NCBI GenBank assembly: GCA_965178125.1
Contig: OZ237755.1
Coordinates: forward strand, 372,001-436,000
Source of the DNA: Bilabrum cf. latius
Taxonomy: Eukaryota
DNA: 64,000 bases
Direction: 5' to 3'
Part shown: positions 1-64,000 of the stretch, in pieces
Numbering within the stretch: position 1 is the first letter of the stretch
Layout: every line of letters begins with the position of its first letter
Notes under the pieces: generated by a model
What the model was told of the DNA's origin: nothing
The model's database searches: none
The model's input: the letters and a program-made list of their open reading frames with translations, nothing else
Made by a program: the position numbers and the translations under genes

Positions 1-51
1 CATTTCGTCTTATTCTTGTGAGCGCAGTCGTTGTTTGGCGAAACTGCACCC

Positions 52-3000
52 ATGGCAGACCGCGAAGGGACCTTGCCCGGACACTGGCAACCTGACAGCT
101 TGGATCAAGTTGGCGACGATATTGGAGCTCGCAAGTTTAGATTTGAAGCGGTCCAGATGCCAGGTGGACCAACGGCTTCAGATCGACTTCGTGGGTTTGC
201 AATGGCAACCAAGACAGACTAGGCAGTATCATCCAGGCAAGAGCAAGGGGCTGCTAGCGTGCCATCGCCGGGCCGAGACATGTGGGTCCATGAGAATGGA
301 AGCAAGGCGAAAGAAAGTCGGCGTGGATCGGCCCATCCGATGCCATAGGCCCCACTTACCTGGGGTGAGGCGTTTGAATAGAATGGCGTCCGATCTGGGG
401 ATAGCAACGGAGTTCGAAAGCAGCCAACTCGCGCTTTGCCTGAACACGGCACTAAAAGAATGACCCAGGAGTAGAAGCCGCAGTCTTCAAAGCCGCTTAT
501 GCGCCCGAGTCTCACCGCTAGCCTTCTAGCTAGGGCCGAGGCATCGGGGATGCAGCAGCTGCCGTCCCCCACCTCTGGAGCGATGCGGCTGGAGCAGGCG
601 CCCCGTGGACCCAACCAGGCCGCCAGTCCTGCGAACTCATTCATTTCAAGACTATCGAGGGGGAATCTGAGCGGCGGGGCACCTGCGTCATTTCTTGAGG
701 CCGCAGAGCAGAGCGCGATCCGGGATACAAGGTCCTCAGCCAGGCTCGCGACCAGCTCTGGTGGCTCGAATGGCAGCAGCACTCGCACGGCCGGCCCGAA
801 TAACACGGTCTCCAAAACGCTTAGTGACAGCCAGAGCAGCGGAAGCCCTAGTACTCGGGGGCCCCGCAGACCCAGCGGACCCTTGCCGCAGCATGCAGCC
901 AAAGCCTCGATTGAGCTGAAGCGCGCGCGATCAGTGGGGCAGATCGTGCTGTCACCATCCCCCGCCGTTGCGCAGCCGCAGCCACCACCACCGGCCCCTG
1001 GCAGGGCATCGGGCGTTTCCTTCTCTCCTGATAGTACGGGGGTCACGGGGGGGGGGCTGTACAGTAGCGCGATTGCAGCTGCCACCGACAACTCGTCGCC
1101 AGCACCTCAGCCACCACCAGCCCCGCCCGCCCCGCCCGCCGCAGGGGACAGCGGCAGCCCGTCATCTCCCAGCCAAACCCGCCAAGAGCCAGGCCGGGCC
1201 TCCATGAGAGAGCGACGCACCGCGCAGATTATCCGTGGTGGCAGCAACGGGTACCGATCAGACACGCCAGAGTCTCCCACCGCTGAAGCAGAGCTGAAAG
1301 CCAAAGCAAAGAAAGCAAAGACCCTGAGCACGCTCCCGCACCTCAGCAGGAAGTTCGAGTCCTCCTTTGTGCCGTCACCATCTGCACAACGGGGCGTGCA
1401 CTGGAGCAGGAGCTCCCCGGAGAGTTCCACTTCCCCGAGCTCTGACAAGGCTTCCCAATCGACGAACCAGAACCGGTAGAGCGGATCCAGGTCGCCTTTT
1501 GCTCTCATGCGAGCTGCTGGTGCCACCGATGGCACCGCAGAATCAGCGCCACGTTCTGTTGAGGATCCAGACAAGCCACCTTCCCTGCAGCAGTACCTTG
1601 CGTAGCTTCGCGGCGATCCGGACGACAGCGATGACCCTGTCAGGGATCTGCGCTTTGAAAGAAAATCAATTGGTCGATCTGAGTTGGGTGGATCACCGTA
1701 GAGGATCAAGCAAGCAGCAGCAGAGGCTATGCGAGGGGCGCAGGAGGCGTCAAGACTCGCTCATTTGGCCTAGAAGCACCGTGAGAAAGGCACAGGGGCT
1801 GGAGGCATTGCGGATGACCTGCAGATGACTACATAGCACGGTCGGTTGCCCGATCACCGGATGCTGCACCCGAGCCCTGGGCACAAGCATGCAGGGACCG
1901 ATGATAGCGATAGCGAGGATGGCACAGGGTAGGGTGGTGCAAATCCATACGACCGAGTTGATATGGAACAAGAAGGCACTGGGCAAAGGGCATACCGCAG
2001 ACCGCTTGCACCGTTGCCCAACGTGCAGCAGCCCGCCCCTCCGTCAGGTGTGCCCCCAGTGCCGTCCAGGGCGCACACGCCCGCATCTTCGAAACGGAAC
2101 CTGGATCCAAGCGATGAGGAGGCCAAAGCAGCAGATGACGCAGCTGCGGCTGCGGAGGAGGCTGCAGCCGTGCTGCACGACCTTGCTTCGGACTGGGGCG
2201 TTGAGTACGATGCCAGGCTTGCAGTTCCAGGACACGCGAGGCAACACGCGGGCGATTTGGTCGGCATGCACGCCGAACCTTTGGTATCACCACCTCCGCC
2301 TCCCCCCGGGATAGGCATTCAGACACCGGCAACGACCCCGCCTGGAGCCGACTTGAGAGAGAATGACGGGAGCGCTAGTCCTACTTCCATGTTTGCGTCT
2401 GCTGCCGTGCGGAGAAGAGCCCCTGCCCCCATGCAGCTACCGTGCACGCCCCCACCGAAGCAGGCTGGCAGCGGCAAATCGGCAGCACCGCCGTCCCGTG
2501 CGCCGTCTTCTCAGTCACCTATTCTGCGCGCCCTTCGCTCTCCTGTGGTTCGTGATGCAATTCAGCATGCCGAGTACGCGGCCAGCGAGGCTGCCAGTCA
2601 GGCCGAGCGAGCTGCTGCTGCAGGAGAGGCGTCCTCGGTGGCAGACACCAGATCAGTGGCTGGGAGCAGCGTGGCATCATCTCGTCACAATACTGCGGAC
2701 AGACTCAGCTCCGCAGCTGACTTATAGGCTGACGCTCCAGATAGCGTTAGTCAAGCTGTGGGAATCGATATTGCAGCTGCCCAAGCAGACGCGGAGCCTT
2801 CCGCCGGAGACGACGACGGCACCGACCTTGTGGTCAGCTTGTCAGGTGGGCGGGTCGTGCCATTCTCTGAGGTAGTGCGTAGGAGCTTGGCCATGTCTGA
2901 CACCGCTGCCTAGGCGGCTGCCAAGCTCTCGCCTGTGGAGCGTGCCGAGATGCTCCGAAGCGCCGTCGCACTGCTGTCCGAGCCAGCCCTAGGTTCATGG

Positions 3001-6000
3001 CTCCGCCTGTACAAGGACCTGTCCGCGACGCAGCGTGGCGATGAAGAGGACCTGAGCGAGGCAACCGCAGCTGCAGCGCTGGAAAATGCCAAGGGTGCCG
3101 TAGTCAGGGCTGCTTCTCTGCCTGCCTCCATCTTGACCCGCTATGTAGAGGCAGCTAGTGTGTCCAGTGCTCGTGCCCAGGCGCGCCTCTCGTCTTTGCA
3201 GGCGACTTTGCCGCTCCATCGACTAGCCACGCAGTTGCTCAGCGCTGGTATCTCTGAGAACCGTCGCAATGGCTTGCTGCACGACAAGAGCGAGTCACTG
3301 CGGCCTTGGAATGATGTGCTACAAATGGAGCTGGGGGTGTTGCCACGAGACGATGAGGCATCAAACGAGGAGTCGGGCGCGACAAGTTCAGACGCAGCAG
3401 CCTCGGCTGACGTCCGACCACCGTCGCCGCACAGTGCTGCCCATGTCGTTGAGCTGCAGGCAATGAACGCTATCACGTCCGGCGGCCTTGCACCAGCTCA
3501 GGCGGGTGGCTAGCAGGCCTCGGGTGAATCTGAGCGAAGCGCCTCCCCAGGGTCAGCGTCAGTCAATGTCCCGCCCGGGATCCCACCCAAGCTGCTCGCC
3601 ACCTACGTCGAATCGCTGGCTAGGATCAGTCTCGCGTGGAGGCGCGAGAGGCGTCAGATCGCGAAGGGGTGGCGCGAGCAGCGCGCACCGCAGGAGCGAC
3701 TGCGGGACCGGATAGCAGCGGCGAGAGCACAGCGCGATGCACAGGAGGAGAGAAGTCGTCGGCTGGCGGTCCAGTTGCAGCAGATGTCACGAGAGGTCGA
3801 GGAGAGACGGCAACAGATGCAGAAGGACGTGACGGAGCTCGACGCGGATCAAATCTAGGAGCTTCTCGACGGACATGAGATCGACGAGGAGGGCGAGGCC
3901 ACCATTCGCGCGGAACTGAACGCTGCTGCAGCCAGAATGGGTCAGACTAGGGCAGCTCTCACCATCGAGGAGGCCGTTCGTCAGGTGAGGCAGCAGTACA
4001 AGGACCGCGCCGAGGAGGTGCGTCAGGATGGGACGGCCTTCTGCGACCGTCTCAAAGAAGAAACGCAGCAGGTCATGAAAGAACGGGTTGAACAATACAC
4101 TGCCGCCCTGGAAACCAGCGTGAAGGATAGAACAGAGAAGCTTGAACGCCGCAAGGAGCAGCTGCTGCACCGCACTCCTCTGCGAAAGCTCAAGCGGGAG
4201 GTGCGCTCGATGTGGGGCCTGAAGCAGGACGGTAGCAGCACCCTCGCTAGCACCTTTTCGGGCAGGCGACCCACTGGTGCGGACCTCGCGAAGCGCCTCG
4301 CGGTCAACAAAGGCAAGAGTGCGGAATCCATGGCATCCCCTGCCTCGGAAAAGCGAGCAGGTCGTTACCTTCGCATGTTTCTGGCATCCTCTCTGCGGCA
4401 TGCAGGGTACAGCGGTAAGCTCTTCGAAACGCTGCGAGCGGCAGCCGTGCACTTTCCTTTGAGTTTGCGACTACGCCTGTCCGTGTTCAAAGGGGAGGCG
4501 TCTAAGCGAGGTTCGGAGCTTCAATCCAAAGATGCAACCGCCGATCATGGCGGACCTGAGCCGCTCTTGCGGGAGGGGGAGCGCAGCGTGGACATTGACG
4601 ATATCCTAGCGGCGGCCATGCGAAATGCACAGTAGCAGAACAATGGCGTGCCGCCCCAATCCCCGTCAGTACGCAGCCCGGGCGCATCCGCAGACGCGGG
4701 GAAGGGGATTGGCACTCCACCTGCTGCCCATCCCCGAGGCGGTGGTCGCCCGGGCCAATCAGAACTGTCGACGTCCGGATCCGCGCGAGCTTCAACTGCG
4801 GGTCAGTCACCCGCTCCAGCCATGAAACCGCTCACAGCCACCCTGCTTGGCGCACCAACTCCACGTACCAGGGCAGCAGAGAGCATCGAGCGGGAGCTGG
4901 AGCAAGCCAAGTTGAGGCACGCTGGCATGCGCGCCGCTCTTGCTGCTGCAGCCACAGCTCAGGAGGAAGCCGGAGCCATCGAGGCGTACGAAAGGCGGCA
5001 GCAACAAGAACACATCAGGCTCAGCAGGAGGCACTGGTCCCACCCACAAGACGTGCGGCATCGCGCGCTGCCCATCGGTGACAGGGCTCCACCGAGTCCC
5101 GAAACGACAGTGCTGCGGTCCCCCGATCTCGACCCGATTTCACCCTCAACAGGCACCATCGAAGCACTCATTAGAGACAGGTCGATCAAGGGCGGTACAG
5201 CGGACGAGCTGCGACATGCGGTATCGCGGATGTCTGGAGACGCCGCAGATTCCATGCCGGACGGCATTGCGGCAGACGAGCCAAGCGATGCTCTGCAAGA
5301 AGCACTGCAAAGAGAGACGTTGGCTATCTCGCCCCGAGATTCTGGGGAGGCCATGCGTGGGGATGGCTCCAAGCATACCTCGAGGTCCTCTAGTAGCAGG
5401 GATCGAGGCAACTCGCGCGATTCCACCGGAACAGGCATGGAGGCGCCAGTTGAAGCGGTCAGCCGAGGCAACTCCTCTCATTTGCTTGACTCCGACGAAA
5501 AAGACAGCAAAACCCGGCCAGCCAACGAGTTGGAGTCGGAAGACCAGGCTGAGCACGCCGGGTCAAATACAACTGCTGGCATACAGGAAGACTCTCATCC
5601 TGCCGACGGGTCAGATGTTGCGCAACGCGCTGATCGCCACGCAGCCATCGTGCAGGCTAGGGAACTTGTGGCTTAGTACAGAGCGCAGGCTGCAAGGAGC
5701 GGGGTCGAGCCCGGAGCTACTCCTGCTTCGTCGTCGGGCGGATCGCACGGCAACGGGTCAACCGCATCGCGCGATTCCGCTCCCGACCACGGCTCGCTGG
5801 CTCTGAGTCAGGACTCAGGAAAGGGGCACGCCGCGGTGCCTCGAGCCCGTGGCCGTGGTTCGCGAGGCAGGATGCCCGGGGCTTGGGAGGCCGTGCTCTC
5901 GCCCTCTGACCCGATCGCTGCAGCTGAGCCGCAGTCGCAGTCGCCGCCTTCTAGACCTGCGCAGCAACCCAACCGTGGCCGGCTTGGCACTGCAGAGAGT

Positions 6001-7041
6001 CTCCAAGGCAGCGCTGCGTCCTCGCTGTCAGACTTCCCAAGGGAGCATGGGTCCGATGCAGGCAGCCTTTCAGAGCCATTGCTGGAACCAACCGCGGCAC
6101 GGCAGGCGATCCAGGCGGTCCCGTCGGGATCATCATCGCCTCCCATGCAGGCTCAGGATCCAAGCACGGCAGATGAGGGTGGGCAGACAGGCCCGCCTGC
6201 CAGGCGGCCAGCCCCTCCCAAGCCACAACCCCCTCCGAAGAAGCTCGGCTTCGGCAGCAGTGCTCCCCGAGGGCTCAGTGGAGATGGGGCTACCGATGGC
6301 AGCAAGCCCAGGTCGAATGACGAGAGTGCGTCCAAGCTGAATGTTGGCAGCAAGGCCGAACCCGAGGATGGGGCAGCAGCTGATGCGCCTGCCGACGCGC
6401 CTATCCCTAACTCTAAACCTGAACCTGAAGCAGTCCCTGGTCGAGGCAACCCAGCCCCGGGCCGACACAGCCAGCCGGCGCTGGGACTCGGACAGGGACC
6501 CAAGCCGAGGCAGGGCCGCCGCCTTCCTCCCAGCCTCTCAAAGTGGAAGTCGAGGAGGCAGAGAGAGGAGGCGGCGGCGGAGAACTTCGCGGCATCGCCG
6601 GCCGGGGCCAGGTTTGCGGCAGCGTCGCCTCGGGGCAGCAGCAAAGGCACGGGGGGTCTTGGTTATGATAATAATGGTGTCCGCAAAGCTTCGAGCAAGT
6701 CGCCGGTGGCGTCACTCGGGGAGTCATCTCGCAGGGTGACGTTTGGCCCGGGTGTCAAGGCAGGGTCCGAGGCGCCACCGGCACCGGATCAGTCGGCAGT
6801 GGGTGTGGGTGTGGCAGGCAGCTCGGTGGCTTCGGTGACCGATCGCTAGACTGCTGGTGGTGCATCTCAAGTGCAGGGGCACGGGCAGGGGCAAGCAGAG
6901 ACTGGTGTGACGGGCAGTGGCAGCGCCGCCAGCGCCGCCCCTCCAGCTCCAGACCAGCTAGTGGAGTCCTACAGACAGGTTTTCCCGCGGAAGGGAAGGG
7001 GCTCCAGGCGGATGCGCCTGCCCCCGTCCCTTCGAAAATGA
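52..7041 (+). CDS. Large hypothetical low-complexity/coiled-coil protein (~2329 aa with TAG=Gln)
   Basis: Track ORFs starting at 31, 499, 1963, 2935, 3937, 4648 and 5836 share one frame. The gaps, read by hand, contain only TAG (about 17 in total). In-frame TGA upstream at 19-21, first ATG at 52, terminal TGA at 7039-7041. Charged coiled-coil-like segment at ~3640-4220. Confidence 0.75.
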
Positions 7042-7303
7042 TTTCGTGCGTTGCGATTTCCGGACTGGGTGACGCTTCTTGTTGTGCAATCCATCGACGC
7101 AAGTTGGTTTGCTGTGCGCGTGACCGAGCTGCCCACTGAATTCATGAAAGCCCCAGCAAAATGCCACCGCTCACCAGGGATCCCCCCCACTCGCTCCGGC
7201 TCTCTCGACCGCTGGCTCGATGCGGTTGTAACCAATGTCCTACTAGCGGTTGCAACCAATCCAGTGATACAGAGCGCACTTCGTCTCTTGCCCGAGCGCT
7301 AAG

Positions 7304-8998
7304 ATGCGTACCTTCCAAGCAGTGTTTGCGAGTTGCGCTTTTTTGGCAGCCGCTGCATATGGCGCCTACTGCCATGGGAAGCCTGCAGCGGATGCGCCAT
7401 CGAACCCCAACCCGATCAACACGGATGCGCCGAAGTTCGTGCGCAAGAACGATCATGGAGCGGTGTATGAGGCTGGGCGACCTGGATATGAGTTCCACGT
7501 CATCCACCTGTATGGAACTGCTTACGAGGTAAGGCTGTCGAAGATGTTGGGTTGGCAAGGGCCGCACGTGCAAGCAGTAGAATCGAGTTTCTGTGTCTTT
7601 CCGCCGCTCCAACAGGGTCGCTGTGGCCATGATCTGAGCTAATGTTTAAGTTTTTTTATTATTGCGTATAAGGCTTCAGTGCAAGATGTGTTTGCATATC
7701 TGTGCGCAGCGTGGGTTGGCCCACGGTCAGCTCATGAAAGAAGAAGCGAACGGCCTCGTCGATGGCGTGTGGCAGTACATGGAGGAGCAGCTCATCGATG
7801 GAGCCGGACTTTAGAAGCTTCCTCAGTGGCTTCAGGACCTGATTGCCGAGGTCGGCCTCGACATCGCCTTGGACGTAACCTTCGATTGGACCAAGAACTT
7901 CACCGGAGCCTACATTTACGATGAGATGCAGGGCCTCGCTGATGGTGCCAACATCAGCTTCACCAAGCTGCGTGACATCCATCTTATCGGTGAGGCGTGA
8001 AAGCTTTCTCTGGACCTTGCCGCGCGCAGACGTTCAAGTTGTGCTGCACGATTCGATGCCAGGCTTTGCCAGTTTCATGGGCGAGCTATTCCATCCCCTA
8101 CTGCCTGCCTGCTCGCCCTTCCCAACTCCCAGGCTCTCTCACCTAGGGCGACTGCTCCATGTTCGGTGCCTGGGGCAGCGCCACCGCGGACGGCAAGACG
8201 ATCCAGCTGCGTGCTCTTGACTGGGACACATCCAACCCCTTCAGGCAGCACCCCGCCATCCTCGTGGAGCATCCCACCGATGAGGGACACGCATACGCGT
8301 CCGTTGGATTCGTGGGATGGCTGGGCGCCCTCACGGGCATGTCCTCCAAGCAGGTCGCCATCAGCGAGATCGGCATCGCGTTCCCGGACAGCACCTTCGG
8401 CAACGAGTCGCGGGTGGGCATCCCCTTCACCTTCCTCCTTCGGGACATCCTCCAGTTCGACGACACCATCGATGACTCCATCCGCCGCATCCAGGATGCG
8501 CACAGGACCTGCGACCTGATCCTGGGAGTGGGCGACGGAAAGGCACCCCATGGACCTGGCGCGGGCTCGGAGAGCCACCGGGGCGACGGCAGCGACCTGC
8601 CTGTGGTGGGCCCCGTGACCTCAATCGAGTACTCGTACTCGGTTGCCAACTTCCAGAACCCCAAGAACAACGCCCCTTTTAACCAGACGTGGCACCCCTA
8701 CATCCCTGACGTCGTCAAGCAGTTCATGGACTGGAACTGCCCGGGGTTCCAGGAGACTGGCTCGCACCAGCTGCAGAAGTTCCATGGAAGCATCACACCG
8801 GAGAACACCATCTCTGACATCGTGGCCCGCACCCAGACGGGAAGCACGCACGTGGCCGTGTACGACCTCACGGACAACGAGATGTACGTCAGCTTCCTCG
8901 AGAGGGTGAACGCGACGGTGCAGCCGCACGACCTGTACGCCTATGAGAGGGAGTACACCAAGTTCAACATGACCGAGCTGTTTGCTGTGGAGCTGTGA
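7304..8998 (+). CDS. Secreted/lysosomal Ntn-hydrolase, acid ceramidase/NAAA-like (Dictyostelium dcd1-like); exons 7304-7528, 7710-7989, 8133-8998
   Basis: Signal peptide MRTFQAVFASCAFLAAAAYG. Motifs HVIHLYGTAYE|RGLAHGQL, YDEMQGLADG, LT*GD-CSMFGAWG (putative nucleophile Cys at 8153), QLRALDWD and G-x-PFTFLLRDILQFD. GT-AG introns at 7529-7709 and 7990-8132 keep the phase. Two in-frame TAG; ends TGA. Confidence 0.8.
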
Positions 8999-9396
8999 AA
9001 GACGACTTGGTTTCAATAGGCTTCACTGTGGGACTGGGCTATTCAGTTGAGGCTATGCCCCGTTGGGCGTCCCCTCTAGGTCTCGGCTTCAGCCTTACAA
9101 TTTGAGTGTGAATGATGCTAGATCTACCTTATTTCGTTTGGCGTCGCGGCAACCACACATGCTTGTCCTTTGCGGCCTCGAATGACATGGATACGGTGGG
9201 GTGTCTGCACTGCAGGTGGCCTCCGTACAGAGATCCGGATCCCGGATCATCCTTGGATTCTTGCACGGTGCTCCAGAAACAAGGACTGTGTCCAATTCGA
9301 AGCGTTCATATTAGCAAGCATGCAGCCCTCAGGGGGGGGGGGGAATACCACCACGGCTCATGTGAAGGAAAGCACAGCGAGCACGCGGAGCGTTCC

Positions 9397-12117
9397 TTAC
9401 TTTTTCCCCGCTGCCACGAAAAAGTACACGCCTGCGCTTACTCCCAGCGCAGCTACGGTAGCAATTGCAGTAGACAGCGACATGAGCTGGAACCCGAAGC
9501 CAGGAGGGCACTTCTTTAGCACGACTTCACCACCCATCAGCTCGTCTACGACAGAATCGTACGACCCACCGTCAAGGAGGCCCTCCTCCTGCAGCTTGCG
9601 TTTGATCTCCCGCCTCACGTTGGCATTGTCCATGAATACTTTGCTCCTCACAGTCTGCAAGCAAATGCTCCGAGGGTCACCAAAAACGGTGAACGATGGC
9701 ACCGCCACTCGCTTGATGAGAGCACCAACTCCAATAGTCTCAAGCAAGCTGTCAAAGACGCTGACCCGCTTCTTGCTGATGGCGCCTTGCACGCTCGTGA
9801 GCATCTTGGCTTGCAGTTCGGCTAGGCTAGCCGTGGATACTTGCTTTTCGGCCGGCATAGAACCCAGCGACACATCACCAATCACCCGGTCAAAAGCGGA
9901 CAGCACCGGTCTAAACCGCTGCTCTGCAATGGATGGGCCTGCTTCCTCCTTGATCGTGGAGACGGGAATGGCGGCCTGGTGTTTCAGCTCTTCCTCTGCA
10001 GCCTTCATTGCAGTCTTCACGCGCCTCTGAACCAGTCCCAGATTCTGTCGGGAGAGTGCCGCAAAGATGGCTTTCGAATCGAGCTTTGCCTAGTTTGCCT
10101 GGCCTTGCAGTTGCAGTCGCAGCTGTCGATTGAATTCGCCCTCCTCATGCGTGAGATCGCTGCTGCTCACGTCAACGATCGCGTCAGCCACCTTCTGGGC
10201 TCGCTTCTTCAACGCGCTCTCGCTTGCTAGATCACCAACGGCCGACCTGATGATGCCTTGTAACTGGTTCGGGTCCACGACGGCCATCAACTTGGCGTCG
10301 GACCACGACTCGATCGCGGATGACACGGCTGTGCGTGAAACACCCTTGCCATTCAGCTTCGCTGCGTTCAGGGCTACGCTTGCCTCGTTCCAAGACTTGC
10401 GCGACAGTCGAGACAAGTCCTCACTGAAATGCTTGTAAGCAGCTCGCTGGTTCAAGTTGCGGATGCGGTCAACCTCCTTCGACACTTGGTCCAACGTATC
10501 GTCGGTGACCTCGTTCAGTTTGCCGGGCGAAAGGTGAACGTTGAGCATTTCGACATGACGCATGACCAGAGCCTCTGCATCTGCCTGACGTCTTCGCAGA
10601 GTTGAGAGCTGGACAGCACCGGCAACGTGCACGTCGCCGCTGGCTGAAGTAGCACCGGAGCCCGGATCTTTCCCATCGTTCGCCTTGCCTTTGGCTTTCT
10701 TCAACAAGGCTTGCTGGAAAGTAGACACGTACGTGTCCACCTTGGAAGTGGCAAGGTTGATGATGTTGGACTTCTTTCCGGATACCATCAGCGCCACTCG
10801 CTCGACGGCCTGGGCAACAAAGTTCTGGGACTCGGGATTTTTCGAGATTGCCTCTTGGTCGAACAGATCTCCCACGGAAGCGTAGAAATTTTGCAGGTGC
10901 TTCTGGGCGGTGCTGTCGAACTCCGATACCACCGTCGTCGCAGGCAAGGGGCCATCCACCTCCAGCACCTTGGCCTTGTGAACTTCAGGGAAGGATCCAC
11001 GCACCTTGGCATTCAGCTCCTGCTCGAGGCTGCCGACACGCTTCTCCAGCTTGCTGTAGGCCGCCCCAAGCGACCGCGAGTTGAGCGCACTCCAGCTGTC
11101 TAGAACCTCTCCAGTCACACCCAGAAGGCTCTTCTCCCTCAGGGTTCTCACTGCTACGCGCAGGAGTCTAGCGATCGCATCGCCGGGCCGAGAGCCGCCG
11201 TTTGCCCGCGTGCCTATCGTCAGGCCGATCCTATCAGAGAGGGTAGCGACCCCCTCCAAGTAGCCCGCATCGATCTTGCTGCCCCGATTGAAAGCGGACA
11301 GGGTCCCCTCGTCCCTTCCAGCTTGAAGTTGTGTGCCCTACGATGCCCCTGAGATCGGCCACCCTTCCTCAAGGAAGGTGGCACCGATGGAGCCGCGATA
11401 TACCGCTGGGAGACGGGACTCAAATCCTGTGACTGAAGACGATGCAACCACCGATTTGGCCCAATCCGTGTCTTCCTTCCGCGTGTCCCGCGAGGAACCC
11501 ACCGTCAGCGACTACAGCACAACGAACTCCAGTCCCTTGGGCCCGGCCGGCAGAGCATCCTTCTATTTTGGCAGGCCTCCCTGGAACGCCTCGGCTAGCA
11601 TCGACAGAGACTCTAGAAGATCGACATCGGATGAGCCAAGTGTGCCATGGGTGATCCACACTACCCGATCGGCAATCAGCTCGGCTACAGCAAACAGTTG
11701 TGCAGCGAGCTCGCTGCTCACTGCAGATAGCCCATGAATGTCAAGAACGGCGGAAGCAACGTCATCACGCGACTGGAATAAGATAAGATCCACCCCAGGT
11801 GGCGCATTCTCTTCAGGAAGAGGCCAATCACCCGCCCCGGCAGCTTGTCCAGACGCGGCTGACGCAAGGACTGACTACCGCAGGCTCTGCGCCGCACCTC
11901 CGAAAGCAAGCACACTCTGCAGCTTCAAGTTGGAAGCCTGGATTGCTGAAATACCCGCCTCATTGAGCTCCAGCTTGTCGGCACTGTCAATGCGAAGCAG
12001 GGAAAGCCTTCTGGAATGTCCTTTTGACAAGCTTGACGGAAGATCCACTGAGGCAGCCCCAGCGTCCACACAGCAGCCAGCTAGGCTCCATGCAATTAAA
12101 GCAACGCAAGAGATCAT
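9397..12117 (-). CDS. Signal-peptide protein with degenerate GBP/atlastin-like G domain, helical region and single C-terminal TM (~906 aa)
   Basis: ORFs starting at 12117, 11793, 11259 and 10020 share one frame and are joined through TAGs; ends TAA. Hydrophobic N-terminus. LLRIDSADKLELNEAGISAI..VLAFGG, VLDIHGL..AQLFAVAELIADRVVWITHGTL and LEFVVL*SL follow the GBP motif order. C-terminal TM AIATVAALGVSAGVYFFVAA-GKK. Confidence 0.65.
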
Positions 12118-12227
12118 GAGAGATAGCCCGGATGGTGTTGTCGATTATCTGGGCTTCGATGCGAATGTGAGAACGGCAGAATTAAAGGGATCCGGTAAAT
12201 CAATGTAGTGAGCCACTTCGTGTGCAA

Positions 12228-12270
12228 GCGATCTTTGGATGTGCACGCGATCTTTGGATGTGCACGCGAT
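12228..12270. repeat. Tandem 19-bp direct repeat GCGATCTTTGGATGTGCAC x2 (+ partial copy) in a divergent intergenic region
   Basis: Exact copies at 12228-12246 and 12247-12265, followed by GCGAT. Contains the palindrome GTGCAC, which recurs at ~12308. Confidence 0.85.
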
Positions 12271-12533
12271 GTATACCCGGGTCCTGGCTATCTGATGAGT
12301 TTAACTTGTGCACGCTGACGATTAATTCTATTGAAAAGGCTAGGAACTATTGTTCAGACTAGAGAAGATGCTTGCTGATGAAGCGTAGAGCATACTCGAT
12401 TCTTTTGCCACCTAGATCTAAGGGCTGCAACCACTCGCAACAGAATCTGGTAAACATCGATTGTGTGCTGGCATCGTTCATACTAGCTCTCTCGCGTATT
12501 CCAGAAGACAGATAATCTTGCTGTATTAGTGGG

Positions 12534-15440
12534 ATGGTGAAACTCGGTACTGTTTCGGCTATTGCAGCGGCCTTTGCTGTCGCAGGGGAGGCCTTGCCTT
12601 CCGTTCTCAAGATAGATCTTGCATCAATCCAGAATGGAGCAATAGTGGTCAACGATAAGGGTTTCGAGCGCCTGGATGAATGGTCTTCAAATCAGTCTGA
12701 TAAGGATTCCATCACTATGGTCGGAGTTCTGCCTGAGCAGTGGGCTGCAGCACCGCCAAGGCCCACGCGGCGAAAGTCAAGTGAACATATGCCAGCGTGG
12801 CTCCAAGCCGCTACCTTGCACCGAAAGGCAGACTCTTTCGTCGCCATGCGAGACGAAAGCGACGAAAACATGGTCATTTATGTCGTCCCCCCATTCTTCA
12901 CTCAAGAGAACAGGCTGGTGCTGGCCGACAACGGAGAGGCCATTGACATCGAACGGAAGGCATTCGCCTTTCTGTACACCATTTGCAGCAAGATCATCGC
13001 CCAATCGCACGGAGCCCTCAGTGCCCTGTAGATAGACGAGCTGTCTCGCATTGCTACACCTGCCAAGGTGCTCGCGGAGACTGTGCCTACATCATCCGGG
13101 GGATTCGTGCAGCCGGAGCTGCTCATGCTCATCAGCAACACGGATGGAACCGATGAGGCTGTGTCTGTGGCGCTTTCGCCCCTCGACATCGCCCAGGCCG
13201 GTAATTCGCACCTCCGACTCGTGGAGGCATCCCGAGAGTCTGCACTGGGCGCACCTGAGAGCCCACTAGGAAGCCTGGACAAGACTGTCTAGGGCATGGC
13301 TGTGGTAAGCACCGGCAGCGGCCGCTTCGGCGGCGGGTCCTGGCAGGGGCCCGAGACACGAAACTCTGCGCTGGCGCAGAGCGGCTCGATTGCAGCTCTT
13401 CGCACTCCCCGGGCATCGGCTGCTTGCGGGGCGTTCTCAGCTGTCACCATTGCGGCGCTCGGCAGCAGCGGGAAACTGGAAGAGCAGGCCAACCTCGTGA
13501 ATCGATTCGTCAATACACTACCTGCTGTCGGTGCCGTGACTAGGTCTGCAGGAGCGCGAGCCATCGGAGGGTTGCAGCCACCAGTTGCAATCGCAGGACT
13601 CAACGGGGAAAGCAGCACCCTCACGATCTCTAGTGGGGACGGGCTCGATGAGGCCAGCGGCGACCAGGTGGTCCGGTACGACGGCAGGTATTCCATTGAG
13701 CAGCTCCAACAGTAGGCAAAGTCGGCAGAGCGCGCGATCACGGCGATGGACAACCAGGCGCTCTTCCAGGCCGGCAGGGAACGGCTGGTGCAGTTCAGAG
13801 AGAAGTTCGGAGAGAAGGTGCGGAGAGACGTCGTAGACCTTGCCAGCCACGCCTACCAGGAACACGCGCTTACTGATGGAAAGAATCAGCCCATACGGAA
13901 AATCCAGCTAGATAAGCTCATTGAGGGGGCCAGGCACGACGCGAAGAAGCAGCTCCATGCCGGGCTAGGGTCCAAAAGCTCCATCGTTGAGGACGACATG
14001 CTGAAAGACCTCGGGCTGAAAGAGCAGGCTGCCAGGACCGCGCTCGACTAGCTCAGGGAACAGTATCGCAAGGAGCTGGAGGCTGCTGTGGATGGAGTCG
14101 TTGCCGCTCAGATCACGAAGGCCAAGAACAAGGACGTGCCTGTGGAGGCCACGGCGGTAGACGAGATTGATCGAGAAACGCTGAGCCTGGCCGGTGGCAA
14201 AGTGAGCGCTGATGCGTATGCATGGCTGGTTGAGGAGCGAGGAGAGAGCTCGAGCAGCGCCATGCTCGAGGCCTGGCCCCGAATCAAGGTGGCGGGACAA
14301 ACTCTCAAGCGTCGGTCCGACGATGCTAGGGTTGCTGCTTCAAAGCGCGTCATATCGAGAGCAAAGAAAGGCTTGAAGAATTCGAAGCTAGCAGGACAAG
14401 GCAGCGGTGGCGTGGCGATCGTGTCTTCTAATCAGATTAAGGAGACCACCACCGCAGTGTTGCAGACCATTCGAGAGTCTGTAGAGAGAGACTGCCGGGG
14501 CATTGCTGGTGGTTGTTCCCCCAACACGCTGCAAAAGGTGGAAGATGCTGCCCGCCAAATGTCATCCAAGCTACGCAGGAACGTTGAGAAAGCCGTGCGC
14601 GAAGAGGTGCGCCAAAGATTCCTTGTCGCGCAGACGACAGCTCAACAGGAACTGCCTCGTGTCGTGGAGCAATCCTTCAACGAGCTGCTGTCGGGCGATG
14701 CGGTGAAGGGTGGTCTCGCTGCTTCTCTCCAAGAGGCACAGAGAAAGGCAGAAGCAGCTCAGAGGCTATACGTAGAGGAGCTCGGGTTCTCATCGGCACC
14801 AGTGGAGGATGCATCCAGAATGTGGGCAGGCACCCAGGAAGAAACTATTCGGTCTCATGTCAAACAATACGAGATGATGCTGGAAGGTGCTTTCAGGGAG
14901 GCGGACATTCAGATTGCAGCCGCATGTGCTGCTGCTGGGGAGGGCCTCTTTGTCCCCGAGTTCTGGACCATCGACCAGGTGATCGACTACACCAGGTCAC
15001 TGCTGCGTGAGAACAATGTGATCGCGGCAAAATTCATCGAGTCTGGGGCTCTTGAGACTCGCATTCGAGCCAAGATTGTCGAAGATTAGCCTGGTGTGGT
15101 CGTGATGCGGAACAGTGGATTGTTCTGGATCGTCTTGGTGGTCAGCACGGCCGCACTGGTGGGGGTCGTTGCACTGGGGATACTAGCCGGCGGCGAGTCC
15201 AAACGGTTCGGGGTCCTCGCGGGGCCTATTCTTGCGCTGAGCATTTGGGCAGCCGGAGGCAGTGCAGTGCCAGTGCTTGCTCCCATTATTTTCTCTGGGG
15301 GCACTGCATTGGCTGGCGTGGCTGCTGTCGTGCTGGCAGACCGCAATGCGGCGTCCTATACTGCGGCAGCCACTGGCGTTATCCTGCTTGCGTTCGGAGT
15401 TGCGCTGCACCTTACGAACTCGTTTGCGCACGAGGAATGA
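12534..15440 (+). CDS. Signal-peptide protein with degenerate GBP/atlastin-like G domain, helical region and ~4 C-terminal TMs (~968 aa)
   Basis: ORFs starting at 12534, 13068, 13296, 13746, 14088 and 15096 share one frame with 5 TAG; ends TGA at 15438. Signal peptide MVKLGTVSAIAAAFAVAGEA. GAIVVNDKGFERL..ITMVGVL, KAFAFLYTICSKIIAQSHGAL..IDEL and PELLMLISN resemble GBP core segments. Hydrophobic helices at 15117-15410. Confidence 0.65.
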
Positions 15441-15608
15441 ATGTGTGGCGGGCCAGCAATGTTAGGCAGCAGGCCTGCCAATTTTTGGCTGTTTCTGTTC
15501 AATCCGGAATCCGATCGGTGCAGTTTTGTCTTCAAATTTTACTTAGATTTGCTGCAAGTACAACCGCAACCGTTGTAATCGTATGATGTTCTAGTTCGGA
15601 AGTACTAC

Positions 15609-17231
15609 TCACTATTTTTGCTTTCTCCTTGCCAGCGCAAGTGCCTTGGCCTTGGCAGCAGCGATGGCCCGTGCCTTGGCCTGCTCAGTAGCAGCTGGCA
15701 GTCTCGATTGGCCGGCGGGCGGCACCACACGGCCGTCGGACCGCAGAGAAGTAAAGTTGCTCCCTGCTGTGCCACTCAGCGGGTTTCGCGCAAGCATGCT
15801 CGCCTACACAGCCTGCGAGCTCGGCAGGACCGACGCCGCTGGCTACTGACCCGGACCCGAGACCCCGCTTTGCTGCGTTCCAGCCGGCACGAGGGGCTGC
15901 TCCCTACAAGTAGCAGCCGTGCGCATAGTCCGAGACGCGCCTTCCTACCTCAGCATGCGGCGCTCTGCTTCAGCAATTGCCTCCGCCACCCTCCACCCTG
16001 GCCTGCCCTGCAACTGCACGTGTGACCTACCGGAAGCAGTGCCTCCTCCACTGGACGAGCTGCTGGACGAGCTGCTGGACGAGCTGCTGGACGACCAGAG
16101 ACCGACAGCGCTGGGCCTGCTAGCACGCCTTAATAGCCCCAGTCTTCCCAGAGTGTCTTCTAACGACACTCCATTGAATGATTGTTGGGCCTCCTTGCCC
16201 AATGGCATGCTTGCACAGTCACCTGCCCGACCCCGCATCCCAGACGCCACCGAGCTGGAGTGCCCAGCCACGCCAACGGCTTCACCGGTAGCAGCACCTG
16301 CCAGTGGTGGCCGATGCTGCAGCGGCCGCAAGTGGTCTCGCAGGACAGGAAGCTCGTCCAGAGTCCGTCTGTGCGCCCCTTCCCTGTGAAACCTCCTCGC
16401 GCTGCGGTGCTCTCCTGCACCTGCTGCCGCCTGTTCCGCTCTCGTTCGCTCCGCAGCGTCCTGTATTGCCTCCTCCAGAGCTTTCTTCCGCGCAATGGCA
16501 TCTTCGGGTCTCGTCACCGATATGGCTGCACTCGAGGTGCCCTACAATGCAGCGTCGAACCAGGAGGGTGCTTCCAGCTTGGCGCGCAGATCATGGCGGT
16601 CTTCGCGTGCCTTGGCAGTAGCGGTGCTAGACGGCTGGCCTGCAGCCGTGGTGCTGTCGCCGCGTTTCAACTAGTAGGGTTTAGACACCGGCACTTGCTG
16701 GTTACTATCGCCTCCCACGAGCTCTGTCGTCTAGGCAGCACCCCATCGTCTTGATATAGCGGCATCTGTCCGCAATGCGTCGCGCATATCCTGTGCGACA
16801 CCCTCCGATCCAAGCGTGGCAGATCGACGAGTTATCGCGTTGACTAGCCATGAATCAGACAATCGTCTCTATGCAAGTTGCGCATGTATCTATACCAGTG
16901 ACTGAAATCTCCGCTCTGTTGCAGGCGAAGGACTCGGTTGCAGCCTGCTTGGCTTCGACTCCTACGCAACTTGAACCAACCTTGACGCCCAGTGCCCCGA
17001 CAGGGCATTTATAGAAGACAAAGTACAAGATGCATTGCGCAATGGTAGACCAACATTCCCACCTACCTCCACTGCGGCAGACCCCAAGTGGACTACGCCA
17101 CTGCCGGTTGGCTATTCCAGCTAATGATTGCTACGCTGGGTGCTAGGCTTGCTGCTCGGAATAATTGGGTTTGTGTTTTCATCGTGTTCGTCCCCCGACT
17201 CTGAAGAAGACGAATCGTAGGCCGCAAGCAT
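15609..17231 (-). CDS. Hypothetical protein; exons 17231-17067 and 16790-15609
   Basis: Begins MLAAYDSSSSESGDE. Phase-0 intron at 16791-17066 (GAG|GTAGGT ... CAG|GAT). The frame is open apart from TAGs and ends TAG-TGA (...RRKQKQ*). Contains a poly-Ser tract. Confidence 0.6.
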
Positions 17232-17382
17232 TCCTAATTTTGAGATCAAGCTTTGTAGTGTCCTCCGATCGTTTTAGGCGGATCATTGTAATATGCCTCA
17301 CCATCACCATTCCAGCGACCATTTTCGATTTGTTGACCGCTCCGTCCTCGAACTAGCCGTGGACGATAGGAACCGCGACAAC

Positions 17383-20300
17383 ATGTCAGAAGGTCTTAAT
17401 ACAGACCCTCGCTAGACAAAAATGAGAGTTGGGATCAGCGAAGCCGTCTCGGAGGGGCTTGAAGACATCATAGGCGATTACGACTTTGGTGATAGCTTGT
17501 CGGAGGACGATGGGTCTGACCATGGAAGCGATGAAGAATCTATTTCCTCGCCTAGAAAATAGGAGAGCCTCGGTATGCCGGAAGCCAACCGAAGCCAGCA
17601 AGGCAGGAAGCGGCTGCGGTCAGGCGGAAATCTCCAGTAGCTGTCTGGTCAGTCCAGTCCAGAGACAGGAAGAAGAAGTTTGGGCAGGCCTGGTGTTCGT
17701 CTCCCTGCTCAAAGCCCTCCAACCCCAATGACTCCGCTGAAAGGCTCAGCCTTGGAGTTCAGCTCCCAGCAGCAAGCTGGTCAGTCGCCGTTGGCGATGG
17801 CCTTAGCAGCTGCCAGGGCTAAAACACCTGGTAAACCAATATCTGCCTTTGGTTCCTCGCTGCAGCCGGATCCAGGTATCGATGCCGAGCTGGAAGCGTC
17901 CAAAGCCGAAATTTAGCGACTGCACCAATCGCTGGAGAGGGAGAAGGCACGAGCCAAGAAGGCGGAAGCCGCTGCCGAATAGGCGACGGAATCGTCCGCT
18001 GCCGCGAACGCGAAGGCTGCAATAGCCATATCGAAGCTACAATCTGCCATATCCGCCGGAAACAAGGCGCTTGATATTGCAAAGCGCGGTGGCAGTGGCA
18101 GTAGCAGCAGTGCCAGCAGCACCGGCAGCGGCAGTGGCAGCACCCAATCACAAGCGGCGGCACCTTCGGCGAAGCCAGCAGCAGTAAGCCTAGCAAAGAA
18201 AGCAGCAGCAGTAAGCCTGGCGAAAAGATCAGCCAAGCCAGCGGATGCAGAGGCAGCCAAGCCGAAGCTCTCTCTCTTCAAGGCAGCATCGAAGTCGTCC
18301 AATGGCGCGAGCGGGACGGGGTCAGCAGGCGCCTCTGCGCGAGAGATCGAGGCCATCGCTAAGGCTCTCCAGGAGCTAGAGCTTTCGGCCTCAGTAAGCC
18401 GTTCCGGCGCTGCCGGGGATTCAGACTCGGATTCGGGCGAGGAGGGGGCCCCAGCTGGCGGAGCGGACGGAGGCAGCAGGCACCACCTCATTGCTTCCTC
18501 ACCCGCGGAGGCAGCAGCAGGAGCCGCAGCAGAGTTCGACGCCTTTCTTGACACCACTGGAATTCAGCCGGGCGGAGTGCTTGCAAGTTTGCGCAGGTCG
18601 CACTGCAGGCTCGCTCGAAGGGCCGCTGAGCTGCAGAGCCGATGTGCGAGGGCAGAGCGGCGGGCTGCTGATGCCGCAACCCTGGTGCAGCAGTCGAACG
18701 ACAGGACGCAGCAAGCGAGGGGAGAAACCGGAAGACTAGCAGAGCGGGTCGCTGTGCTCGAGGCAGAGCTGGTGCAGGCACAAGTACAGGCGAGTAGTGC
18801 AGCGAGAGCAGCCGGTGCGCAACATGCATCCGGAGCGACTGGCAGCAGCCCAGATGCAAGTGGGCCAACCGGTCTCGGTCGCGAGGAGATTGTGAAGCAA
18901 CTTGACGACCTCAAGCAGCAAGTTTCCAGCGAGTCTGAGCGCGCCAATGCAGCCTCCAAGGAGCTCGAGCGCGAGCAGGAGACTGGTCGCAAGCTCCGAG
19001 CGCGATATGACCAGGTATGCGCCCAGCTCAGAGAGTCCGTCGAGGCGGGGATGCAAGCTCCCTCCCTTGCGAGTGCTCAGGCAGCTTTGAAGCAAGAGCT
19101 GCAGGAAGCCAAGGAGCAGGCGGCTAGCAGTGCCGCGGGCTACGACGAGGCGAAGAGCATGTTCATGGACATGAGGAGCAGGACCGAGGAGCTGGAGGCA
19201 AAGCTTGAGGCAGCGAACAGGGAGCTAGCAAAGGCCAGAAAGGATGCCGAGAGGGAAGACGATGAAGATAGCGCGTCTGAGGTTACCATATCTCTGCTGC
19301 AGAAGGAGCTGGCAAAGGCCAATGAGGCCGTGTCTGACAAGGACTTGAGTTTCTAGCGCCTAAAGCAAACTACACAGGATCTGACTGGCCGTCTTCGCGA
19401 CGCGGAAGCAGCTCTCGAGGCAGAGAGGAAGACAAGGGAACAGATTGACGGCACTGCTTCATCCACGCAGAAGCAGCTGGATGCGGCGCGTGAGAAGCTC
19501 GCCTCGGTTTCCGCAGATCTTGAAGGCAGGATCGCAGCGGCAGACAAAGTTGCCGCGGACCTGGAGGAGAGCAAGACCTCTCATGCATCGGCAATCTCAG
19601 AGCGCGATAGCCTACAAAAGGAAGCGGACTAGCTGAAGGCTGACTTGCAGTCCGCACAGACGAATGCTGCATCCACGGCTGAAGAGCTCGATAAGGTCCG
19701 CCAGCTGTCAGCAAGCTCCAGCACCGATCTGCAGGCAGCCAAGGAGCAGCTGTCGAAGCTGCAGACTGCAAATAGTGACCTGTCTACGAAGGTCACTTCG
19801 GCCGCCGAAGAGGCTGCTGCTGCTCGCAAGAGCGCAGAGCAAGCTCGGTCCATGGCGCAGTCCATCGCCTCGCGAGTGATGCCACTGCCAAAGCAGATCG
19901 GCGGCTTGCGAGAGCAACTCGTTGCGGCGAGGAGCGTCGCGACGGCGATACCTTCCGCGATTGCCGGCCTTCTCACCGGCGAGGCATCTCTCGAGGCACT
20001 GGCAGGGTCTGGTGACCCGCTGCTTAGAGCTGTGGTGGGCCTCAAACGGGCAGCCGCTGCTCAGACGGCAGCCATGCAGCTGGCACGCAACGAGGCCTCT
20101 GCTGCTCGGGCCGAGCGCAGGGCGATTCACGCGGAGCTGCAAGAACTGAAGGGGGCCGTGCGCGTGTTCGTTCGAGTCCGGAGACCCATGGGCAAAGAGG
20201 GCGACCCTGTTGTGACTGTGGGTGGCGGTGCATCGGCGAGCGGGCCGGGGTCAACTGCGAGCGGTGCCGCTGCGGGGGGTGCTACTGATGCTGCATCGGA

Positions 20301-21396
20301 CAAGCAGATGCAGTCCTGGGTGGAAGCTCCCGTGGGCCGCAGGGGTGATTCCAGGCGAAGGTGGGAATTTGACGGATGCTTTGGTCCAGGTGCGGACCAG
20401 GCCCTGGTGTGGCGCGAGGTGCGAGGGCTCGTGAGGAGTGCGTTGGACGGGTATCGCGTGTGCATCTTTGCGTACGGGCAAACGGGCGCCGGAAAGACCT
20501 ACACGATGGAGGGCGACTAGAGCACCTGGGGCAAAGCCACTGACGACGACGCCGAGCAAGGTGAGAGCGCTGCTGGGCCAGGCGAGGGCGTGGTGCCTCG
20601 CGCCATGCGGATGTTCATCGAGGAGAAGAGAAGAGCACTCGATGCTGATGGTACCAGCTACTCCTTCGAGCTCGCCATGGTGGAGATATACTGCGAGAAG
20701 CTCCGTGACCTGCTGCCCGCAGCCAAAGGCAGCTCTGGCAGCGGCACGGGTCGAACGAAGAGCGGAGTGCTGCCTGGCTCTGACATCAAGTTGAGGGAGG
20801 TCTCCGGACGGGGAGTGATGGTGGAGGGGCTGCAGTGGCACAAGGTTGAGACGGCCTCAGATGCCATTGGGTTGCTGCGGCGGGGCGCCCGAGCAAGGTC
20901 AGTGGGCGAGACCAAGATGAACGCCAGGAGCAGCCGTAGCCACGCAGTTGTTACACTGAGAATCGTGGCTACTCCACCCGCGACAGCTGGTACAGGTGCT
21001 CAAACCCTGCACGGCGAGATCAACCTTGTGGACCTTGCCGGGAGTGAGAGGATTGATAGAAGCGGAGCAGAGGGGCAGCGGCTCAAGGAGGCACAGAGCA
21101 TCAACACCAGTCTCAGTACGCTGGGCAAGGTGATCAACGCGCGGGCCACTAACGCAAAGCACGTTTCGTATCGCGAGAGTGCGCTGACTCGGCTTCTCTC
21201 GGCTTCTCTGGACTCAACGGGAGGAAAGGCTGCTCTGCTCGCTGCTGTTTCACCCGATGCTTCCAGCGCTCAGGAAACCGCAAGCACGCTAGGATTCGCT
21301 GCGATGGCTAAGAGCGTGGAACTGGGCAAGGCGAAGAAGCTGGGCGGCGCAATCGGCTCTTCGGTGTCTGGAAAGACAGGTAGGGGCGGAAGATGA
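17383..21396 (+). CDS. Kinesin-14 family C-terminal motor with long coiled-coil stalk (~1337 aa; alternative start 17293)
   Basis: Kinesin-14 neck ERRAIHAELQELKGAVRVFVRVR, P-loop IFAYGQTGAGKT, switch I NARSSRSH, switch II LVDLAGSE, INTSLSTLGKVI and HVSYRESALTRLL. The motor domain contains a TAG at 20518-20520. Ends TGA. Confidence 0.92.
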
Positions 21397-21520
21397 TGAA
21401 TTGAGGGTTCCGTGTCGTCACGGGTTGGTGTTGGCGATTAGATGACTTGCATGCGTTGCGATCCCCGAAGATTTCATGTCCTAGCAATCGCTCAACTTGT
21501 ATGCTAGCCAACCTGCAGAC

Positions 21521-24500
21521 TCAACCAAGCACGAGCGTGACGTCTGTCAGCACCTGTCCATCACCACTGCAGCAGACAACAAGGGCCGCCTGTCGCGATT
21601 CCGGTCTCTGCTTTATTAGTTCGATAGCACAGGCCACCGACCGTGGCTGCCATGGCTGTGCGGGCGCCCCACCACCTGCTGCAGCTGCCCAGGCTTTCCC
21701 TTCAGAGATTTCATCCTCAATCGCTATCCGGGTGGCAGCGCCGATGGTCCGCAGTGTGGCCACGCTCGTGAAGGGCACACAAACGACTACAAGAGGGTGT
21801 CCTGATCGTCTAAGGGACCCAAACATGCTATCAACCGCCTGCCCCACAGCAGAGTCGGCAGTCAGATGGCACCTGCGGGTGACCACTTTGCCATTGTCGA
21901 TAATCACTTCATAAAATCCATCTGAGACTGGTGGAGACGTAGCGTGCTGCGCCACCGCCCCTGACCTAGCTTCGTGGGCCGAGGCCTCACGCAGAGTTCG
22001 GCTTGCGGCACGACGAGACACCGCCATGGATGCTGCAGTTCTCAGTGCAGATTCGCTGCTCGTGGTCAGGAGCACGCCCTGCAGAATAGCATAGTGCAAA
22101 AACTTGTCATCAGGTCCAGCTTGTTCGGACTGTGAAGTTCCTCGCAGGCCAGTGATGGCCGCAGCAGACAGCACAGGTGACCACACTGCTGCGTCGAGGT
22201 AGTCATTCCGAACGGCACCGACTGCGCGACCGATCCTCGCAGCTGCGAGCACAATCGATCTAGAAATGCCCTCCAGAACGAAGCCGGCTCCGGAGGTTGC
22301 AGAGCCACCCAAATCAAGACTTGGAATGCTGTCGTGTGCTTCTGCTCCGGATTCTCGATGATCCGGCAGCGGGGCGCACAGATGCTTCATGGTATCCGAG
22401 TCTGCCAGGTTGCAAGACGATGACATGAGGGAGATTGCCAGGTCAGCTTCCTTGATATCCGCGCCTGTCTCATGTATCCCAGAGGCGAGCTCTTCAACGA
22501 GCTCACCGATCGCGCATTCCTTGGACAGCGGCCCGACCCACTCTCCTGAGACCACGCTCGCTGGCACTGCTTGAACAAACACACGGTGCGTCGGCTCTGC
22601 AGGCTCAACCAAAAGAACGCTTTGTACAAACTAACCGGTAGCAGCAGAGCTTAGATCCACAGCTCCTGGCATCATTGGTGACCGCTTCGGCGAGCCGGAC
22701 AGGGCAGGGGATTTATGCTCGCCGTCAACCATGCGGATGCGACCATGGTCCAAAGTAGTGGTAGCAATCGCATGCATTCCTGCGCGCGTCGCGAAAAGAA
22801 GCGCATCAGAAACATCTGCAAAATGAGGATGCATGTACTCGGCATGGATTCCACTGGCCTGCAACCGAAATGCCACGGCCTGCCGATGTTGCATCGTCAG
22901 CAGTGAGGTTGCTCCGATTGTGCAAACTAACACCTCAGGAGAGCACTGTCTTGAAGACATACCGGCCACTGCTGCCCTCATCCTTTTCATCCAGTTGGTT
23001 GAAGCGAGCACCATCCCCGCCTCGCACTGCAGCGAGCTGTGGCTTCGCATCGCTCGCTTCGTTGCAAGATTGTGCACTGAAGATGCAACCTTATCCACAG
23101 CCAGTTGGATTCCAAACGCAATCGGGGATGGGCCGAAATCGCCTGGAACCCGTGCGCGAAGAACCTGACTGTCGTACCGACCGCCATTCACGAGACGCAT
23201 GCTATCCACAGGTCCGGCGGATAGTAGCCTTGCCGAAGCCAGCAGCGAACGCTGGCTTCGTTTCTTGCTGCTGAGCCGGCGCCGATCTGCTGGTGTTGGC
23301 GGCGCGGGGCCGACAGACACCTTGCCGCCGCCCTCCTCTGCAATGGGTAGCAGCGCTCCAATGACAGACGGCACTTTCATATGCGCTCGGCCAAGTCCAC
23401 CTCCGCCGCGACTCCGAACCGTGTTGGAGCGAGGCGCCCTTGCGCGTACCTCGCTGGCCACTCCCGCAACGCGGTCGCTGAATAGAAAAGTCTCTGGACT
23501 TGCGCGTGCAGCAGCATCTGTCTCTTTCATAAGCAAAGACGTGGCTTTACCTATTTCACCGGCGATCACATGGAATTGAATGCCGGTGGAAAAAGCACCG
23601 CTGGTGCTTGACAGGCCCAGGTCGAGCTGAGAGAAGGCAAGCGCCCTTGCCGTGGATAGAACGGCGGATGGAAGATGCACCTACGACTTGCTCCCGGCTT
23701 GCGACTTGCGGCTTCCTCCTGTGTGCCTGCCGACACTGGCTTGCTGAAGAAGCTTGCACGCTCTGGTCGCCACCTCTGACCCATACAAAGCGGCAGCACC
23801 AACCCAGGATCCACGCAGAACAGCCGAAACTGTGGCAGCAGCCGCTACAGCTGAAATGGTCATAGATTTCAAGCCTAAGTCTGTGGCTGCATCTGAGGGC
23901 ATGCCAAGCACACTCGCACTAACGGCTGGGTCGTCCCCGATATCTTGCCTGTGGCAGTCATGCATCACTCCTCGAAGACCATCCAAGCCTTCGATTGCCA
24001 TGCGGATCTGCTGGATAGATTGACTCACTTGTGGCCCTGCCACTCCAAGAAGCCCTAGAGGAGCAAGCCCTTTCGATGCGCCAAACCCATCGGAATGCGG
24101 AATTCTAACCCCAGGACCTGCCACCGCGCGCAGCATTGCATCCAGCGTGCCTCTAATTTCAAAGGCCCCTACGAGGAGCTGGATGCATCCCGACAAACGA
24201 ACGCGAGCAGCGTGCAGTCGCACGCCTAATAGTCCGAGTTCCGCCCTAAGAAGTTCCTCTCGCTTGGTTTGCTTGCCGGCTGCGGCCTATCTAGCAACCG
24301 CTGCTTGCTCAATTGGCTGCACTTGCAGGCCTTCCAGAACATCCGTCTACTACCTTTCTGCCGCTGCGCGCATTTTGCGCTGTCTTCGATTCTCTCGTCG
24401 TCGCTGCAAGCGGTCAGCACGTTTGCCTTTGCCCTGATTTCCCTTGCCCTGATTTCCGTTGCCCTTCCCATTCGCTTTGCCGCTGTTGGCAACTTTGGGG

Positions 24501-27500
24501 TCGCGCAATGGCACCGGTTTCTCGCCGCCGTCTTCCTTGCTAGACGAAGACTCCAACGCATGCGGTTCGAGGGTCTGCTTGAGCTAGTTTCTCTTGTTGC
24601 GATGCTCGTACTTGAGCTGGTGCACTGAACGAGCGAGGGTGGGCAGTTGCTTGCAGCACACCTGGTTGATGCGGTCTACCGCCAGCACGGGGCTGCTCGG
24701 CAGCTCAAAGAATGGCCGGATCATTGAAGCATCGGATTGCGACAACCCAAGCTTCCGAATCAGCACGCCCTACACTGCGCCCCAATCAATAGCATTAGAT
24801 CCAGACGCCTCGGAAGCTCCAGCACCAGGGGTACCTTCAGAATGCTGCGTCTGCCCAGACTTGGCTCTAGCAAGCCGGGCATCCTCTCGCAAGACTGCCA
24901 TGTGAGTTGCAGAGAGCAAAATGGACAGCTTGCTCCGCGCCTCCGCGGCTCTGACCTCGGTCTCGAAAGTGGGAACCCCGGGCGGTAGCTTTGTGCGACT
25001 AGGTGCATGCTCTGGAGCAGCCGCGGACACCCCGTCTTGTGCTGCGGTTTCAGCGCGGTCCAGCTGTGTCAAAGCCTCTCGAGCGTTCGGAACTGCAAAG
25101 ACTCCGCACATTTGGGCAATGCCGGCAGCCAGGTTGGTTGAGGACAGCCGGAGATACCACTCGCCGGTGGCATCCGAAGCGGCATCAGCTGCCTGTGCTG
25201 CGGCACTGATGACGTCACACGCAAGGATGCTGCTCTTGATGAGCTGCCCATTCGAGAGGAGAGTCTGCCGAAGTTGCTCGATCGAACACACGTCCGAACC
25301 ATCGGACGGTGCAGCCCGTTTCTAGCTCCCTCGGCGTTTCAAAGCTGAGTGACCATGGCTTGAGGATGCGGTGCTTGAAGAGCCTCCGGAAAACTACCTT
25401 GTTGAAGTGTGCTGCACCAACTGCCCGTCATCACCGGCGGCCAGTCCATTGAATGTCAAGTTAGTCCGCACGCGGTCCCAGTCGTGCTATCCTGGATGCA
25501 GGCCAAGCGCACACGCAGTCAACAGATCATCGATTCTAAATGCGCTGATTACATCGTCAAGGCTGCCATCGCCGTGCGAGGAAATGTGCTGCAAGATCCC
25601 AACTGCGATGCCTTCTTTTAGCTCAGTACCGTCCCAGAGCAAATCGTAGCAGAACTGTAGGTGCTCCTTGGGCTGACCTCCTTCCTTTCGGCGGCGGTAC
25701 ACCGTCCCAAGAGCCATGCGTCTCATCTGTGAAATGCCCTATCGACCGCAGTACCGAGCAAACGGGGTGGTCAGGTCCACGGGAAGCTGCACCAGGGTGC
25801 CTTCGTGGTCCAGAAACACTGCTGCGCTCTGTCCTGACGCAGCATCAGCACTGACAAGAGCATCGCTGATCGCTGCATCTCCAAACATAGCATCGTCGCC
25901 AGCACTAGATATTGCGCTAGCACCGGGTGGCCCATCCGCACCCTCGCTTTTCACGGGGCTTGAATCGCCAGGAGTGACAGTTCCGGCCCCCGACGCTGGT
26001 GAAAACCCCGCCTGTGGTCGCGCCTTTGCCAATGCAACGCTCCTCCTTTCAGTCAAGACTCTCATCTCAATCTCTTCGCGGCGCAGGACCTCAGCAAGTG
26101 GAGAGAGAGCAATGAGACCCTCCTCGCCGATCAGGTGCAGCAACTGCGACGATATGTTTGATGCGGTACCATCTGCTGACCTCACCAGTGCAGCTGCAGT
26201 GAGCGCTGACATGGGGGCATACCTTGGCAGCACGACGGCAGGCTCGCACCGAAGGGCGCCTCGATTTGAGGCGACGGTAGACAAAGCATCCACTACCAAG
26301 TCTTGGACCCTTTGCATCGTTAGCTAGGTCCAAGTCTACCCTCTGCCGCGAGCGGTCATGCCATTTGTCTCTTGCTCTCGCTCCATTGCAAGCAGCTGTC
26401 GCACCCCAGAGGCGGCTGCGGCCGAGTATCCCGATGCTGCGCCCGCCTGTGACAGCATGGAGGCCGCTCGACTGGAGGCACCACCTCTCGTGGAGGCGAG
26501 CTGCTGAACGAATCTCGAGCGCCCGTCGGCCGGTCTGCCGCCAGAAAGCAACTGAAAGCCGCTAATCTCGGGCTGACGGTCACGAACAAGCCTGTTAAGT
26601 GCACCCGTCGCAGTTGCGGGTAGGTCGTACGATAGATCCGTCTATTCTGCAGTAACCTACGAGAACAAGTGGTACATGAGATCAGATCGCAATTTGGAGC
26701 CAGGTTTGGACAGCGCGTTGACGGCATCCGCCAGATACGCCATTTCAACTTCTGGTCTTTCCGGCAAGGAGCTGTCCCCCAACAGCTGTCGTGCAGAAGG
26801 CCTGCTTTGAGGTGCTGCGCTCACCATCCTCAGTATGAGGTCTTGGGCCCTCCGCGGGACGTGCGACTGGCAGTCGGCCACGATGCAACCATTCCGCAGC
26901 TGCTCCAATGCGATTGCTCGCTCCATCCTTGTTTTAAAGGGCGGGCAAAAACACTCAAACAGGATGATGCCGAGCGCAAAAATATCCACCTTGGGCCCGT
27001 ACCCCTGCCGCCCCGCCCCCGAGCCTTCCGCCCCCAAATCCACGCCGCCGGCCTCCGGAGCCATGTATGCCAGCGTGCCAGCTCCGTGAGTGATTGTGGG
27101 ATGCGTTGCTCCCATCTCGTCGCCCATGGCATCTCCTATCGCCGCTTCTTCCAGTCGCTGAGACAGCAGCAGGTCACCCCCAGCGCCATCTGTCGAAGCT
27201 GAGCCGTCGAGTCGGTGACCTCCGCGGGTGCCGAGGGCAGCGGCAGCTCGAATAGCGCGAGCACGCACGCCGTCCAGCATCTGCTTGGATATCGCTGCCA
27301 CGGCATGGGAATTTGTGCCACCCCTATCAGGTGCATCGTGTGAACTAGTATCTCCGGGTGCTGACCGATGTGCGCTCACCTTGGCGGACTAGATTCTGTC
27401 GGTGGCAAGTCCAAAGTCGCCTAGTTTAACGACGAGGTTCTGTCCATTGGATCGACGACTGTCCCGAGATCGTCCGTGGCGATGCGACTTGGAAAATCCC

Positions 27501-29749
27501 ATGGCTACATCCGTTTGCTGCAAGAAAATGTTGCTAGGCTTAAGGTCTCTGTGGATCACGTTCTTGCCGTGCAGGTAGGCAAGGGCCTCGAGCACCTGGT
27601 GAAACAGAGACCAGATCAGAGCAGCGTCTTTGTGCAGCTTCGTGTCATCGATCACCTCGCGCATGGTCGCACCATTGCAGAATTCCATGGTGATGTAGAG
27701 GTATCGCCGCGCGGCATGCGATGCAGTCGCGCTCTCAGTGGATGCTGAATCCGTAGCACTCGGCGCATCGCCAGTGGCACCGACGCCTCGCGCAGGACGG
27801 GCGCTGAGCATGCTGTCTTCTGGGTTCTGCATCGAAACCAGCGAAGACGACGCACTGCCGCTTCCACCGAGTGTTGCCTGCTTTGCCTTTGCATCGCGGG
27901 CGGAAATCGGCGCGCCCGGGCCACCGCCACCAGAGTCGTCACCCGGACCGCTGGCCTCCACTGCAGGAACTTCAGCGAAAAGACCAGCTGCAAACTTCTT
28001 GAGCGAGTCATCAGGGCCCTTGTGGTCGCCAACAATAGGTAGTTTCTTTGTCTAGCCTGCTTGCTGCTGAAGCAGCAGACCCTCGCCGAGACCGGGCGTC
28101 CTGCCCCGTGAGGAGGAGGACCATCCTGAGGAGGCGTTGTCGTCGTCACCACTGCTGCTGTCACTATCGGATGAGTCCGAGTCAGACCCAGACTTCCCGA
28201 ATGATCCCGTGGAATCAGAATCGCTACCATCAGAATCGCTGCCAGATCCTGCGGTGCTATCGCTACTGTTGCTACTGGACTCGTCCCAAGCGGTAGACTC
28301 GGAAGGGTCTGGCTCACCCAGCGCTTCCTGTTTCGCGATTGCCTTGCCCGCATCGCTAAGACCTGTGCTTCTATTTGGGTCAGCATCAGCAGACTTGTCC
28401 GCAGCAGAATCTGCAGAGTCTTGTCTTGCCATCGATTGCGCGCCCAAAGAACGCCTTGACCGATGCAGCACAAGTGCGACTTCGCCATCGCTGCCACTGC
28501 TCGTGTCCGATTCAGAGCCCGATTGGCGCAACGTCGCATCCATCCCAGCTGCGGCACCAGAACCCGACCTTCCATCGTCCAGCACCGCCGCTGCTTGCTT
28601 TGCTAGCGGGCTCGATCTCTTGACACGTACCCTGTGAGGGGGCGCCCATTCCAGCCAAGCCTGGTAGTACCTCACGATATTGCGATGGAACAGCCTACTA
28701 AGGGTAGTCACCTCGCGCAGAATCTTGACATTGAGTCTGTCGTCGTCTGCTTCCAGCCTCACCCTCTTCACCGCGTACCACAGCCCATCGAGCCTGTTCT
28801 TTGCCTTGAGGACCCGCCCGAACCCGCCCTTGCCAAGCAGGGTGGCTCGGTGGTAGTCCGTCCGGAATCGATCACGCGCGTACTATCGAAAGGACTGCCT
28901 GCTCGATTTCGAATCGCCTGCACTGTCCTGCTCTTGCGGCCTTCTCCTCGAATCTGCCTCCAGTGGACGGGCCACAGCGAGAGCAGCAGCAATAGCCGCT
29001 TGCTCTGTGCCGGTAGCAGCCACGCCACGGCCTGATACATCTGTCCCGGTCTGCTTGGCTCCTGCGCTTGCCTGTCCGTATCCTTCGCCGGCAGTGCTGT
29101 CGGAAGAACCAGCGATCCGCAGCAGCCTCTCCCGCTCGCCGGCCCTGGCTCTCTGCTCAAGCCTTTCTTTCGCTGCGATGACGAGCCTTTTCTGGTGCTC
29201 TGCTGCCTTCAATCTAGCTTTTCCTTCTACTATGTGGTCTTCTTCCAGCGCTGCCTCTTGCTCCCTCCTGAGTGCATCCGCGCGCTCATCAAAGGCGTTT
29301 CGCTTTGGTGCCGCAGCCGTCGATGCCACGCCATCTTCATCGGAGACATCATCGTCCCACCGTGCCAATGCTGCCGATACCTCACTAAGAGCATCCAGTA
29401 CAATGGGGGCTTCAGGCTCTGCGCGCTGGTACGCGTTCTCCAAAGCCGAACGAGAGAAGCCTACCAGCCTTGTTTGCTATGTTTCGCTGAGACCGAATGG
29501 CCGCAAGGCTCTCTCAGCAACTGGAGGCCGCTATGGATCTATCGGATACTATTTAGGAAGCCTGATTCGGATGTGAGCTCCCTTTCGCAACCCAGTCGGG
29601 GTTGTCGCGGACACCAATACGCTGAACATTGCCTGGCCCCTCTTGTCCCGTCCCAAGTCCTCAAACTCCCCCTCTCCGCCATACACGGCGCCCACAGTTT
29701 CCATTTCATCTCTTTGCAATTCTACGCATCTTTCTACGCGTGCCTACAT
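21521..29749 (-). CDS. GCN2: eIF2-alpha kinase GCN2 (RWD - kinase - HisRS-like - C-terminal region), ~2742 aa; start approximate
   Basis: RWD ELQRDEMETVGAVYG..EFEDL..LPK*YP. Kinase LGKGGFGRV, YAVKRV, ILREVTTLSRLFHRNIVRYYQAW, LYITMEFC, HRDLKPSNIF, VKLGDFGLAT, GTLAYMAPE, KVDIFALGIILFE, PFKTRMER. HisRS-like FLDHEGTLVQLPVDLTTPFARY..GQPKEHLQFCYDL. Thirteen track ORFs share one frame and are separated only by TAG; ends TGA. Confidence 0.92.
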
Positions 29750-29917
29750 TCTAGGAGGGAAAATGAAAGGCATGGATTGGGAGCAAACGGAACGTTCGTT
29801 CTGCAGGAGTTCGTCGTACGCTGAGCAGAGCGCGAGACGAGCGCACGCATTGAATGGCACAACCTACATCTTCACGTAGATCTGAGGAACTTTGTTTGCT
29901 TGCGTAAGTTCATAGGC

Positions 29918-32268
29918 ATGGAACGTTTGCCAGGCTATCGAAGGTTCCGCATCGCACAAGCCGAGAGCGACTTGACGGTGCAGAAATTCAAGGATGCTCT
30001 TTCCGCGACCTATTCCGGTGAGATAGAACCAGCAGACTCAGTCTTATGGGTCACAACACTAAATTAAGCTGGCATGTGTGCTAAAAATGGTTGTAGTGCG
30101 CCCCAATTCTCACAGACTTGGACACTGATTGCATTTTGCACAATGGGGCCGCGCTGCAGCCACGCCTCGACATGCGGCTTCATGATATTGGTCTTGGAGC
30201 AGGAGAAGAGATTCACGTGCGTTGTTTAGAGCATACAGAGGACCGACCACCATCGGCTACTCTTCAGGTGCCAGCCGCAAAAGCACAATCCCCTGCTCCG
30301 TCGGCTGCGTAGGGTTCACCACACCCAGTTGATTTTGGAACAACGATCCGAGGAGAGGCTTCCAGACCCAACGATACGATGAGATCCAAAACTTCAAAAC
30401 TATCCGCATATTTTAAGTCTGGCGTCACGTCCAAACGTAGGCATGCATCGGCCGAGAACAACGGAGGGGGGGGGGGGCCGAGTCTCTCGGCGAGGGGCGA
30501 TGCACGCGACGGCCGTGCAGCCGCTTGGAAGGTATTTGCTGGTCCAGAAGGAGCGTTGATCGAGCCAGAAGGACCAAAATTACTGGAGGACGTTGATTTT
30601 TCGGCATCATAGGCTCATCGAGGCAGAGAACCACTTCCAGCGGAAGGCAAAGTGTCCAGCGTCTCCACCACTGCCCGGACGCAAGCTAGTTCGACGGAAT
30701 CCCGTGTACAGCCAGCACTGAAGGGTAGCAAAGTTTCGCAATTTGTTGTTGATTTTCCGGTTCGCAGCAGCATAACACCATCGGTGGTGCTTGCAAGCTC
30801 AAACTCCAGACACCAAAGTCGAACGGCCAACACGCGCTTACAGACCCACCGGTGCGTAACCGAGGCAAGCGTTGTCCCTCATGAGTTAACAACTAGGTCG
30901 GTGTCATTTCATCGGGAGGCTGTACCCGCCTCCAGCACCGACGTCTCCCCGACACATTCAGCAAGCTGGGCACGCGTCGGCGGTGGGCCACCTCTCGCCG
31001 CCCCTCAAATCTTGAGAAAGCACAAGACGTCAGTTGCTGACTTCGACTAGACCCCACATTTATTTTTGAGGCTAGATACCCCTCGCGCTAGGAGCTCGGC
31101 AGGGCCCGGCTGGCACGTATTTACGACGCTGCAGTCCGTTGATTCCGAGGGTCCCAGTGCGGCCCGATGTCGAAGCAACCTGTGGGCGCGAGTGTCTGCA
31201 GAATTTGCGAGGCGCATTGGAACGCCAGACGAAATTCTCCAATAGCAAGGGATCTCCGATGGTGACGGCGACTCGGTTGTTCTTGTCCCCGTGCTGTGCA
31301 GGGTACCCAAGATTGTGGAGGCGCGTCTTGTCACGCGGAGCGTGTTGCTTGCCGGTGCGGACGGCGAGCGGTAGCACCTCGGCTCGACCTCCTCGCCTCA
31401 TTCTGCTGCTTCATTGCAAGAACGAGCAGTTGCAGCGCCATCGTACGATGTGCCTGCGATACCGGGCCCGAGCACGTCTCAGTCGGGCTACTATCCCACT
31501 GTGCAGGAAGTTTCTCCCGCCCAGTCCAGCGCTTCGAGCCTTCGGGCTAGCCCGAAAACCATACCTTTCGGCAGCTCTTCTGGTGATTCGTACGAGCTGG
31601 GCAACCATCCGTTGGCATTGCTGTCACTACCGCGATCTAGTCAGACCGGCTATGTAGCAGCTCCCACAGGCACGACAAGCAGTACAGATATGGCGTCGGA
31701 CGAACCGAGCAGCACGCAAAGGTACGCCAAGGAAACTGCAAGCAGTCGCGGCACTTTCATCCCACCTATAGAGTCGGAACAAAGCATGGCGGCTGTAAGG
31801 CGATGCAGCGCGAGCGAACCGACTGGCCCGGTGGATAGAGAGCAAGCATCGTCCAGTAGTCCCGGGACGCCGGCCCCAGCTGGCAGCCACGGGCAATGGC
31901 TGCCTGTAGATGGCAGCCACATGGTGAGGCAGCCAGCAGCACCCCTATCTGCGTTCTCGCAACCCGCGGAGAGGCAGTATCTACGTGCCTCAGCCGCTGG
32001 GCCTTCGCACTACCAGTAGGTGTTGAGCGGGTCGGAGCTTACCCGCGACTTGCGCTAGCCCGGGGCCACCAGAGCACCGGCACGCAATGAGAGCGAGGTC
32101 GTGATGCCGGTTCAAGAGAGCAGTGCTCAAGAACACCATCCAATGGCACCGCAGATGGGCGTAGGTTTCAGCCATGGGTGGCGATCGGTGCGGGGTCCGA
32201 GCATACGAAGCGAAGGGTCAAAGGATTTCGTCCTGCGCCAAGTGCAGCGCAAAATGCCAGAGAGATGA
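29918..32268 (+). CDS. Hypothetical protein with N-terminal ubiquitin-like domain; exons 29918-30017, 30116-32268
   Basis: LTVQKFKDAL...ILHNGAALQP.LDMRLHDIGLGAGEEIHV resembles a UBL fold. A phase-1 GT-AG intron at 30018-30115 joins the halves. ORFs starting at 30118, 30379, 30652 and 31414 share one frame via TAGs; TGA at 32266. Confidence 0.6.
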
Positions 32269-32399
32269 CTGGGCGTATATTATCCAAGCCCAATTATTTG
32301 ACGGCACTGCTGATCTTATAGATGCAAAAATTGCTGTATTGGACATTTCCCATCCAACAAGGTTGACAGCCGTGTCCTCCATACGATACCAGGACACCG

Positions 32400-34493
32400 T
32401 CATCGTTCCCTGTGTGAAGATGCCTGCACTGCGGCTGCTGCAGCTCTAGCGGCGGTCGCTGCTGCCGAGGCTGCTTGAGCCGGGGTCGCAGGACTGCGCA
32501 TGTCTGGAGCCACCGATGCAAAGCCATGCTGCTGATGCGCATACGCATGCACTGCCTCGTCCACGGCCGCACTAGTTTGCGCAGCTGATGTGCTCCCTTG
32601 TGTCGCAGCCATGCCCGTACTGCCTGCTAGAGACTGATAGCTCCCCTGACCAATCGTACCGATGCCATCAACCAGATGCTGCGGCTGGGGGTCGCTGCCT
32701 GGGCCCCGAAACGCTCGCATCTGCTAGGCAAGCACAGATGACTGGCCAGACTGCAAAGCTCCGACTGCCCGCATTCTTGGTGCGCTAGCCGGCAATCCGC
32801 CAAAAGACCCCTGTCCTTGTCCTGCCGCCACCGCAGACGCTGCTGCTCGCTGCGCACTCATGGACTGCATGGGTGTCCGTGCCTGCGCACTCTTGCGCTT
32901 CCTGCCACGCGTTGTCTCTGGCAGGCCATCCCGCCTGAATGCCTCAGCTAGCTCCGACTCCGCGGCGGCCTTGGCCATTGCGGGACTGACCTTGTGCACC
33001 CTCTCCAGATGCCTCTAGTAGTTTGCTTTCCTGCTGAACGACCGGTCGCAGTCCTTGCACATCAGCGTGGGGGCCCTGAGGTGCTTGGACCGGCGGTGCC
33101 GCATCATGCTGCCCTACTGCGTGAAGCGCATGCCGCATTCCGGGCACGAGTACCGCCCGAGCTGTGCGGGCTGCTTCCCGGACTTGCGGGGCACCACCGC
33201 TGGCGGTCTTGCACTGGATGATGCCGGCCCGCCCACGCCTGCACCGGGATGAGCCGATCCATGGAGAGCAGCAGTGCCAGCACCCTCTATCAATGGCCCG
33301 CTCTACAACCCAGGCGGTTGAAGGGTTGCCAAAGAGCCAGAGCTTCCTTGGCGTGCGTCCGGCCTGCTGTGATGCATGGGCGAACCGCTGGGCTTGCCAG
33401 AGGCAGCGGCAGCAACTGCGGCAGCAGCGGCAGCGGCCGCGGCGGCCGCACTCTGGTTCTGGTCTAAAGACTGCTGGTCCTTCCTCGTCGCCTAGCTGTC
33501 AGATGTCTGCCCAGAGGTTGAAGATGCGTGCGGTACCATGGTGGGGGGCAATCCCAGCCCAGACGCGATGGTGCCACCGGCCGATGCCGAAGAGGAAGAG
33601 GAGGACAAGGACGATGGCTGGGAGGCAGAGGAGCCGGATGACGGTGTTGCAAGGGGATGCGTGCCAACAGGACCCGGGAGCTGCTGCAACGCAGGACCAC
33701 GGCCAGACCTGCGAGTGCTCGTTGCGGCTGCTGCGGCTGCTGCTGCGACTGCCGCTGCATTGATAGCCCCTGGGCTTTGCGCTGCTGATTCCGCTTCGGG
33801 ACGATGTGGCCCCGGGTGGCTGCTCATCGGCCGTGCGTTACCATGCACCAACTTCTTGTGCGCAGAGAGATGGCTACTCTGGTAGAATCTCTTGTGGCAG
33901 ATGTCGCATTCATGGTCTCGAACTCGATCGTGCACAGTCTTTACATGCGTCTTGAGATCGCCTTGCCGCGAAAATCGCTTTGGGCACTGGGAGCACTGGT
34001 ATTTCCTCTCTTGCTAATGGACTGCCTTAAAATGACGCAATAGATTGCTCCTCCTGGTGAAGCTTTTCGTGCACATGGTGCACTGGAGTGACTTGGAGTC
34101 GGGCAATGGCGGAACCTGAGACGAGCCGTCGTCGTCGACAGCGGCCACAAGTCGGCTGCCGCTAGGGGGTTGATGCCCCCCTGCCGCCCTAGATCTACTA
34201 CTTGCTGGCATTGCATGCTTACGCGAGAGGCCTGCGTCCCTCTGGTGGGCTGCTGCTGCCTCGGCTGCTACCGCTGCCGCAGCTCGGGCTGCTGCAAACG
34301 CCCCAGACTGCTGTTCAACCCTAGCTCGCTTGCTGGCTTGCTACAATGGCTATGAAACATTACTGTTTGACTATCTATGCGTCGAGTTTCGAGCAGCCTC
34401 GCTGAGAACGTCGAGTCCCTCCATGTTTTCGTCGCGACCTCTCTTTGCGCCGGCAAACAGCGCTTCTCGCACAGCCTCCCCGTTAATGCTCAT
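32400..34493 (-). CDS. C2H2 zinc-finger transcription factor (3+2 fingers); 5' end uncertain
   Basis: Fingers CTMCTKSFTRRSNLLRHFKAVH, CSQCPKRFSRQGDLKTHVKTVH, CDICHKRFYQSSHLSAHKKLVH, CPECGMRFTQ*GSMMRHRRSKH and CKDCDRSFSRKANY*RHLERVH. Ends TGA at 32400. The frame stays open upstream of ATG 34493. Confidence 0.85.
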
Positions 34494-35395
34494 GTTGTGT
34501 AAAGCAGTGGCTTCGCGATTATCGGGTGAAGCAATGCTCTCAGCTTGCCCTTCAACGGGTGGATAGACTCCGGTGAGGTGCTAAACGACCGGAGCTGCAT
34601 CAAAATCAAGACTAGCAGGCTATGTGCACGTTATCCACCAAGCCCAGGGCACCAGGCTGCGAAGCTTGCAAAATAGCCACAGCTCAGCATGCGACCAAAG
34701 TTGTGATGGGATCATAAGACAACCAATCTTGCTGTTCTCCTGTGCAGCTGTTAATGAATAATGCAATCGTAGACCACCGTCTGCCCATCGACAAGCCAAC
34801 CTCCTCTGCCATGGTTGCGCCGATGGCCACCAACATCAGGCAGTCGCTGTGTGCTGCCTCGAAATGCTCACGGGGCACAATATATGTGCAGTGTGGTTTA
34901 CCTCTCCCAAGCCGCGCGCGAGCAATCGTGCGAATCGAACGTGCTCGCAAACGCGGCACCGGCGCTGATGCCTTCCGACACACCCGGTACCAAATCAAGA
35001 AGGCTGCCAGTTAGCCAGCTCCCCGCCCCACTACACAACGACTGCGTGCCAGAACAGGCCGCATGGCATCGGTCTTGTGCGTCCAACAACTAGAGCTACG
35101 GCTGCATGCCAGCCAGCCGTCTCCTGCTGGCACGGACTCGGAACCCACGCTCGCTTCAAGCAATTGGTGTGCTCGTCTTGCCCACATCGTCTCTGTCGCC
35201 ATCCTTGGCCGGGCAGCTGGGCGAGAGATCGGGGCTGCACCGCGTCAGGGATTGCTCGTGCCTCTCACAGAACTGCCCGTTGTGAGAGATCATCAGGCGT
35301 GTCTATGCAATGCAATGCAATGCATGTTCATGTTCTCGGCGCAATGCTATTCCAGCCCAGTGGATGGATGAGAGAGCAGCGGTGGCCCGCCCCCC

Positions 35396-36549
35396 TCACA
35401 GGAAGTAGTCGGGAGTTCGCCTGGTCACGGTCATCTCTCCCTTGCGGGGAGCATACTCGTACTGCTGAAACTTGTAGGCGAGCGAGTCGTCCAGCTCAAG
35501 GATGGCTGCCTTGTTGCCGCAGCGGTAGCAGTAGTTGGGGGCGGAGAACACGGTGACCACGTTTCTTTCGTGTGCCCAGTTGAAGCCCTCCATCACGAGC
35601 TGGTGCGCCCTCGCCACTAGCCGCAGGTTGTTCCTGTGGTTGAACTGCATAGAGATGTCCTGCCCGAAGGTGTATCCCGCCCCGCGGGGGCTCACGCCCC
35701 ATCCCTACCTGTCGTCTGGGTCGGACCAGAGCAGGTCGCACATGGGCCCCTCGTGCGGCACCTCTTGCACCCGGTCCAGCGAGCGGACTGCGTCCAAGGT
35801 CGCGATCACGGGGCTCAGCCCGCCGTGGGGACAAAACACCTGGTTCTCCACCAGAGCAGACAGAGGCATGTAGTCGAACAAGTCAGTGTACATCTTCCAA
35901 ACCGTTGCAGACCCATACTTGCGCAGGCACTCGTCGTAGAATCCGTACACCTGGGTAATCTGCCTGGATTCGTGATTCCCACGCAGCACCGTGATCCTGG
36001 TGGGAAATCGAACCTTAAGGCAAACAACCAGCGTCACAGTCTCGACCGAATAATAGCCCCTGTCGACGTAGTCTCCCAAAAACAAGTAGTTGGTGTCCGG
36101 TGGATCTCCACCAATCCTGAAGAGTTCCAGCAAGTCAAAGAACTGACCGTGGACATCGCCTACCAACGTGACTGGCGCGCGTACGGGCTGCACATTGGGT
36201 TCTTCCATAAATATTGCTCGCGCCTGCGGTGGTGGCACACGGTCGTGATCGCATAACACATCACAGGGGTGGTGGGTCCTCCGTCGGCTGCAAGATCTCG
36301 ATGGCAGGGCAGCCGGTCGGCACCCAGCTAGCGTTTGGACCGCATTTTAGGTCTCATGCAAGCTTTAATCCTCACCTTATCGCAGAGCTGCCGAACCTAG
36401 GCTTCCGAGAGGGGTTTGCACTTCTTCAGCTAGTCAATCCAAGCATCCACATCCGACGTCGCACGGGACTTTTCTCCAGCTGTTCCAGCGGCAATTTCCT
36501 TATGACTGGATGGTGCAGTCGCACTACTGCTTGATGACACCGCTGCCAT
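35396..36549 (-). CDS. PPP2CA: Protein phosphatase 2A catalytic subunit; exons 36549-36376, 36223-35396
   Basis: [66 protein letters not shown] and the diagnostic C-terminus [12 protein letters not shown]. Intron 36224-36375 (AAG|GTGAG..CAG|GCG). Three in-frame TAG. Confidence 0.97.
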
Positions 36550-36770
36550 GCTACCTCAAAGGATAACTAGGCAATGGGAGCCGCAATCGATCTTTCTCCC
36601 CTGGCTCCGAACTCGATGCGTATTAATCAGATTCATGGAATCAAAGTTGCGTGTATGTTCAGGCTGGCGACCGTTGGCGAGATTTCATCTCCAGTCACAG
36701 TTACTGGTATTCCGGAGCTTTGTACCACCAAGGCAGAAGGAATTCTAGACTAATATCTCTCCTAGGAATC

Positions 36771-39700
36771 ATGTCATCCGGAAACGCTGAGACAAGAAGG
36801 GAGCTGTACGCAACGTGCAAGGAGGGATCGGAGCTGGGCGCCGTGCGCGACTTTGTGTCAGGAATTCGGCTTTCCAAGTGGAAGGATATACTGGAAGGTG
36901 TTTCTAAACCAAAACTAGGACAGTTGTTCGGAATTCTGCACGGGCACGTTTCTGCTGTCGCAGAGCAGGATGAGTTTGAGGACGCAAACGCAAACTACAC
37001 GGAATCTGGAGAGACCGACAGCGAGGACCTGCTCAAGAACCTTATGTTCTTCCGAAGCACCGCAGAATTTGCCCTGGCTCACCTTATTTCTTGCTCCTCC
37101 GCGCGGTAGATCGCCCTAAACGCGTTGGACACGCTGCAGGTCCTTCACGACACCATCTTCACGCTCGGTGGGCCGGAAGGCGAGGCCGCTCGGCAGGCCA
37201 TCCTGCGAGCCTGCGTGCAGGCGTGGGAAATCGGTGATGGGATCGCAAACACACTCATGGTGCAGTGCCTCCCCGCCCTCCTTCTCATCGCTGTGAGCCC
37301 AGACGCCACCGCCGCGGACTTCAAGCGCCTCTGGCAGGTGCGCGCCTCCCTGGGCCTCTTCGACCTCGAGGACGAGTCCTCCCAGTCGCTTAGGCAGCTG
37401 TGTCTGCAGGCGTTCCTCTCGCCCAAATTCCTCGCGACGAAGGAGCGCCGAAGGTTCCTCGAACACGCCCTGGGGGAAGACCCCGGGCTCTGCGAGGACG
37501 CATTCGAGGCCGTGCTGGGGGCCCTACCGGGGGCGAGGGCGGCCACGCTGGATGCGTACGGAGACATGGTGTTCAGGGCGTGGGTGCGCGTGCATGCCGT
37601 GGCACAGACGGGCGATGCGGGTGCGAGGGCGGCGCGGGACTGCATCGAGCAGTTCTGGATCGAGGGGCTGGCACACAGGGCCGCAACGGCTGCGAGGCCG
37701 GCCACGTTCTCGGCAGCTCGGAGGGTCCTGCGGGCGTGCCTCGTGGGGAACAAGCAGCACGCAGGGGCGGATGGCGCCCTCTGGAGGTGCTACGAGCCCG
37801 CGCTGTGGGCCTGCCTCCGGGCCACCAACGGGCAGGCCCGTCTCCAGGCCCTGCTTCTTCTCCTCGACGCCTTTCCCATGGGCGATGCCTCCGAGGGCAG
37901 GGCCTCTCACGATGCGTGCATGAAGACCCAGTTCAAGGCCGTGACGAGTGCTCTCAGGGACGACAGCCCGGCGGTGCGGGCCGCCGCGGTGGAGGGTGCA
38001 TGCGGCATCCTGGGCAAGTTCTGGGAGCTTGTGCCGGCCCACACGGCCAAGAAGCTGCTGGCCCGGCTGATGGGGGAGTGCGCCAGGGATGCAGCCTCCA
38101 CTGCAGTGAGGGCGGCGGTGGTGAAGGGCCTCGGCTTCGTACTAGACAACGTGCTCAGCCACGAGGTGCTCAAACAGGTGCTTCCGTCCATCGCAGCCCT
38201 GCTGCACGACCGCTCCGACAAGGTCCGAGCAGAGGTGGCAAAGCTGCTGCGGGCCGTCCAGGGCCTCAGGACCATGTCCTTCGCCGACATCGTGGACCCC
38301 GAGCAGGTGCTCGCTCGCCTCGCGCTGGACGCCGCCGTCCCCGAAGTCGCGGCGGAGCTGTCGGGCATCTTGATTCCGAGTCTGTTCCCCGAGGACGCGA
38401 GCGTGTCTGAGCTGCTCTCGCGCACGGTCAAGTGCATGAAGACGCACCCAGCCGCGGGGCTCGCGTTCTACGCCAACCTGCACCACCACGTGGCGCCCAC
38501 GAGGGTCTGCCGGCTGGTGCTGGTCGTGCACAAGGCCATCAAGAAGGCCTGTGCGGGTGCTGCGCCCGCACCGGCGCGCCGGGCCAGCGGCGGAGCGGCT
38601 CTTGGGTCGCTGGCAGCCGCCCCTCGTGCCGGGCAGAAGCGAGGGCGCGACGACGACGACGACGGGGAGGACATGGAAGAACAGGCAGAGGAAGAGCCTC
38701 GCAGGCGCGGCAAGCTCCGCGCGGACAACACCATCCTTATGGCTTCTTTGCTCCGCGTGGCGCACGTGGCCTGGGCCTCTGTGGCGGACGAGATGCTCCC
38801 GCGCGCTGGGCAGGGCGACTCGATGGCCAAGGCCCGGAGGAGGATGCTGGAGGCCTGGGGAGGGCCATTCCTCGGGGCCTGCGCCGGGGCCATGCTGGGG
38901 CTGGGGAACAGCGAGGAGGAGGAGGAGGCACGCGCGCCGTGGGACTCCTCCCGGTGCGCCGTGCTCGCGTCGCTGCTAGGGATTGCAGGCCTGATGCCCG
39001 AGCCAAAGGCGGGCGCAGGACCTGCGAGCGGAGCGGGTGCCGGCAAGAAGGGGCGCCCGGGGAAGCGCAAGGGTAGGCGCGGGGGCAAGAAGAGCAAGAC
39101 TGCCGAGGGAGAGGACGAAGACGAGGCGGGACCGGCTGCCGCTGCCGGCGTCACCGCCCAGGAGGCGATGACCGGGCTGGTTTGGCCCGCGTTCGAGGCC
39201 GCGGCTCGCATCGTCGGAGAGACCGAGGGCATGTTTCAGACCGTGGAGGCGAACGGACCCGCCGCCACGCTGGTCGGAGCAGCCGTCGAGCTTGCAGTGG
39301 CCAGGGACCAGACGGAGGAAGTGGCCGCTGCAGCAGTGAGCGGCATGGCTGCGGGCACCGGGGCCGCATCGGGCGCCGGTGCCGGCGCGGCAACTGGCGC
39401 GGGTGCCGTTCGCATGCCCCCTGCAGTGGCCGTGCTGTGCATCGAGCGCCTGATCGGCAGTGCAGCCGACCCCAAGCAGCTTCGGGAGACCATCCTGCCC
39501 GCCCTGGACCCCGCCCTCTCGTCCCTCCGGACACACGCAGAGGCCGCCGCATCCAGGCGACAGGGGGCTTCGTGGGCCAGCGCGCGGGCGCTGTGCAGCG
39601 CGGGGATGGGCCCCGCCGTGGCTGCTGCAGCCATCCGCGCTCTGTGCAGGGCCGCAGCAGTGGACGCCCTTGGTCCCCAAGCGGATGCCACTAGTTCCGA

Positions 39701-41282
39701 TGCACCCCCCTCCTCTTCTTCCTCGTCCTCGTCCTCGTCGGCTGCTGCTGCAGGCACAGCTGACGCCGCCAAGGGCTCCATGGAGCAGAAGCGACCGGGC
39801 AGCACCTCGTGGCTGAGGCACGCGGTGGATGCTGTGCTGGGCGGGTGCCTGCCCCTGCTCGCAGGCATGACTGCGAGGACCAAGGAGACCGGCTTTATCG
39901 CGGCAGCGGACGAGGCTGCCGTGGCGCGGGCGGTCTACGACTCTGCCGCGGTGCTGGTCTCTGCGCTCTCCGACTGCGCCGGGCTGGGAGCGTGTGTCGA
40001 GGACGCGGCTCTGGCGGTGCGGGTGCTGGACTGCCCCGACGTTCTGGATCTGGTGGCCAGCGTCCCGCCGCAGCCGGTGGAGGAGCTTCGAGAGGGGGTG
40101 GATGCGGGCAAGCTGCGGTGCGCCTTTGCGGGCGATGCTGGCATCGATGAGGACGAGGACGAAGAGGAATAGGAGGAAAACACGGGCGCCGGGGCTCTTG
40201 CCTCCCTCGGGAAGAACAAGGCGGGCAGGAAGATCCGAGCAGGAAGGCGCGGAAGCGGGAAGCCCAAGGCCCGCACGCGTGCCCAGGTGACGAGCGCGCA
40301 CCGCCCCCACCTCGCCGCCTTCGCACAGAGGCTGTGCTACAGGCTGGCCGTGGCCGCTCTCGCGCCCCCCAAGACCAACCCGGCCTTCCGCTAGGCTTCC
40401 TCTTCGAGCGCCAAGGCGGCTGCCTCTCTTGCCGCCGCGCTGGTTGTGTGCCCTGGGGCTGGGTGCATCGCACCCACCGGCACCACCGCCGCAGTCGCCT
40501 TTGCCTTGGGCACACCGGACAGCGCCGCGGCCCGGGCCCGGTCGGGTTGGCACTCCACTGTCGCCCTGCACGCCAGGAAGGGGGCCTTGGGCGCGCTGGC
40601 CAAGGAGGCAGTCGTGCGGCTGCTCGAGCAGGTGGAAGCTAGCGGCGTCGGGGAACCTGTTGTGGTTCCGCAGGCGGCCGCGGAGGGCGATTCGGATGGG
40701 GGTCGAGTGGTGGCAGGGGAGCCCGGGGCCACCGGCACGATGGGACTGGCACCGGCGGGGCGCGTGCTCCTGGGCGCCTTCCTGGGTGGGGCAGGGGATG
40801 ACGAAAGCAGAGGGGTGGCGATCGCCCAGGCTGTGGGGGAGGCGGCCGCGACTCGAGGGGTGGCGCTTGGCAAGGGCGCGGGCGAGGCGGCGCCTGCCAG
40901 TGGTGCAGGCTCTGCATCCAGCTCAAGCGCACCCGCGGCCGCATCTGATGGAGCTGTACCTGCTGTTGCTGCTTCAACCACTAGCCCGGAAGTGCAGCAG
41001 GCGTGCATGGCACTGCTGCGCGCTGTGGGAGCCGATGCACCAACGGCGGGCGTGTCGGCTGCCCTGGCAACTGCTTCAGGAAGCCAGGCAATGCAAAGTG
41101 CTGAGCTACCAGAAGAAGAGGGAAAAGACAGCAAGGGTGATGGTGGATTCGACGATGCCGTGAGAGGCGGGCTCAGGGCTGCGGCGGGCTCGGGCTAGAC
41201 TGCTCCCATGGCCGCGAGCAAAATTGCCACCGAGCAGGTGGCCATGGCCCGCGACGGTGCGGTTCCATCTGCTGGTATTTGA
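36771..41282 (+). CDS. NCAPG2: Condensin II non-SMC HEAT subunit CAP-G2 (~1503 aa)
   Basis: YEPALWACLRATNGQARLQALLLLLDAFP, QFKAVTSALRDDSPAVRAAAVEG..ILGKFWELVP, RDAASTAVRAAVVKGL..VLDNVLSH and LLHDRSDKVR. TAG at 37107, 40170, 40391 and 41196; TGA at 41280. Confidence 0.88.
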
Positions 41283-41447
41283 TTGCACGATGTTAACCCT
41301 TGAGTAGAAGCATGGCTTTTCACTTAGATGATGGAAGGCTTTCTCGCTCGAATGCGGTTCCGCTCGTCGACTGTGCGCAGCGCCCAAGGCAACTGCTCAA
41401 GCAGGTTCGAACATCACAGTTCCGCTGCCCAAACCCGTAGTAGCGTC

Positions 41448-43470
41448 ATGAGGCTTACAGTAATGAAAGATGACTTTACGTTTCCCGTCGAGATCGGGGA
41501 GGCGGACACAGTGAGTGGGTTTTTATATGAAATAGCACGCCCACCAAGAGCTGGCGACGTGGACTTCGACTGGCTGGAAAGGTTCACACCAACAAGTATG
41601 CACCGCGCCCTAAATGCACCACCGACATGTTAAGTGCGCTTAAACCATTAATTCGGCGTCCTGGACTAGATGTACGCATGGGAGCGTTGTTGGGGGCATC
41701 GTTGGCGCACCGGATTCGCAAGTCACGCAGGACAAAGCCTCTCCTCGCTTGATGAAGGCTTGTGGTGTGTTTCTCGCGAAATATAGCATTTGGCTCTAAC
41801 CCTGATCCTTCGAGTGGGGCCGTAGAACCTTCTGTCCCGCAGCTGTGGCCGCATTGCCGACTGCTGGATCGACGGAGCATTTGTAATGCTCCTATTTGCG
41901 CGTAGTACCCGACCCCATCTCGCAGGTCGACAATTTCCGAGCCATAGTTTCTGCTGAGCTCGGAATCCATCGGGATGCGATCACTCTTTGGTGCGACGGA
42001 CAGGAGCTCACAGATGGCAACAGGTTGAGCGACACTTCTGCCAAATCAGATTCCCTGGTCTACGTAAGGCGCCCTGACGCGGGCGGAAATGGCCAAGCCC
42101 CTATGTCTTCTGGTGGTAGCTCTGGCGCCGCATTCGGAGGAGCTGGCTCCTTTATGGAGCAAGTGCCTGGATTCTAGCCCGGCGAGGCGTCACGGCGAGC
42201 TGCTCTAGGCCAGTTCCAGGGCCTTAAATGGTCAGATATCACCAATGAGATCGACCCAGCTATACTGTTCAATGTCTTAAAGCAGAATCCTGCCATGGTG
42301 GAGGCTGCCCGCAGCAACCCCGAGCTGTACGAGGCGTGCACCAGCCCCACCGTCTTGAAGCTGCGCCGCTACCTGATCAAGCTCGCGCTGGAGCGATCCA
42401 AGAAGGAGATCGAGGCCGCTGCCGCGCGAGATCGGCTTAGGCGCAACCCCCACGACAAGGATGCTCAGGCAATCCTGGATGAGCAGCAGCGAGAGAGCGA
42501 CGTGAAGAAGAACTGGGAGCTGGCCATGGAGCACTCCCCCGAGTCTTTCGCGCGGGTCGTGATGCTGTACATCCCAGTAGAAGTAAACGGACACAAGATG
42601 AACGCGTTCGTGGATTCAGGCGCGCAGCAGACGATCATGGGGAAGAAGTACGCTGAAGAGTGCGGCCTGATCCGGCTCATGGACACTAGGTATGCGGGGC
42701 AGGCCGTGGGTGTCGGCAGCGCGCCCATACTGGGGAGGGTGCACCTCGCACCAATGAAGGTGGGGAACACATTTTTTAACTGCACCTTTACTATCATTGA
42801 CCAGGACAGCATGGATCTTCTCTTCGGGCTCGACATGCTGAGGCGGCACCAGGCCTGCATTGATCTAGAGAAGGGCGTGCTTCGCCTCATGGGCGCCAAC
42901 GGGAAGGAGGAGGTGCGGTTCTTGTCAGAGGGAGAGATAAAGAAAGGATCTTTTGGCACGGATGGATTCGCGGACGGAACGAAAGACACAGAGGCGGAAG
43001 CGGGGGGTGACTCGAGCAAGGCTGCTGCTGCGTCCGGCGGTGCTGGTGCAGGTGCCGCAGGAAGTACGCCCATGGATGACGATGGGGATGACGATGGAGG
43101 TGGTGCTGCTTCAGGAGTTGGGTAGGCGGGAGCGGGAGCGGGAAGCGGGTAGCCGGCGCTGGGAGGAGCCACGGCGGAGGAGACAGCGGCAGCTGATGCC
43201 GCCGTGGACGGCTTGCTTGCGGACCTCGGGCTCGGGGACGACAACGGCCCAGACTCGAGCAAAGAGAGCGGACCAAGTGCAGGTGCGACCACAGCATCGT
43301 CTAGCAGTGCTGCAGCGACCGCGCCTCAAAGCGCAGAGAGTGGAGCGGAGTGGGAGTCGAAGCTTGCGCGGATTTCCGGGATGGGTTTTCCCCGCACGGT
43401 TGCCGAGGGCGCTCTGCGAGCAGCAAGTGGTGATGCTGGCCTTGCTGTGCAACTTTTGCTAGGCCAATAA
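41448..43470 (+). CDS. DDI1: DNA-damage inducible protein 1 (UBL - helical - retroviral-like aspartyl protease - UBA); exons 41448-41510, 41926-43470
   Basis: N-terminal UBL. AMEHSPESFARVVMLYI, AFVDSGAQQTIM, GQAVGVG..ILGRVH, DLLFGLDMLRRHQACIDL. C-terminal UBA GMGFPR..ALRAASGDAGLAVQLLL followed by TAA. Phase-0 intron at 41511-41925. TAG at 42175, 43123 and 43150. Confidence 0.95.
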
Positions 43471-43636
43471 CAAAAAATGTACTGATTTGGCAGAATATCC
43501 CAACACAGCTGGTCTTGATAGCTATCTAGACTAGACCAGCCATGCGCGAGCCGCAGTGTTTTGTGAGTGTCACTCAATCGCACTCCATGTCATTTTATAG
43601 TCAAATTAAATATTCAAAATCATGACTTGCCGACAT

Positions 43637-43718
43637 GACAGCATGCCAGAGTGGTTATTGGGATTGACTAGAAATCAATTGTGCTTTGCACGCGCAGGTT
43701 CGAATCCTGCTGCTGTCG
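43637..43718 (+). tRNA. tRNA-Ser (anticodon AGA)
   Basis: Acceptor GACAGCA/TGCTGTC plus discriminator G. Anticodon arm ATTGA-CT AGA AA-TCAAT. Long variable arm GTGC-TTT-GCAC. T arm GCAGG-TTCGAAT-CCTGC. TTTT just downstream. Confidence 0.93.
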
Positions 43719-43854
43719 TCTCCCTTTTGGTCCGGCCTCGATATTTTCCAATTAACAATCTTTTGGTTTGCATACAACGACTCCAATTTTAGAGCTCAGG
43801 CAAACTACATATAAAGTATTGTAAGCAACCACGTATCAATCCTAGCCGGTTTGC

Positions 43855-46800
43855 TCATTTCCACTCCTGGGTGGGTTCCTCGCTGTAGTCCCTGCCCGGG
43901 TCCAGGTCCAGCAGTGCCTGCATGACTCTTCTGGCATTGCCAGCGCCATCATCGCCTTCGTCATCACTGCCCAGATCGCTACCACTATCGCTGCTGTCTC
44001 CGCGATCGCGACTCCGGGGGTCCTCCCGGCGCGCGTACCGGCTCTCTGCCTCCCCTCCCTGCCCTGACCCGGCCCTCGGCGCCGCCCCGCTCCCGCTCCC
44101 CGTGGAGCCCCTCGACAGGTTCAAGAGAGGAGACACGGATGGCGTGCCGCCTGGCGTGCCTGGCTGCCCAGCAGGCAGCTGCTCCTGTTTGGTGTCCTCA
44201 AGAGAGTTGCCCTGGGCACCTGCTCCGTGCTCGCCCTGGGCACCTGCACCGTGCTCGCCCTGGGCACCTGCACCGTGCTCGCCCTGGGCACCTGCTCCGT
44301 GCTCGCCTTCTTCCCTGGACCCTTGCATGTCGTGCAGCACCCCCCTCGCCACCAAGGCACGGGCGGGGCCCCTCCTACTGTGAGAGACCTGCTCACGATC
44401 ACGAGAGGAACCAGTGCCCTGGTGTGCGCCCTCGTGCACTGCACCCTGCGATGCGGCAGGCTCAGCTGCGGTGCTCTGCGAGGGCGGACTCCAGCCGCCG
44501 CCGGCCTCGTCTGCCAGCCCTGCCACCGAGGCCACAGTGCCGCCAAGCTCGGCACCATTTCCACTCGTCACACCGCTCCCACTCGTCACGTTGCCTCGTC
44601 GCTCCGGGGTGCGCTCCAGAGGAGCCCCTGCCAGACGAGACAGCTCGTCTTCGCTGCCAGTGCTCCTGCCCAGCGAGGCAGAATCGCCGGCACCTGCGCG
44701 GGTGTGAGGGGTGTGTCCACTGCCATTCGTCCCCGCAGCGGCCGGCATGGCAGCGGGCGGGCTCGATGCAGCAGACACCGCGGTAGGGACTGCCTAGGCA
44801 TCCCTCATCTCGGCTGTCCCGGTCTCTGCCCCAGTACTCGCTTTGGCGCCTGCTGCCATTTGGAGCACCGCTAGCACATCCGAGGCCTGGGGAACAGGCT
44901 GGGGAACAGGCTGGGGAACAGGCTGGGGAACAGGCTGGGGAGCAGGTTTCTGCGTCGAGTAGCGCTTGGACGCAGGCACGCCAGGAGCCCCCGCACCAGA
45001 GCTGGGTTCCCCTTCGGTAGCTCCGGGCCGCAAGCCAGAGACTGATCCCGAGGCCGAGCCAGCTCTGGGCTGCGGAGTGGGCACCGGCATGGGCATGGGC
45101 ATGGGCACTCGTTTGGATGCCCTGGGCACCTCCTCCAGAGGCCTCGGAGGCACTCTGCCTGCTTCCGAGACTGCATGTGGCAATTGCCCCTCGGCTGCGT
45201 CTGTGGGGTTTGCCCTGGGCAAAAGTTCCTCCTCTGCGAGCACGTCTTGGTGCTTGGGCTCGCTCGCTTCTCCGGCGGAGGAAGAGGAGGAGCTATCCGT
45301 TGCGTTGGCTTGGCGGGACGAGCTGCCAAATCCGTCATGCTTGGGGCTGCGGTAGAGCTCGCCGGGTCGTCTTGCCAACCCCCTGGCCTGGCCGCGCCTG
45401 CTAGTTGGAGATAGCGTGTCGTCTACCAGCGCCTGCACCACCTGACTAGGCTTGGTCCGGTCGTGAGAGCCCTCCATTTGCGACGCCGTCGGGGTTGATG
45501 CGTGTGTGCGGGGCCGAGCGGGTGTGGATGAATCTGGGGCCGGGCCTGCGTTCGCTTCTCCCTCATCCCACCACGTATGCCCACCTGCGCTTGCGTAGCT
45601 GCTGCCAAGAACGCTTGCATCGGCGGGGAGCGGTCTATCGCCCTGCATTTCGCCAGGCAGCGGCGGGGCCACCGTACCATCCCCGCCCTCGAGACTGTAG
45701 CCGCTGAAGTCGGAACGTGGGCTAGATGTGCCATCCGCTGTCCCCTGAGACTTCTACGGTGCATACTTGTGCTCTTGGGGAGCTGGGACGCTGCTTACAC
45801 CCACAGCTTGTCTGATCTGTTCAGCTGACGCGTACTTCTCGGGACCCATGTCAGTGGTCACGATGCTGGAAGCAGCCTTGCCACTGCCCTCGGGGCGATC
45901 AGTGCCCGTGGGCTGGGTCACCTTGCGCTGAGCGGCCTCGGCCTCGTCTTTTCCTTGACTCAGAGCCACCACGCCCTGCACTCGCAGCACGAGCCGCTTC
46001 ATGGAGGCTGACAGCCGGGCGGAATACGGCGACAGCTTGATGCACCCTTGCAGGAAAGAAACGACGCCGGCCAGTTTAGCCCTGCGCTTCCTGCGGGCCT
46101 TAATGCTGGTCGATAGAGCTTCGCTTGTGGAACCTGAGAGGATTGCACCTGCGCGACCATCACCGGTGGCGGCAGCGATTGCTTGCTGTAGCTCCTGCCT
46201 GGTTGCATGTAGCATTTCTACCTAGGCCTCGTCGTTATCCTCCCTATCCAGATCAGCCGCCCACCGCTGCCTCACTACCCACCGCAGGCGGGCGAGTTCC
46301 ATCGTCCCGGCCGCTTCGCTGGACTTGGCATCGAGCCTCGATTGAAGCTCTGCAGCTCGCTCGCTGAGCTTGCGAGTGGCTTCAGTCACGTTTTCTCTTC
46401 TAGCCCTCATCTCTGCCTGAGCCTCTAGCCTCAGGTGCCGCACAAGCTGGGCAGGGGCACGAGGTACCGAGTGCGGGCCGGCAGCAGTCCGTTCGGGTTG
46501 CTCCTCTGAGGCCTCGTCCTCATTCTGCGCGCCGATGCTTCCCAGCACGAGCCCGACCGACTCGTCGTCCTCGGGCGCCAGGGTTCCCAGTATCCTGGCA
46601 GCTGCCTCGCTGTGCAGCCGCTTCCCATCGCTCCCGGTGGAGCGGCCTCCTGTGGAGCCCGGACTGCCGATGGATGCGCGCGACAGCAGCTGGCGCCATT
46701 TCTACGACGCAGCCTGGTCCGCGACAGCCACCTTCCTCTCCCTGAAATCGTCCCTCATCGCCTACAGCTTTCGGCGGAACTCGAGGGTCTACCTCCTTCG

Positions 46801-49800
46801 CTCCTCAGCCTCCGCGTCCTGGATGGCTCTATGCAGCTTCAGCTCGCGTGCGGGTGACTTGGGCGCCGGTCGGTCGGGTCCTCTCTTCCTTGCACTCGCT
46901 GCGGCCTCCTCTGTGATCCTCTCGGCGATCCTCTTTGCCGCCTGGTTTGAGGAGGGGGCGCCGGGGGACGGCAAGGGGGCAGAGGCGTGGTCCAGTTGAA
47001 GCGCCTTCCGGAGCTTGGCGGCCGCGTCAATCACCATGGCCACCAGTACCTCGACGTCTTCATCAGTGGCCTCGCCTCTACGTGCAGACCCGCTGCTGCT
47101 GACCGACCTGGCGCCCGGCGACCGCGCTGCAGCAGAGGGCGCGCCTTGTCCTGCGGAACGGCCAGCTGCCGGCGACGGCAGCCCACGCCTCTGTCGCTGC
47201 ATGCTCAGCAACGCAGCCTGCGTCTCGATCTTGTCCTGGGCGTGCCACTCCTTGCCTGCAGGACTTGTCGGGTCGCTGCCATCGCTGCCCGTCCCTACCC
47301 AGTCTAGCGCAGATAGCACTGCCGCCTTTGGCGCATGCCCAGCTTCTGCAGGCCCCAGGATGGACGACGTATCTGTCCGGTCCGAGAAGATCGAAGACAC
47401 GCTCCCTGCGTCACTCCCTCGGCGCCCGACCCTACCAGCACGTGGAGAAGTCATAGGACCATCGGCCTCCTAGGATGGTCCGACCGCGAGCTGAAAGCCG
47501 TCGCCGTATCCCCCGTACAAACCCTCTTCGTCGTCTGATTCCTCCTTGGCCGCCACGTTGCCGCCAGCATCATACTGAACGTTGCCTCCAGCGCGTGAGA
47601 TGGCCTCATCTCGCCACGCCCTTCCCGACTGACCCCCCGAAGTAGCCTGCTGCGACCACACCCACTGACCCAATGCACTCTCCAGAGACAAGGCCATGGC
47701 AGAGCGCAGACGCGCCTGGTGCAGCGCTTTGGGTGTCTGGTCACCTGACCGAGCGGCATCTGCGTCCGAAGAATCTGCAACGCGCGTGGCGGCGGCGCGC
47801 AGCCGAGCCAGCCTGCGCACCAGCCGTCTGCCCGCCCGTGCGATCCGCAACCAGCGGACGGCGAGTGAACGACGGCTGTTCTTCAGATCTGGCAACTCTT
47901 CCAGCCTCAGCTAGTCCAGCTAAGCCTGGAATCGCATTCGAAGCTGCCCAAAGGAAATGTGCCTGCGGCTCAACAGCATGCCAAAGGCCTGCGTGACGGC
48001 TTCCATCTGCTCTTGAGTCTTGAGCAGGGCAGGGGCCGAAGAACTCGCTGCATCCCTTCCCGCCTCGGCCGAATGCACCAGTCGCACGCAGATCTCAGAA
48101 CTAGACGCCGGGGTACCATCAGCAAGCCTGAATGGAATGTTGCCGTCATCTTCGATGACCCCAGCGTGTGCCTCTACCACTGCTGACTCGTTCTCGATCG
48201 CTAGCCTGGCTTGCCAGGCCTAGCGCTGGTCTCCGCGAACGGAAGAGACCCACAGTGCCAGCGCGTTTCGCCACAGCTGCAGCTCATGGGGACTCATAAG
48301 GCTCGCAGCATGCAGCAGCGCCCAGCCCGACCTAGCCCCGTGGGCCCGAATCGGCCCAAACCATTCTGAAAAACCCAGGCTTCTGATGGCCCAACCGTCA
48401 ACTCGCGCGGTGGCTCCCGCCAGTGGCACTTGATCCGCAGCCGGGGAGCGTGTGGCCGCCATCTCTACGTCCATCTGCTGTGCAGAAGATAGAGGTCTCG
48501 AGTTCGTGGATCCAGTGGTGCTGTTGCCACCCGCAGCGACATGCCTCAAAGAAACGGTAAGCCGCTACACATTGGTCGAAGCACCCTTTGCTTCCAAATC
48601 CTTGATTAGCCATGCAGCCTGCTGCCTTGCGGCTTCTTCGTCCTCATGTTTCCAGCCCTCGCCCGGTTGCTCCGCCTTGCCCTGCTTTGTCTCATCCAGC
48701 ACACGAGTCATCTCGTCTATGTTGGGCTCCTCGGCAGCTTGCTTGCTTCTATGCTCTCCATCCTGCTGGTCGCCGTCTGACTCCAAGCTGTCCTCTGAAA
48801 TGGCATCAAGGATCGTTGGCGCCTCCTGCTGCCCGCCTGCCCGGTGGCCGGCGCGTTCTGCGGCATCCGCGGACGCAGTAATCGAAGTCTGCATGGCTTC
48901 ATCTTCACAATCCCGTGCTTTGCTTTCCGAGCTCTCCAAGCTGTTGGTGCCGGCGTCCCTCCTTTCGCCCTGAATGCCCGACCCATGCAACCTGGTGCCT
49001 CTAGCCTCGGGGCTGCTCTGCCCGCGAATGATGTCAGCCACGCCAGGCCCACGGTCCCTCCTGGATCTCAGAGAATGCTACTTACTCGAGGGCTTCACAA
49101 ACGTGACGCCGAGCTCCCGACCGCGAGTTACCAGCATGGACTGTCGCCTAGGGCTACTGGACGATTGGGGTCGGGTGGACAGTCGCCTGGATCCTGTGAC
49201 ATCTGTGTCGTCCACGGATCCCTACCACTACCCCGTTGGCCTCACGTGCTGCACCGGGGCCCCTAGCATGCGCCAAATCTTGGCTCGCCTTTGAAGCCTG
49301 GCTTCCTCCTCGGCTTTCTCGTCCTCTGACGCCTCAGGGTCCAAGCCCTCCCCCAGTCCCTCGAGCAGAGCTTGGGCCGTATTGGCATCGGAATCTCTTG
49401 GAAGCACGCCTGCCTTGGTTCTCACTGCTCGCGCCTTCCCGGCTGCTGCCACCGATCGAGGGTTTGGCTGCTCCTTTCGTCCCAAGAAGATGCCTCCGAG
49501 CTCGTCGTCCTCTGCAAGCAGTGCTTCGAGCCTCTGCGACGCTCGCTTTGCCGCCACGCCTTCCGAGTCCACACTTGGCGATTCACCAGCGGCCTCGTCC
49601 GCCGAAAACCTCCTGGGGGATGCGGAGTGCAGCACGACGTCGAAGTCGACCGGTCCCGAGGTGCCCCTCGGTGATGCCCTCATGCCGCCTTGGCCCCTGC
49701 TGCGAGGCGAGCCTGCAGTCCTGCTGGATGGCTGAGAGCTGGGAGAACTCGAGGGGCCGTGCAACGTCCCACCACCGGCCACTTGCCTCGCCCGATTTAC

Positions 49801-52800
49801 CTGGTCTTTCGATAGCTTCGTGGCAGTGCTTGGCGTGCTGCCGTCCGACGATACGCTGGCAGCGGCGCTCGCTTGCTTCCACCGTGCCATCTCAGGCCGA
49901 GTTATACCGGAGGACTGCAGTGCGGTAGACTTCTAGTGAGCTGGAGAACTTCCAGCATCCGAAGACAAGTGCACCTATGCATCACCTGTTGGGGCACTCG
50001 GTAACCTGGGACCTTGCCTGGATCTGCTGATGGGCATCATGGCATACGATGCAACAACACTGTTTGCCGTTGGCACAGCCCCTACAATATCAGGGGATGG
50101 CTACTGCTCATGTGGATTAGCAGAGGCCTTGACATCGTTGTCATCCTCCAACTCTGCAGACTTTGCTTCTTGTTGTCCTGCCAGGTCGTCGGTGGATACA
50201 GCTTTGCTTGGCCCCTCAGTTTGGGCTGCCTACGCCAAAGAAAACTCGTGTTCGCTCGGCCCATTGTCTGTCTCGCTATCCTGGTTGGGCATGGTTAGCC
50301 TGCCAAGAGGCTTGGTTGCGTCTGGACTCATCGTCACTCTGGGCCTGTAGTGCTTAGGCCTTGGCAGAAACTCCCCGAGGGTTGGGGTCTCCACAGGCGC
50401 CAGCTCCTTGGATCGCAGCTTCTGCTACTGCAGCCGAGCCCTCCTTCTCCTCGTCACGCTCGGGTCCTCTCCCCCTCGCACAGCAGACTGCTGCGGTGGT
50501 GAAGCAGGCTCCACCGCTGGCTACCCAATGTTGTTGTCTGAGCCTGTACGCGACTTCTCATCAAGTCTAGTCGAAGGCTTGGGGGCGACCAGTGGTGCAG
50601 CAGGGGACGACTAAGCAGTGCCATTGCTGGCACCAATCCCGCTAGCACGATCTGCCACCGGGCTGAAATTTCTTGGGAGCCCTGCCAGGTCGTTTGCCCG
50701 GGCTTCAAGTCTACTCCATAACCTGTTCGGAGTCTCCTAGGGAGTGTGAGGGTGCGTCTATCTTGGGGGAGGCGGAGGTGGTCGATCTGAGCGATGTGCG
50801 TCGCTCGCAGCTGAGTTGTCAGGCAACTCACGATCCTTGGGAGTACCACCCGTGGATCTATCGGGTTGAACTGCTACCAAAGTTGCAGGAACTTGCGATG
50901 CGTGCTGCTGCATGTTCGACTCTACTCTCGATGCGGCTGGGTTGGCCTGGATCTGCTGCTCGTGGGACTGCTGCAGAATGTGTTGCCTGTGCGCTTCTCG
51001 CTGCTACTCAACGGCAAGCGCCTGCTCGAGACCAGCACCGCGTTTACCAGCGTGTGCTTTGGGCAGCATCGCCGGCCGCTTGGGCTCCTCTTGGGCCTGC
51101 CCAGAAGGAGGCTTCACGACCGGCACGCTTGACGACCGACCTTGACCTTGACGCGACGTCTGCCCCATACCAGCGCCATCATCGGCATCGAGGGCCCATG
51201 GATTGCGTCGTCTCCCTGGTGCATGCCCAGGGGGTGCCTTGGCAATCGATCGTCGGCGCGGTGGTGGTGGTGGAGGTGGGTGAAGACCAAGGCGAGGCGC
51301 GGAGCTGGACCTACCCAGTGCCCCAGGCATGGTCCTAGAACCAGACTGACTGCTGCGCCCATCCCCTAACCCCGCGGTCTTATCATCCGTGCTGTTGTCA
51401 CTTGGAGCATCTTTCAATGCTGCCTGCTCCCCCGCCCGTCCCGGGCCTTTGCCGAGGCCCATCTTGCCGAGCTTCCCGCTCAGCAATACCGCGATCGGAG
51501 AGGCAACGGATGGGCCTTGCCTGACATCTTGCTCGTTGCGCGTCTGCTGGTTCGAGTTCGTGGTGGGAGCAGCAAAGGTGACTCCTTTTGTGCCTTCCGC
51601 GCCGACGGCTTCCCACCCTTCCTTTCCTGCCATCCCAGACGAACTGCCATTTTGGCAGTCCAGAATCACACCGAAGCCTAGCTTCATGCCACTGTACAAG
51701 TCCTGACTAGTGACCGCTGGGTTGACTTTGATGCCCTACTCGCTGAGCTCTGCGGCTGTGGGGCTGCCCCCCTCCAGTGTTGGCGGGCTGTGACCCAGCC
51801 TTGCCTGCGCTCTCGATGCCTCATCCTTGCCCCAATCATCGGCGAACAGATCCAGCGCCTCCGTGTCTCCGCCACCACCTGCGCGCAAACTCGTTAGACT
51901 TGCATCGGCGCCTGCTGTTGACCTGTCCAGCGGCGAGTACCGCCTGGCGTCGTGTGCAAAGTAGGACGAAGCAGGAACGCGGGCGGGGCGTGCCGCTGCA
52001 GCATCCCCCAAAATGGCCGTCCTTTGAATCACGCTCCCAGACCGGGTCACTTGTCCCTGGGTCACTTGTCCCTCCAGTGCGCCGTGACCCTCCATTGCTA
52101 GCAGCGTGCGGGGTGAGCCGTAGTGCTGCTGCCTGTCTCTGTCTGTCTCCTCGTGCACTGAGGGCAGCTGGTGGATCGCATCGTTGGGCAGCAGCATGGC
52201 GCCCGTCTCGTTGACTTCATCCGACTCGCTGCTGTACGCACTCGACATGTGGGCGTGAATGTTCGCGTTTGGGCGTTTTCTAGCCGTTACAGGAGGCCGC
52301 AGTCCTGTTGGAGCCGGCGGTGGGCGCCTGCCGTCCACGCCCATGGCCCCCTCCCCATCTTCACCCGCACCCTCAGCTGCTGCTTGCACGCTGGACCCAG
52401 TGCCCTCGCTTCTGCCTGCAGTGGCGCGGCTGCTCCGCAATCCCCCCTCTGCGTCCAGAGAGGGAGTGCTGTCTGTTCTACCGTTGCTTTTCACACGAGC
52501 CACGAGGTGTGGGGGTAGTGCATGTGCCCCCGTGCCAACGACTCGAACGGCGCTCTGGTCTGGCCTGTAGGCTAGCTCGCCGTACGAAGATTCTGATGAG
52601 CTCTTAGCATAGGGCTTTCCCCGCTTCATCATGCCTTTTGCAGTCTCCACGGCAATCGCGTGCAACCGGGCTGCGTCATCCCGGTCATCTAAATTGACTT
52701 TGCGAGGCTCCTACTTCGCCCGGCTCTCAGTTCTGTCAGCAATGGTGTCTTGCATAGCTGGTGGCTCCCCTGGTGGAGCCGGCGGATCAGCAGAATCAAA

Positions 52801-53034
52801 AATAACACTGCTAAGACCCTTGCTGGCGTACGCACCAGCGGGACTCTTATGAACAGCAACGGAGCTCGGGGCGGGACTGTTGCGGATCATAGACTCAGTC
52901 CACTGATTGCTCGTCGAAGCTCCTACCGTGGCATTGTCGTCCCAACCTGATGCGAACGACTTCGATGTTGGAGGATGGGTCGGAGTATGGGGCTGATGTT
53001 TCCCGCTGAAGGCCGACATGCCGCCCTCCTGCAT
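43855..53034 (-). CDS. Very large, mostly disordered hypothetical protein (~3059 aa with TAG=Gln)
   Basis: Thirteen track ORFs (53034 ... 44778) share one frame. The largest gaps (51003-49891 and 46788-46549) contain only TAG. Ends TGA at 43855. Short helical/coiled-coil patches at ~45900-46950 and ~47650-48400. Confidence 0.72.
44209..44307 (-). repeat. Coding tandem repeat, 24-bp unit x4 (GEHGAGAQ)
   Basis: GCCCTGGGCACCTGC(T/A)CCGTGCTC repeated four times. Confidence 0.9.
44887..44946 (-). repeat. Coding tandem repeat, 12-bp unit x5 (PQPV)
   Basis: CTGGGGAACAGG x4 plus one variant copy. Confidence 0.9.
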
Positions 53035-53313
53035 GCGTCAACTTTGCCGTCCAACAAGTGGAACCCAAAACTTGGATCTGATGCAGCACAGCTCCGCTGC
53101 ACAAAGGGTCTACAGTATGAAAGACGAAGATAGGCGATGCAAAATACCTTGCTAGTGCACTTCACACGTAAATCTCGTCAGGATTTGGCCCAATGAGGTC
53201 GGGCCCGGAGCTTCGTGGCGAAGGTTCGTTTGGCGCCGCGCATACTGCGCAGGGCGGCAGCGGAACCAAAAGAGAGCCAGAGTTGCTGCCACAAACTCGC
53301 ATTTCAAACCGCA

Positions 53314-54342
53314 ATGGGTGGATATTTCAGCGCCAGCCGGAGCGATGGTGGCCAACCATCTGATCCTGCGGCGAAGGAGTCGAAGCAGGGTGCCGTGGCC
53401 GTAAAGAAGGCCTCTATTCGACTGAATTTGACAAGACGAGTGCTCGGGACCATGGCAGCCGTATTCGCTATCGCTGGTTGCTTTGGGCTAATTTCTTACT
53501 CTATGGGAGGAATTGCTTCGTTCATTATTGCCTTTATCGCGCCGCTGCTGTCCACAGTGTTGGTGCTCACTTGTTGCGTGATGGTCCCTGTCTGCCTATC
53601 TCCAGATCTATGGAAGGAGCATCCCTGGAACATGCTGCTGCTCGCGGCCGTGACTTTCGTTCAGGGCTCGTTGTGTTTTCTCATGGCGGGGTACAGCCGC
53701 TCTCTCGCTATTCCGGTCGGGTTCATGGGCGCGGCGATATCGTGCGCAGCCACGGCCGGCACTGGCATGTGCATCAACTGGCAGCCAGGCATCCTGAACT
53801 CCATCGCGATCGGCGCGCTGCCCTCTGTTGTATTTGGGACGCTCATGTTCATCGACCCGAGCGTGTCTGTGCTGACTGCCATCGTTGGGATGTTGCTGGG
53901 CAGCGCGCTCGGGGTCTGGGCCCTTGTCCGAGTTAGGGCGTACGTGGGGGGCCCCGATGATCCGATCCCTCAGCCGGGGGGATCCTCGTCACACCTGACC
54001 GTCGTGCTGCTCATCTTCACCGAGGCGTTCACTGCGACGTTCTGCAACCCGCTTCGGTGGTATGGAGCAGACAAGCTCTTCAGTGACGAGCAGAAGCAGA
54101 AAGCCTCCCAGGCCAAGGGAGCGGCCGCGGCATTCGTGGGAAGCGGTTCGGAGCCGGGGTCCGTTGTCAAAGGCGGATCTTCGGAGGGGTTGGACGTCGA
54201 GGAGGGCAGCAAGTTGGCGGGCGGGGCTGGTGCTCCTAGCGGGGAGGGTGTTGGAAATGGAGATATCTTGGTGCAGAGCCCACAGGCGGGTGCTGGTGCC
54301 GCAGAGTCAAAACAAGAAGATGTGCAGCAGGAGGATGTTTGA
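53314..54342 (+). CDS. Divergent Bax inhibitor-1/TMBIM (lifeguard)-like multi-pass membrane protein
   Basis: About 7 hydrophobic helices. IRLNLTRRVLG and KEHPWNMLLLAAVTFVQG resemble TMBIM segments. N-terminus MGGYFS is myristoylation-like. No TAG; ends TGA. Confidence 0.6.
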   Translation: MGGYFSASRSDGGQPSDPAAKESKQGAVAVKKASIRLNLTRRVLGTMAAVFAIAGCFGLISYSMGGIASFIIAFIAPLLSTVLVLTCCVMVPVCLSPDLWKEHPWNMLLLAAVTFVQGSLCFLMAGYSRSLAIPVGFMGAAISCAATAGTGMCINWQPGILNSIAIGALPSVVFGTLMFIDPSVSVLTAIVGMLLGSALGVWALVRVRAYVGGPDDPIPQPGGSSSHLTVVLLIFTEAFTATFCNPLRWYGADKLFSDEQKQKASQAKGAAAAFVGSGSEPGSVVKGGSSEGLDVEEGSKLAGGAGAPSGEGVGNGDILVQSPQAGAGAAESKQEDVQQEDV

Positions 54343-54539
54343 GGATTTACATGTTTAAGCTGAACGTGGATTTCTCTGGACGAGAGCTGCACTCTCCGTT
54401 GCGGCTTGTTGACAAGGCTCAAGCGACCCCTCCTTAAGCTTGTACCGCACGTGGTGCGGCAAGAGTATGATAAATATGCTACGCGTGACTAAATTGTTGG
54501 TTCGGCAACGCTCGAAATCCTTTCTGTTCTATAGCTTCA

Positions 54540-54956
54540 TTAGTCCAACCTCTCGAATATGCCATCTGGTTCAAATCCGGGCACTCGTCGCATCACCTGC
54601 ACGATGAGGTAGACCTGATACCCACCGGGTAACATTAGCACTATACCGACTATTATCATTACCCAAAGACCATTTGCTGCACCGACCACGAATAAAATGA
54701 ACCCAAGCAGAAGCAGAAACCCTGCCAATATCGCTCGCCACCAAGGAAACCGATAATTTTGCGGGATGATAAGGCCGCCAGATGCCTGCTATAGTGCAAC
54801 TTCTGCGTTCTGCATGCCCGCCTCGCCGTCCCACCGATGCTCCCGAGCAGATTCTAAATCTCTCAAACTCCCGCTTTGAGCGATTCGGACCTCTTCCTCC
54901 TCCAAAGGGTCCCTGTCCCCATCATCTTGGTGGGATGATGCGGGTATGGCACTCAT
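54540..54956 (-). CDS. TMEM230: TMEM230/TMEM134 (DUF872) family small membrane protein (138 aa)
   Basis: PWWRAILAGFLLLLGFILFVVG...IIVGIVLMLPGGYQVYLIVQVMRRVPGF. One in-frame TAG at ~54789; ends TAA. Confidence 0.7.
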
Positions 54957-55130
54957 AGTTTCCCAAGTTGCGATCTACTCTTCAGGCTTCGCTACAAATG
55001 AGATTGAGTCCCGATCGCGGACTGGCGTTTTGGTGACGAGTGGACTATTCGTTGCAAAATCGTTGCTCCAACAACTGCATTGAGTGCATACACGCCGTAG
55101 TATTTCGTTGAAGGGGGTATGCTCTAAGTC

Positions 55131-58100
55131 ATGGAAGCCCCGCGGTGTCTTTGTGGAGAGTATTCCGTCAAGCGCACCGTGAAGAAACGCAATCAGAATT
55201 GCGGGCGGAAGTTTTTCGGCTGCGCACTTATGAAATGTAGATTCTTCGAGTGGTCAGCAAATACACCTAGTCCTATGCGACGATCACCAGGATCTGCGTT
55301 GGAGATTGCCTAGCAGAGGTACCGGACAAGGTCCCCAGATCGGAAAGTACAGCAGTGCAGCCCCTGGGCGTCTCGGGCGGCTGCCGCCAAAGGGTCAACA
55401 GCAGTCAATTTTGTTGTACCTGAAGACAGTTCAACGCATTTTGGGGTGCAGCATGCCTATCGGGCTGACATTATATCACTTTGGAAGCAGATTCCCTTGG
55501 ACGAGCGCAGCTACGACCCCGAAGCAAAGACTTGGACCTTTCGGTGGGACTAGTACCGCACTTTGTTGCGTAGAGTAAGCAACTTGCCAAACGTTTCAGT
55601 CGTCAAGCTACCAGAGGCTCTGGTTCCCGCTCACATGGGCGGTGGCGTGGATGACCATGACTTGATGATGCACGACGGTGCCAGTGGTGCGGCCGACGAC
55701 CCTGGACCCGCCAGTGCCAGTGGTACTCACGGCGAGTCAAGCGTTGCCAAGATTGCAGAATCAGTGCGAATTCCAACACACCCTGGCACAATTCAAGCAA
55801 GCGACGAGGGCGCTGGTCTATCCAGCGACCGTGGTGTCCTGCCCCTGCCAGCACAGGTGGCGGCAAGGCTCTACCCTCACCAGACCAACGGACTCGACTT
55901 CATACGGGGGAAGAAGGGCAGAGTGCTCATCGCCGATGAGCCCGGGCTGGGGAAGACACTCCTTGCCGTCGCGACTGCCGCGGTGTACCTGAACAACTGG
56001 CCCCTCCTGGTGGTATGCCCCTCCAGCCTTCGAGACATGTGGAAACGAGAGCTGCTCAGGTGGATGCCGCACCTGGGGGGCACTCTCAGCGGAAGCCCGC
56101 CCAAGAAGAGGTCTAGATCCAAGAGCAAGCAGAGCATGTGCTCCAAGCAAAAACGCGGGGTGGCAACAGCGACGATGCGCGCGCGTGCACGTGCACGTGC
56201 AAGGAGATCGGGGGCGCGACAACGTAGATCTAGCCGGGCGTCTCATCGCAGGCAGCGGAAACAGAAGGGCCGCAGTCGGGTGGTCACCAGTGATAGTAAC
56301 AGTGACAGCAATAGCAACGAATCAAGCGATAGTAGCGACAGTGATGGCTACGCAGATAGTTTCAATGACAGCAGTGGAGTTGATAGCGGCGACTGTGACA
56401 GCGACAGCGATCCAGATGCCTCGCATGTCTTGGCTGGGACAGTTGCTGAAAGGGCCATCGATTCATCCAATGGGGAGTAGGAGGCCCGTAGCAGTGCAGA
56501 AGGCGATCCATGGGCCAGGATCGAGCCCGGGATCGTGCGCGCACCTGCCAGCACCAAGACAGCAGCCAGGGACGTGCAGCTCGTGTTGGACGCACCCAAC
56601 TCGGCCCTCGTCACATCCTACGACCTAGCCACGAGAATGGTCAAGGCAGGCATCATCAAAGCTGGCATGTTTGGGGTGGTGATTTGCGACGAGAGTCACC
56701 TGCTGAAGTCTATTACTGCGTAGAGAACCAAATGCATTTGCCCTTTGCTGGAGCATGCATAGCGCGCGGTGTGTCTGAGTGGAACGCCTGCGATGAGCCG
56801 GCCGGTTGAGCTGTATTCGCAGCTACGTGCAATCCTCGGCAGGCGATTTATGTCGTACAACGCGTACGCAGCACGGTATTGCGCGGCACGAAAGACCGAT
56901 TACGGTCAGGATGTCACGGGAAGCAGTAATCTGGACGAATTGCAGGGTATTCTTGAGAGAGATGTGATGCTGAGGCGAAAGAAGAGTGATGTGCTTCGGC
57001 TTCCGCCCAAGCAACGGCACATTCACAGATGCAAGTTGGCCGGCGGCACCCGCGACAAGGTGCAAAAAGCCATGAGCGAGCTCCGACAAGCTCAAATACA
57101 GGCTAGGACCGCGGGGTTGGGCACGGCAGAGGGCAGGGTTCTCGACCGGAAGGCCAAGGGCAAGATGGCGAAGGCCTTCTAGATCACTGGTGAAGGCAAG
57201 ATCGGGGCTGTTGTGCAGCTTCTCACGACTTTGCTCGCAGAGCCCGACCCCAGGTTCGCAGGACCTGGAAGCGCTGCCTCGTCTTGTCAGGCTGGCAAGT
57301 CTGCCCTTGCAACCGTCGCCATTGGAGGGGCGTCCGCGGCGGACGTCAACGCAAGCAGCTCCAGTGCTGCTGTTGGTGCTGCTACTATGGCGTCCAACGA
57401 AGCAAGCGGAACAAACAGGAGAAAGCCTTCGGAGATCATCGCGAAGGCGCCGGCACGGGACAAAGGGTGGCAGCCATTCGGCAAGCAGGACAGAGTGCTG
57501 GTGCTCAGCAGCGATTCCTCGTCCGATGCCTCCTCCGATTAGAGCGGGCCCGCCTCTTAGAAGCCAGGCATTCAGCATGCAGCAGCAAGAAGCGGCAGGA
57601 CCTCACGCGCGTACCGTGGCGGTATAAACGGTTCCCCTGGGCGCACAGTTGGGGCGAGGCGCAGGCTCCCAATCGTGGTGGCATCGTCTGATGAAGAATC
57701 TTCCGATGAAGAGAATGATAAGAATGATGAGGTACGTAGTATGCGTGGCTGTGATGGCTCTCGCGTAAACCGCCATGCGCAGCCCGCAGTTGATGATGAC
57801 CCTGATGCCGACGCCAGTCAGGTAAGCATATCACGGGATGGACGTCACAGTCAAGATCCTGCTTCTGCAATCGACCTGCCGTTTGGTATCCCGTGGGCCA
57901 GGAGAGACCGCAGGCGTGGGTATCGAGGCTCGATCGGCCACCAGCTGCAAGCGGTGGCGCACTCCATGGAGTCCGGTCTACCGGTGGAAGACAGAGATAC
58001 GCAGTGCGTGGCCTCGCGCACTACCACCAGCACCGCAAGCTCAGAGCAGTATGCACCAGACACAAGGTAGAGCCCTGGTGCCAGCCCAGTACGACCGCTT

Positions 58101-59663
58101 TTGGACTCGCCCTCAGTTGCGGTAGGCGATGGCAGCATGAATGGCTCAATGAGCGACTCGAACTCGTCTGCGTCGCTGTCACTGATGCCGCCGGCCTCAA
58201 GCGCTAGCTCGTGCGTTCGCGCACCGGTAGGGAGGCTCCCTGGTCGAAAACGTCGCAGGAACCAGCACAGTGTTGCGAGATCGAGCTCCAATCGGCGGGA
58301 CGCTAGTCCTACGGATCCTGCGCTAGTCTTGGACAGCGAGGTATCGTCCAGCGACTGTGGCTCCGACTTGGACTCCGACCTAGCGCCCAAGCCGAAGAGA
58401 TCCAGGCAGGAGATACCGATCAGGGTGGAGCAGCTGCGGTCACCAACACGCAAGAGGCTGCGCTCACGGCGAGAAGGGGCTTCGGCCGGCCGTCGGTCAA
58501 TGAATGACGGCCAATGCGAGATTGAGTCGTCTTCCTAGAGTTCCGGTAGCCCAACGAGCACGGTCGGAGGGTGGGAGTCAACCTCTCCCTTGCCAGCAGA
58601 TCGCCAACGCAAGGTCGTTGTGTTTGCACACCATCAGAGTGTGATCGCTTCCATTGGCAGCGCATTGTACGACAGAGGCATAGACTACATCCAACTAGAT
58701 GGGGGCACCAAGATGTCTAGCAGGCAGGGGCTTGCTGATAGATTTCAGGAGGACCCCAGCTGCCGGGTAGCACTCGTCGCGATCGCGGTTGCCGGTGTCG
58801 GCATCACCCTCACAGAGAGCTCTTGTGCCCTGTTCGCAGAGCTGGCCTGGACCCCTGGAGCTCTCTCTCAAGCCGAGGATCGGGTGCATCGGATTGGGCA
58901 GCGGGCGCAAGAGGTTCACGTGCACTACGTGCTGGCCGAGGATAGCTTCGATCAGCAGATTTGGAACCTGGTCGGCAAGAAACTCAAGGTTGTGTCCTCT
59001 GCTTTGGACGCGGGCCAGAAAGCTCCAGCACGCTCTGGCAAGCAACCAAGTATCCTTGATCATCTGAGACAAATGCCTTCCAGCTCATCTGCCCAGCGAT
59101 AGGGCGACCTAGCAGATGCTGTCGCGCCCGTAGGATGCGCAGTGTCAGACAGCCAGGAAGTGGATGACGCGTTTGAGGCTCTGTTGCTCTCCCAAGCTGA
59201 GCTTGGCCTCGATGATGACGGTTCTGCCCCGCAGCTGGGGCCCAGTGTGGCGCAACAATCGATCCAGTAGCCTAGCGGAAGTTCTGGTGCTGCAGTACGT
59301 GATGAAGTCGATGAGGCGTTTCGTGGCTTTTCTGAGTTCCTGCTGTCCCAGGACCCAGTCCCAGCACACGGTCAGCATGCTTCCCCCGAACAGCTACCAA
59401 GGCGGGATGCGCCCCAGCGCTAGTTGACCATGACACAGATCGCCAGGCGAAGTAAGCCGAGGGTCGGATGTATTGCATCTCCCGGTGACGGAGGTTTAGA
59501 GTCTGCTGCACAGATCGGCCCAGTGTGTGCACTTACTGAATCACAGGCCCCGTCTCGCAGCAAAAAGGGCCAGCTGTCCCCTGACTTGAGGGAACGGATT
59601 CGCAGGAACAGAGAGGCGGCTTTGGCGAGGCGTCGGGCAAGGCTGGCTGGGGACGACCATTAA
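55131..59663 (+). CDS. SMARCAL1: SMARCAL1-like annealing helicase with N-terminal zf-GRF, one HARP domain, SNF2 ATPase and C-terminal RPA-binding-like motif (~1510 aa)
   Basis: zf-GRF CLCG..RTVKK.NQNCGRKFFGC..CRFFEW. HARP YRADIISLWKQIP..RSYDPEAKTWTF..LP. ATPase motifs LIADEPGLGKT, WPLLVVCPSSL, DESH, LSGTPAMSRPVELYSQL, KVVVFAHH and QAEDRVHRIGQ. Nine track ORFs share one frame via TAG; ends TAA. Confidence 0.9.
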
Positions 59664-59786
59664 CCCAACATAAAGCTTCTCCAGGATAAATTGTTAAATG
59701 GCTTATCAGGGCAGGCTGCAAAGGATCCTGGTTGTTGAAAAAATAACGATTGTTGGTATTTCTGATCCTAACGCCGGATGGGGTTC

Positions 59787-60001
59787 GGTGTTGATGCCAG
59801 AGTGGGAGCGCGTGAACGTCTCGTTGGGTTCCGATGGCGGTTGCGACCGGGAAGGTGCGACCAAGCCAACGGATTGCTTGCGATGACGCGCATACCCTCT
59901 CTGTGTTCAGGAGAGGGGCGGAGATTGGGTAATTTTTGCCCACCCTCCCATGTCTGATTGTTAACGAGACTAGGTTGCGCGTACACTCTGGCATCAGTGT
60001 C
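59787..60001 (+). ncRNA. Candidate structured RNA or inverted-repeat element, family unknown
   Basis: TGATGCCAGAGTG (59792-59804) pairs with CACTCTGGCATCA (59984-59996). GTCTCGTT (59818-25) pairs with AACGAGAC (59963-70). Three internal hairpins. G-U pairs favour the + strand. Confidence 0.45.
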
Positions 60002-60562
60002 AGATTCCCATCACGATAAACGATGACTCTAAACTGCAGATCAGATTTGTTGCTTCAACCACACCAATTGGCTCACCTTAACGGTTGCTGCAATCCCCAT
60101 TGGTCGGCAGTCGCCAACAAAAAAAATACCTACCCCCGGTTAAATAGGCGGATCCGCGGGACCCTGTGGGCTTCACCCCGAACGGCCGGTTCTGCATGTA
60201 TGCGGTATACCTTGGCTTTCCGCCCCTTTTCCCCGCCCTAGGGTCCGTGTGCGCTGCTCCCGGCATCACCACCTTGGCCCTGGCCGACCCGCCATGCGCC
60301 TCGTCCATCCACTCGCCTGTCCACCTTCTGCGCGCTGCTGGCCATGCAGCCCGCTGCCACTCTCGTCTCCCTTGTGCCTGGCACCTGGAGCCCCCTTCCT
60401 CCCGTTGTGTTCTCCCTTTTGACACCGCACTATCGTCGCCTGTGCCGGCATCCCCCTCTTGTTCTTGTCCTCTTGCTGTCCGCTTACGCTCACCTGGACT
60501 TCCGGATCATCTCTGCTCCCCGTCGGTTCAATCCTTATGTCCAAGTACAAATACCAAGAAGA

Positions 60563-63500
60563 TTAATCGAAAGAACTCGATCCTGCAGACCTGGATGCTA
60601 GCACAGCATCCCGTCGAGCCAGGAACTGCCTGGCCTGCTGTAGCATCCTTCGAATCGTAGACCTTCGCAGCCCTACTGCTTCTTGAGAATCACGTTGCAC
60701 CGCATGCTCGTGGCCCGGCTTGGAATGATACGTAGTCCGCTTGCCCTTTGCTTTCGAGTCGGCTGCACCGGCCTTGTGAGAAGCTGATTCATCTTCAAGC
60801 AGTCGCAGCTGTGCCTCTTCAGACTGCACTTTCTCTTGGGTACCGGTGCGCACTGGCTTGCGGAGTCCCTGGTACACCTAAAACACCGCCTCCTCCACGG
60901 TTCCTAGCATGACCAGGTGATGAACCACCACATTGCTTGTCTGTCCCATTCGGTATGCCCTTCCCACTGCCTGCTTTTCCTGGGCAATGGACTCGCACGG
61001 CTCGAGGAAGAATACATGGGAGGCGGCCTACAAGGTCACGCCTTCCGCGCCGTGTCCCTGACCCACACGCAGGAGGAGCACTTGGCACTGCGGATCATGC
61101 TTGAACTGCGATACGGGGCCTCCGCGGTGGTAGGGAGAGCTGCGGGGTAGCTTCGCGTCGATTCGAACGCATCCTATCCCGTTCATAAGCAAAGCTTGCT
61201 CGCAAAGCTTCAGGGCATCATCCCACTGACTGAAGAGCAGGCTCTTCACCCCCGGCTGCTTCACTTGGAGCAGCTTAAAGCTACGGATCAGAGCTTGCAC
61301 CTTGCTAGAATGGTGTCCTGAGACTGCAACCATAGATGGCTCGACTTTGACTTCCATATCGGGAACGCCTAACGGGTCCTGTCCGTCAGGGTCGGTGATG
61401 CTGGCAGCGGCGGATGCGCTGCTGCGCTTGCGCCCGCGCCGGCCTCTCTTTGAGCTCTTGTAGCCTATTTCCTCGTCTTCGTCTTCGTCTTCATCTTCGT
61501 CTTCATCTTCGTCCTCATCAAACATCGAACTTTGCCGACCACCGCCCAACATGCCAGCGCGAACCCTCTGGAGCCCTGCCTGGTGGACAATTTCAGAAGA
61601 GAAGAGATGTCCGACGCACCCCTTCCTTGCGCCACCTGTCCCAAAGGACCCAGATGCCTTCAACATATCCAGATGCAGCGAGGCACGAGACGACTCTTCG
61701 CGAGACCGCCGAGCTCGCGATGCCTCGGCAATCTTCTTGGCGCCCCTCTCAGACGCAAGGGCAGATGACGCCGATGCGCCAGACGCGGCTTGCTTGGGAT
61801 CTTTGTAGGACACCGACTGGATGTCGTGCTGCCTGACAACCTGCTTGCATTGGTAGCACCTCATGCTGCCGGGCTATCCGTAGACGCGCCCGACGCCGGA
61901 ATTGTGTGCTGCTGTGTAGCAGTCCTTGTGAAGGAGCATCCCACAACACCCGAAGACCCGGAGGCTTTGCCCATGCTCGATGTCCTCCTAGCAAATGGTG
62001 CAGATCTGCTGATTGGATCGGTTGACACCAGCTGTCTGTCGCTGTTGCTCCTGCTTCATGAGCTCATTGGTGTGCTTGAGCCTGGTCAAGGCCTCCCTCA
62101 AGTCTACCCTGCTCTACTGCAGCGCATGTTCGTGTCCCACAGCCTCCCGGAGTGCTACCTCACTGGAAGACACAAACTGGTTGGCTAGCACGCCTTCCGG
62201 CATGGGCATCCCTCGCGGCAGCAGCTGCACCCGGGCCTTTGCCTGCGACATGTAGTCAGCTGTGGCCAGCAGATCGGTCTATTTGGAAACAAGCTGCAGG
62301 ATGTGCCTACTCTCGGACAGAAGAGCAGACAGCAGATCCTTCACTGCTCGAGAGGCAGCGACTGGTTTGGACAATCGACCGGATTGCTGGTCTCCTTTGC
62401 AGTCGACAAAGAAGGGGATTTCGAATCGCACGGACTGGCTGCTAGCCATGGCACGGAGCACCCTGAGAAAGGCGCTATCGACGATCTTGCCAGTTGCCTA
62501 ATCATCCGCAATGGCGCTGTCGACAGCAGCATCACTGTCTTTGCCACGCTTGCCCCTGCCTACTTCCAGCTCCAGATTGCCTTCTTCCTTAGCTTTCTTG
62601 ATTGTATCTGCCAATCGCTTCAGCTTATCCTCGTTTTGATACTCTTCAAACTTCCGTTCGACGATTCTTGGTCGCAATATCTCGCCTACCCTGCGCAGCT
62701 GTGCCTCTGCAGTGCAGTAGCTGCAGGGAGGACCGGTTCCTCCAAATGCAGATCTGCACTAGGAGCAGTTGTTCGTTCTCATCACAGACTCCAGCGTCGG
62801 TTCGAGCAGCGGAGCAAGTGTCTCATACGAGCGCTTCCGGGCATCGCGCAGCTACTGCAACGTTTGCTTCAGCCGCATGTGCAGCGCGTGCATGGAGCGT
62901 ACTTCAGGCCATATTACCCCCTTTTGCACCATAATAGCCTGCTCCAGCGAGGCACTACGACCAATGGAATGATTTAGAAGAGTTGCAGCAGCTCGTTCGT
63001 TGGCTTCTCCCACTAAACTGGACACAACAGAAGACGCAACCACGCCCAAGCCGGATCCACTAGATGCACCGGCCGCTTGGGCGGCCTACTTCGACAACTG
63101 CAGGAAAAATGCGTCAATCCAAAGCTCCAACGCTGTAAGACTAGGCACCTAAACATCCGATGCATCTGTGATTGGCCCGACTGATTGGTCTACCGCGGAG
63201 ATCAGGGCCTGTACTTCGGCATCGGAAACAGCTGTTGATGGTGCGTGCACAGGCCGACGAGGTTGTCCAGCGGCTGCAGCACCTGACGCACGCGCACTTG
63301 AGCTAGCACTAGAAGATAAAGCGCCGGAACCCTTGGATCTAGAGCTACGGTCAACCTCTGAAGGCTTCGAGAATGTCCATGCGACAGCTCTGCACTTCCT
63401 TAGGGCGTCACCGAACGCTTTCTGGACCGTCGCTCGGACGGCGGCAGTGTCCCCTTGCTGCATGGCAGCTACTCGTTCCTGACAATCCTTCGCTCTTGCG

Positions 63501-64000
63501 CGGAGCTAGGCAACTTCGCCAGCTGTGGCTGCACCTTTACGCTCCAGCATAGCTGCAAGCTTATCAGCAAGATCGCCGATGTTGTGTAGGGCATGCACCC
63601 TGCCAAAGCTGTCAAGCCGCACTCCGGCTGGCTCGCTTTCAGCCGCAACCTCGAGCACACTCTCATACCTTGCCAGTGAGCGGCGAATCGCAGCTTCTTC
63701 ATCATGCGCCACCATGCGAGCCTCAGCTCTGTTGAGCAATCGAGAGGCCAAAGCTCTGGCCACGCCACTTGCAGACATGAGCGGCCCAAGTAGGAGCTTT
63801 GCAGCAAGCGCGTGGCTCTCAAACACAACGCTACGTAGGGCTTCTTCCGCAGAAGTCTGAAGCCCTTGCTTTCTCTTTTCGAACCAACCCCCTAGGCTAT
63901 TGTCTCTTCGCCCCTTTTGCTAGCTAGCCTAAGGCACAGCAAGTGCGAAAGCGCTGTGCGCACGGGCTGCCCCAAGCCGAGGATCACAGCACACCTGTCT
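60563..64000 (-). CDS. SHPRH: SHPRH/Rad5-like SNF2 helicase-RING E3 ligase, 5'-partial (continues beyond window)
   Basis: RQVCCDP; SHPRH-type helical RLDSFGRVHALHNI; RING CTIC*ED...CCG..HKDC...CYQC; HELICc SSKVQALI, KSLLFSQW, GAEGVTL*AASHVFFLEP, QAVGRAYRMGQ, GTVEE. Ends TAA at 60563. Confidence 0.88.

Follow-up and report, generated by a model that had tools for sequence, protein, structure and literature searches.

The three in-frame TAG codons in the gene for the PP2A catalytic subunit (PP2Ac) are very probably sense codons of a functional and expressed gene, belonging to a nuclear code that assigns UAG to glutamine, with UAA and UGA kept as stops. The evidence comes from the stop codons of all long reading frames in the window (the entire 64-kb stretch of DNA analyzed), from the codons found opposite TAG in relatives of a neighboring GCN2-like gene, and from spliced contigs of PP2Ac itself.

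Use of TAG, TAA, and TGA in the window

Thirteen long open reading frames (ORFs) of the window, comprising 18,374 codons, contain 151 in-frame TAG codons and neither TAA nor TGA, whereas reading this DNA in its two off-frames gives 3.0 TAA and 17.8 TGA per 1000 codons; judged against these off-frame rates, the in-frame TAGs are beyond chance. Reading through TAG yields stop-to-stop frames of up to 3060, 2838, and 2339 codons, and no large gene in the window lacks in-frame TAG, the highest number in one ORF being 26. TAG makes up 151 of the 977 TAG, CAG, and CAA codons of the 13 ORFs (15.5%). UAA and UGA are absent from the ORF frames and still end translation: nine of the 13 long ORFs terminate with TGA and four with TAA, the numbers becoming 10 and four when one further ORF is included (n = 14). 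Many of the ORF products have Pfam domains (among them kinase, kinesin, SNF2/HARP, DDI1, and condensin II); the proteins encoded are a kinase resembling GCN2, a kinesin with a C-terminal motor, two helicases (one SMARCAL1-like and one other of SNF2 type), DDI1, a subunit of condensin II, and a zinc-finger protein of the C2H2 class. All-against-all blastp of the 13 ORFs returned only a weak helicase-domain match, and no paralogues in which TAG could be compared with CAG. The GC content of the window ranges from 55 to 71% and is mostly about 60%, the genes are tightly spaced, and introns are scarce.

These counts also bear on the possibility that the code is ambiguous, TAG meaning Gln within genes and stop near their 3′ ends, as in Condylostoma or karyorelict ciliates. 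TAG is somewhat scarce near the ORF ends, with two codons observed against 5.7 expected in the last 50 codons of the 14 ORFs, and the ORF ends were set by TAA or TGA with TAG read through, so that an earlier TAG stop would be missed. However, the shortfall is small and derives from 14 genes, and the ORF at 15609–17273 has TAG as its final sense codon with TGA directly next to it. Furthermore, the PP2Ac, kinesin, and DDI1 frames stop at TGA or TAA shortly after conserved C-terminal domains (in DDI1, at a TAA three codons past the UBA domain), and the other UAG-only lineages examined in the relevant part of PMC11687900 show no dual use of the codon. We consider an ambiguous code unlikely.

As for the decoding of UAG as Gln, analogy with other UAG-only systems, as far as they are described in the relevant sections of PMC5304391, suggests that UAG would be read by a tRNA-Gln with the anticodon CUA, and that the recognition of UAG by eRF1 may be lost or weakened. 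The same sections point out that a tRNA reading UAG but not UAA must have the anticodon CUA, which differs by one base from that of tRNA-Gln(CUG) and does not pair with UAA. A tRNA search combined with Rfam found no tRNA with a CUA anticodon in the 64-kb window, where the sole tRNA is Ser(AGA). This result would also fit a system that has no dedicated suppressor tRNA, in which the near-cognate tRNA-Gln(CUG) reads UAG and eRF1 is without UAG recognition, but a single window samples very few tRNA genes. Moreover, the share of TAG among Gln-type codons and its number per ORF given above imply that efficient decoding is needed, and those other eukaryotes with UAG as Gln for which tRNA genes are reported in PMC5304391, within the part that treats them, have tRNA-Gln(CUA). 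Near-cognate decoding appears quite improbable, and a tRNA-Gln(CUA) is the preferred candidate.

Structure of the PP2Ac gene

The PP2Ac gene is located at 36549–35396 on the minus strand and consists of two exons encoding 333 amino acids. Exon 1 (36376–36549) begins with the ATG at 36549 and has 58 codons, with TAG at amino acids 40 and 51; its translation from 36549 to 36376 reproduces the exon 1 string of the initial annotation, including these two stops. The phase 0 intron (36224–36375; 152 nt, GTGAGG..CGCAG) is supported by both the sequence and the spliced contigs described below. Exon 2 together with the stop codon spans 35396–36223, of which the coding part (36223–35399) comprises 275 codons, as delimited by translation, Pfam, and human alignment. 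The stop codon TGA (35396–35398) lies immediately 3′ of the conserved C-terminal ...TPDYFL.

The solved human PP2Ac-alpha (2ie4_C, 309 amino acids) served as the reference for the alignment. Amino acids 30–58 of exon 1 align with human residues 6–34 without gaps, having Gln opposite both TAGs; site 1 (36430–36432, amino acid 40) faces Gln16 and site 2 (36397–36399, amino acid 51) faces Gln27, at the spacing of 11 codons that the initial annotation had recognized. Site 3, also placed correctly there, is the TAG at 35705–35707 (amino acid 231), located between the DPDDR and GWG motifs and opposite human Gly207. Exon 2 aligns with residues 36–309 of human PP2Ac-alpha, likewise without gaps (E-value, 4e-155), matches the Pfam family Metallophos (PF00149; E-value, 2.5e-42), and shows over its whole length 78–85% identity to other PP2Ac; no frameshift, TAA, or TGA interrupts the gene. 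The translation contains GDVHG, GDYVDRG, and GNHE, in agreement with GDxHG, GDxVDRG, and GNHE, the metallophosphatase motifs of the PPP family. PP2A is the best-scoring type, human PP2Ac-alpha reaching 518 bits versus 295 bits for PP1 and 230–333 bits for calcineurin, and the C-terminus (...RRTPDYFL) is a PP2A-type tail. The PP2Ac gene must be read through, as the final third of the catalytic domain, like the conserved C-terminal tail, is encoded downstream of the TAG at amino acid 231.

Amino acid assigned to TAG

The residues occurring at the three TAG sites of PP2Ac were counted in the best 120 PP2Ac homologues, and sequence-weighted frequencies as well as log-odds were calculated. The column of site 1 is dominated by Gln (63 of 120; His 12, Ser 8, Lys 7, Arg 6, Thr 6, and 8 gaps; weighted frequencies, 0.47 for Gln and 0.18 for His), and the bicosoecid Cafeteria roenbergensis protein P0403 also has Gln at this position. 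At site 2, Gln (42) and Glu (41) are almost equally frequent, followed by Asp (17) and Asn (5), with weighted frequencies of 0.31, 0.40, and 0.13 for Gln, Glu, and Asp, respectively, and P0403 has Asn. The column of site 3 is composed mainly of Cys (62; weighted, 0.47) and Gly (30; weighted, 0.21), with Thr 9, Ser 8, and a single Gln, and P0403 has His. When the three sites are combined, the log-odds amount to 2.71 nats for Gln versus 1.35 for Glu, an approximately fourfold preference. Thus the column frequencies, which had been proposed as a check of the assignment, agree with it at site 1, are split between Gln and Glu at site 2, and are those of a Cys/Gly position at site 3. By itself, PP2Ac is weak evidence for Gln: it favors Gln and speaks against Leu, Tyr, and Trp, but it does not decide between Gln and Glu, two of the three columns not being dominated by Gln. 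The description of PP2Ac as the clearest single-gene evidence was accordingly overstated, and the GCN2-like gene is clearer in this respect.

The GCN2-like eIF2-alpha kinase is encoded about 6 kb from PP2Ac by an ORF of 2838 codons on the minus strand (21521–30037), which contains 23 in-frame TAGs. A protein search with 1200 residues of this GCN2-like sequence retrieved short proteins of close relatives. One of them (P0252, 98% identical) ends one residue before the window TAG at amino acid 1127, and another (P0253, 95% identical) ends one residue before that at amino acid 385, as expected from a standard-code gene caller if those TAGs are shared. Public protein collections already hold such TAG-ended fragments. 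P0252 is the single member of its 90%-identity cluster, which means that the corresponding fragment of the window itself is absent from the cluster. P0402, a cluster mate of P0253 with about 95% identity, has Gln at the window TAG of amino acid 187, and the more distant P0254 (54% identical) has Gln at amino acids 883 and 1127 and Leu at amino acid 1132.

A further relative, P0255 (74% identical), led through a metagenome scan to its DNA, the contig L001; a separate scan queried with the window's own GCN2 found no relative. L001 is 3436 nt long with a GC content of 57.5%, and one of its frames is open for all 1144 codons with 11 TAG, no TAA, and no TGA, whereas the other five frames contain 2–7 TAA and 10–27 TGA. 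An open frame interrupted by TAG only indicates that the related organism has the same code. In the codon alignment of L001 and the window GCN2 (1072 codons, 59% identity), the 10 aligned window TAGs are opposite CAG four times, CAA twice, and GAG, TAC, CGC, and AGT once apiece; of the 11 TAGs of L001, six are opposite window CAG, four are opposite CGG, ATG, AAC, and CGA, respectively, and the last falls in a gap. Hence TAG stands opposite CAG or CAA at 12 of the 20 aligned sites, and a count this high or higher has a binomial probability of 9e-13. At the sites whose flanks have at least 10 of 16 residues identical, Gln is found in nine of nine; the eight pairings with other residues (Glu, Tyr, Arg, and Ser in L001, and Arg, Met, Asn, and Arg in the window) have flanks with only 2–7 identical residues. 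As a control, 40 sites with window Gln codons were compared, and 20 of them face Gln or TAG, a rate equal to that of the TAG sites. None of the 43 Glu, 31 Lys, 100 Leu, 140 Ser, 13 Tyr, and 6 Trp codons of the window that are aligned is opposite a TAG of L001.

Altogether, Gln codons of relatives have been found for the GCN2-like TAGs at amino acids 187 (29477–29479), 883 (27389–27391), 1127 (26657–26659), 1132 (26642–26644), and 1433 (25739–25741), and for those at amino acids 1238 and 1548, all on the minus strand within 21521–30037. TAG and the codons CAG and CAA are thus exchanged for one another between the window organism and two related organisms. A single TAG column, that of amino acid 1127, is also conserved over larger distances, with Gln in 39 of 76 sequences from a set of 154 distant homologues, while several other TAG sites of GCN2 are variable in distant homologues. 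A word search with GCN2 gave 11 matches, too few of which spanned TAG sites. At the level of sequence comparison, we regard the clear answer given by the GCN2-like gene and L001, namely that TAG is read as Gln, as decisive. The conclusion of the initial annotation that the residue is Gln rather than Leu, Glu, Tyr, or Trp is thus upheld, with its support coming mainly from outside PP2Ac.

The TAG sites in two other genes of the window are neutral in this regard. In the SMARCAL1-like helicase, the columns contain Asp/Glu, Ala, Lys/Arg, and Asn/Ser among the 120 homologues listed, most of which are from vertebrates, and the single TAG of the kinesin is opposite Leu, Pro, or Arg in a variable loop of the solved structures. 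None of these residues is Gln, but the helicase and kinesin columns are variable ones viewed over great distances, with none conserved across phyla, and are compatible with Gln without lending it support.

It is very unlikely that TAG is a sense codon for another amino acid, such as Glu (compare Blastocrithidia and the ciliate PL0344), Leu (compare the rhizarian exLh), Lys, Ser, Trp, or Tyr. The Glu frequency at site 2 of PP2Ac, the single window TAGs facing GAG and TAC in L001, and the Leu of P0254 at amino acid 1132 of GCN2 are in line with such assignments, but they are outweighed by the 12 Gln pairings between the window and L001, by the uniform presence of Gln where the flanks are well conserved, by the Gln of P0402 at amino acid 187, and by the lack of any Glu, Lys, Leu, Ser, Tyr, or Trp codon of the window opposite an L001 TAG. 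Also, site 1 of PP2Ac has Glu in only one and Leu in only two of the 120 homologues.

Transcription and splicing of PP2Ac

Four sequencing runs (X1, X5, X6, and X7) were compared with the stretch 34900–37100 around PP2Ac. In run X1, the stretch is colinear within a 27.6-kb contig, which is DNA and may be the source of the window's own sequence. In contrast to this DNA contig, X5 and X6 from one study and X7 from another each contain one PP2Ac contig of 1647–1741 nt, in which the sequence is joined at 36222/36375 with 152 nt skipped, the borders being CT..AC on the plus strand and hence GT..AG on the minus strand. None of the runs is recorded as RNA; from the spliced and transcript-sized contigs, we infer that X5–X7 are RNA. 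The gene next to PP2Ac is found in separate contigs with a different depth in these three runs. The X5 and X6 contigs include a 5′ untranslated part (36550–36587, minus strand), where 36587 is the end of the contigs and not a mapped 5′ end, and the 3′ untranslated part covers 34900–35395 (minus strand), with the contigs continuing 127–206 nt past 34900, the edge of the examined stretch.

The X5–X7 contigs have no letter differences from the window anywhere, including all three TAGs. As the spliced contigs keep every TAG, mini-introns hidden at these codons are excluded, and so is dominant RNA editing there. The PP2Ac gene is expressed, as is evident from the spliced contigs, and the concern that this copy could be silent, with a TAG-free PP2Ac expressed in its place, is answered by the TAG-keeping contigs in X5, X6, and X7. 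X5 and X6 also contain another PP2A-like contig of diverged sequence (390 and 453 nt; about 215–220 in depth), which matches the gene only at the conserved stretches 35508–35563 and 35711–35744 and has a depth above that of the PP2Ac contig; it is either a paralogue or a gene of another organism.

The idea that a TAG-free copy is the functional one and that the TAG-bearing PP2Ac represents a pseudogene or results from an error of assembly or sequencing, for which this second PPP-family transcript of the same or another organism could be invoked, has a negligible probability in view of the transcription and correct splicing in three runs of two studies without differing letters, the lack of any frameshift, TAA, or TGA in the gene, the identity of exon 2 to other PP2Ac, and the TAGs carried by 13 other large ORFs and by the orthologous gene of the related organism (L001).

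Phylogenetic position of the organism

The best match of the window PP2Ac is P0006, which is labelled as Symbiodinium sp. KB8 and is 85% identical over exon 2. At 90% identity, P0006 clusters with four accessions of Cafeteria roenbergensis; a Cafeteria-like PP2Ac thus bears the name of a dinoflagellate. Among named proteins, the PP2Ac of Cafeteria roenbergensis (P0403, 313 amino acids) is the closest, with 80% identity over 310 columns, and both proteins have in common FCPHGG and a 12-letter motif, which are unusual. In contrast to the window gene, P0403 is annotated as full-length without an in-frame stop and has Gln, Asn, and His at the positions of the window's TAGs. In a quick maximum-likelihood tree of 66 rows (each 295–340 amino acids long, with P0006 left out), the window PP2Ac and P0403 form a sister pair, whose common branch is long and has an SH-aLRT support of 100. 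As judged from this quick search with one gene, the organism apparently adjoins the bicosoecid stramenopile Cafeteria roenbergensis. The best distant matches of GCN2 are from a mite, an oomycete, fungi, and an amoebozoan, and give no placement. The GC content, tight gene spacing, and scarce introns of the window fit a Cafeteria-like flagellate.

Comparison with known genetic codes

According to the surveys in the corresponding parts of PMC11687900 and PMC5304391, UAG only is reassigned to Gln in Iotanema spirale, Protocruzia tuzeti, Hartmannula sinica, and Trochilia petrani, and PMC11687900 lists, within the same part, UAG-only reassignment to Leu in one rhizarian and some ciliate MAGs, and of UAG to Ser in Scotinosphaera. 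A change of UAG while UAA stays a stop is rare in these surveys, being represented by Iotanema, a few ciliates, the rhizarian (Leu), and Scotinosphaera (Ser) (PMC11687900; PMC5304391).

Iotanema spirale (Metamonada, Fornicata) resembles the window organism in that only UAG is reassigned, to Gln, with UAA and UGA serving as stops (Panek et al. 2017, PMC5304391). Retention of UAA as a stop there breaks the usual UAA–UAG coupling, and a T32G replacement in the GTS motif of its eRF1 has been proposed as the cause of the lost UAG recognition, as the section of PMC5304391 on this organism describes. However, Iotanema belongs to an unrelated supergroup, and its primary stop is UAA (same section of PMC5304391), in contrast to TGA ending 10 of the 14 ORFs in the window. 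Hartmannula sinica, Trochilia petrani, and Protocruzia tuzeti have the same codon table (NCBI table 15) with TAG widely used as a sense codon, and the part of the report that deals with them gives no evidence of dual TAG use (McGowan et al. 2024, PMC11687900). These are ciliates with mostly UAA stops (PMC11687900), whereas the window is compact with a high GC content (about 60%), and the PP2Ac encoded in it groups with that of a stramenopile.

Codes in which UAR specifies Gln (NCBI table 6) occur in many ciliates, hexamitin diplomonads, ulvophycean green algae, Streblomastix, and Amoeboaphelidium, as listed in the pertinent part of PMC11687900. They share with the window the change from stop to glutamine, presumably via mutated tRNA-Gln genes, but TAA is also Gln in these codes, whereas in the window it is found in none of the 18,374 codons and ends four of the 13 ORFs. 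In Amoebophrya sp. ex Karlodinium veneficum, UAG is probably Gln as well, and unedited in-frame stops are present in essential transcribed genes, as far as the relevant portions of PMC6394959 and PMC12005148 relate. This syndinean alveolate is AT-rich and, as described in those portions, also has UAA and UGA in frame, whereas the window has TAG only. A code of the Amoebophrya type, in which all three stops are sense codons, was rejected for the window, where only TAG is in frame and the DNA is GC-rich.

Our literature search, which had little coverage of subscription journals, found no report that a stop codon has been reassigned in the nuclear code of a bicosoecid or any other stramenopile; the runs containing this DNA date from 2025, so that a description may exist. 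The code in which UAG alone is changed to Gln is already known, and it is probably found here in a lineage for which none has been described. We tentatively suggest, with somewhat less than even confidence, that the window represents an undescribed or unreported clade of heterotrophic stramenopiles related to bicosoecids in which only UAG has changed to Gln and which includes at least two lineages, one consisting of the window organism and its 95–98% identical relative, and the other of the L001 organism (about 59% identity over GCN2). If so, this would be the first change of a nuclear code in stramenopiles and a further independent uncoupling of UAG and UAA, in a GC-rich genome that uses mostly UGA as its stop.

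Gene calling with the standard code fragments nearly every gene of this organism. Each new independent case of UAG-only reassignment is a test of the proposed mechanistic coupling between UAA and UAG. If the proposed position holds true, a bacterivorous flagellate of a culturable type, close to the standard-code Cafeteria, would provide a good comparison, in which the joint change of tRNA-Gln(CUA), glutaminyl-tRNA synthetase, and eRF1 could be followed.

In-frame TAG codons and the records of relatives

The GCN2-like kinase gene (21521–30037, minus strand) contains a tandem in-frame TAG TAG at residues 1896–1897 (24346–24351, minus strand). Three fragments of this protein in public collections (P0252, P0253, and P0402) come from close relatives of the window organism. 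These fragments open with an internal or alternative start codon, and their last residue is the one immediately preceding a TAG: gene calling with the standard code has chopped up genes written in the variant code. With 2838 codons, as compared with ~1600 in the matching fungal and animal GCN2 proteins, the reading frame is unusually long, and its kinase domain is interrupted by large inserts rich in Ser, Asp, and Gly.

The highest TAG density in the window, 12 in 554 codons, is found in an ORF at 15609–17273 (minus strand), for which no Pfam match was found. Its final sense codon is itself TAG, followed at once by a TGA stop, with a further in-frame TAG located six codons downstream. The fewest TAGs (4 in 1551 codons) are those of the condensin II subunit ORF, within which the GC content rises to 71% (38001–40000), as against about 58–62% elsewhere.

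Gene packing and RNA genes

The 3′ untranslated region of the PP2A catalytic-subunit gene (PP2Ac), about 600–700 nt long and varying by contig, extends into the next gene downstream on the minus strand, a C2H2 zinc-finger ORF (32400–34835), where it covers the beginning of the stop-to-stop frame (34695–34835). The genes are therefore very tightly packed. A single tRNA-Ser(AGA) gene (43636–43720, plus strand) lies between DDI1 and a 3060-codon ORF, and no other RNA genes were found in the 64-kb window.

Identity of PP2A-like records and sequencing runs

The best match to PP2Ac, P0006, was deposited as 'PP2A4 [Symbiodinium sp. KB8]', and is at least 90% identical to proteins of Cafeteria roenbergensis; it is probably a flagellate contaminant of the dinoflagellate assembly of Symbiodinium sp. 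KB8. A second PP2A-like contig, of higher depth than that of PP2Ac, occurs in X5 and X6, two sequencing runs of one study. It matches PP2Ac only at two conserved motifs (35508–35563 and 35711–35744), between which lies a stretch of equal length but diverged sequence, and is either a paralogue (of the PP2A, PP4, or PP6 type) or a gene of another organism. Sequence identical to that of the region surrounding PP2Ac (34900–37100) is present in X5, X6, and two further runs (X1 and X7); the runs belong to three studies and carry three different organism names on file. The window organism may be a cohabitant or contaminant in the cultures of other organisms.
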